NCBI GenBank assembly: GCA_039928735.1
Contig: JBDSSP010000061.1
Span: forward strand, 1 to 44,586
Length of the DNA stretch: 44,586 bases
Origin: Novosphingobium sp.
GTDB taxonomy: Bacteria; Pseudomonadota; Alphaproteobacteria; Sphingomonadales; Sphingomonadaceae
Direction of reading: 5' to 3'
Shown here: positions 1 to 44,586 of the stretch, in pieces
Layout: the number at the start of each line of letters is the position of its first letter
Numbering within the stretch: position 1 is the first letter of the stretch
Program-made: the position numbers and the translations under genes
Notes under the pieces: model-generated
Databases searched by the model: none
Seen by the model: the letters and a program-made list of their open reading frames with translations, nothing else
What the model was told of the DNA's origin: nothing

Positions 1-2
1 AT

Positions 3-722
3 GAGCGCCAATTCACCCTGATCGGCACCACCGACCGCGATCACCACGGCGCGCTGGACCAGGTCGAGGCCAGCTGCGAAGAAATTGCCTATCTGTGCGA
101 AGGTGCAAACCTCTACTTCGCTACAAAGATCACGCCCGAGGACGTGGTCTGGTCATACGCGGGGGTGCGCCCGCTGATCGACGACGGCTCCGGCAAACCC
201 GAAGCCGCCACCCGCGGATACAGCTTCGAACTCGATGGCGATGGCAGTGAAGGCCAGCCGCCGTTGCTCTCGGTCTTTGGCGGCAAGATCACGACCTACC
301 GACACCTCGCCGCCGAAGCGATCGACTTACTGAAACCCCTGATCCCAGCCCTGGAGGGTGAAGACTGGACCGCCACTCAGGCCCTCCCCGGCGGCGACTT
401 CCCCAAACAGGGCGCGCCTGCCATCAAAGCCCGGCTCGCCCGCGATTGCTCCTTCCTCGCAGACGCGTGGATCGATCGGATAGTCCGCAGTTACGGTACG
501 TTGGCCCAGAGCTGGCTCGGCAAGGCCAAACACCTTGAAGACCTTGGAACCCATTTCGGTCACGGCCTGACAGCTGCGGAAGTAAATTACCTTGTCGAGC
601 GCGAATGGGCGCGGAGCGCAGACGATGTGCTGTGGCGCCGAAGCAAGTTGGGGCTGGTTTTCGATGCGGGTCAGGCGGATGCGCTCACGGTGTACCTCAC
701 GAAGGCGAACGAGGCGGTCTAG
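3..722 (+). CDS. glpD: FAD-dependent glycerol-3-phosphate dehydrogenase, C-terminal part (5' end outside window)
   Basis: Frame open from base 3 (ERQFTLIGTTDRD). Motifs WSYAGVRPL, SVFGGKITTYRHLA and EVNYLVEREWARSADDVLWRRSKLGL are typical of GlpD. Confidence 0.92.
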   Translation, partial: ERQFTLIGTTDRDHHGALDQVEASCEEIAYLCEGANLYFATKITPEDVVWSYAGVRPLIDDGSGKPEAATRGYSFELDGDGSEGQPPLLSVFGGKITTYRHLAAEAIDLLKPLIPALEGEDWTATQALPGGDFPKQGAPAIKARLARDCSFLADAWIDRIVRSYGTLAQSWLGKAKHLEDLGTHFGHGLTAAEVNYLVEREWARSADDVLWRRSKLGLVFDAGQADALTVYLTKANEAV

Positions 723-907
723 GGTGTGCCAGCCGGGGACTGCAAGCCCGTCGCTGCAATGAGGCAATTTGTCGACGTTTCAGCCACTTGCAGGCAGCTT
801 CCCGCCACGGGGGTGGCGAGACGTCGATGACTATGCGGGGTCACCGGAATTGGTGGTAAAAACGTTTGGAGGTGTGGGCAGTCAGATATCCACTAGTCTC
901 CGAGGCA

Positions 908-1102
908 TTTTCCCTGCTTAACAGGGAAAATACAGGGAATTGGCCAATTTTTCGGACCTCGGCGGTCGTTCAGCAGAGCTGTAACCCGCACACTTTAGCC
1001 ACTCTCAAGACAAATTCCCTGCGTTAGGAACAGGGAATTCCTCTTCAGCTATCAGGGAATAGTAGTCAGCGCATCAGGGAGCGCGCTTTTCGCGATCAGC
1101 GA
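908..1102. repeat. CAGGGAA/TTCCCTG inverted and phased direct repeat array
   Basis: IR TTTTCCCTG(908-916)/CAGGGAAAA(922-930), extra CAGGGAA at 933; IR AATTCCCTG(1013-1021)/CAGGGAATT(1031-1039); CAGGGA at 1031, 1053, 1075 and degenerate CAGCGA at 1097 (22 bp period). Confidence 0.8.
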
Positions 1103-1935
1103 TCGTCGTCGCGCATCTCGGCATATAGCATGAGGAGAGCGAAGCCACTCTGCTAATGGAGAACTTGCTCGGTCAGGACCTCGACCTTGCGAGCGCCCGA
1201 CGCGCCGAGCCACAGCTCAGGGTCACATTCTTCGACCTGCGTTGTCATGCCCGGAAGGCATGAAACATCATGATAGCATGAATCTACAGGTACCCGGTGT
1301 CCTGATGAAACAGCGATCCAGGGGAAATTACGTTCGTTTCGATAGTGGTGCGACACCCTTCCACTACTGATGACCACGACTGCCACAGCTTCGCGGCTGA
1401 ACTCGACATACGCACGCGCCAAGGCATCTTTGCTGACGTCAAACAGGTTTGCGAGGCGGACTATGTCGGTGACTTCGGGTCGCCGAATCTCCCGAAGCTC
1501 GGCCGTTAGAACCCTCGTCGGCATCAGTCATGACGCAGCGAACCGGTTGGCCTCGGCTTCCATGCGCCGGCGACGATCTTTGTCCTTGGTGTCGCTCAGG
1601 TGAAGTTGCGCCTCGGAACACAAGAGATGCGCTCCTGCTGGAGTTCGATGCATCGGTATCAGAAAGTGTCCGAGTTCGTGCGCGATGGAATATCGCCGCC
1701 GCCGGTTTGACTGGCCACTTGCCACCAGGATCGCCCCGCTGGACTTTACCTCGTCCGTGATAAGCGCTGCTGCAAAGCCTTCGGTATGCAGATTGTCGAT
1801 TTTGAAAATGTCGAGGCGCTCGCACAAGGCCTCGAGCGGTATCGGGACTGTCAGGCCAGGTTCCAGCTCAAAAATGCGCGCGGCCAAGCCAGTTGGCGAT
1901 CCAAGACCGTCGAGATCGAGCCGAGTGATCTTCAA
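1096..1935 (-). pseudogene. ImmA/IrrE-family Zn metallopeptidase with two in-frame stop codons
   Basis: HExxH motif (RYSIAHELGHFL) and EAEANRFAAS*LMP with TGA at 1530-1528. A second stop TAG at 1155-1153 (VLH*QSGFALLMLYAEMRDDDR) precedes the natural stop at 1098-1096. All three segments are in one frame. Confidence 0.85.
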
Positions 1936-2279
1936 TTGGCGCGATTCCGATTAAGTTTGAGCTGTTCCATCAACACCTGGATAGTCTCGCGGTCCCGCTC
2001 GTCGAGCTTTTTGAGATCGCGAAACATTGCGACCATTTCGGGCGCTTCGTCCTCAGCGCTCGGATTCTCGCCGACAAGATCTGCCACCCGGACCCGGAAC
2101 AGATCGGCTAGTTTCACGACCAGCTCGATCGAGGGGTTCTCGGACAGTTGCTTTTCGAGATTCCAGACGTGCGCCTTCGAAATCCCAACCGCGGTGGCGA
2201 CGTCCTGGAGCGACATGCGACTGCGCAAGCGCAGATCGTGCAGCTTTGCACCGAAGCTCATCTTCGATCTCCTGTTCAC
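1932..2279 (-). CDS. XRE/Cro-family helix-turn-helix transcriptional regulator (likely start ATG 2261)
   Basis: LHDLRLRSRMSLQDVATAVGISKAHVWNLEKQLSENPSIELVVKLADLF is a canonical HTH_3 pattern; 4 bp overlap with the peptidase gene. Confidence 0.9.
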   Translation of the reverse strand: MNRRSKMSFGAKLHDLRLRSRMSLQDVATAVGISKAHVWNLEKQLSENPSIELVVKLADLFRVRVADLVGENPSAEDEAPEMVAMFRDLKKLDERDRETIQVLMEQLKLNRNRAN

Positions 2280-2363
2280 TGGATTGGTACGCTATCATAA
2301 TGCAGGCATTGACAATGTCGAGTGTTCAATATAGTAGTATGAAATTGTTCTGGAGAATCAGTC

Positions 2364-3690
2364 ATGCGATTTGCCCAGGTTACCGAACGTTCGATTGCTA
2401 CGCTGCGTCCCTATGCGGGCAACGCGCGCACCCACTCGAAGAAGCAAATCAGGCAGATCGCCGGCTCGATAGGCCGCTTCGGGTTCACCAACCCGGTGCT
2501 GATCTCAGAGAACGGCGAGATCATTGCCGGTCACGGCCGGGTCGAAGCGGCGAAGTCGCTGGGCTGGAAAACCGTGCCGGCCATTGCGCTGGCTCATCTC
2601 TCCGAAGCCGAACGCCGCGCCTATGTCCTTGCCGACAACAAACTGGCGCTGAACGCCGGCTGGGACCGTGAGATATTCGCGATCGAATTGCAGGCGTTGG
2701 TCGATCTCGAGTTCGATGTTGAACTGACCGGGTTCAGCCTTGCGGAAATCGAACTGGTCCTCGATGAAGCTGGTGAGGCTGATCCCGATGGCGGCGACAA
2801 TGCCGACGAGGCTTTTGTCATCGCCGGCGGACCGGCGGTGTCGCGGGTGGCCGATATATGGTCGCTCGGCCGACACCGGCTGCTGTGCGGCGATACGCGC
2901 AGCGACATCGATATGGATCGGCTGATGGATGGTGCGCGGGCCGACCTGGTGTTCACCGATCCGCCCTACAATGTCGCGATCGACGGCAACGTCTGCGGGC
3001 TGGGTTCAGTCAAGCACCGCGAGTTTGCCTTTGCCAGCGGGGAGATGACCAAGGACCAATTCTCCGCCTTCCTGACAGAAACGCTTGGAACATGAGCCGG
3101 GTGATGCGCGACGGCGCCATTGCGTTCGTCTGCATGGACTGGCGCCACATGGGTGAGCTGCTGACGGCCGGCGGGGCTGCGTTTACCGAGTTCAAGAATC
3201 TGGTTGTCTGGAACAAGACCAATGGCGGGATGGGCGCCTTCTATCGCTCTAAGCACGAACTGGTCTTCGTGTTCAAGCAGGGCACGGCCCAGCATACCAA
3301 CAGCTTTGGCCTTGGCGAGACGGGACGCTACCGCACCAATGTCTGGGACTACGCCGGGATCAGTTCAATGGGTGCCGGCCGCGCCGAAGAACTGGCTATG
3401 CACCGACGGTAAAGCCGGTCGCGCTGATTGCCGATGCGATCCGCGACTGCTCGCGCCGCGGCGAGATTGTGCTTGATGGATTCGGTGGCTCGGGCTCGAT
3501 GCTGATCGCGGCGGAGAAGACCGGGCGCTCGGCGCGCCTTGTCGAATATGACCCGCTCTACTGTGATACGATTGTCCGCCGCTGGGAGGCGTTCACCGGC
3601 AAGAAGGCTCGTCTTGCGGGCAGCAACCGCTCCTACGAGGATGCAGCCGAGGCGCGCCATGGCATCAATCTCGGCGAGGAAGCTGCCTGA
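2364..3690 (+). pseudogene. ParB-like N-terminal domain fused to N4/N6 DNA methyltransferase, two frameshifts
   Basis: ParB motif IIAGHGRVEAAK; catalytic DPPY; SAM-binding VLDGFGGSGS. Single-base losses near 3090 (GGAAC-ATG) and near 3404 (ATGCACCGACGGTAAAG, expected MHPTVKP) join ORFs 2364-3095, 2858-3412 and 3469-3690. Confidence 0.88.
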
Positions 3691-4487
3691 TGGAAGGCGA
3701 GGCAGGTAAATATCCGGTCGGTTACGGCAGGCCGCCTGCCAAGCACCAGTTTCGCAAGGGCCAGTCGGGCAATCCGGGCGGGCGTCCCAGGGGCGCGAAA
3801 AACCGGACCGTCGACACCGGGCTTGGCATGAGGGCTGCCGAGGAGTTCCTGCGGTTCGAAGCTTACAGACCCGTGACCATTCGCGAGGGCGAGCGGGTGA
3901 TGGAACTGCCTGCAATCCAGGCAGTATTCCGTGCGATGGGTGTCGCGGCCATGAAGGGGAACCGGTGTGTCCAGAAACAACTCGCCGAGATGGTGACGAA
4001 AGCCGAAAAGCAGGATCATCAGTCCCGCATGGAGCTGTTCGGCAAGGCAATCGATTACAAACAGCGGTGGGATGCTGAATTCGAGCGATGTCGCGAGGCT
4101 GGTCAGCCGCAGCCTGTGCCGCTCCCGCATCCCGATGACGTCATCCTCGATCCCAACACCGGCGGGGTGCGAATCCATGGCCCGCAAACCAAGGAGCAAA
4201 AGGCGCAGCTCGACGAGGCGATCGCCCGGCGCACGGAGGCACAGGAGGACGTCAATTACTTCGCCGCAAAGTATCGCCGGGCGCGCGATGTACAGAGCAA
4301 GGCACGCTGGCTCGAGGAATGGCACTTCGAGCAGCGAATGTTCGACATCATCAACGACATCCTGGCCGAACGCTACAAGGCGACGCTCGAGAACCGGTCG
4401 TACCGCGAAGGCGCTTCACGCGAAGGCGCGGCAATCGAGGAAATGAGGAAGAACAAATCTTTGCGGCAGGAATATGTCGGGGAGTGA
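3690..4487 (+). CDS. DUF5681-like domain protein
   Basis: N-terminal YPVGYGRPPAKHQFRKGQSGNPGGRPRG signature; TGATG-coupled to the methyltransferase. Confidence 0.8.
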   Translation: MEGEAGKYPVGYGRPPAKHQFRKGQSGNPGGRPRGAKNRTVDTGLGMRAAEEFLRFEAYRPVTIREGERVMELPAIQAVFRAMGVAAMKGNRCVQKQLAEMVTKAEKQDHQSRMELFGKAIDYKQRWDAEFERCREAGQPQPVPLPHPDDVILDPNTGGVRIHGPQTKEQKAQLDEAIARRTEAQEDVNYFAAKYRRARDVQSKARWLEEWHFEQRMFDIINDILAERYKATLENRSYREGASREGAAIEEMRKNKSLRQEYVGE

Positions 4488-4521
4488 ATGGTCAAGAATT
4501 GTCTGCTTCCGCCGACATAAC

Positions 4522-4740
4522 TGTTGATTGTCACTGACAGCTGACTCGGTAGGAGCGTAAATTTTCACTGAGAAGTGACCCATGTTCTGTTCTTTCCCTT
4601 GGTTGTTGCGTCGGGGGAGCATGGAGTGATCGACATGGCGTTATTGAGCGTAATCCGCCGCTGGCATTTTCGTGAAGGGATGCCGATCTGTGAGATTGAA
4701 CGGCGCACAGGATTGTCGCGGAGTTCGGACCGTAAGTGGT
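4522..4740 (+). mobile_element. istA: IS21-family left end with truncated istA transposase
   Basis: Terminus TGTTGATTGTCACTGACAGCTGACTC (4522-4547) and internal repeat ATTTTCACTGAGAAGTGACCC (4561-4581); VIDMALLSVIRRWHFREGMPICEIERRTGLSR resembles the IstA N-terminal HTH; similarity lost near 4735. Confidence 0.8.
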
Positions 4741-4803
4741 TCGAAGGAGCAGTCCGCTTTACCAAAGAGGGTGCATGGTTCAGATCTGTCGCCACGTCAT
4801 AAC

Positions 4804-5844
4804 TCACTGGTCTATTGCGAAGTGTGCCGCCTGGACGCTACGGAATTCGCGAGGCGCTACGTCATAATGGGCTTTGAACATGCGGCTGAAGTGCGCACTA
4901 CTTTTGAATCCCGCCTGGTAAGCTATCTCGCTGATTGAGTAATGCTGCATATTTTGATCCCGCAACCAGTCGTGTGCTGTAGACATTCGCTTTTCCCAAA
5001 GTAGGTTAGAGAATGACAAGTCGTTCCTCTTGAGAACATGGCACAGATAGCGAAGGGAAATCCCGCAGTTTGCTGCCACAATCTTAGCGTTTAGATCGGG
5101 ATTGGAGAAATGTTGATTGATATAACGCGAGATGTCGCCAACGCGCTTATCTGCGATTGAGCGCCCGGCCACTGGGGTGCCCAAGTAGCGCGCTACAGTA
5201 CGTCCGAGTTCGGTTATCAAGGTTGTCGCCATCTTTTCAGCGATCTCTGGATCTAACTCGGCATCTTCCTCGAACAGCATCGTCAACATGCGTTCAGTTA
5301 CAGACACGTCGCCGCGTGACGCTGGGATCGGTTTTCCCACCTCTGCATTGTCGCTCAGAATCGCGAGAAGCAAGTGCGATGGGACGGCGACATGCATGGC
5401 CTCCAATTGACCGCCAGTGTCGGGCACCAATTCCATGTAGAAGGCCCGCGACGACCGCGTGATTGTGCATTCGTGCGGGTTTATTACATGCCGAACACCA
5501 GCCCGCGAGATTGTTATGGTTCCACGCCTTACGAACCAGAATATCGTCATGTCTGTTTTGTCGTTGCGGATATGAGTCCAGGATCGGCGAAAGGACAGCC
5601 CGGTGCGCGATGTAAGCAAGTAGATCGAATAATCTCCCGCCACGCTCTTTTCGATCTTCATCTCCACGTCGTTTGTGGATAGCGGCTGCAAATCGCCGTC
5701 GTAGAAATCGGCGTTGTTCTTTCCCCTGAATTCAAAACGACGTTTCTGATGGTTCCCTGTCGTCATGTCGAAGGTCAATACGGGCATCAAACGCTCCTTC
5801 CCTTGGCTTGCCCGATAGGTGTCCATTTTACATCGCAATAACAC
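4804..5844 (-). CDS. AraC-family transcriptional regulator (start may be ATG 5787)
   Basis: C-terminal double HTH: IVAANCGISLRYLCHVL and SISEIAYQAGFKSSAHFSRMFKAHYDVAPREFR. Confidence 0.93.
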   Translation of the reverse strand: MLLRCKMDTYRASQGKERLMPVLTFDMTTGNHQKRRFEFRGKNNADFYDGDLQPLSTNDVEMKIEKSVAGDYSIYLLTSRTGLSFRRSWTHIRNDKTDMTIFWFVRRGTITISRAGVRHVINPHECTITRSSRAFYMELVPDTGGQLEAMHVAVPSHLLLAILSDNAEVGKPIPASRGDVSVTERMLTMLFEEDAELDPEIAEKMATTLITELGRTVARYLGTPVAGRSIADKRVGDISRYINQHFSNPDLNAKIVAANCGISLRYLCHVLKRNDLSFSNLLWEKRMSTAHDWLRDQNMQHYSISEIAYQAGFKSSAHFSRMFKAHYDVAPREFRSVQAAHFAIDQ

Positions 5845-5974
5845 ACTCAGGCAATTGAGTCATTCCCCCGGAGCCCGTCTGAATGACTTGCCGGAAATTG
5901 ATCTGCGAGTTGATCCAGTTTGCTAACGGAGGTCTTCCACGCCTTTTCTATTGGGCAACACCCAATTTCTGCGC

Positions 5975-6121
5975 CTACACGCCGGACAGCCGGTTGGCAT
6001 CGAACTGGAGATGCTCGATATTGTTTCCGACGTTCAGCGCACAAACAGCCGTCTCTCGTGCCAAATCAAGTTGGGTAATGGACTGGACGGTATGCGAGTT
6101 ACGGTCGCCCCAAATGGCTGA
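5975..6121 (+). pseudogene. C-terminal remnant of an adrenodoxin/putidaredoxin-type [2Fe-2S] ferredoxin
   Basis: Frame 5984-6121 reads GQPVGIELEMLDIVSDVQRTNSRLSCQIKLGNGLDGMRVTVAPNG*. The N-terminal CxxxxxCxxC is absent (in-frame TAA at 5924). Confidence 0.8.
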
Positions 6122-6184
6122 AGGTAACGCCACCGTTTGATTGAACGAACATTGGTGCCCAGCGGCACCCAGAGGATCACGAGC

Positions 6185-7381
6185 ATGACTGAGACCATCG
6201 AAAACACCATTCCAATTCTCGATACCAGCGACGTCGACAAGTATGTCGGTCAACGGGTCGTCTTCGCTGAGATGTGGGATCCGGTGAGCAATACTGACAT
6301 CCGCCGTTGGGCGCAGGCGCTCGATAACGCAAACCCGCTGCACTATGATCGGGAATTTGCCCTAGCATCCCGTTTCGGGGGAATCGTCGCGCCGCAAAGC
6401 TTTACCGTTGCGATGGATTACGGTCATGGCTGCCATCCGTCGTGCATCGGCAATGTACCCGGCACTCACTTGATCTTCGCGGGAGAGGAATGGTGGTTTT
6501 ACGGCGGTCGAATTCGTGAAGGTGACCATTTACGTCAGGAGCGCTGGTTCGCGGGCTACAGAGTTTCCGAAACCAGTTTTGCCGGCCCGACGATGTTCGC
6601 TGATGGGGACACCTATCATTATCGGGAAGACGGCACACTCTTTGCGAAAGAACGTGCCACGTCGATCCGATACTTGCGGGATGAGGCGAACAAGCGCGCG
6701 CAATATGGTCGCGATACTCGCACGGTCAAGCAGTGGACCGAGCAGGAGATCGCAGACGTCAATCAGATTCGTTTGGACTGGATCTTGTCCAATCGGGAAG
6801 GCCGTTCTCCAAACTGGTGCGATGTCGCGATCGATGACATGCTGCCGACCAGAGTGATCGGCCCTCACACCCCACTCACATTCGGCTTCGAATATCGCGC
6901 GCACCGTCAAAACATCTGGGGCACCTGGCGCTGGAATCCGCCCGAAGGTTACGAAGATCCGGCAATGTTCGACGCCGGCTTTTCCGATGAAATGACATAC
7001 GATTTTGAAGCGCAGAAGCTTGATCCCCGGCAGAAAGATGGACTCTACCATGGTCCGTCGAGCGGTCACCTCAACCCTGCCAAAGCGGAAAAAATCGGAA
7101 TGGGCGGCGCATACGGTTACGGTTCATCGATGAACGCTTGGCATCTCGACACCGTTGCATACTGGGCGGGGCACAAAGGCTATATTTGGCATTCGAAGAC
7201 CCAGTTTCGTAAGCCCGCCTTTGAGGGCGACATCACAATCATCCAAGGCAGGGTAGTCGGCAAGTCCGAGAGCAGTGCCTTCGGCGTGCCGACCGTGACT
7301 GTTGAGGTAGTCATGAAAACACAGGACGGTGATACAATCCTTAAAGGGACCGCCGAAGTTTCTCTGCCGCGGGGCAAATAG
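6185..7381 (+). CDS. Double hot-dog fold MaoC-like acyl dehydratase
   Basis: IRRWAQALDNANPLHYDREFALASRFGGIVAPQSF (MaoC N-type), second hot-dog domain with HLNPAKAEKIGM and FRKPAFEGD; RBS AGAGG before ATG 6185. Confidence 0.8.
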   Translation: MTETIENTIPILDTSDVDKYVGQRVVFAEMWDPVSNTDIRRWAQALDNANPLHYDREFALASRFGGIVAPQSFTVAMDYGHGCHPSCIGNVPGTHLIFAGEEWWFYGGRIREGDHLRQERWFAGYRVSETSFAGPTMFADGDTYHYREDGTLFAKERATSIRYLRDEANKRAQYGRDTRTVKQWTEQEIADVNQIRLDWILSNREGRSPNWCDVAIDDMLPTRVIGPHTPLTFGFEYRAHRQNIWGTWRWNPPEGYEDPAMFDAGFSDEMTYDFEAQKLDPRQKDGLYHGPSSGHLNPAKAEKIGMGGAYGYGSSMNAWHLDTVAYWAGHKGYIWHSKTQFRKPAFEGDITIIQGRVVGKSESSAFGVPTVTVEVVMKTQDGDTILKGTAEVSLPRGK

Positions 7382-9103
7382 ATGAAGTCCAAAGACCTGG
7401 TCTGCTGCACACTATGGGCAGACGGCCTTTCGTTTGCCTCTGGCATGCCCCTCGAGACGCAGTCGGGCATCGGTGCGCTGACAATTGGTGGCTACCTGCG
7501 CGAACTCGCGACACGTTACGGGCCGCGCGAAGCGCTGGTGATAGGACTAGGCACAGAGCGGGTCGCCTGGACCTACGAGGAGTTGCTTGACCGCTCGATG
7601 GACGTTGCAAAGTCGCTGATTGCCTGCGGGATCGGGAAGGACGAGCGGGTCGGCATATTGATGACCAATCGGCTGGAATTTATGAGCTCGCTGTTCGGCG
7701 CAGCTTTGGCCGGAGCGGTTGCGGTACCGTTGAGCACATTCTCGACATCGACCGAGCTCGCTTATATGCTCAAAGCCTCACAGGTCTCAGCACTGCTATT
7801 CGAGAGCCAAGTGCTCAAGAAGAATTTTGGTGCGATGCTGTCAGAGTTGGAGCCGGAAATTGCATCGGCGCAGCCATTCACCCTCGCTTCGGTGAATTTT
7901 CCCTACCTCCAACGACTTGTCTCGCTCGACGGCGCATCGGGCGGAGCAGTCGAAAGCTGGTATGATTTCCTATCGAATGGCGAGGCCGTTCCCGATGCGG
8001 TGGTGCTGCGCCGAGCCGACAGCGTCCACCCGGCCGACACAGGGGGTATTTTCTTTTCTTCGGGCACAACCAGCTTGCCCAAAGGCATTATTCACTCTCA
8101 CCGCGCGTTCACGATCCAGTGGTGGCGTTGGCCGTGGCTTTTCGCGATGGAGGGGCCGGTCAAGAGCTGGACGTGCAACGGCTTCTTTTGGTCTGGCAAC
8201 GTCTCAATGGTCATAGGCTCGGCGATGTCAACCGGCGGCGCGGTGATCCTCCAACGCTACTTTGAGGAAGAGGAGGCGTTGCGTCTGATCGAAGCCGAGC
8301 AAATCGGTTTCATCAACGGACGCCCGCACCAATGGGTCCGATTGCAACAGGCAGTGAACTGGGAGACGAGCGACCTATCCTCGCTCAAATATATCCCCCG
8401 CGGCGAATTGATCTGGGAGCACCTAACTGTCCAGACGAACTGGCGCGTGCCTATGTCGTTTGGGACGACCGAGACAATGACCGTTTGCACTGGTCTCCCC
8501 GCCGATACACCCAAGGAGTACTATGTCGGCAGCATGGGGTGCCCGTTGCCAGGCAACACGTTGAAGATCGTCGATCCACTGACGGGCGCTGTCTTGCCGC
8601 TCGGCGAAATCGGCGAGATGTGCATAAAAGGGCCGACACTGATGAGCGGTTACCTTGGAAAATTGCCGGAGGACTGTTTCGACCCTGAGGGCTTTTACCA
8701 CACAGGCGACGGCGGCAGAATCGATGCAGAGGGACGGTTTTTCTGGGAAGGTCGACTTACCGACATGATCAAAACTGGCGGTGCCAACGTAGCTCCTCTC
8801 GAAGTTGACGAGGTGATCAGCTTGGTGCCTGGCGTCAAGCGAACACAAACCTTGGGCGTGCCCGACGATCTCCTTGGCGAGATGGTCGTCTCTTGCATAG
8901 TGCCGGCCGACGGCGTGACCTTGTCCGACGCCAAGATTGTCGCCGTGCTCAAGCAGCGGCTGGCTAGTTTCAAGATTCCCCGCCGCATCATTTTTTTCAC
9001 CGACGAAGACTTTGCACTGACCGGCAACGAAAAGGTTCAGGTGGGAAAGCTCAAGGAGTTGGTTGTGGCGCGGCTTGAAATCGAAAGGCAACCAGTCCGG
9101 TAG
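7382..9103 (+). CDS. AMP-forming acyl-CoA synthetase (class I adenylate-forming enzyme)
   Basis: FSSGTTSLPKG, FGTTE, YHTGD, GRLTDMIKTGGANV motifs. Confidence 0.92.
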   Translation: MKSKDLVCCTLWADGLSFASGMPLETQSGIGALTIGGYLRELATRYGPREALVIGLGTERVAWTYEELLDRSMDVAKSLIACGIGKDERVGILMTNRLEFMSSLFGAALAGAVAVPLSTFSTSTELAYMLKASQVSALLFESQVLKKNFGAMLSELEPEIASAQPFTLASVNFPYLQRLVSLDGASGGAVESWYDFLSNGEAVPDAVVLRRADSVHPADTGGIFFSSGTTSLPKGIIHSHRAFTIQWWRWPWLFAMEGPVKSWTCNGFFWSGNVSMVIGSAMSTGGAVILQRYFEEEEALRLIEAEQIGFINGRPHQWVRLQQAVNWETSDLSSLKYIPRGELIWEHLTVQTNWRVPMSFGTTETMTVCTGLPADTPKEYYVGSMGCPLPGNTLKIVDPLTGAVLPLGEIGEMCIKGPTLMSGYLGKLPEDCFDPEGFYHTGDGGRIDAEGRFFWEGRLTDMIKTGGANVAPLEVDEVISLVPGVKRTQTLGVPDDLLGEMVVSCIVPADGVTLSDAKIVAVLKQRLASFKIPRRIIFFTDEDFALTGNEKVQVGKLKELVVARLEIERQPVR

Positions 9104-9168
9104 TTCCGAATCTTCAATCAATGCCGACATTGAGATAGGTGGGAATAGGCTATGACATTAGCCGTCGA

Positions 9169-9780
9169 TCAATGATTCTGGGCTGTCAGGTCAATGAGAG
9201 GCCACGTTCCATACCGCTCGAAGCCAGCAATCCAATTTTCAAGAAGCTCTTCCACTTCAGAATGGCCGTCATTAAGACCAATCGCGCTGTCGCCGGCAAG
9301 AGCCTGGGAGATGCCGACGACCACAAGCCCGATGGCAACCGGAGGCACGACAGGCGTAAGTCCTCGTCTGTCCAACTCGGCTTGAATAGCGGCCGTGACC
9401 ATGGTTCGGATAAGTCTGGTGTACTCCTGAACGGCACAGCGAATTGGCTCGCTGCGGATGGCTAGAGCGATCAACTCGAACAATTGTGGTGCTATAGGAT
9501 TGGAGGGAGCCCAAAGAGTGCGCAATGGGAACTCCTCCTGAAGCATTCGGTCAACTTGGCCGCGCACTTCTTCACCGTCGCAGCGGATTACCTCGATCAG
9601 TAGTTCCTCGATGGTCCCGAAGTAATAATGGACGATGTGTCTTCCCAAGCCGATTTTTTGAGCAAGGCGCCCGGCGGTTACAGCCGTACAGCCTTCGTCT
9701 CGCATGATCTCACGCGCGCCCTGAATGAGCCTTGAGCGCACTTCCGACTGATGTGAGCCCTTGCGCCGCGATCCTGCCAT
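9169..9780 (-). CDS. TetR/AcrR-family transcriptional regulator
   Basis: N-terminal HTH LIQGAREIMRDEGCTAVTAGRLAQKIGLGRHIVHYYFGTIEEL. Confidence 0.9.
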   Translation of the reverse strand: MAGSRRKGSHQSEVRSRLIQGAREIMRDEGCTAVTAGRLAQKIGLGRHIVHYYFGTIEELLIEVIRCDGEEVRGQVDRMLQEEFPLRTLWAPSNPIAPQLFELIALAIRSEPIRCAVQEYTRLIRTMVTAAIQAELDRRGLTPVVPPVAIGLVVVGISQALAGDSAIGLNDGHSEVEELLENWIAGFERYGTWPLIDLTAQNH

Positions 9781-9891
9781 CTACGAACTCCCGATGTTGC
9801 TGGGCATTGGAAGAAGCAGATCGTCTGCCGTCCCTCAAGAGAATTCAGCCTTCTGTTCTGACCGCTCCATTTTCCAGTCGCTGACCCGCAA

Positions 9892-9944
9892 TTGACACCT
9901 GCACAGATTTTGCTATCAGGGTGAGAGGCTCTCATAGTGAGAGC
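9892..9944 (+). promoter_or_regulatory. Candidate sigma70 promoter with adjacent palindromic operator
   Basis: TTGACA at 9892-9897, weak -10 TATCAG at 9914; interlocked IRs TGAGAG-G-CTCTCA (9922-9934) and GCTCTCA-TAG-TGAGAGC (9928-9944) in the TetR/esterase divergent gap. Confidence 0.5.
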
Positions 9945-10061
9945 ACCAAAAATTTACAAACAAAATTAAGCTGGGAGAGCCGCTGAAATGAAGCGAATCG
10001 CATCGGAATTGCAAACCCGTGCAGTGAATCTGACCGCAATGGGCGGGCAGTCAGCGCTGGC

Positions 10062-11090
10062 ATGTGGCCGGCAGATCGGGAGCACGATGTGAATTATTCC
10101 ACGCCTCCAATGTCAGAAGGCGGCATCCTCGTCCCCGAGCATTTTGTCCCGACGCCCAAGACGATCAGCCCTCAGGCGCAGGCTTTCCTTGCCCACACGC
10201 CCTCGGTCGCCGTTCCCGAATTGCCCAAGTCGCGCGAGGATAATGAGGGCTGGGCGCGGTTCCGTGAGGCAAGCGAGCAAGGCATCCTGGCGATCACCGG
10301 AATCTACGCTGACCAATATCCCGCCAAGGTGGTCACCCACGAGCTTAGCGCATCAACGCTTTACGAAGTTGAACCGGAAAACCTCGCTCCAGAAAACGAA
10401 CATCGCGCGATCATCTACATTCATGGCGGCGGCTGGGTGACCGGAGGAGGTCAGGCGGCAATCCTCTCGGGAATGCAGATGGCTGCGCTGTCGCGAACAA
10501 GAGTCTTTTCAGTCGACTATCGACTGGTGCCCGAGGTGGCCTTTCCCAAGCCGGTGGAAGACTCCTTCGAAGCCTATCAATTCGTGCTGAAGCGCCATGC
10601 TGCAAATGCGATCGGAGTATTCGGAGCCTCAGCCGGCGCCAACCTCGCGCCTGCAATGGTGCTATCAGCGCGTGACCAAGGCACACCATTGCCTGCCGCA
10701 GTGGCTCTGCATTCGTGCCCATCGGAGGTCACCCTCAGCGGGGATTCGCTACACACAAATTTCATGGTTGACATCGTGCTGAAGCGACTGACGCCCGGCG
10801 CGCTTGAGCTTGGCCTCTACTATGCGAACGGACACGATCCGAGGGATCCGATCCTCTCGCCACTCTATGCGGATTTCTCCAGAGGATTTCCCCCGACAAT
10901 CCTGACTTCTGGCACGCGAGACCTGCTGCTTTCTCCCACGGTTCTGATGCACCGCGCGCTGCTTCGCGCTGGGATCACGGCCGAGCTCCATGTCTGGGAA
11001 GCCATGACGCACGCACCGTTCTTCAACGCCCCCGAGGAAGACCAACTCTATAACGAGCATGTCCGTTTCATGCTCTCACACATGGCCTGA
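10062..11090 (+). CDS. Alpha/beta hydrolase, HSL-family (family IV) esterase
   Basis: YIHGGGW oxyanion motif, VDYRL, GASAG nucleophile elbow, RDLL and MTH for the catalytic Asp/His; start uncertain (10062 or 10110). Confidence 0.92.
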   Translation: MWPADREHDVNYSTPPMSEGGILVPEHFVPTPKTISPQAQAFLAHTPSVAVPELPKSREDNEGWARFREASEQGILAITGIYADQYPAKVVTHELSASTLYEVEPENLAPENEHRAIIYIHGGGWVTGGGQAAILSGMQMAALSRTRVFSVDYRLVPEVAFPKPVEDSFEAYQFVLKRHAANAIGVFGASAGANLAPAMVLSARDQGTPLPAAVALHSCPSEVTLSGDSLHTNFMVDIVLKRLTPGALELGLYYANGHDPRDPILSPLYADFSRGFPPTILTSGTRDLLLSPTVLMHRALLRAGITAELHVWEAMTHAPFFNAPEEDQLYNEHVRFMLSHMA

Positions 11091-11107
11091 TAGAGGAGCA
11101 GTCTCGA

Positions 11108-11869
11108 ATGTCAGACGATTTTGAAGGCAAGGTTGCTCTCGTTACGGGTTCAGGTCGTGGCCTGGGGCGGGCCTGCGCGCAGATATTCGCCCGCGAAGGC
11201 GCCGCTGTCGTCGTCGTCGATCTTAATGCTGAGGACGGCGCGGAAACGGTACGCCTGATCGAGGGCGCAGGTGGCCGCGCCCAATTCGTCTCCGCCAACG
11301 TGGCATCCGAGAGTGAAGTGCGCAACATGGTCGAAGAAGCCAAGTCGGTGTTCGGCGGACTCGACTGCGCAGTCAACAACGCGGTCCGCTTCATTGGCCG
11401 CAATCCGCTTGCAGCCATTACCAAGGAAGATTGGGATCGCGCAACCGAGGTCAACATCACCGGCGTGTTCCTTTGCATGAAGTACGAAATCGAGGCGATG
11501 CTCATCCGTGGCGGCGGGGCAATCGTCAATGTCGGATCGGGTAATGAGCACAGCTCACAGCCGGGCCTTTCATGGTATCTTGCTGCGAAGCAGGCGATCT
11601 ACGCGATGACGAAGTGTGCCGCACTCGACTATGCAGCCTCGGGCATTCGCGTCAACGCCGTCGGCCCCGGCTCGATGTGGACGCCGCTGATGCGCCAGCA
11701 ATCGCAGGTCAATCCGCAGCACTTTGCCGAGCTAGAGCAGATGACCCCGCTCAAGCGCATTGCCCAACCGGAAGAGGTTGCAGAAGCGGCGGTCTGGCTG
11801 TGCAGTTCTAAAGCTTCATACGTTCTGGGCCATACGTTGCTGGCCGACGGCGGAGCAGTATTGGGATGA
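11108..11869 (+). CDS. Short-chain dehydrogenase/reductase
   Basis: [25 protein letters not shown] motifs. Confidence 0.94.
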
Positions 11870-13533
11870 GCGCGTCCGAACTTGCGCGGAGGGATCGACG
11901 CCTGGCTCCGGATTTGCGCCTGAGCCATTCGACCGGGCCGAAGTTTCCTCCGCTTCTGGATGTGACGATCGGTGAAGCGCTGAAGGACGCAGTTCGCCAG
12001 TCGGGTGCGGGTTCGGCGCTGATCGTGCCCACGCAGTCCGTACAATGGACCTGGGCCGAGCTCGATGCCCGCGTCGATGCCTTGGCCACGGGTCTCATCC
12101 GGCTTGGGCTCGAGCGCGGCGATCGCCTGGCGATCTGGGCGCCGAACTGCTGGGAATGGACCGTGACGCAGTTCGCCAGCGCGCGGGTCGGCATCGTGCT
12201 CGTCAACATCAATCCCGCTTATCGTCTCGCCGAGGCGGAATACGCGCTCAATCTTGTCGGCTGTCGCGCGGTCATTTGCGCGCCCCGCTACAAGACCAGC
12301 GACTACATCGGCATGCTCAGGGAGCTCAGGGCCGAACGTCTGCCGCTGATCGAGACGATGATCTGCCTTGGCGACGATCCCTTGGACGGATTCCTGCCCT
12401 TCTCCTCGCTGTTAACTGAAACCAGTCTTGCCGAGATCGAGGCCATTGCCGCGCAGCTCGGTTGCAATGACCCGATCAACATCCAGTTCACCAGCGGAAC
12501 GACCGGCGCACCCAAGGGTGCGACCCTGACGCACCGCAACATCCTCAACAATGGCTACTTCGTCGGCGCGCAGATTGGATTAGGTCCAGAAGACCGCGTC
12601 TGCATTCCGGTACCGCTCTACCACTGCTTCGGCATGGTCATGGGCAACCTGGCTTGCCTCACTCATCACGCAGCGATGGTCTACCCCAGCGAGGCATTTG
12701 ATCCAGGCCGGGTCCTGGCGGCTGTCGAGGCAGCGAAGTGCACGGCGCTTTACGGCGTGCCGACGATGTTCATCGCGACGCTCGATCATCCGGATTTCTC
12801 AAAGTTCGATCTGCGTTCGCTGCGCACCGGCATCATGGCCGGATCGCCCTGCCCCGAAGCGGTCATGAAGGATGTCATCGGTCGGTTGCACATGCCGGAA
12901 GTGACTATCGCCTATGGCATGACCGAGACGAGCCCCGTCAGCACCCAGACCAGCCGCGACGATACGCTTGAGCAGCGCGCGGCGACGGTCGGACGGGTCC
13001 AGCCGCACCTCGAGGTCAAGATCGTCGATGCCGGTGGTCATACCGTGCATGTGGGCGAGGATGGCGAGATCTGCACGCGCGGATATTCGGTCATGCGCGG
13101 CTATTGGGATGATCCGGCCCGCACGGCAGAAGCGATCGACGGGGACGGCTGGATGCACACCGGCGATATCGGCACGATGGACTCCGACGGCTTCTGCCGA
13201 GTCACCGGGCGCCTCACGGACATGCTCATCCGCGGGGGCGAGAACATCTACCCCCGCGAGATTGAGGAATACCTGATGCGCCACCCCGCCGTGGCAGACG
13301 TGCAGGTGGTCGGCGTACGGGACGAGAAGTTCGGCGAGGAAGTTTGCGCCTGCATCCGCCTGAAGTCCGGCCAACACCTCACCGCGGGAGCAATCAACGA
13401 ATTCTGCAAGGAGCAGATCGCGCACTACAAAGTCCCGCGTCATGCCATCTTTATGGATGAATTTCCGCTTACCGTCACCGGTAAGGTAAAAAAGTATGTA
13501 TTGAGAGAAATGGTATCAAATATGGTTAGATGA
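11866..13533 (+). CDS. AMP-forming fatty acyl-CoA synthetase (ACSF2-like)
   Basis: [32 protein letters not shown]; ATGA overlap with the SDR gene. Confidence 0.93.
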
Positions 13534-13688
13534 TATGTAATAACGGGAATCACGAATTTTAATATACATTTACTATTTTTTATTTCAAAAATTGCGGATG
13601 TTTTTGAAGAATATTAAAAGCGTACGAATCAGACTCCGGAGGCTTCGACACTTAGGAGGAACTTCCGGAACATCATGGGGAGAATATT

Positions 13689-16487
13689 ATGATTTCGCAA
13701 AATTACCGTGCTGCCAAATCAATTGGCTATCGCAGTGGAGTTGGCTTGGCTGGGCTTGCCATGTCGCTGGCTTTCCCGGTGATCGCCCATGCACAAAATG
13801 CGGCGGACAACGTCAATGCCAAGGACATGTCCGAGATCGTCGTCACCGGCACCCTGATCCGCGGAAAGACACCGGTTGGATCGCAGGCGATCACGCTGGG
13901 TGAGCGAAAGCTGGAAGAAACCGCGGCGCAGTCGTCGAACGAACTGCTGGCTTCAATTCCGCAGGTCACCAACTACTTCAACAAGGTTCCGGCCGCCGAT
14001 CTCGCCATCGCCGTCAACCAGATCCAGATCTCGCGTCCGAACATCCGCAACATCTCGGGAACGAACTCGGCCAGCTCGGCTACGTTGATCCTCGTTGACG
14101 GCCACCGCGTCGCGACGGCGGGCGTCAATCAGGCGTCGGTTGATCCCGATCTCATCCCGATTGGCGCGATTGAACGCGTGGAAGTTGTAACCGAAGGCGG
14201 TTCGGCCACCTATGGTGCCGATGCAGTTGCCGGCACGATCAACTTCATTACTCACAGGCGGTTCGATGGCGTGAAGGTTGATGCGCACTATGGCACGGCC
14301 AGCCCCTATTGGCAGTGGGATGCCTCGGCCACTGCGGGCAAGATGTGGGATTTCGGCTCGTTCTGGGTGTCCTATTCCTATGCCAAGAGCAGCGCACTCT
14401 TCGGGCGTGATCGCAGCTACCTCCATTTCCTGAACTATTCAGCGCTGCCCTATGTCGGGAATGACACGAACTGCCCTGTGCCCACCACATCGGTTGCCAC
14501 GAAGGATACTATCAATGGCACATTGTATAATGTGTCGACGCCCATCAGCACCAGCCATTGCGACAACAGCCAGAATGCGGCCACGGTGCCAGAGGCTGAG
14601 CGTCATGGCGCGATGGCCGGCTTCAGTCAGGACATCGGCAGCCGGACCTCGATTGATATCCGTGCGTACTACAGCCAACGGAAGACTCATGCTTCCGGGG
14701 ACTTCGCAGCTTCTGTCCCGCTCAACAGCAATAACCCCTATGCGTCGTCTTTGGCGCTCCCGGCGGGAACTACAGTTGGCCCAGGCCTCGTAACCTTCTT
14801 CTTCGCGCCACTTGGCAGAAACATCACTGTCCCCACGAACACGTCCGCCCAGGTCGGGTTCAACCTGAGCCCCTTGCTCGGCCCGAGCGCGGCAAGATCG
14901 GACGTGCTGATCAAGGAGTGGGGCGTCAACGGCGAACTCAAGCATCAGTTTGGCGACAACTGGGAAGTTCGCGCCCTGGTTAACTGGAGCGAATCCCGCA
15001 GCGGCTATGAGCTGGTCAGGCTCAACACAACACGCCTGAATGCGGCAAGTGCGCCCAGTGCTCCGGCCACGACGTCTACTGCTTTCAACCCGATCAACGT
15101 GGTCAACAACAATTCTGCTCTGGTCGCTGACCTGATCGACAACGAAATCGCAGGACAAACCAAAGACTCTGTCTTGAATCTGCGCCTCATTGCTGAAGGC
15201 AAATTGTTGGATCTGCCGGGTGGAGATGCCCGCATGGCGCTTGGCGCTGAATATTTTCATGATGACCTCGGACTCCGTCGTGCCAGTGACATCCGTGTCG
15301 GTGCGCTCAATGCATTACCGTTTACTGTCTACGGGCGCGATGTGAAATCGCTCTTCGGCGAATTGCAGTTGCCGCTGATTGCCAGTTCGAATGGCGGCTC
15401 GATGCTGACTGTTTCGGTTTCGGGACGGTACGATCACTATTCCGATTTTGGCAGCACGACCAATCCAAAGATCGGCGTAACCTTCAAGCCCGTCAGCTGG
15501 TTCACCTTGCGCGGGAATTGGGGCAAGTCTTTCACGGCTCCGACTCCGCTCGATATGCTTCAGTCCACGAACAGCACATTCAGCGCATTTGGTATCGTAG
15601 CTTTCAAGGATAGCGCCCACCCGGACGTTACGAACGGCCAAACTATCGCGTTGCAGGGATCGCAGGCCGGGCTTCAGCCTCAGAAGGCCACGACATGGTC
15701 GGTCGGGGTCGATCTACAGCCCGTCTCGGAGCTGAAAGTCAACGTCAATTACTATGATGTGAACTTCACCAACATCCTCCAGACGCCGACCGCCGGCGCC
15801 ACCATCTTCTCTAATTACCCTGACAACATCCTCTACGCATCGTCACTGAACTCGGCACAGGTCAACGCTTTCTACGCAGCGAAGGGGCCGTTTACTGCAA
15901 GTCAACAGGCGCAGCTGGCCACAGCGATAACATCCGTTGGCACCAATCCGATTGTAGAAGTGATCGATTTCCGTACTGGCAATTTCGGAATTCTGCATGT
16001 CAAGGGATTGGATTTTAACGTCAACTATCGTCACAATACTGGCTTTGGCGGGTTCGATCTTGCTGTTTCCGGCAACCATCAATTCTCACGCAAGGGGCAG
16101 GTCAGCCCGACTGCGCCGGTAGCGGAAGATAATAGCGGAGAATTCCCCCGGTGGTTCCTGCAAGCCAGCGCAGGGATCGACTTCGGCAAGCTCCGTGCCC
16201 AGGCGAGCTGGAATTTTAACGGCGGCTACAATTTAGGAGCCCCCCTTGTCGCTGCACCGGCGAACCAGATCGCTGTCGGTTCGTTCAGCACGGTCAACCT
16301 GTTTTTCAAATATGACGTTCCCGGTGACAGCGGAATTCTCAAGGACCTGAGCTTCACTGTCAACGTCAACAATGTGTTTAATAGTGCGCCGCCGGTGTAC
16401 CTGGGCAACACCCCTGGGAACCAGGGCTATGCCAACGGCTTTACCTTGGGCCGACTGTTCAACTTCGGTGTGTCGAAGAAGTTCTGA
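13689..16487 (+). CDS. TonB-dependent outer-membrane receptor
   Basis: Signal peptide ending AHA; EIVVTG; plug motifs TLILVDGHR and IERVEVVTEGGSATYGADAVAGTINFIT; VNNVFN; terminal Phe. Confidence 0.95.
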   Translation: MISQNYRAAKSIGYRSGVGLAGLAMSLAFPVIAHAQNAADNVNAKDMSEIVVTGTLIRGKTPVGSQAITLGERKLEETAAQSSNELLASIPQVTNYFNKVPAADLAIAVNQIQISRPNIRNISGTNSASSATLILVDGHRVATAGVNQASVDPDLIPIGAIERVEVVTEGGSATYGADAVAGTINFITHRRFDGVKVDAHYGTASPYWQWDASATAGKMWDFGSFWVSYSYAKSSALFGRDRSYLHFLNYSALPYVGNDTNCPVPTTSVATKDTINGTLYNVSTPISTSHCDNSQNAATVPEAERHGAMAGFSQDIGSRTSIDIRAYYSQRKTHASGDFAASVPLNSNNPYASSLALPAGTTVGPGLVTFFFAPLGRNITVPTNTSAQVGFNLSPLLGPSAARSDVLIKEWGVNGELKHQFGDNWEVRALVNWSESRSGYELVRLNTTRLNAASAPSAPATTSTAFNPINVVNNNSALVADLIDNEIAGQTKDSVLNLRLIAEGKLLDLPGGDARMALGAEYFHDDLGLRRASDIRVGALNALPFTVYGRDVKSLFGELQLPLIASSNGGSMLTVSVSGRYDHYSDFGSTTNPKIGVTFKPVSWFTLRGNWGKSFTAPTPLDMLQSTNSTFSAFGIVAFKDSAHPDVTNGQTIALQGSQAGLQPQKATTWSVGVDLQPVSELKVNVNYYDVNFTNILQTPTAGATIFSNYPDNILYASSLNSAQVNAFYAAKGPFTASQQAQLATAITSVGTNPIVEVIDFRTGNFGILHVKGLDFNVNYRHNTGFGGFDLAVSGNHQFSRKGQVSPTAPVAEDNSGEFPRWFLQASAGIDFGKLRAQASWNFNGGYNLGAPLVAAPANQIAVGSFSTVNLFFKYDVPGDSGILKDLSFTVNVNNVFNSAPPVYLGNTPGNQGYANGFTLGRLFNFGVSKKF

Positions 16488-16513
16488 GGGGCAGCACCTA
16501 GCGGCCAATCGGG

Positions 16514-16557
16514 CGGCCCGGCTATTGTCCTCCCAGGGATGGCCGGGCCGTTATTTT
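16514..16557 (+). terminator. Rho-independent terminator after the TonB receptor
   Basis: Stem CGGCCCGGC(16514-16522)/GCCGGGCCG(16542-16550) followed by TTATTTT. Confidence 0.7.
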
Positions 16558-16798
16558 CGAGAAAGAAGCGCCTGCAGTGCTTTCGTGTGCGGCCTACTTA
16601 TTCATCCACTGACTGCCCTCGCATCGCCACGCTTCATAGAGCTAAATGACATTAGACCTCGCTTTGCTCAATTCGGCTTCAACCACGGATTGAGAGTCAA
16701 GTCGCTTGGGCCGAGTGGTTCAACATAGGCAGTGTCTAGAGGTCTGCAGCGTATCGATTGAAACGCCAGTTCCGTCCGGACGTAGGCGCATAACCATC

Positions 16799-17113
16799 CT
16801 AAGTCGCGATTTCAATCCAGTCGTCGATGATGCGAACTTGGTAGGTTGCGATCGGCGCTTTGGCAGGCGGATTCTTGGCTGCCCCAGTTGCCAGATCGAA
16901 ACGCGCGCCGTGTATCGGACAGGCGATCCAGCCATTCGACATGCGGCCACATTGCAGCTTTTCGTCGGCGTGGGAGCAGATGTTCGAAACAGCAAAGATT
17001 CGGTCGTTTGAGTTACAAAGCAGGATTGACCGACCGGACCGCTCGATGACCACTTTGGTCCCTCGAGGAAGGACAGCGGCCGGAAGAGCCCGCGCAAAAG
17101 TGACTGTGATCAT
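16799..17113 (-). CDS. Rieske-type [2Fe-2S] ferredoxin
   Basis: CSH...CPIHGARFDLATG motif; about 104 aa from ATG 17113. Confidence 0.92.
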   Translation of the reverse strand: MITVTFARALPAAVLPRGTKVVIERSGRSILLCNSNDRIFAVSNICSHADEKLQCGRMSNGWIACPIHGARFDLATGAAKNPPAKAPIATYQVRIIDDWIEIAT

Positions 17114-17312
17114 TGGGTTCGGCATTCCTGCAAGTGAGCGCAATGGAAGCACCTAGCATGACCGCGCAGCCACCGGATGACGGTTCGTGCAGTAAGGTTT
17201 GACTGGTCAGGGTGGCACCTTCACTTGTCGCTAATTGCACTCCACCCGCATGTGCCTTGTCGCGCCAGAATGCTCAGCGCAGAAGGTCGATACCTAAATT
17301 GGGAGTGACACA

Positions 17313-19127
17313 ATGTCGTACGAGTTGAACCGGAGGCTTGCCGCCCGGCGACACCCATTGCCAACGACTGTTAATGTCGATCCGGTCACCGCCGGAATCA
17401 TTCGCGGCGCATTCGAGACTGTTTGCTACGAGGCCGCGACCCACTTGGGGCGCGCCGCTTCCTCACCAATCATCAACCAGTCGAATGAGCGCAACGGCAG
17501 TATCGTTGATGCGCACGGGCGGTTGGCAGCAGTCTCGATCGGTACGCCGCACCTCCTGTTCATCTCGCAATTGACGGTGCGCTACGGACTTGAGAATTTT
17601 GACAATTACGACTGGGGGCCAGGCGACGTTTTCCTTGGTAACGATCCCGATTACGGGGGCGGGCATTTGCCTGACTATAACGTATATGCGCCGGTTTTCG
17701 ACGAAAACGGTGAATTGGTGCTCATCCAAGCCTTGCAAGCCCATCAGGGTGACACTGGCGGCAAGGATCCCGGCGGGTTTACGCTCGAGGCAACTGACAT
17801 CTTCACTGAAGGCCTCGCGATTCCGTGCCTAAAGCTCGTGCATCGCGGGGAGAAGCGACGCGATGTCATCAAACTGCTCGAACGCAATAACCGCTTCGCG
17901 ACATTTGCGGGCGACCTGGCAGCGATGATCGGCGCGGTGCAGCATTGCGTACGGCTGCTGGAGGGTGTGTTGCAAAAGTGGAGTGCCGACACCGTCCGCG
18001 CGGCAATCAACCACAATATCGCCCAAACGGAACAGCGCTTCCGCGAGGAAATCTCTCGCTGGAAGGACGGCGTCTACCCCGCAACTGTATTTATCGATCA
18101 CGACACTCTTGGGACCAAGGACGTGAAAGTTCAAGTCACCTGCACCGTGAAGGGCGATCACCTGACAGTCGATCTAACAGGGACCGACGATCGCCAAAAT
18201 CTGGTCGGCGTGTGGAACACATTTGCTAACAGCCGCGGCTATGTGATGACGCAGCTTGCCTCAGCGATCCACCCGTCGATCATTAAGAACGAGGGGCTAT
18301 TCCACGCGGTCGACATCGTGATCCCTGAGGGCTGTATCGCGCAGCCGCCGCCCAACAAACCGGCGGCGCTCGGCTCTTTCCATCCGGCCTGCGAGATCAC
18401 TGAGGCGGTTTGCGTCGCACTATCCCAAGTGGTGCCCGAACGGTCGGCACCACAGGTTTACAAGATCGGAATGCCTAATTCAGTAATCGGGTTCGACAAG
18501 AACGGCATGATGTGGATGGACCAAGGCGTCGAGGCGCGAACAACAGACGTATCGGCGGTGCAAGGGATCGACGGTTGGGGCTCTAGCCCGGCGGCACTGG
18601 GCAACCTGCTGCTCTCCGAGGCAGAGGATTCAGAAAGTCGCTTTCCGATCCTGAATTTAAGTCGCGAGATGGAAATCGATACCGAAGGCCCCGGGCGCTG
18701 GCGCGGCCAGCCCGGCAGCCTCAATGTCAAAAAAGTTCTGGAGCCGGTGACAGCCATGGCATGGATGGTGTCTTCCGCTCATCCGCTGAGCGGGCTGCGC
18801 GGCGGGGGCGATGCCTGTTCCTATTCCAATCATTTCGAAGTTGGCACGCCCAACGAGTACAAAATTGATCTGACTGCTCAGGCACAGCTACCGACTGGTG
18901 CGGTGATTGCGTATCAACACGGCGGCGGCGCTGGCTTCGAGCCCGCGATCCTGCGCGATCCCGAAGCGGTGAGGGATGACGTACTCGACGAAATTGTCAG
19001 CGTCGCGGCCGCGCAGCGCCGGTACGGCGTTGTGTTTACGGGTTCGCTCGAAGACTACGATCTGGCGGTCGATGTGGCAGCCACCGAAACACTTAGACAG
19101 GAAATGTGCGGGGCAAGCGCAGCATAA
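17313..19127 (+). CDS. Hydantoinase B/oxoprolinase-family protein (metal-binding subunit)
   Basis: NDPDYGGGHLPD, HQGDTGG, EGLAIP, GPGRWRG and GGGAGF motifs. Confidence 0.92.
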   Translation: MSYELNRRLAARRHPLPTTVNVDPVTAGIIRGAFETVCYEAATHLGRAASSPIINQSNERNGSIVDAHGRLAAVSIGTPHLLFISQLTVRYGLENFDNYDWGPGDVFLGNDPDYGGGHLPDYNVYAPVFDENGELVLIQALQAHQGDTGGKDPGGFTLEATDIFTEGLAIPCLKLVHRGEKRRDVIKLLERNNRFATFAGDLAAMIGAVQHCVRLLEGVLQKWSADTVRAAINHNIAQTEQRFREEISRWKDGVYPATVFIDHDTLGTKDVKVQVTCTVKGDHLTVDLTGTDDRQNLVGVWNTFANSRGYVMTQLASAIHPSIIKNEGLFHAVDIVIPEGCIAQPPPNKPAALGSFHPACEITEAVCVALSQVVPERSAPQVYKIGMPNSVIGFDKNGMMWMDQGVEARTTDVSAVQGIDGWGSSPAALGNLLLSEAEDSESRFPILNLSREMEIDTEGPGRWRGQPGSLNVKKVLEPVTAMAWMVSSAHPLSGLRGGGDACSYSNHFEVGTPNEYKIDLTAQAQLPTGAVIAYQHGGGAGFEPAILRDPEAVRDDVLDEIVSVAAAQRRYGVVFTGSLEDYDLAVDVAATETLRQEMCGASAA

Positions 19128-19140
19128 CTGGGACGAGCGA

Positions 19141-21213
19141 ATGAATTATCGGATTGGCATCGACATCGGCGGAACCTTCACGGATTTCGCGCTTCTCAAG
19201 GGCAAGGAAGTCATTCTTCACAAGAGCCTGAGTACGCCGGAGGACCGTTCAATTGGGGTGATGAACGGACTTGGCCACCTCGCAGAGATCGAAGGACTGG
19301 CGCTGGGCGAATTCATGAGCAGGTGCGATGCGATTGTCCACGGGACGACGATCGCTGACAACACCCTAATCGAGATGAACGGCGCTCTGACTGGGCTGAT
19401 CACGACCGAGGGCTTTCGTGATGAGCTTGAGTACCGGCGCGGGTTCAAGGAGGACATCTGGGATGTCCGCCTTGCCCCGCCAAAGCAGATCACGCCTCGA
19501 CGAAGGCGGCTGACTGTACCCGAACGCGTGCTCGCCAACGGAACGGTATACAAACCGCTCGACGAAGACGCGTTGCGCGAGACGTGCCGACGACTGGTGA
19601 AGCAGAAGGTTGAATCCGTAGCGATCTCCTTCCTCTTCTCATTCACTAACTCCATACACGAAAAACGCGCCGCGGAGATCGTCGAAGAGGAAATGCCGGG
19701 CGTGCAAATATCCAAATCACATGAAGTCCTGCCTCGCGCGCCGGAATACGACCGGACCAGCACCACCGTAGTCAATGCTTACATTGCGCCCCGCGTGTAC
19801 TCATATCTTGAGAAGCTGGTAGCTCGGGTCACTGACGCCGGGTACCGCAACCAGCTAATGGTCATGCAGGCCAGCGGCGGACTTATGACCAAGGCCTATA
19901 TCGGGGGGGCACCAATCCGTGTCCTGGCCTCGGGCCCCGCGGGCGGAGTGATAGGCTCAGCGCATGTAGGCGTCGCCAAGGGCTATCGCGATATCTTGTG
20001 CGTCGATATGGGCGGGACTTCCTATGACATCTCAGTGGTGCAAAATGGCACCGCCCCTGCTGAAGCCGGATGGAGCATGCACCACCGATATCTCATCGGT
20101 GTACCGATGATCAAAGTCGAAACGCTGGGCGCGGGTGGCGGGTCGATTTGCCATGTTAACAACGGCGAGTTGCAGGTTGGACCGGCTTCGGCTGGCTCGG
20201 AGCCTGGGCCAATCTGCTATGGACGCGGAGGGACCCAGCCAACGATCACCGACGCACTGGTCATGCTTGGCATTCTCTCGACGGATTCTGGATTCGCAGG
20301 GGGCAGTTTCTCGCTAACCAGAGCCGGTGTCGATGAAGCGTTCAGCAAGCTAGGCGCCGAAATGGGCTATAGCGCTGAGGACGCGGCGTTTGATTGCTGG
20401 CGCGTCGTCAACGCCACTATGTCACAGGGTGTGCGGCGGATCACTGCGGGTAAAGGGATTGATCCCAAGGATGTTGTAATGCTGGCCTACGGCGGCAATG
20501 GACCAACCTTCGCGGCGATCCAGGCGGAAGATCTGGGGATCTCCAAAGTTTTGGTGCCGAAAGCATCGCCAACTTTCTCTGCACTCGGCACTCTGGTCGC
20601 CAACCCCAGCATGGACGAGGAGCGATCCTACCTTGTGCCGGCCGACAGGCTCGATCAGGCCATCCTGACCAAGCTGTGGTCGGAACTGGGCCGTAGAGCC
20701 GAAGTTTTCTTCACTGACGCCAGCTTCGGGCCCGGCGAGGTCACTGCAAAATACCAGATGAACATGCGTTACCCGGGGCAGAATTTCGCTCTGACCTTCG
20801 ACGTTGGGGTGAATCAGGGGCTCGACGATCTAACATTCATCGACGACGGTCTTGGCGCGCGCGCAATTGAATTGTTCAACGAACGTCATATTGCCGAATA
20901 TAGCCATATCCGCGAGCATGAGGTGCCGGAGATTACCGGTGTGCGACTTGCAACCCAGGTCGAGACGCCATCACCTGTAATCACCAGCGGCTTCACCGCG
21001 CCGAAAGCAGCCGCTCGTTCGGCCAAATCTCGTCGAGCTAACCTGGGCGAGGGTTACAAACCGACCGACATCTTTTTGGGAGCGAGCCTGAAGCCAGGGC
21101 ACGAAGTGGTGGGTCCCGCGATCATCCAAGAAAGCTTCACGACGATTGTCGTTTATCCAGGCTGGAAAGCACAAGTCGATGACGCTGGGGATTACGAGCT
21201 GAACCGGTTGTAG
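19141..21213 (+). CDS. Hydantoinase A/oxoprolinase-family protein (ATP-binding subunit)
   Basis: IGIDIGGTFTD, HGTT, SGPAGG, DMGGTS, GAGGGS, SAGSEPGPICYGRGG; real start ATG 19141. Confidence 0.93.
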   Translation: MNYRIGIDIGGTFTDFALLKGKEVILHKSLSTPEDRSIGVMNGLGHLAEIEGLALGEFMSRCDAIVHGTTIADNTLIEMNGALTGLITTEGFRDELEYRRGFKEDIWDVRLAPPKQITPRRRRLTVPERVLANGTVYKPLDEDALRETCRRLVKQKVESVAISFLFSFTNSIHEKRAAEIVEEEMPGVQISKSHEVLPRAPEYDRTSTTVVNAYIAPRVYSYLEKLVARVTDAGYRNQLMVMQASGGLMTKAYIGGAPIRVLASGPAGGVIGSAHVGVAKGYRDILCVDMGGTSYDISVVQNGTAPAEAGWSMHHRYLIGVPMIKVETLGAGGGSICHVNNGELQVGPASAGSEPGPICYGRGGTQPTITDALVMLGILSTDSGFAGGSFSLTRAGVDEAFSKLGAEMGYSAEDAAFDCWRVVNATMSQGVRRITAGKGIDPKDVVMLAYGGNGPTFAAIQAEDLGISKVLVPKASPTFSALGTLVANPSMDEERSYLVPADRLDQAILTKLWSELGRRAEVFFTDASFGPGEVTAKYQMNMRYPGQNFALTFDVGVNQGLDDLTFIDDGLGARAIELFNERHIAEYSHIREHEVPEITGVRLATQVETPSPVITSGFTAPKAAARSAKSRRANLGEGYKPTDIFLGASLKPGHEVVGPAIIQESFTTIVVYPGWKAQVDDAGDYELNRL

Positions 21214-21386
21214 ATCAGCCAACGAACGATTGGCGGCGTCGTTTATTCCACGATGCGGCGTTGGTCTTGTCGTCACTTGCAGTCGCAATAGTCTAAACTC
21301 GCATCGCCAAGCCAACTTGTCGCAATAGCATCGTGGCGGGAGGAAAGAGCGTCTAGATGCTGCTCAGCAAGGAGCGGGGAACGAGG

Positions 21387-23111
21387 ATGATTGAGACGCA
21401 TGACGTGATTGTCGTCGGGTCCGGTGCAGCCGGAATGACCGCAGCGTTGCGAGCCCGCGATCAAGGACTCGATGTATTGATCATCGACAAAGCACATAAG
21501 ATCGGCGGCACTTCAGCTACTTCAGGCGGCGTTGCCTGGATTCCCAACAATGGGCTCAATGGTAGCTCTGACACGCGTGAAGAGACACTGGCTTATCTCG
21601 ACTCTGTTATCCGGCAGTCTGTTAACCGTGAAAGGCTCGAGGCTTATGTCGATACCGGACGCGAGATGCTGGCCTTTCTGGCAGCGCTGGGCATCAGGAT
21701 GATTCCGATGCCCTGGCCTGATTATTTCGCCGAGTTGCCCGGAGCGCGTTCGGACCGTGCCTTGATCACCGCTATGTGGGACGGACGCAAGCTCGGTGAC
21801 AAGTTCCCATTGTTGCGCGAGCAGTTCACCCGCTTCAAGATGTTCAACCGCTATTCAATGAACCTCGAAGAGACCTTCACCATCGCTGCACGCACGAGAG
21901 GGTGGAAACGCACGCTCGCCAAGGTCGTCGGCCGTTACTGGATGGACTTTGGCACGCGCATGATCGGCAAGCGCGATCGCCTGTTCACTTCAGGTGCCTC
22001 CCTGACCGGCCAGTTGCTCGATCAACTGATCGCAAAAAGAGTCGAAATCCGCCTCGAAACCGGGCTTGAGGAACTGTTGGTCGATAACGGCAAGGTTATT
22101 GGTATTGCTGCCAGTGGTGTCCGACCGCGGCATGACATCGCGGCTCGGCATGGGGTGATACTCTGCGCGGGCGGCTTTGAATGGAACCAGACTTTGCGCG
22201 ATCGCTTCTTTCCGGTGAAGACTTCTATCTGGTGGAGCGGCACACCACGGGGAGGCAACCAGGGCGACGCGCTGATCGCTGCCGAAGCTATCGGTGCCGC
22301 GACCGAACATACCGACGAGGGTTGGTGGATCCCAACGATGATCATGCCCAGCCGCAGCGCCTCAAATTTCGACGAAGTGCACCTTGCAAACTTCGACGTC
22401 GGTAAACCGCACAGCGTTTGCATCAATCGCAAAGGTGATCGTTTCGTAAACGAAGCCTGTGCTTATGATCGGTTCGGCGTTGCGATGATAGAGGACCAGA
22501 AACGGACTGGCGCCAATACGCCCTGCTGGCTGGTATTCGACGCGGAATTTCGCACCAAGTTCACGGCTGGCGGTTTCCTGCCCACCGCAGTGATGCCAGA
22601 CCGGTCGATCCCGGTCGACTGGTGGGGTCACTACATCTTCAAAGCGGATAATATTGCGGACTTGGCCATCCAACTAGGTCTCGATCCAACCAAGCTTGAG
22701 CAGGTGGTGCTCCGCATGAACGCCTATGCCGAGCGCGGGGAAGATCCGGAGTTCGGACGTGGCAGCACGATCTATGACAAGGCGTTTGGCGATCCAGCCA
22801 ACAAACCCAATCCGGCACTGGGTCCAATTTCCAGGCCCCCTTATTACGCCATCCCCATTCAGTTGGGCGATTTGGGCACAAAGGGAGGTCTCAAGGCTGA
22901 CCACAAGGCACGCATCATCGGCATCGATGGCCACCCGATTTTGGGATTATACGGCGCGGGGAATGCCGTGGGCAGTCCGTTTGGGCCAAATTATCCAGGC
23001 GCGGGCGGCACAATCGGACCTGCGATGGTCTTCGGCTACATTGCTGGCAGCGACATTGCCGCATGTGCCACCAACGTTGACCCGGGAATGCGCAAGGCAA
23101 TCAAAGCCTGA
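21387..23111 (+). CDS. FAD-dependent oxidoreductase, 3-ketosteroid-delta1-dehydrogenase (KstD)-like
   Basis: VVGSGAAG, GGTSATSGGVAWIPNN, GGFEWN, RFVNE, LGTKGGL, YPGAGGTIG motifs. Confidence 0.85.
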   Translation: MIETHDVIVVGSGAAGMTAALRARDQGLDVLIIDKAHKIGGTSATSGGVAWIPNNGLNGSSDTREETLAYLDSVIRQSVNRERLEAYVDTGREMLAFLAALGIRMIPMPWPDYFAELPGARSDRALITAMWDGRKLGDKFPLLREQFTRFKMFNRYSMNLEETFTIAARTRGWKRTLAKVVGRYWMDFGTRMIGKRDRLFTSGASLTGQLLDQLIAKRVEIRLETGLEELLVDNGKVIGIAASGVRPRHDIAARHGVILCAGGFEWNQTLRDRFFPVKTSIWWSGTPRGGNQGDALIAAEAIGAATEHTDEGWWIPTMIMPSRSASNFDEVHLANFDVGKPHSVCINRKGDRFVNEACAYDRFGVAMIEDQKRTGANTPCWLVFDAEFRTKFTAGGFLPTAVMPDRSIPVDWWGHYIFKADNIADLAIQLGLDPTKLEQVVLRMNAYAERGEDPEFGRGSTIYDKAFGDPANKPNPALGPISRPPYYAIPIQLGDLGTKGGLKADHKARIIGIDGHPILGLYGAGNAVGSPFGPNYPGAGGTIGPAMVFGYIAGSDIAACATNVDPGMRKAIKA

Positions 23112-23143
23112 GGCGAAGTACATACGGTGATAGGAGCAAAGCA

Positions 23144-24109
23144 TTGACTGAAGACACGGCCCAGCCCGATCCGGAAGAGATCATTCTCTATGAGAAGGAT
23201 CCAGCGACCCGGATCGCGACAATCACTCTGAACCGCCCCGACGCTCTAAATGCGCCCACGATTGCGGCAAGGCTGCGATATGCCGATTGTGTGAATCGTG
23301 CGAATATTGATGAGGACGTAAAAGTCTTGGTTATCCGCGGCGTCGGCAACAATCTTGGCGGCGGCGCCGATCTGCCCGAGCAAGAAGACATGCTCATGAA
23401 AGGCGAGCATTCGCTCCTTCATGAATTCAGGATGAGCGAAGCGGATGGCGTCAAGTATCCGCCCAAAGACACTTATCGGTATCATTCGCAGCTGGTGCAG
23501 CTTTACGCCAATTCCAACTTCGGCTGCCGGAGCCTTCAGGAGTTTAAAAAGATAAGCATCCTGGAAGTCAAAGGCTACTGCTATGGTTGGCACTTCTATC
23601 AAGCAGCAGATGCCGATATCATCGTTTCTTCGGACGATGCACTCTATGGCCATCCGTCGTTCCGCTACGTTGGCTGGGGCCCGCGCATGTGGCAGTGGGC
23701 GACGACGATGGGAGTGCGCAAGTTTCAGGAGATGGTATTCACTGGTCGGCCATTTACCGCACAGGAGATGTACGATTGCAACTTCCTCAACAAAGTCGTG
23801 CCACGCGATCAGCTGGAGACGGAGGTTGCCAAATACGCAGCAGCTTGTGCCCAGACGAGGCCGACTGACATCGTCCATATGCAAAAGGTCTTCTTCGAAA
23901 TCTTCAAGCAGCACCAGGGTGAGTATATGGGCAGCATACTGACGGCCTGGCTGGAATCCATGGCGCCCCTGGCGCGAAACGACGGAAGCGAACTTGTGCT
24001 CGATCAGGAGACGTTCGACAAAGGGCTGAACAATGCCGTTAAGGACAACGATAGCCTGTTTCCGCCAGATTGGCGGCTGAGTAAGTCCGGACGTCGTGCG
24101 TCGGAATAG
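23144..24109 (+). CDS. Enoyl-CoA hydratase/isomerase (crotonase) superfamily protein, atypical active site
   Basis: IATITLNRPDALNA, GGGADL, VKGYCYG; TTG start with RBS AGGAG. Confidence 0.88.
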   Translation: MTEDTAQPDPEEIILYEKDPATRIATITLNRPDALNAPTIAARLRYADCVNRANIDEDVKVLVIRGVGNNLGGGADLPEQEDMLMKGEHSLLHEFRMSEADGVKYPPKDTYRYHSQLVQLYANSNFGCRSLQEFKKISILEVKGYCYGWHFYQAADADIIVSSDDALYGHPSFRYVGWGPRMWQWATTMGVRKFQEMVFTGRPFTAQEMYDCNFLNKVVPRDQLETEVAKYAAACAQTRPTDIVHMQKVFFEIFKQHQGEYMGSILTAWLESMAPLARNDGSELVLDQETFDKGLNNAVKDNDSLFPPDWRLSKSGRRASE

Positions 24110-24274
24110 ACAGACCAACTTCATTTAATCTAACAAGGAGCGCCGACTTCCTCTGAATTTTCGTGAAATGGGCGAGGTCGGCAGCGCCACATCGTGTTAC
24201 ATTGGAACCATGGCGCACGTGGGCCAGCAAAATGGCTCGTCACCAGCGTTGATCGCGCGAGGAGCTTGAGACAT

Positions 24275-24391
24275 CGGGTACAGCGTCTCGCAATGCCGGA
24301 TGTCCATCGGCCCCGGCGAGCCGAATGTCATTCTAAAGCGGCACAGCCGCGCATGCACGTGCACCGCGAAATGATGAATGCCACGGATCTT
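24275..24391 (-). pseudogene. Probable VOC/glyoxalase-family gene remnant with internal deletion
   Basis: AAGGAGG RBS (24407-24401), then AAG in place of ATG, IRGIHHFAVHV joined directly to ARLCRFRMTFGSPGPMDIRHCETLY. Confidence 0.45.
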
Positions 24392-24580
24392 CGACTGGTC
24401 CCTCCTTGTACTCGTTTGCGCCTTTTGTTCCAAAGACTGACACATCCAAAAGGAGAAATCGGAAGCTGCGCAAATGTGGACAAGCTGGGCTGCATGTCCG
24501 GGCATTCGGCCTACACCGTCTTGGCGTCTATTCTTCACCGACCCGCCATTACGCGGATCTTTGGATGAGGGACCGGCACT

Positions 24581-25855
24581 ATGAGCAAAACGCTGATCGC
24601 GGGTGCGACGATCTGGACCGCAGCTGGTGAAACTGCCTTTGTTGGCGACATCCTGATCAAGGGCAATCGCATCAGTTCCATATCGCGCGATCCTGGCCAG
24701 CTTTCGCATGATGGCTGTAATGTGATTGACGGGACTGGTGCGACTTTGATCCCCGGCATGACCGAGGGCCATACACACCTCTCGTTTGAAAATGTCACCG
24801 GCCCGGAAAGCCTGATCACACCCCCGCCGGAGGAACAGGTGTTCGCCGCAGCCCGCAGCGCGAAGGCGCTTCTCGACGCGGGGTTCACCAGTGCCTACGG
24901 TGCGTCCGAAGCCAAGCTGCGCCTCGGCGTTGCCGTGCGCAATGAGGTCAATGCCGGTCGCCTTCCAGGCCCCCGCATCCGGGCCGGCAGCGTAGAGATT
25001 AGCGTGACCGGTGCCATGGGCGATGAATCGCGTGAGCACAATCTTCGCAACAGCCCGTCTATCATCGTCGATGGCGTCGAAGAAATGCGTAAGGCCGTGC
25101 GCCTTTGCTGCCGCGAAGGCTGTGACAACATCAAAATCGATGTCTCGGGTGATCCGTTTTATCCAAATGCACCGAGCCACGCGACCCCGATGACCTTTGA
25201 TGAAGTTCGCGTTGCGGTCGAAACTGCTCATGCGTTCGGGCGCAAAGTGAATGCGCACACCCGATCGATCGAAGGATCGAAATTCTGCGTCCGCGCCGGC
25301 GTCGATGGTCTGCTTCACTGCGAATATTCGGACGAGGAGCTACTCGACATGATTGAGGAGGCGAAGGACCGCATCTTCGTCGCGCCGACAGTCAGTCTCT
25401 GGCACGACGTCATTACGGGGGCCGCTTCCGGTGCCGGACTGACGCCCGAGGTCGGGACGCTAATGGGCGTCCCGCCGGTCCATGAAGCCGGAATTAAGAC
25501 CCACACCGAATTGCGCAAGCGCGGCATCCGACACTTGATCGGCGGCGACTATGGCGTTGCCTGGAGTCCGAATGGAAGCAACGCTCGAGACATCCAGTTT
25601 TTCGTCGATTACTACGGCTATACCCCCGAGGCCGCGCTCGTCTGTGCGACGCGAAACGGAGGCCTCGCGATGCAAGACGACGGCTTGCTTGGGACGATAG
25701 CCGAAGGCTCGTTGGCCGACTTGCTGCTGATCGATGGAAATCCGCTCAACGACGCCTCGATCATGGCTGACCACGACCGGATCGTGCTGATCATGAAGGA
25801 TGGCCAACTGCACAAGAACAAGGTGTCGACGTTGTCTCGCCGTGCCGCAGCCTGA
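24581..25855 (+). CDS. Metal-dependent amidohydrolase (prolidase-like subgroup)
   Basis: LIPGMTEGHTH, IKI, VNAH, LLH, GGDYG, GTIAEGSLADLLLIDGNPL. Confidence 0.92.
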   Translation: MSKTLIAGATIWTAAGETAFVGDILIKGNRISSISRDPGQLSHDGCNVIDGTGATLIPGMTEGHTHLSFENVTGPESLITPPPEEQVFAAARSAKALLDAGFTSAYGASEAKLRLGVAVRNEVNAGRLPGPRIRAGSVEISVTGAMGDESREHNLRNSPSIIVDGVEEMRKAVRLCCREGCDNIKIDVSGDPFYPNAPSHATPMTFDEVRVAVETAHAFGRKVNAHTRSIEGSKFCVRAGVDGLLHCEYSDEELLDMIEEAKDRIFVAPTVSLWHDVITGAASGAGLTPEVGTLMGVPPVHEAGIKTHTELRKRGIRHLIGGDYGVAWSPNGSNARDIQFFVDYYGYTPEAALVCATRNGGLAMQDDGLLGTIAEGSLADLLLIDGNPLNDASIMADHDRIVLIMKDGQLHKNKVSTLSRRAAA

Positions 25856-25880
25856 TCTGAATAAGACAATTGGAGAAACG

Positions 25881-27311
25881 ATGATGAATGTCGATACCGG
25901 CAAGTTGCGGCGAGGCGAAGCACGTTGCCCTTCGATCAGCACCCAGGAAATCATAGCGCGGGACAAGGTCAAAGCCCCCGAATGGGTCCGTTCAACTTCT
26001 TACACTTTTCTCGGCGATGAAGACATTTCCACAGAAAGATACATCGACCCTGAATTTGCAAAATCCGAATATGAACGTCTGTGGACCCGTACTTGGCAGT
26101 TCGCATGCCGGGAGGAACATATACCCGAGATCGGCGATTACTATGTCTACGACATCGGCGTGCACTCTTTCATTGTCACTCGCATCTCTGGCGACGAGGT
26201 GCGTGCATATTATAATTCTTGCCTCCATCGTGGCACCAAGCTTCGTCCCTCTGGAACGTATGGCGGGGCATCCGAATTCAAATGCATGTTCCACGGCTGG
26301 AGTTGGAACGTCGATGGCACCAACAAAGAAATTCTGTGCCCGTGGGACTTTCCGCACATCGATCAGTCGAAACTGACCTTGCCGCAAGTCAGAGTCGAAC
26401 TGCTCGGTGGTTTCGTGTGGATCAACATGGATCCGAATGCCCCGACGCTCATCGAATATTTAGGACCAGAGGCGGTCGATCATATACTCGCCTGGAAACT
26501 CGAAGACCGCTACGTGTCGTCGCACGTGGTCAAGTCCTATCCGGCTAACTGGAAGTTGGTGATCGAGGCCTTCATGGAGGCATACCATGTCCCGCAGACA
26601 CATCCGCAGGTTTGCCCTGCCAACGGCGATCTCAACTCGCAATATGATGTCTACAGCGACCATGTCGATCGCTTCATCGCACCGCAAGGCGTTGAGAGCC
26701 CCTTTTACGCTGGCACTCTAACGGAGCAAGAGCTCCTCGATCGGTGCACGCTTGGCGATAGCAGCGTTGTCGGCGATCGACCGTTAGTTCCAGACGGTGG
26801 CACCGCGCGTCAGCTAATGGCGGACATGTACCGCGTAATGTTCGAAGCCGCGACCAACACTGACCTTAGCGAAGCGTCGGATTCAGAAATCATCGACTGC
26901 TTTTCATACACGGTCTTTCCCAACACCTTCCTGTTCCCGGGTATCTCACTGCCGATGGTCTATCGTTTCCGCCCCAACCCGCGGGACCACCGTGAGACTC
27001 AGTTCGAGGTCTTTTTCTTGCGGCCAGTGCCCAAAACTGGCGAGCGCCCGGAGCCAGCCGAACCGGAATATCTTACCAAGGAACAGTCGTTCACAGAATC
27101 TCGGGCTATGGATCCGGGCTTTGGCCGGATCATGGATCAGGACACTGATAATTTGTTCATGCAGCAGGATGGCATTGAAACCAGCGCAAAACGCGGCTTG
27201 ACCCTCGGTAACTATCAGGAAATCCGCATTCGTAACTTCGAACAGACTGTCGACAAGTATATGGCGATGGCGCCGCTTAAGCGAGACGAGCGACCGGGCA
27301 GGCCCACCTAA
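25881..27311 (+). CDS. Rieske non-heme iron oxygenase alpha subunit
   Basis: CLHRG...CMFHGW Rieske site; NWK...EAYHVPQTH and MDQD mononuclear iron ligands; RBS GGAG before ATG 25881. Confidence 0.94.
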   Translation: MMNVDTGKLRRGEARCPSISTQEIIARDKVKAPEWVRSTSYTFLGDEDISTERYIDPEFAKSEYERLWTRTWQFACREEHIPEIGDYYVYDIGVHSFIVTRISGDEVRAYYNSCLHRGTKLRPSGTYGGASEFKCMFHGWSWNVDGTNKEILCPWDFPHIDQSKLTLPQVRVELLGGFVWINMDPNAPTLIEYLGPEAVDHILAWKLEDRYVSSHVVKSYPANWKLVIEAFMEAYHVPQTHPQVCPANGDLNSQYDVYSDHVDRFIAPQGVESPFYAGTLTEQELLDRCTLGDSSVVGDRPLVPDGGTARQLMADMYRVMFEAATNTDLSEASDSEIIDCFSYTVFPNTFLFPGISLPMVYRFRPNPRDHRETQFEVFFLRPVPKTGERPEPAEPEYLTKEQSFTESRAMDPGFGRIMDQDTDNLFMQQDGIETSAKRGLTLGNYQEIRIRNFEQTVDKYMAMAPLKRDERPGRPT

Positions 27312-27313
27312 GG

Positions 27314-28303
27314 ATGTCACTCCCAAGCGAAATCCGCAGCCGTCTGACCCTGCCGGCCTTCGCTGCGCCCATGTTCCTTTGCAGTGGGCCAGAGTTGGCG
27401 ATCGCATGTTGCAAAGCGGGTATCATCGGCTCGCTCACTCGAAATCACTGCCGGGACCTTGAGGAGCTTGTGGCGCAGCTCGCCAAAGTTACGGATGCGC
27501 TTGCGCGCTTCGCGGATCGTTATCCCGATCGCGCCAACGGCCCCCTCGCAGTGAACATTTCACCGACTTTCAGCCAGCACGATTTTCGGACCCATCTCGC
27601 AGCTTGCCGCAGTGCTGGCGTCAAGATCATTGTGACTTCTGTAGGCGACCCAACTCAGAACGCACCATTGGTGCGTGAATACGGCATGCTGCACTTTCAC
27701 GATGCGACCACAATCCGTTTCGCCGAAAAGGCCGCAACAGCAAATGTAGATGGCATTGTGTGCATCGGGTCTGGCGGAGGCGGTCATGCAGGCACCATAA
27801 GTCACCTGGCCTTCATCCCCTTGGTTCGCGAAATGTTTGATGGCACTGTCGTCATGGCCGGGGGCGTTTCAACCGGCGCTGCCATTCGCGCCGGTGAGGT
27901 CCTTGGCGCCGATCTAGCCTATGTCGGCACCCGGATGATTGCTACCGAGGAGTCTGCTGCGCCCGACGACTACAAGCGAATGATTGTCGAAGCTGGCGTT
28001 AATGACGTGACCTATACCCGCGGTGTCAACGGGCTGCCGGCTAGCTGGCTAAAGGCGTCGTTGCAGGAAAACGGACTCGACCCGGAGAGCCTCTTTATTC
28101 CCGAAGGGCGGAGCACCGACCATCTGCCAATGGGCAAAACACCATGGCGTGACATCTGGAGCGGCGGCCAAGGCGTCGGCCTGATCAACGACGTTCCAAC
28201 CGTTGCAACCCTAGTCCGCCGCTTACAGGAGGAATACGACGAGGCGTGCCGTTTGCCCCGCATGTCAGGCACCAAAGTCGCGGTCCTGGAGCAAAGGCAG
28301 TGA
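27314..28303 (+). CDS. Nitronate monooxygenase/FabK-like FMN-dependent oxidoreductase
   Basis: AAPMF, GGGGHAG, MAGGVSTG, YVGTRMIATEES, WSGGQGVG. Confidence 0.9.
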   Translation: MSLPSEIRSRLTLPAFAAPMFLCSGPELAIACCKAGIIGSLTRNHCRDLEELVAQLAKVTDALARFADRYPDRANGPLAVNISPTFSQHDFRTHLAACRSAGVKIIVTSVGDPTQNAPLVREYGMLHFHDATTIRFAEKAATANVDGIVCIGSGGGGHAGTISHLAFIPLVREMFDGTVVMAGGVSTGAAIRAGEVLGADLAYVGTRMIATEESAAPDDYKRMIVEAGVNDVTYTRGVNGLPASWLKASLQENGLDPESLFIPEGRSTDHLPMGKTPWRDIWSGGQGVGLINDVPTVATLVRRLQEEYDEACRLPRMSGTKVAVLEQRQ

Positions 28304-28385
28304 GCCAGAAACGTGTTCTCCGCCACGATACCGGTTGGCGTTCCGGCCCCTATCACATCGACAAGAACATCTGAGGAGAGACACA

Positions 28386-29207
28386 TTGGATCTGCAATTG
28401 CAAGGCAAGCGAGCCCTCGTTACCGGAAGCAGTTCCGGCATCGGCCGGGCAATTGCTGAGATTCTCGCTGGCGAAGGTGTCTCAGTGGTGGTTCACGGCC
28501 GCGACCCACAACGAACCAAAGAAACCATTCAGGCTATCGAGGCGGCTGGCGGGATAGCGCACAGGGCGCTTGGCGATCTCGCGACCGACAAGGGGGCGGC
28601 AGACGTCGCCGCTGTAGTCGAGCAAGCACTCGGCGGTCTCGACATCCTTATAAACAGCGTGGGAGGCAATGAATCGGCGGGAGGTGGGCTAAATGGATGG
28701 TTCAACGATACGCCGGACGTTTGGATAGGCACAATTCTGCAGAACCTCGTCGCACCGGTTCGGATGATCCACGCGTTCGTCCCAGGCATGCGCGAGCGAG
28801 GGTGGGGTCGCGTCATTAACATATCAAGCGGTGGTGCTAGCCAGCCCACACCGCAAGTCGCTGCCTACTGCGCGGCAAAGGCTGGCATAAACAACCTCAC
28901 TGTAAGCCTCTCCATGGAACTCGCGCGCTCGGGTGTCACCGTCAACACAGTTAGCCCCGGCTGCACCAGAACCAACATGTTTGAAACCACACTGCAGACC
29001 ATGGGCAAAGCAAATGGGTGGCCTGACGATCTGGATGCGCAAGAGAAAGCATTCATGGAGCTAGGACTGTTTGCCTGCTCTTCGGAGCGCTACGGGCGAC
29101 CCGAAGAGATTGGCGCGCTAGTCGCTCTCCTTGCAAGTCCTCTTGCCGGCTTCATGAACGGAGCGAACTACAGGATCGATGGCGGTCAGGTTCAATCCAT
29201 GAATTAG
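28386..29207 (+). CDS. Short-chain dehydrogenase/reductase
   Basis: TGSSSGIG, NISS, YCAAK, VNTVSPG; TTG 28386 preceded by GAGGAG. Confidence 0.93.
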   Translation: MDLQLQGKRALVTGSSSGIGRAIAEILAGEGVSVVVHGRDPQRTKETIQAIEAAGGIAHRALGDLATDKGAADVAAVVEQALGGLDILINSVGGNESAGGGLNGWFNDTPDVWIGTILQNLVAPVRMIHAFVPGMRERGWGRVINISSGGASQPTPQVAAYCAAKAGINNLTVSLSMELARSGVTVNTVSPGCTRTNMFETTLQTMGKANGWPDDLDAQEKAFMELGLFACSSERYGRPEEIGALVALLASPLAGFMNGANYRIDGGQVQSMN

Positions 29208-29218
29208 TGAACAGGCCA

Positions 29219-31034
29219 CTATGCCATACGGATGTTACAAGGTTGATGGCGCAGAAGAGACTCGACTAAACTGCCAGCTCGCAGGACGTGCAGGACCCGG
29301 ATCGCCATGCCGTAGCCAGTATTCGAGAGGCGATACTTGCGCGCTGCAGCACCGGCACCCACGGAAATCTCGTAATAAGCGTAGAAGTCTTGGTTAAAAT
29401 AGCGGCTTACATTGTCCTTGTGCTTGGGACGGATTGCCGGAAACGCATCGGCGATCAACGACGCAATCTCCGTCGTGGTGTAGAATTGCCGTGTTTCATC
29501 TTCTTTCCACACGCGCAGTAGCGCAATCAGGATCGCATCCTGTAAGCCAACTTCGCCAAGGTTGGAGAGGCTGGCAAGACGCGCCGCGATATCGATCTCC
29601 TCCTCGCCAGCACCCCCTACCAGCAGGTCGATTTTCGTCAGATACGCAGCAATATCGCCCTGGTTTTCCAGCGGCTTCATTGTATCGAGTTGGCGGATCG
29701 CATCGAGTCCCATCCGCTGTTGTTGCAAGTCTCGGTCGTGGAACTCCGACGCATCGAGATCGTCGCCCGGTCGCGCCCTAGTGGTTCGTTTCCGACATTT
29801 CCATCCCTTTCGGATAGAGCAGAGGCACATGTCGGAAACATAAGAACCACTAGAGAAACTATTGGTTCTAGTGGATTTATAATTTTGACATTCGAACACT
29901 CCCTTGCCGAAACCGGGACTCGAATGTCAAAATCAATCCACTAGCACGCAGCCGGGCGAACCGGCTCGCTTCGTCTGCTTCTACGAAATGCTGGGTGAAC
30001 TCCTTGCCATGAACTCGCATTATTGAGTTCAGAAAAATTACCTCTTCCGGCGCGCAGAAGCCCGAGATCACCAGTGGTTCAGCCAGATTATCGAGCATAT
30101 ACTCGGTTGCCCTTTCCGCTGCGATCGTCGGCTTCTCGGCGAGCGCATATTCGGCGAAGTCGCCGATCGGAGTCCCGCCTCGAAATCCGTGTCGGTAGTA
30201 ATAACTCAGATGCATGAAGTCGCTCGCTTCAACATGTAGATACCCATAACGTCGCGCGAGGTACTGGCTTGCGGTGGTTTTACCAGCGCACGTGTAGCCA
30301 CAAAGCAAGATATTTGGTTTTCGGTCGAGTTGAAACGCAAGCTGGGTTGTGGGTGTTGGGAAATAACGGCGCGCCTCGAGAAAATCGAATAACTGCTCAA
30401 ATGCCCCGCGCCGGAAATCGACCTGGTCGGCATGCGCGATTGGCAGTGCACCTAGCGGCCCTTCGCAGCCCTCCGGCACGAACCACTTGTAAAAAGAACG
30501 ATTGTCGAGCCAAGGATAGACTGGGTTAGAGGCAAATATATGCTCCTTGTCTATGATGTTACCGCGCTGCTCGCTGGTGAACACCAGATATGCTGACTCG
30601 ACGCCCCAGCTCTTCGCAAAATTGGCCGGAATGTGAAGCAGTATGTCTGAGCGCACGCTGGCACCCCGATCGTTGCCGTAAGCCCTAAGCGAGGCATCAA
30701 GGCTCTCAAATGGGCGATCCTCCATCCAGTACTTAATATCGACGCCTGGCACCTCGTTCTCTGAATCGCTCAATGCATCGATACGCACTGAAGTATCTTC
30801 TAAGATGAACGCGTGGCTGGCTGCGGGCAGTCGGGCCTTTCCGATTTGCTCGAGCGCGCTAACATAACTTTGGGCGAGGATCTCATCCCGCGAATTTAGG
30901 CGCGGCTCTTCATAGCCGGCATGATAGGTCCGTTGTCGAAAGCCTTTGATTCGGATCTTTCGACTTTCAGCAATGTACCGGGCGTGCGCGATCTTCGTTT
31001 GGCTGCTCGTGAAGAAGGTCAGGTCACGCATCAC
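29219..31034 (-). pseudogene. Ham1/ITPase-like pyrophosphatase + P-loop nucleotide kinase + probable winged-helix fusion, interrupted by a MITE
   Basis: FFTSSQTK, LEDTSVRIDAL and PGVDIKYW (Ham1-like); LCGYTCAGKTT P-loop. Deleting 29778-29940 gives RFARLRARARPGDD and one 550 aa ORF. Confidence 0.8.
29778..29944. mobile_element. Non-autonomous double-hairpin MITE-like element with CTAG duplication
   Basis: CTAG at 29778, 29850, 29868 and 29941; two long stem-loops; ends CTAGTGG...CCACTAG; precise removal restores the host frame. Confidence 0.88.
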
Positions 31035-31285
31035 GGTGACTGATTTCCCGTCCCTGATTGGCTGGCGCGGTCAAATAGCTGTCGCAATCCAGGGCATGAG
31101 CAGCCGATGTGAGGTTCGCCATCCGGTGTGCGGGCGCGAAGCAAAACAGCATCGGTCCAAGGCTCGACATCCCAACACAATCAGCGCCGTTGGTCCGCAG
31201 CGCAGTCGCAATCCTTACTAGCCTGTAATCATATTCTGCTCGTTCGGCACGCTTCCAGTCGGTATCCTGCATCGCGTCTATGGCA
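31024..31285 (-). pseudogene. C-terminal fragment of a GHMP-superfamily protein, beta-RFAP synthase-like
   Basis: SAIDAMQDTDWKRAE...GADCVGMSSLGPMLFCF...APANQG; ATGCGTGA overlap with the Ham1 fusion; 5' part replaced by IS3 sequence. Confidence 0.65.
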
Positions 31286-32487
31286 GAACCAGTCGACCCA
31301 GCGCAGGGTCGCCATTTCGACCGCCGAAGCGCTTGGCCATAACCGTTGCCGCCAGATGACCTCGGCTTTGTAGAGGCCGTTGATGGTCTCGGCCAAAGCG
31401 TTGTCATAGGAGTCGCCGACGCTGCCGAGTGAGGGGACGAGTTCGGCTTCGGTGAGACGCTGGGTATAGCTCATGGCCAAGTATTGCACGCCCCTGTCGT
31501 TGTGATGGATCAGCCCATCCTCAGGACTTGGCCTGCGAGCATGGATCGCCTGCTCGAGGGCATCCAGCACAAAACTCGCCGTGGCCGAAGCGCTGACCTT
31601 CCAGCCCACGATCCGCCGGGCGTAAGCATCGATCACGAAGGCCACATAGACGAAGCCTGTCCAGGTGTGGACGTAGGTGAAGTCAACCACCCACAGTGCC
31701 TTGGGCCGGCTGACCTTGAACTCCCGGTTGACCCTGTCGAGCGGGCACGGTGCCTTGGGATTGCTGACAGTCGTGATTCAGGTTTTGCCGCGCCTTATCC
31801 GTGCCAGCCCGATCGCCCGCATCCGCCGTTCCACTGTGCACCTGGCCACTTTGATCCCTTCGCGTCGCAACTGGTGCCAGACCTTGCGCGTACCATAGAG
31901 GCCGAAGCTGGCCTCATGGACACGCACGATCTGCTGCCTGATCTCGTCATCGCGCCGGGCACGCGCTGATCGCAGCTGCGGATCGGCAAGGCGGGCCGCG
32001 TGTTCGTGCCAGGAAGAAGGGGCGCCAAAAAGACTCTGGCGCCAGTTCGCGGCAGATCGGCTCGATACCCAGTTCCCCGTGATGGGCGTCGATGAACGCC
32101 ATCACCATTTGCCTTGGTGCCAAGGGTTTTCGGCTCGCTCCGCCTGCGCAAAATATGCCGATGCTTTACGCAGGATCTCGTTGGCCCGGCGCAGCTCTTT
32201 CACCTCGCGCCCCAGTAGCTTCAATCGTTCCCGGTCATTACCGGCCAGCGCCGCTGGTCCCGATCGTCGGCTCGCCTCCTCGCGGCACCAGCGGCGCGGC
32301 GTCTCGGCCGTGCAGCCGATCTTCGCCGCGATCGAGGTCATTGCAGCCCGCTCCGAACCGTAATCGGCACGGTGCTCACCAACCATCCAGACCGCACGCT
32401 CGCGGACCTCAGGCGAAAACTTGTTCCTTGTCGTCATCACAACTCCTTCTCACAGATAGGAGCCTCCGGAGAACCCGGGACGCTTCA
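31286..32487 (-). mobile_element. Degenerate IS3-family element (orfA 32440-32102, frameshifted orfB), right end deleted
   Basis: IRL TGAAGCGTCCCGGGTTCTCCGGAGG starting at 32487; Orf[12 protein letters not shown]...[19 protein letters not shown]; OrfB DDE motifs WVVDFTYV, HHNDRGVQY, SYDNALAETINGLYKAE; breaks off after WVDWF. Confidence 0.93.
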
Positions 32488-32723
32488 CTGTAACCAATCC
32501 AAATGATTATGAGTCAGCCTCTCAGTTTGAATTTTTGACGTAATGCCTTGTCGCATTCCAGCCGCGCCTTCTATATGCTTAGCGGAAGGCATGGGAGCGT
32601 AAGCATAAAGTTACGGTTCGGAACCGGCGTGTCGCGTCTTTATCGTACATGCGCTGATCAAACTGAGACCGCATCCAGGGCGACGAAATTCCGGAAGTCT
32701 GACCTAACCAGCGGACCAGCCTG

Positions 32724-35015
32724 ATGGGCGATTCAGAACCAGCAAATCATGTTGGAGAGGCGGGAGCAGTTTTGACAAACGCTTGGCGACGATGGCTGCA
32801 GAGCAACGGTAGCCAGGTGTTGGCCGGCCTCATCGCGGTCGCCGCCGTTGCGCTGCTTCAACTCATAAGCCTACCCGCTCTCGACCGAATTGGACTCCTG
32901 TTGTTTGATAGCTACCAGCGCGCCTCGCCACGTCCCTATGAAGAGGCGCCGGTTCGCATCGTCAACATCGACGAGGAATCCCTTTCCCGGCTTGGCCAAT
33001 GGCCATGGCCGCGCACCGATATTGCCCGGCTGACCCAACGGCTGAGCGATGCCGGGGCGGCGGTGATTGCTTACGACATCGTCTTTTCCGAGCCCGACCG
33101 CACTTCGCCCGCGCTTATTGCCGAACGCATGCAGCGCGACGGCGGGGCGGGTACCTTGGTGGCGGCACTCAAACGGCTGCCCGATCATGACACAAGCTTG
33201 GCTGGAGCATTCCGGCAAGCGCCGGTCGCAACCGGATATTTCCTACTCCGCGGGCGCTCCGGAGAGACTGTCCAGCCCAAGGCCGGTTTCGCGATAGCCG
33301 GCTCGCCGCCGCAGGGTGACATTCCCAAATTTACCAGCGCGGTGCAGTCGCTGCCGGTGTTGCGCGATGCGGCGGCTGGCGGCGGCTTTGTTAGCCTGGC
33401 GGGTGACGCAGACGCTATTGTCCGCAAGGTGCCGATGCTGGCGATACAGAACGGACAGCTACTGCCCTCGCTGTCGCTCGATTCGCTGCGGCTGGCGCAG
33501 GGTGCCGGTGCGATCGTGGTCAAGACCAGCGACGCCAGCGGAGAGACTGCCGGGATGCAGGGGCAAGTGGTATCGATCAAGGTTGGCAGCGTCGAAGTGC
33601 CGACCACTGCATCCGGCGAACTGTGGATGCATTACACAAGGCCGCGCGCTGAGCGAATAATTCCCGCTTGGAAAGTCCTGTCGGATGCGTTGACGCCAGA
33701 ACAGCTGACCGAAACCTTCTCCGGCCGTATCGTCTTCGTGGGTGCGGGGGCGATCGGACTTCGGGACCTGATCTCGACGCCGCTGCAGGACCGCGATCTC
33801 GGGGTGATGGTGCATGCCCAGGCAGTCGAGCAGATGATCCTCAGGCGCTTTCTGATCCGTCCGGACTGGGCCGAAGGGTTGGAGCGCAGCCTGTTGCTGC
33901 TGTTCGGGATCGGCATCTGCGTGATGCTGCCACGCATCGGGGCTGTCTGGGGCGCGGTGCTGTGCCTGGCTATGGTCGCGGCAATGACCTGGGGCAGCTG
34001 GCACGCTTTCTCGGCCCGCCATTACCTGCTCAATCCGACCTATCCGGTGCTCGGCCTCGTGCTCGCCTACGTCGTCCAGACCGCGCTCAACTTCTACCGC
34101 GAGGAACGCCGCCGCGCTTATATCCACAATGCCTTCGACCGCTATCTCTCGCCCGAGCTGGTCCGGCGGATCGCCGACGACCCCGGCCGGCTCGAACTGG
34201 GCGGCGAAGAACGCGAGATGACCGTGCTTTTCTGCGACATCCGCGGCTTCTCCCGAATTTCCGAAAGCCTCGGCCCCAAGCAAATCATCCGCTTCCTGAT
34301 CTCCTTCCTCACCCCGATGTGCGACATCCTGCTCGCCCGCAAGGCGACCATCGACAAATTTATCGGCGATGCCATCCTCGCCTTCTGGAACGCCCCGCTC
34401 GACGATCCAGACCAGTATGAGAATGCCTCGCGCGGCGCGCTGGCGATGGTGGCGCGGCTCGAGGAGCTCAACCGCGAGATGCCGCAGCAGCCGGGCCAGC
34501 CATGGCCTGGCAAGATCAACATCGGTATCGGGCTCAACACCGGCCTGTGTTGCGTTGGCAATATGGGATCGGCGCAGCGCCTGTCCTATTCGCTGATCGG
34601 CGACACGGTAAACCTCGCCTCGCGCATCGAGGGTCTGACCAAATATTACGGAGTCCGGATTGCCATCGGCAGCGCCTTGCAGACCCGTCTTCCTGGATTT
34701 GCGACGCTGGAACTCGACTGGGTGCGGGTGGTTGGACGAGATGCGCCTGAGACGATTCATGTGCTGCTGGGTGACGAGACACTGGCGGGAGACGCCGGTT
34801 ATTCCGCATTGGCGGAACAGCATGCGGCAATGCTCACCGCTTACCGCGCACGCGCCTGGGAAGATGCCGGGCGCTTGCTGGACTCACTGGCTGCAGAGGC
34901 ACCTGGCTTTGGACTCGAACAGGTTTACTCTGTCTACAGGCAGCGTATCGATCGCCTCGTTAGCCATCCGCCCGGTGCAGATTGGGACGGGGTGTTCCAG
35001 GCAGGCGAGAAATAA
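32724..35015 (+). CDS. CHASE2-domain class III adenylate/guanylate cyclase
   Basis: CHASE2 motifs IDEESLSRLGQWPWPR, YDIVFSEPD, GVMVHAQ; hydrophobic segments; VLFCDIRGFS, DKFIGDAILAFWNAP, YSLIGDTVNLASRIEG. Confidence 0.95.
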   Translation: MGDSEPANHVGEAGAVLTNAWRRWLQSNGSQVLAGLIAVAAVALLQLISLPALDRIGLLLFDSYQRASPRPYEEAPVRIVNIDEESLSRLGQWPWPRTDIARLTQRLSDAGAAVIAYDIVFSEPDRTSPALIAERMQRDGGAGTLVAALKRLPDHDTSLAGAFRQAPVATGYFLLRGRSGETVQPKAGFAIAGSPPQGDIPKFTSAVQSLPVLRDAAAGGGFVSLAGDADAIVRKVPMLAIQNGQLLPSLSLDSLRLAQGAGAIVVKTSDASGETAGMQGQVVSIKVGSVEVPTTASGELWMHYTRPRAERIIPAWKVLSDALTPEQLTETFSGRIVFVGAGAIGLRDLISTPLQDRDLGVMVHAQAVEQMILRRFLIRPDWAEGLERSLLLLFGIGICVMLPRIGAVWGAVLCLAMVAAMTWGSWHAFSARHYLLNPTYPVLGLVLAYVVQTALNFYREERRRAYIHNAFDRYLSPELVRRIADDPGRLELGGEEREMTVLFCDIRGFSRISESLGPKQIIRFLISFLTPMCDILLARKATIDKFIGDAILAFWNAPLDDPDQYENASRGALAMVARLEELNREMPQQPGQPWPGKINIGIGLNTGLCCVGNMGSAQRLSYSLIGDTVNLASRIEGLTKYYGVRIAIGSALQTRLPGFATLELDWVRVVGRDAPETIHVLLGDETLAGDAGYSALAEQHAAMLTAYRARAWEDAGRLLDSLAAEAPGFGLEQVYSVYRQRIDRLVSHPPGADWDGVFQAGEK

Positions 35016-35027
35016 AAACTCGCCAGC

Positions 35028-36266
35028 TCAAGGCTTGCCCGGGATCGGGAGACTGTTGCCGGCCGGCGCGCCCGTTTGTTTGTTGGTCGCTGGGGTCGAA
35101 CCTGCCGGCTGGGACGAGCCTGGCAGACTTCCCGCGTTTTGCCTGAGTTTCGGAGCGGGCGTTGGCGCCGATGTGGTGGCCGGAGTCGGAGCCGCTGTCG
35201 TCTGAGTCGGCGATTGCAGCGCCGGTGTCTGGCTTGAAGGAGCGCTTTGCGGTGTGGCCACTTCTGCCGGTCCAGGCTGCGGGGTGACCCCTGCGTCAAC
35301 CGCGGTCTGCGGCGTTGACGCAGGCGGTCGCGGCAGGCCAGTGGGTCTCGGGAATTGCAGGTAGCCCGGCAGAATCGAGCCATAGGGCGGCTGGTAGGAT
35401 GATCCCCCGGCGTCGCCGTCCGGCGGAAACGGCTCACCCGGCCTTGGCGGACGCGGGCGATTGGGCTGCGCGACCGGATAAGGCGTGTTACCGACCGGCG
35501 CCATCGCCGCCCATTCGGCAAGCAGCGGGAAGATCAATGCCTGAATACGCGCAAGTCCAGAATTCGATAAAGTGAAGGGTCCGATCGGCTCTGCGCCCGG
35601 GCGCGGCACGTAGACGGCGAGCATCGGGCGGTCCAGTGTCACGGTCTTGCCTCCGGCGGTCACATCGATAACGCCAGGGATGGCATTGCCCTGGGTGCGC
35701 TGGCCCGGCCCGCGCAGCACGATCAGCGATGCGGTGAGCGGATCGCTGTTGCGATTTTGGCCGATTCCGCGCTCGCCATTGGCAATGTCGACAGCTTCAG
35801 CGCCGACCACGCCTTCGACAATTGTCCCCCTTATGCCGATCGAGGAGATCGGTGTGGAAATCGAGGAATTATGCCCGCGATCGGGCCGCCCCGACATGAA
35901 GCGGAAGGCGCCCTTGGCGACGGTGGCGGAAAACGAACGGCCAGTCGCCGGGTCGTAGACATAACGGTCGATCGAAAGCCGCGCGTTGGCGCCGACGGTA
36001 AATACCGACTTGTCGAGCAGCAGCACTTGCAGTTGGCTGCGCAGACCGGTCTGCACCTGATCGGCCAAGGCCATCCGCTGCCGCAACATGGCGGGGCGAA
36101 ACTGGCGGGCGCCGACGCTTTCGATCCGGACATCGTTCAAGACTGCCGAGGCGATGCCGACGGCTTGCGGTCCGGCCGCTGCAAGCGCGCCGCTGGCCAG
36201 AACCGGGATAGCGGCGATCGCACTGAAATGCGAGGCTCTCGCCCGGACGGAGGACTTTTCAGTCAA
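35028..36266 (-). CDS. Exported FecR-domain protein with Pro/Ala/Thr-rich C-terminal tail
   Basis: Signal-peptide-like N-terminus; DQVQTGLRSQLQVLLLDKSVFTVGANARLSIDRYVYDP; KGAFRFMSG; TPISSIGIRGT. Confidence 0.85.
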   Translation of the reverse strand: MTEKSSVRARASHFSAIAAIPVLASGALAAAGPQAVGIASAVLNDVRIESVGARQFRPAMLRQRMALADQVQTGLRSQLQVLLLDKSVFTVGANARLSIDRYVYDPATGRSFSATVAKGAFRFMSGRPDRGHNSSISTPISSIGIRGTIVEGVVGAEAVDIANGERGIGQNRNSDPLTASLIVLRGPGQRTQGNAIPGVIDVTAGGKTVTLDRPMLAVYVPRPGAEPIGPFTLSNSGLARIQALIFPLLAEWAAMAPVGNTPYPVAQPNRPRPPRPGEPFPPDGDAGGSSYQPPYGSILPGYLQFPRPTGLPRPPASTPQTAVDAGVTPQPGPAEVATPQSAPSSQTPALQSPTQTTAAPTPATTSAPTPAPKLRQNAGSLPGSSQPAGSTPATNKQTGAPAGNSLPIPGKP

Positions 36267-36305
36267 TGCCGGGGCTCCGGATGCGTCATGGTATTGAAGG
36301 ATTCC

Positions 36306-36785
36306 TCATGTGCCGGGCTTCCAGTTGGGGCTGCAAGGCGCAGTGGCTTCATTCCATTGCTGGTCGGGCACGCCGCGGCCGCGCAGATAGTCGAATTCGA
36401 CCTCCGAGCCGGACCTGTCATCGAGACGACAGAGCAGGCTGGCGTGTAGCAGCAGCACTTCCCCTGCGTCGGGGTGATGGATAAGCACGCGTTCCAGCGT
36501 CGCCAAGGCGCCCAGCAGTTCCCCACTGGCGATCTGACGGCGGGCCGTTGCCAGCCCCGGCACTACGCCGACTGTCGCTTGCGACAGCTTATCGAGTTCG
36601 GCGAGAGTGTCCTTCCGCATCGTCTGTGCGGCAACGGACGAGCAGGCTGTTATCGCGCATAGGCCCATCGCCCAGGGCCAAAATGCGGGTTTTCGGGTGG
36701 CCATCCGGCAAATCCTTTGGCTGCGCCAGTGTCCGTCTGTAGACACCAAGCTATTAACGCGCAATGAGCGCCGCGAAACTTGCAA
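36306..36785 (-). CDS. Small exported TPR-like protein (start probably downstream of 36785)
   Basis: ARRQIASGELLGALATLERVLIHHPDAGEVLLLHASLLCRL is a TPR-like helix pair; preceded by a signal-like segment ending VAAQ. Confidence 0.6.
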   Translation of the reverse strand: MQVSRRSLRVNSLVSTDGHWRSQRICRMATRKPAFWPWAMGLCAITACSSVAAQTMRKDTLAELDKLSQATVGVVPGLATARRQIASGELLGALATLERVLIHHPDAGEVLLLHASLLCRLDDRSGSEVEFDYLRGRGVPDQQWNEATAPCSPNWKPGT

Positions 36786-36907
36786 ACCGGAAATTTCGAC
36801 AGCTGACTTACTGCCTTCAATTTTGGGCGGTTAGTTGCTATGATCTTCTGAATTAGAGATAAGACCGGCATTCAATCGAAATTCGGGACTGACAGGGAAG
36901 GGGGCCG

Positions 36908-38302
36908 GTGGATTCGTTTCGACCCATTCTAGCAAAAGTAGCCCGGCCCGGCCTGGCGAGAATCGGCATTTTTGCAACATTGCTAGTGCTTGCGGCATGG
37001 CATGCCGCAGCGGCTTCCCCGGCGGCGGCAACTGTCTCCCGCTACGAGGGCGTGGCGACTTGCGCCGGATCGACGTGCCACGGCAGAGCCGAGGGCAATG
37101 GCAAGGTGGTGCGGCAGGATGAGATGCGGCGTTGGCAGGAACCGTCTTCGCCAAGCGGAGTACATAGCCGCGCCTATGCCGTCCTTTCTGGCCACCGCGC
37201 GCAGCAAATCGCCGATTCACTGGGATTGGGCGCGGCATCCAGCGCTGGAGCCTGCCTCGGCTGCCACTCCACCAATGCGCCCCTCGGCTTGCGCGGCGAC
37301 CGCTATCAGGCTGGCGACGGCGTCGGTTGCGAATCCTGCCATGGCGCTTCGACTGGTTGGATCGCGACGCATTACACTGTGCTCGGTTCCCACGCCGCGA
37401 ACGTCGCCCATGGGCTGGCGCCGCTTGAAAATCCGGCAGTCCGGGCTTCGGTCTGTCTCGACTGCCACTTCGGCAGCGCCAAGCCGGGCCAGTTCGTCAC
37501 CCACCGCATGATGGCCGCCGGCCATCCCCGCATCGCCTTCGAACTCGACCTGTTCTCCTCGCTGCAGCAACATCACGACGAGGACGCCGACTACGCCCTG
37601 CGAAAAGGCCGCACCGACTCGGTGCGGTTGTGGGCGGTGGGCCAGGCGGAGGCCGTGCAGCGCTCGTTAAGTCTGTTCGCCAAACCGGACTTCGGCAGCC
37701 AGGGAATATTCCCGGAATTCTATTTCTACGATTGCCACAGTTGCCATCGCCAGATTTTCGATCAGGCAGAGCGCAAGCTGACGTTCGAGACCAATCCCGG
37801 CAGGCCGATCCCCTTCGGCATGGCGCCTTTCAACGACGAGAACATCATCATGCTCTCCGCCGTGGTGAAGGTGCTGGCTCCGGCTCAGGCGGCCACATTC
37901 GAGGGCGCATCGCGCAATTTCCATGCAGCGATGGGCCAGGGCCGGACGCAGGCGGTTGCGGCGGCAGCACGGCTCGGCGCGGCGGCGAGCGCGTTGTCGC
38001 GGGCGATGGCGCAGAAGTCCTATAGCAGCGACACGGCATTCACCGTGATTTCGACGATTGCCGGGCGGACGATTTCGCCGCGTTTCACCGACTACACCGG
38101 TTCGGCGCAAGCGGTGATGGCCGTTGACACTTTGCTCAATGCGCTGGTGAAAGAAGGGCGAGTGACACTGGGCGCCGCTGCTGGCATCCGCGCCAATATC
38201 AATCTTGCCTATGCGGCGGTCAAGGCGCCAAATAGCTACAATCCTGCCGCCTTCCGCACTGCGCTGGGCGAGGCAGCGCGCAGCATCGGGGCGCTGCGCT
38301 GA
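36908..38302 (+). CDS. Periplasmic multiheme cytochrome c (c554-like N-terminal domain), 5 heme motifs
   Basis: Signal peptide; CAGSTCH (CX4CH), CLGCH, GVGCESCHG, CLDCH, CHSCH. Confidence 0.9.
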   Translation: MDSFRPILAKVARPGLARIGIFATLLVLAAWHAAAASPAAATVSRYEGVATCAGSTCHGRAEGNGKVVRQDEMRRWQEPSSPSGVHSRAYAVLSGHRAQQIADSLGLGAASSAGACLGCHSTNAPLGLRGDRYQAGDGVGCESCHGASTGWIATHYTVLGSHAANVAHGLAPLENPAVRASVCLDCHFGSAKPGQFVTHRMMAAGHPRIAFELDLFSSLQQHHDEDADYALRKGRTDSVRLWAVGQAEAVQRSLSLFAKPDFGSQGIFPEFYFYDCHSCHRQIFDQAERKLTFETNPGRPIPFGMAPFNDENIIMLSAVVKVLAPAQAATFEGASRNFHAAMGQGRTQAVAAAARLGAAASALSRAMAQKSYSSDTAFTVISTIAGRTISPRFTDYTGSAQAVMAVDTLLNALVKEGRVTLGAAAGIRANINLAYAAVKAPNSYNPAAFRTALGEAARSIGALR

Positions 38303-40293
38303 TGCGCGGGTTCGGGCACATTCTCGCTGCGGCGTCCCTACTACTTTCGGCCTGCGGCGGCGACGGCGGCTCGGGAAGTGGCAGCACGTCGGGAGGCAGC
38401 TCCCCGACCAGCAGCGGCGGGTCGACCGGCGGATCGAGCAGTGGCGGCACAGCCTCGGTCTACACAGCCCCGGCACTCGAAGCCCTCAGCACGACCGATG
38501 TCGAACGGATCATCGCTCAGGCGGCCAATCAGGCTTCTTCCGCCAGCACCCCGGCAGTCATCGCCGTGACCGACCGGGTTGGCAATGTCCTCGCGCTGTT
38601 CCGCATGACCGGTGCCCCTGCCACGGCAAAGACCAGCCCGGCCCCCAATGGCGCCAGCATCGACGCGCAGAATCTTGATGTGCCCGCCGAAGCCGCCGCC
38701 ATCGCCAAGGCCGTGACCGGCGCCTACCTTTCAAGCGGCGGCAACGCCTTTTCAACGCGCACCGCCAGCATGATCGTGCAAACTCACTTCCCGCCCGCGC
38801 CCTCGACCGCAGGCCTCGAAAGCGGGCCGTTGTTCGGCGTGCAGTTCAGCCAGCTGCCCTGTTCGGACCTGGCGGCGCGTTTCACCCCATCGGGCGCTGA
38901 CGCGCTGATCGGGCCGAAGCGCTCGCCGCTGGGCCTTGCCGCCGATCCTGGCGGCTTTCCGCTCTACAAGAACGGCGTACTGGTCGGCGGCGTCGGGGCG
39001 ATTGCCGACGGGGTATACGGCTTCGATGCCAACGTGCTCGATATTGACAGCGACGCCGACGAGCGGATTGCGCTTGCCGGAACCGTCGGCTTCGAAGCAC
39101 CCGCCGCGATCCGTGCCAACCAGATAACGGTCGATGGCACCTCGCTGCGCTATTCCGACATCGATTATTCCGGCCTGTTCGACGTCACGGGCGCGAGCTA
39201 CGCCGCAACCAATCCGGCGCTGGGAATGCTGGTGCCGCTCACCGGATATTATGCCAGCCCCGCCGCGATCCGCGCCGGAACGGCCTACGGCAGCGAGAAT
39301 TCGGGCATCCGGCGCGCGACTGCCGCCGAATTCGCGCAACCCGATGCTTTCGTGCTGACCGACGGGCTGGGCGGGAATCGCTACCCGGTCAAGGCCGGCA
39401 CCGATGCCGCTGAAATTGGCACTGCCATGAGCGCTGCCGAGGCCCGGGCGATCCTAGGTGAGGCCTTCGCGGTCATGGCCAAGGCGCGCGCGCAAATCCG
39501 CCGACCGCTCGACAGCCGCGCGCAGGTGACGATCTCGCTTGTTGATACGCGCGGCGCGGTGCTCGGCATCGTCCGTTCGCCCGATGCGCCGATCTTTGGC
39601 ATCGATGTCAGCCTGCAGAAGGCGCGCACGGCAGCATTTCTCTCGAACGCAAATGCCGGCGCGGAGTTGCTCGCCGATCCCAGCGCCGATGTGCGTGGTT
39701 TCGTGGCGGCGATGCGCATGTTTATCCACGATCCGGCGGCCCTGGCCGGAACCGTCGCCTATTCAAACCGGGCGATCGGAAATCTGGCGCGACCCTATTT
39801 CCCTGACGGCGAGGTCGGCCGGCCCAATGGGCCGTTGTCGCGGCCAGTTGCGCAGTTCAATCCCTTTTCGACCGGGCTGCAATCCGCGCTGGTTCTGACC
39901 AATCTGGCACAGCATCTCAATTATATCTCGGGCGCCAGCAGTACCGATACGGCCCACCGCTGCACCTTCCTGCCCGATGCTGTCCCTGGGCAGAACCGGC
40001 TACAGAACGGCATCCAGATATTCCCAGGATCGTTTCCGGTCTATCGGGGAGGAACGCTCGTCGGGGCGATCGGCGTGTCTGGCGACGGCATAGACCAGGA
40101 CGACATGATCTCCTTCCTCGGGCTCAACAATGCCGGCCAGTCGGCGGGAGGCATCGGCAATGCCGCGGCGGCCAAGCGGGCGGACAATGTTACGGTCAAC
40201 GTCGGCGGCTCATTTGTGCGGCTGCGCTACGTAAACTGCCCGTTCGCACCCTTCATTGGCACTTCGGACCAGAATGTCTGCCAGGGCTTGTGA
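38302..40293 (+). CDS. Lipoprotein with two GlcG/HbpS-like heme-binding domains
   Basis: Lipobox LSAC, Gly/Ser linker; two repeats of the pattern (IAV/ISL)xDxxGxVL...(A/Q)KAxT...GG/SFPxYxxGxLVGxxG. Confidence 0.85.
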   Translation: MRGFGHILAAASLLLSACGGDGGSGSGSTSGGSSPTSSGGSTGGSSSGGTASVYTAPALEALSTTDVERIIAQAANQASSASTPAVIAVTDRVGNVLALFRMTGAPATAKTSPAPNGASIDAQNLDVPAEAAAIAKAVTGAYLSSGGNAFSTRTASMIVQTHFPPAPSTAGLESGPLFGVQFSQLPCSDLAARFTPSGADALIGPKRSPLGLAADPGGFPLYKNGVLVGGVGAIADGVYGFDANVLDIDSDADERIALAGTVGFEAPAAIRANQITVDGTSLRYSDIDYSGLFDVTGASYAATNPALGMLVPLTGYYASPAAIRAGTAYGSENSGIRRATAAEFAQPDAFVLTDGLGGNRYPVKAGTDAAEIGTAMSAAEARAILGEAFAVMAKARAQIRRPLDSRAQVTISLVDTRGAVLGIVRSPDAPIFGIDVSLQKARTAAFLSNANAGAELLADPSADVRGFVAAMRMFIHDPAALAGTVAYSNRAIGNLARPYFPDGEVGRPNGPLSRPVAQFNPFSTGLQSALVLTNLAQHLNYISGASSTDTAHRCTFLPDAVPGQNRLQNGIQIFPGSFPVYRGGTLVGAIGVSGDGIDQDDMISFLGLNNAGQSAGGIGNAAAAKRADNVTVNVGGSFVRLRYVNCPFAPFIGTSDQNVCQGL

Positions 40294-42263
40294 TGGCCAG
40301 CGCCGCGATCCTTGTCGCTGCCCTGTTGATGCAAGGCGCGGCCTCGGGAGCGCCCGACGCTGCGCCTGCCAGCCCCCGCGCGGCCGAAGCGCAGGCCCAG
40401 GCGACCGCGCCGGGCGCCGAGTCAGACCCACCGCGACCCGAACCCGCCCAGCCGCCGCCGGACGAAGAGGACATCGACGTCCCCGACGTCGCAACCGGCC
40501 AGATTGAAGGCCGCCGCCGTCCCGGTTACCAGCCTCGCCTGCCCGAACGGGTAACCCAGCGCAATCCCGGCGCGGTGCGTGCGCCGCCGCCCGAAGCGTT
40601 CCCCACCGATCAGCTTCCGGTGCCCGACCGGTGGCGGATCATGACCGGCCTGTGCCCTGGCAGGGCCGGCGACCCGTCGCTCTTTGAAGTATTCCTGACC
40701 ATGCGCGAGGTCTGCCATTCGTCGCGCGATCCCTATCACCAGAACACGCTCAAGGGCGATCGGCCCCTGGCCCGGGGGAAGCGGCCGGGCTTCCTCAGGG
40801 GCGACGACTGGTTCTTCAGCCTGGGCCTTACCAGCGACACGGTGATCGAGCCGCGCACCTTCCCGATCCCGGTCGGGGTGCAGACCACGGCGCGGCCCGG
40901 AAGCCTTGATACCTTCGGCAGATCGGGCAGCCTGGTTCTCGCGCAGACCTTCATAGCCAGCGCTTCGCTGCTGAAGGGGAGCACTGCTTTCAAGCCGCCG
41001 GAGATCGAATACAAGGTGTCGCTGGCGTTCAACGTCAACCATGTCCGGGTGCCGGAACGGCGGGTCCTGTTCGTCGAGCCGTCGAAAGGAACCAACCGCA
41101 CCGACGATTTCCTGGGCGTACAGGAAGCCTTTGTCGATCGTCACTTACGCAATACCTCGGACCGCTACGATTTCGATTCGCTGCGTATCGGCATTCAGCC
41201 GTTCCAGATCGACTTTCGCGGCTTTCTGTTCAACGACGATCAGCTCGGCATCCGCCTGTTCGGCAATCGCGACAACAACCGTTTTCAATATAACATTGCC
41301 GCTTTCTGGCGGCTCGAAAAGGACACCAACAGCGGCCTCAACAACCTCACCGAAAGCCCGCGCAAGGATTTCGTCTTCCTCGCCAATCTCTACCGGCAGG
41401 ACTTTCTCGTTCCGGGCCTCACCAGCCAGCTGACCCTCGCCTACAACCGCAACCGCGAGGGCGGGCGGATCAAGGTGGACGACAACGGATTCCCGGTGCG
41501 CCCGGCACTCCTCGGCGACCTGCGCCCCCGCAATTACGACGTGTTCTATCTCGGCTACAATGCCGACGGTCGGATCGGGCGGATCAACCTGACCGCCTCG
41601 ATCTATGGTGCCTTGGGCACGGACCGGACCAGCTTCTTCACATCTCGCCCCGCCAGTATCCGCGCCTTCTTCGGCGCGGCGGAGGTGAGCTACGACAGGA
41701 ACTGGATGCGCTTTCGCCTCTCGGGCCTCTACGCCAGCGGCGATGCCAATCCCAACGACGACAAGGAAGGTGGCTTCGATGCGATCTTCGAAAACCCGGT
41801 CTTTGCCGGGGCGGATACCAGCTACTGGATCCGCCAGAGCATTCCCTTCGCGGGGGGCGGACGGGCAGTTTCGCTCAACGGCCGCAATGGCATTCTCAAT
41901 TCGCTGCGATCGTCGAAGGAGCAGGGGCAATCAAATTTCAACAATCCCGGCACCGTGCTCGCGGGGGTGGGCGCCGATTGCGACCTGATGCCGCAATTGC
42001 GCCTTTCGGGTAACGCCAATCACCTGTGGTTCGCCAATACCGCAGTGCTTCAGGCGCTGCGCAATGAGGGCAGCATTCCCAAGTCGATCGGCTGGGACTT
42101 GTCGGCATCGACGATCTGGCGGCCCAAGGCGACGCAGAATATGGTGTTCCGCCTGTCGGCTGCTGCGCTGCTGCCGGGCAAAGGCTTCCGCGACCTATTT
42201 GACAATCAGAACGGGCACCGGAATTATTATTCGGTGTTGGTCAATGCGGTATTGAGCTTCTGA
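40290..42263 (+). CDS. Putative outer-membrane beta-barrel protein of unknown function
   Basis: Signal peptide, Pro-rich linker, many alternating amphipathic strands, C-terminal YSVLVNAVLSF beta-signal. Confidence 0.7.
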   Translation: MMASAAILVAALLMQGAASGAPDAAPASPRAAEAQAQATAPGAESDPPRPEPAQPPPDEEDIDVPDVATGQIEGRRRPGYQPRLPERVTQRNPGAVRAPPPEAFPTDQLPVPDRWRIMTGLCPGRAGDPSLFEVFLTMREVCHSSRDPYHQNTLKGDRPLARGKRPGFLRGDDWFFSLGLTSDTVIEPRTFPIPVGVQTTARPGSLDTFGRSGSLVLAQTFIASASLLKGSTAFKPPEIEYKVSLAFNVNHVRVPERRVLFVEPSKGTNRTDDFLGVQEAFVDRHLRNTSDRYDFDSLRIGIQPFQIDFRGFLFNDDQLGIRLFGNRDNNRFQYNIAAFWRLEKDTNSGLNNLTESPRKDFVFLANLYRQDFLVPGLTSQLTLAYNRNREGGRIKVDDNGFPVRPALLGDLRPRNYDVFYLGYNADGRIGRINLTASIYGALGTDRTSFFTSRPASIRAFFGAAEVSYDRNWMRFRLSGLYASGDANPNDDKEGGFDAIFENPVFAGADTSYWIRQSIPFAGGGRAVSLNGRNGILNSLRSSKEQGQSNFNNPGTVLAGVGADCDLMPQLRLSGNANHLWFANTAVLQALRNEGSIPKSIGWDLSASTIWRPKATQNMVFRLSAAALLPGKGFRDLFDNQNGHRNYYSVLVNAVLSF

Positions 42264-44586
42264 TGCGCTGGCTGCGTTCCTTGATCCTGCTGGTCGCCCT
42301 CCTGCTGCTACCGCCGGCGGGCGCGGGCCTTGCCAGCATCGAGGAGAAGCCAGTCGAGCGGCATTATGTCACTGCCCCGCCTGCCCCGGCCAAACAGACG
42401 GGCGCTGAGGCCGATGCCAAGTCGGAAGGATGCATCAGCTGCCATACCAAATCGGACGCCGCGACGATGCATGTCACCCCCGCGGTCCGCCTCGGCTGCA
42501 CCGATTGTCATGGCGGCGATGCGAAGGTGCATGGCGATCCGGCATCGGGTTTCGAAAATCCAGCCTATGTCGCCGCACGCGAGCGGGCGCATGTGCTTCC
42601 GCGCTATCCCGGCAGCTGGCACTATCCCTCTTCGGCCAATCCCGAACGCAGCTATACTTTGCTCAACAAGGAGGCGCCGGAGTTCGTCCGCTTCGTCAAC
42701 CCCGGCGACTATCGCATCGCCCGCGAGGCCTGCGGCGCCTGCCATCTGGAAACTGTGGAGGCAGCGGAGCGTTCGCTGATGGCCTCGGGCGCGATGCTGT
42801 TCGGCGGAGCGGCCTATAACAACGGCATTGTTCCGTTCAAAAGCTACATCTTCGGCGAAGCCTATACTCGGGGCGGCCAGCCGGCGAAGATCGTCTCCCC
42901 TGGCAATCCCCCCGGCAAGCTAACCAGGCGCCAGCAGGCGCGTGGGGCGCTGGCGGAACTTTACCCTCTGCCAAGCTGGCAAGTGATTCCGCCGGGAGAT
43001 GTCTTCCGAGTGTTTGAGCGCGGCGGCCGCAACATCGCCACGCAATTCCCGGAAATTGGCCTACCCAACCCTTCGGGGAGTATCCAGCGGCTGGAAGAGC
43101 CGGGCCGTCCCGATCTTAAACAATCCAACCGCGGTCCCGGAACCGGGCTGCGCGTCGCGATCGCCGTGCTCAACATTCATAAGACCCGGCTCAACGATCC
43201 CTATATGTGGTTCATGGGGACCAACGATCAGCCCGGCGACTATCGCGGATCGGGCTGCACCGGCTGCCACGTTATCTACGCCAACGACCGCGAACCGCGC
43301 CACAGCCTGACCTATGCGCAGTATGGCCGCGATGGGCAGACGATCACCTCCGATCCCACTATCGCCGATCGCATGGCCCCGGCGCACGGCGCGCTGAAAG
43401 GCAAAAGCGGAGCGGGTACAATCGAGAGAGAACGCGGGCATCCGCTGCAGCATGTCTTCACCCGCTCGATCCCGACATCGCAATGCATGAGCTGCCACAT
43501 GCATCAGCCAAATATCTTCCTGAATAGCTACCTCGGCTACACCATGTGGGACTACGAGTCTGATGCGCCGAAGATGTGGCCCATGCAGCAGAAATATCCG
43601 ACCGCCAAGGAAGTCCGCGAGGTCGAGGACCGCAACCCGGAAGGCGCCTCACCTAAGGGTGAATGGGGCGACCGCGATTTCTTGCGCAATGTCTACGATC
43701 TCAATCCGGAGCTGAAAGACACCCAGTTTGCCGACTACCACGGCCACGGCTGGAACTTCCGCGGCGTGTTCAAGCGCGACCGGGAGGGTAATTTGCTCGA
43801 TGCGGACGGCAAGGTGGTTTCGTCCGACGATCCCGAGAAATGGCGCAAGTCGGGCGAAGGCAAATTCGTCCAGCCGGGAGTCAATCCGGGCAAGACGGTC
43901 CACCTGATGGACATCCACGCCGAGAAGGGCATGCAATGCGCCGACTGCCACTTCGCGCAGGACAGCCATGGCAACGGGCTCATTTACGGCGAAGTCGCCA
44001 ACGCGGTCGAAATTGGCTGCAAGGATTGCCACGGCACCGCCGACGCCTATCCGACGCTGCGCACCTCGGGCCCCGCCGCGCGGCCGCAGGGATCGAACCT
44101 CGAACTGCTCCGCAATCCCGACGGCCAGCGCCGCTTCGAATGGATCGATGATGGCGGCGGGCGGCGTAAGCTCGTCCAGCGCTCGATCGTCGATCCCAAG
44201 CTGACCTGGGACATCCATCTGGTCCGCGACAGCGTCGATCCGTCGAGCCCTTATTTCAACGACAAGGCCGCGCGCGCCAAGCTGATGAGCCGGTCGGGCG
44301 CCGACGATGGCAGCTTCGCCTTCGGCCCCGGCGTCGCGATGGGCGACCGCGCGCACAAGGATGGCGAGATGGCGTGCTTCACCTGCCATCTCAGCTGGAC
44401 CACCAGCTGCGGCGGCTGCCATCTGCCGATCGAGGCGAACTGGAAAACCCAGAGCCATCATTTCGACGGCGAGGAAACCCGCAACTTCGCGACCTATAAC
44501 CCGCAAGTCGCGCGCGACGACATGTTCCAGCTCGGCCGCCACATGACCACCAAGGTTTCGGGGTCGGACCCGGGCAAGTCGATCAT
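42263..44586 (+). CDS. Large exported multiheme cytochrome c (at least 9 CXXCH), 3' end outside window; not in the ORF track
   Basis: ATG 42263 overlaps the previous TGA; MRWLRSLILLVALLLL signal; in-frame CISCH 42431, CTDCH 42497, CGACH 42731, CTGCH 43256, CMSCH 43484, CADCH 43937, CKDCH 44018, CFTCH 44375, CGGCH 44408. Confidence 0.92.
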   Translation, partial: MRWLRSLILLVALLLLPPAGAGLASIEEKPVERHYVTAPPAPAKQTGAEADAKSEGCISCHTKSDAATMHVTPAVRLGCTDCHGGDAKVHGDPASGFENPAYVAARERAHVLPRYPGSWHYPSSANPERSYTLLNKEAPEFVRFVNPGDYRIAREACGACHLETVEAAERSLMASGAMLFGGAAYNNGIVPFKSYIFGEAYTRGGQPAKIVSPGNPPGKLTRRQQARGALAELYPLPSWQVIPPGDVFRVFERGGRNIATQFPEIGLPNPSGSIQRLEEPGRPDLKQSNRGPGTGLRVAIAVLNIHKTRLNDPYMWFMGTNDQPGDYRGSGCTGCHVIYANDREPRHSLTYAQYGRDGQTITSDPTIADRMAPAHGALKGKSGAGTIERERGHPLQHVFTRSIPTSQCMSCHMHQPNIFLNSYLGYTMWDYESDAPKMWPMQQKYPTAKEVREVEDRNPEGASPKGEWGDRDFLRNVYDLNPELKDTQFADYHGHGWNFRGVFKRDREGNLLDADGKVVSSDDPEKWRKSGEGKFVQPGVNPGKTVHLMDIHAEKGMQCADCHFAQDSHGNGLIYGEVANAVEIGCKDCHGTADAYPTLRTSGPAARPQGSNLELLRNPDGQRRFEWIDDGGGRRKLVQRSIVDPKLTWDIHLVRDSVDPSSPYFNDKAARAKLMSRSGADDGSFAFGPGVAMGDRAHKDGEMACFTCHLSWTTSCGGCHLPIEANWKTQSHHFDGEETRNFATYNPQVARDDMFQLGRHMTTKVSGSDPGKSI

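What the first reader, a model, noticed from the sequence alone, without database searches (positions are those of the whole stretch)
29219..31285. Remnant of an unusual nucleotide-chemistry operon: RFAP-synthase-like GHMP enzyme coupled to a Ham1-kinase-wHTH fusion (candidate defence or non-canonical nucleotide system)
Seen: a GHMP-type C-terminus (GMSSLGP...PANQG) overlaps by ATGCGTGA a gene that, once the MITE is removed, encodes 550 aa with a Ham1/ITPase-like domain, a P-loop kinase (GYTCAGKTT; lid RLRARARPGD..F..RD..GL) and a C-terminal segment that looks like a winged helix. Known: beta-RFAP-synthase-like GHMP enzymes (including ForT of formycin synthesis) join PRPP to a ring to form C-ribotides; Ham1 proteins bind or hydrolyse non-canonical purine NTPs; a HAM1-like protein (KomB) senses dITP in Kongming anti-phage defence. 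Inference: the operon could make, phosphorylate and sense or sanitise an unusual nucleotide, as an antiviral or toxin module carried by the island. I do not recognise this architecture from any described system. This copy is broken and upstream genes are lost.
Basis: partly seen in the sequence, partly recalled or inferred. Interest (0 to 1): 0.85.

Follow-up and report, generated by a model that had tools for sequence, protein, structure and literature searches.

The report
Methylase-linked C-nucleotide defence cassette remnant
This is a broken copy of a rare, mobile four-gene bacterial cassette (DNA adenine methylase, membrane protein, a ribose-attaching enzyme of the C-nucleoside type, and a nucleotide pyrophosphatase-kinase fusion) that likely defends against phages by turning breakdown of methylated host DNA into an unusual nucleotide alarm that would trigger the membrane protein.

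Summary
Observation confirmed. A 163-bp repeat with a CTAG duplication splits a Ham1–NMP-kinase–winged-helix gene, and an IS3-adjacent deletion leaves only 84 codons of an RFAP-synthase/ForT-like gene. Of 57 GTDB loci, 42 hold all four genes in one order (36 intact): N6-adenine DNA methylase > 2TM protein with a dead PLD/TrmB fold > RFAP-synthase-like > fusion. A distant second clade keeps the three-gene core and pairs it with other D12 methylases at varying positions. The Ham1 domain keeps its catalytic Asp (48 of 48) but has a rebuilt base pocket (SHR→DFR), so it is neither an ITP cleaner nor KomB. The synthase keeps ForT's PRPP and catalytic residues. The cassette is sporadic and often next to mobile genes. 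Defence enrichment is modest (20 of 230 vs 2 of 119 ORFs under a post-hoc filter; not significant without it). Best reading: an undescribed, methylation-coupled nucleotide-signalling abortive defence that works like Metis/Kongming but belongs to neither. No function has been tested, and I found no description in print.

The parts
31024..31281 (-). 3' remnant (84 codons, family profile positions 248-331) of an RFAP-synthase/ForT-like GHMP-fold gene; the 5' three quarters are deleted
31024..31031 (-). ATGCGTGA start/stop overlap joining the RFAP-like gene to the fusion gene
   Evidence: sequence
30384..31031 (-). Ham1/ITPase-fold domain: catalytic EDTS Asp kept, SHR->DFR; N182Y in this copy
29941..30317 (-). 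NMP-kinase-like domain, 5' part (P-loop GYTCAGKTT, HVEASD; R327C in this copy)
29778..29944 (.). 163-bp non-autonomous repeat (MITE-like, two stacked hairpins) plus duplicated CTAG target, inserted in the kinase lid
29609..29777 (-). NMP-kinase-like domain, 3' part (ARPGD...RD...MGL)
29219..29545 (-). C-terminal predicted winged helix (TTTEIA...KHKDNVSRYFNQ...YRLSNTG) and stop; last ~19 codons not homologous to relatives
31286..32487 (-). IS3-family remnant (orfA HTH_Tnp_1, ALIL pseudoknot, rve integrase). Its orfB is cut at the junction with the RFAP-like gene, where the methylase, the TM gene and most of the RFAP gene are missing

Best explanation
The locus is a dead copy of a conserved four-gene cassette that likely acts as an abortive anti-phage system coupled to host adenine methylation. 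Shown: gene content and order, folds, motif states, sporadic spread, repeated pairing with N6-adenine methylases. Inferred steps: (1) the methylase marks host DNA with m6A; (2) phage-driven host DNA breakdown releases m6dAMP; (3) the fusion protein, whose Ham1 pocket is rebuilt away from 6-oxopurines, reads the methylated nucleotide, with its kinase moving monophosphates up and its Ham1 domain holding basal triphosphate down; (4) this lets the RFAP/ForT-like enzyme build a PRPP-derived C-ribonucleotide that accumulates as messenger; (5) the messenger binds the catalytically dead PLD/TrmB-fold domain of the 2TM protein, which damages the membrane and aborts infection. The order of steps 3-4 and the identity of the messenger are the weakest links.
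For: Operon: fusion in 57, RFAP in 52, TM in 49 and methylase in 43 of 57 loci; all four in 42, all four intact in 36; hosts span Pseudomonadota, Bacteroidota, Ignavibacteriota and Campylobacterota. dN/dS is 0.09-0.21 for all four genes (L001 vs L002). Second clade (80 best of 126 metagenome hits): RFAP-like ORF cluster in 68, TM cluster in 50, Dam-like D12 methylase in 21 and a third methylase type in 3, up- or downstream and in either orientation; alignments between the three methylase types are weak (about 26% identity or less over long alignments). Ham1 column counts over 48 clade-A proteins: catalytic D 48, K101 48, DFR 48, F-N-x-W 47-48, against SHR/FGYDP in host RdgBs. ForT R19, H99, T106, R135, T138, S139, S174 and E211 have counterparts. 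TM protein: 2 hydrophobic segments in 35 of 37; PLD/TrmB fold (VIA Z 14.0, rmsd 2.7 A, 138 aligned); HKD lysine replaced at the active-site position. 40 of 41 hosts have a separate canonical RdgB. A full-length fusion was found in 1 of 400 other genomes of the host family. Neighbours include Hachiman, AbiE, IetS, type I RM, AbiV, SoFic and relaxases or recombinases. In the loci with RFAP and fusion intact but a gene damaged, the TM gene is often the one lost or broken (L004, L007, L026), as expected of a costly effector. Metis authors predict systems that carry their own methylase.
Against: No experiment. Defence enrichment is weak: 20 of 230 flank ORFs vs 2 of 119 control ORFs (p 0.01) only with a >=50% profile-coverage filter chosen after seeing the hits. 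Any-hit counts are 26 of 230 vs 9 of 119 (p 0.35), and by locus 14 of 50 vs 2 of 19 (p 0.2). 36 of 50 loci show no recognised defence gene within 4 kb. Of 19 clade-B loci with >=1.5 kb on both sides, 8 lack a D12 methylase. Two clade-A loci with an intact core and no or a truncated methylase (L049, L019) show no Dam in their genomes. Some methylases have DSPY/DVPY/DTPY/DPTY instead of DPPY. Nothing shows that the Ham1 or kinase pocket accepts m6-adenine, or what the synthase's acceptor is.
Confidence: 0.4

Rival explanations
1. Guard model: the winged helix reads methylation on the DNA polymer and keeps the synthase off. Loss of methylated host DNA, or unmethylated phage DNA, releases C-nucleotide signalling to the TM effector. 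The trigger is DNA, not m6dAMP.
For: The wHTH has invariant K/N/S/R/F/N residues in its predicted recognition helix and is kept in both clades; the methylase link. m6A-reading winged helices such as that of DpnI are recalled, not from a call.
Against: L019 has a truncated methylase, an intact core and no Dam found, which argues against the methylase being an essential antitoxin. The DpnI_C Atlas score is only 0.80, a level shuffled proteins often reach.
Confidence: 0.17
2. Viperin-like antiviral chemistry: synthase plus kinase make a C-nucleotide triphosphate that poisons phage polymerases, and Ham1 protects the host. The methylase and TM gene are accessory.
For: ForT-like catalytic residues, NMP-kinase fold, catalytically intact Ham1 with a new pocket.
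Against: It does not explain the TM gene in 49 of 57 loci or the methylases of several types; there are no genes for making a base ring.
Confidence: 0.13
3. Pre-replicative base-modification pathway (T4 gp56/gp42/gp1 logic): Ham1 makes an NMP, the synthase phosphoribosylates or builds a base, and the kinase re-phosphorylates it for incorporation as an epigenetic self mark.
For: Pyrophosphatase + kinase + base-building enzyme is the same part list. Earlier unchecked AI notes of this scan describe similar Ham1/kinase modules with ThyA/ThyX.
Against: No polymerase or nuclease in the cassette; the PLD fold lacks HKD and is membrane-anchored. No relative was found in viral contigs or, for the fusion, in phage records.
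Confidence: 0.1
4. Addiction or toxin-antitoxin module of mobile elements with no anti-phage role.
For: Frequent relaxase, recombinase and IS neighbours; plasmid copies; weak defence enrichment.
Against: Four enzymatic or membrane parts under purifying selection are elaborate for addiction; the methylase can be lost with the core intact.
Confidence: 0.12
5. Ordinary metabolism: a methanopterin-branch RFAP synthase beside a housekeeping ITPase.
For: The synthase scores above the TIGR00144 family cut-off.
Against: It is far below the NF040726 equivalog cut-off (153-176 vs 328 bits). True methanopterin-type genes sit with mch/mtd/fhc and differ at ForT T138 and the S174 loop. Hosts have their own RdgB.
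Confidence: 0.03

Closest known systems
Metis (types I/II, putative type III; bioRxiv 10.1101/2025.11.05.686725, parts 1-4 of 5 of the text read, supplements not seen)
   Same: Link to N6-adenine DNA methylation; a transmembrane effector (type II); a nucleotide-clearing enzyme; the authors predict versions with their own methylase.
   Different: No calcineurin-like MisA or HAD MisB among the four genes. The TM protein has 2 helices plus a PLD fold rather than 3 helices. The cassette adds an RFAP/ForT-like synthase and a Ham1-kinase-wHTH fusion.
Kongming (KomABC; bioRxiv 10.1101/2024.12.20.629578 and PMC13454610, passages read)
   Same: A Ham1-fold protein in a probable defence operon; a monophosphate kinase step toward a non-canonical triphosphate.
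   Different: KomB has Asp->His and keeps the ITP pocket; here the Asp is kept and the pocket is changed. No deaminase, no Sir2. The kinase is encoded by the system, not by the phage.
ForT / RFAP (RHP) synthase C-glycoside synthases (PDB 6yqq; PMC8183095 part 1 of 3, PMC9832568 passages)
   Same: GHMP fold by sequence (E 3e-21 to 6yqq); PRPP-binding and catalytic residues kept, including E211 and T138.
   Different: Acceptor-site residues differ (S21->H, Q266->E); no ring-building or methanopterin genes nearby; defence-like context.
RdgB/Ham1/ITPA pyrophosphatases
   Same: Fold (VIA Z 20.6, rmsd 2.2 A, 186 aligned to 1v7r); catalytic Asp, Lys, Glu and Arg of the SHR motif kept.
   Different: SHR->DFR, FGYDP->FN[KG]W, preceding Lys->Ala/Ser; fused to a kinase and a wHTH; hosts keep a separate RdgB.
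TrmB/TrmBL2 effector-binding domain, FAM83, DUF5919 (dead PLD folds)
   Same: Fold of the TM protein's soluble domain; a DUF5919 cluster scores 0.94 in the Atlas (31% of its members carry the family).
   Different: Membrane-anchored by two helices; ligand unknown.

Membership tests
Kongming | KomB catalytic Asp replaced by His | tested here: not met
   Asp in 48 of 48 clade-A proteins and EDTS in 64 of 64 pattern-extracted clade-B domains; KomB feature
Kongming | ITP-recognition pocket retained | tested here: not met
   SHR->DFR, FGYDP->FN[KG]W
Kongming | Sir2 effector KomC and deaminase KomA in the operon | tested here: not met
   Pfam/NCBIfam/PADLOC of representatives of the four conserved genes; no fifth gene is conserved
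Metis | MisA (PF00149) or MisB (PF13419) present | tested here: not met
   No such Pfam hit in representatives of the four genes
Metis | MisC-type 3TM effector | tested here: inconclusive
   The TM protein has 2 helices plus a PLD fold; no MisC sequence was available to compare
Metis | Activation by m6dAMP and dependence on a methylase | not testable with these tools
   Only genomic association
RFAP synthase family (TIGR00144) | Score above the family cut-off; PRPP-binding residues | tested here: met
   137.6 and 152.8 bits vs cut-off 113.5; residues mapped to ForT
Methanopterin RFAP synthase (NF040726 equivalog) | Equivalog score and H4MPT gene context | tested here: not met
   152.8 and 176.2 vs 328 bits; context and motifs differ from mptG-type genes
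Ham1/ITPase superfamily | Fold and catalytic Asp | tested here: met
Housekeeping RdgB/ITPA | SHR and FGYDP base-specificity motifs; TIGR00042 cut-off | tested here: not met
   the role of these motifs is partly recalled (PMC9016069 passage names Asp72, Glu44, Arg178, F149)
NMP kinase fold | P-loop, NMP-binding GFR and lid arginines | tested here: met
   VIA Z 20.8, rmsd 2.2 A, 168 aligned to 3lw7; motifs in 47-48 of 48; substrate not identified
Winged helix | Three helices, beta wing, closing helix | tested here: inconclusive
   Predicted topology fits; Atlas best score 0.88 to WHD_DUF6293, a lead only; domain not folded alone
Type II restriction-modification / PLD nuclease | Active nuclease with HxKxxxxD | tested here: not met
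   Lys replaced at the active-site position in the TM-PLD family

The most novel reading that the evidence does not exclude
The first immune system to use a C-glycosidic nucleotide as messenger: m6dAMP from phage-degraded host DNA is read by a re-tooled Ham1/kinase, a ForT-like enzyme then makes a C-ribonucleotide from PRPP, and this opens a 2TM effector through a dead PLD/TrmB-fold receptor.
Probability: 0.25. Interest if true: 0.95.

Novelty: categorically new. Interest (0 to 1): 0.8.

Why it matters
If true, C-nucleoside synthases, so far known from antibiotic and methanopterin synthesis, would join the signal-making enzymes of bacterial immunity. It would add a new messenger class resistant to glycosidases (an inference from the C-C bond), a new receptor fold (DUF5919-like dead PLD) and the self-methylating danger-sensing design that the Metis authors predicted. 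Even under the rival readings, it gives an uncharacterised C-glycosyltransferase clade and a Ham1 clade with new base specificity. Intact copies exist in cultured environmental strains, so the test is direct.

Tried and rejected
Complex prediction of fusion plus synthase: no verdict (score 0.00), not used as evidence. The PADLOC scan of the core genes found only generic type II MTase models, no system. No relatives in viral contigs for the fusion or the synthase, none in phage records for the fusion; the viral scan for the TM alignment could not run. Profile searches of the wHTH against PDB sequences gave nothing credible, and the two clades' wHTH profiles did not match each other significantly. 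Host Dam as stand-in: 6 of 48 genomes have Dam over the cut-off; both methylase-less intact Rheinheimera loci do, against 3 of 42 loci with a whole or partial operon methylase, but L049 and L019 do not, and the two Rheinheimera are kin, so this is only a hint. The promoter/terminator scan was at chance level. No RNA holder was listed. Rfam found only the IS3 ALIL pseudoknot. The missing methylase, TM and RFAP 5' part were not found elsewhere in the 79%-complete assembly. The tree of 87 synthases is the quick, unfinished version. Literature: no paper holds Ham1+GHMP+methyltransferase+operon or DUF5919; searches listed no description of this cassette; the modularity-network preprint has no HAM1/GHMP terms in its main text. 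Supplementary tables of large defence-prediction screens and of the Metis preprint were not seen and may list it. Earlier scan findings by sequence and place: none.

Full report
Observation. The minus strand holds a GHMP-type C-terminus whose stop overlaps the next start by ATGCGTGA at 31031-31024. The downstream gene is split by a 163-bp insert with CTAG on both sides (29778, 29941). The insert folds into two hairpins (z -9.4 against 200 shuffles), has 24 blastn hits in the assembly and occurs in 5 of 60 other genomes of the genus. The orthologue in Magnetospirillum LM-5 aligns at 82-84% nucleotide identity on both sides and is continuous at the site, so the insert is a real insertion. Upstream, homology to the orthologue stops at 31281 and an IS3-family remnant starts at 31286, with its integrase gene cut at that junction. 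Contigs from runs of one study bridge the IS junction and the left repeat junction. The copy also has N182Y and R327C at positions 98-100% conserved. It is dead. Low dN/dS against the orthologue (0.10-0.21) says most divergence happened while it was functional.

What the intact system is. The 5' piece found 315 relatives, mostly about 535 aa. A scan of GTDB genomes gave 57 loci. Profile searches of their six frames found the fusion in 57, the RFAP-like gene in 52, a TM gene in 49 and a methylase in 43; all four in 42, always in the order methylase > TM > RFAP-like > fusion. All four are intact in 36; several of the rest are cut by contig ends. Two Rhizobium plasmids carry the same four annotated genes. 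No other neighbour is conserved. The cassette is rare and patchy: 1 of 400 other genomes of the host family has a full-length fusion, and TM homologues were in 3 of 401 genomes of the phylum, each beside the RFAP-like gene. The window copy is closer to Magnetospirillum (84% aa) than the family member Qipengyuania is (51%), which points to horizontal gain.

A second clade. The representative search found more distant fusions. Their 80 best metagenome loci, of 126 confirmed, keep TM > RFAP-like > fusion (TM cluster in 50, RFAP-like in 68; many contigs are short). A Dam-like D12 methylase lies nearby in 21 loci and another D12 type in 3, upstream or downstream and on either strand. Of 19 loci with at least 1.5 kb on both sides, 11 have one (8 of 15 after merging near-copies); of the other 7, two have an N6/N4 methylase and two a type I RM subunit nearby. 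The three methylase types are only distantly alike, so the partnership has likely been re-formed more than once.

The parts. Methylase: Pfam D12 N6-adenine family, DPPY in 31 of 38 and DSPY/DVPY/DTPY in 7. TM protein: AlphaFold model pLDDT 91.7, two hydrophobic segments in 35 of 37, then a PLD-superfamily fold closest to TrmBL2/TrmB effector domains and FAM83 (Z 13.5-14.0, tied with PLD nucleases). The HKD lysine is replaced, so a ligand-binding role is inferred. Synthase: above the TIGR00144 cut-off, far below the methanopterin equivalog, E 3e-21 to ForT. The residues that hold PRPP in ForT (R19, H99, T106, R135, S139; PMC8183095, part 1 of 3 read) and the catalytic E211, T138 and S174 (PMC9832568 passages) have counterparts; S21 and Q266, which bind the acceptor's retained carboxylate, are His and Glu. 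Methanopterin-type genes lack the T138 and S174-loop features (3 compared). Fusion: model pLDDT 89.2, ITPase fold (Z 20.6) and NMP-kinase fold (Z 20.8). The catalytic Asp is in 48 of 48, while the base pocket reads FN[KR]W and DFR instead of FGYDP and SHR. Hosts keep a canonical RdgB (40 of 41). The winged helix is supported by predicted topology and weak leads only.

Defence context. I scanned 230 of 245 flanking ORFs (>=180 aa, within 4 kb, 50 loci) with NCBIfam, and the 132 mostly unnamed ones with PADLOC. As control I scanned 119 of 133 ORFs from 20 fixed-position regions of the same hosts. With a half-profile coverage filter set after looking, the counts are 20 of 230 vs 2 of 119 (p 0.01); without it 26 vs 9 (p 0.35); by locus 14 of 50 vs 2 of 19 (p 0.2). 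Hachiman, AbiE, IetS, type I RM, AbiV and SoFic do occur next door, as do relaxases and recombinases, but most loci show none. This supports a defence role modestly.

Mechanism. The part list reads as mark, sensor/clearer, signal maker and membrane effector. Metis shows that m6dAMP from phage-degraded host DNA can be a danger signal, that a TM protein can be the effector, and predicts systems with their own methylase (parts 1-4 of 5 read). Kongming shows a Ham1 fold and a monophosphate kinase step in signalling (passages). I commit to: m6A marking, m6dAMP release, reading by the fusion, synthesis of a PRPP-derived C-ribonucleotide, and activation of the 2TM protein. All five steps are inferred. 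That yeast HAM1 handles an N6-substituted purine analogue (reference title) makes an N6-methyl-adenine pocket plausible, not shown. The decay pattern fits a costly TM effector (L004, L007, L026 lose or break it while synthase and fusion stay intact), and a truncated methylase beside an intact core (L019) fits a trigger role better than an antitoxin role. I put defence of some kind near 0.7 and this methylation-coupled signalling model at 0.4.

Comparison and novelty. The cassette fails the defining tests for Kongming, for Metis types I/II, for methanopterin RFAP synthase and for housekeeping ITPase. It works like Metis/Kongming only by inference. PADLOC has no model for the three core genes, and my literature searches found no description; subscription papers and supplementary tables of large screens were not visible. 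The architecture is new; the function is untested. Interest 0.8.

Noticed in passing
window 29778-29944; G000 (24 hits); G046, G059, G052, G062: Repeat family made of two stacked CTAG-bounded hairpins with CTAG target duplication; abundant but patchy in the genus (5 of 60 other genomes); no autonomous partner identified.
   Followed up: partly
window 31286-32487: IS3-family remnant with ALIL frameshift pseudoknot (32037-32159); one end lost in the deletion that removed the upstream cassette genes.
   Followed up: partly
L098, L100, L124, L127, L135, L136: Clade-B cassettes often sit next to a Dam-like methylase paired with a ~780-aa DndB/DGQHR-like protein (PF14072 hit below cut-off), possibly a second defence module.
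   Followed up: no
L038:11602-12249, L041:11593-12264, L042:11735-12406: A ~220-aa gene (MtlR-like in the one copy scanned, L038) follows the fusion directly in three loci from Bacteroidota and Betaproteobacteria.
   Followed up: no
L022:9266-11386; L008:9806-11470: In-frame deletions fuse RFAP-like sequence to a Ham1 domain lacking its N-terminus, in loci that also lost or broke the TM gene.
   Followed up: partly
L113, L127, L153, L154 (Dam-like) and L033, L035, L036, L038, L041, L043, L047: Methylases with non-standard motif IV (DPTY, DSPY, DVPY, DTPY); activity unknown.
   Followed up: no
L199:4881-6025 (Neorhizobium plasmid): A frameshifted ForT/RFAP-like gene among amidohydrolase and luciferase-like monooxygenase genes, without the other cassette genes; perhaps an unrelated C-nucleoside pathway.
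   Followed up: partly
window 36908-42263: Multiheme cytochrome c554-like gene, HbpS-like repeat protein and a 657-aa protein without Pfam hit, in one run.
   Followed up: no
L002: A contig labelled Stygiobacter (Ignavibacteriota) carries a cassette 89% identical to Magnetospirillum's: recent transfer or misbinning.
   Followed up: no
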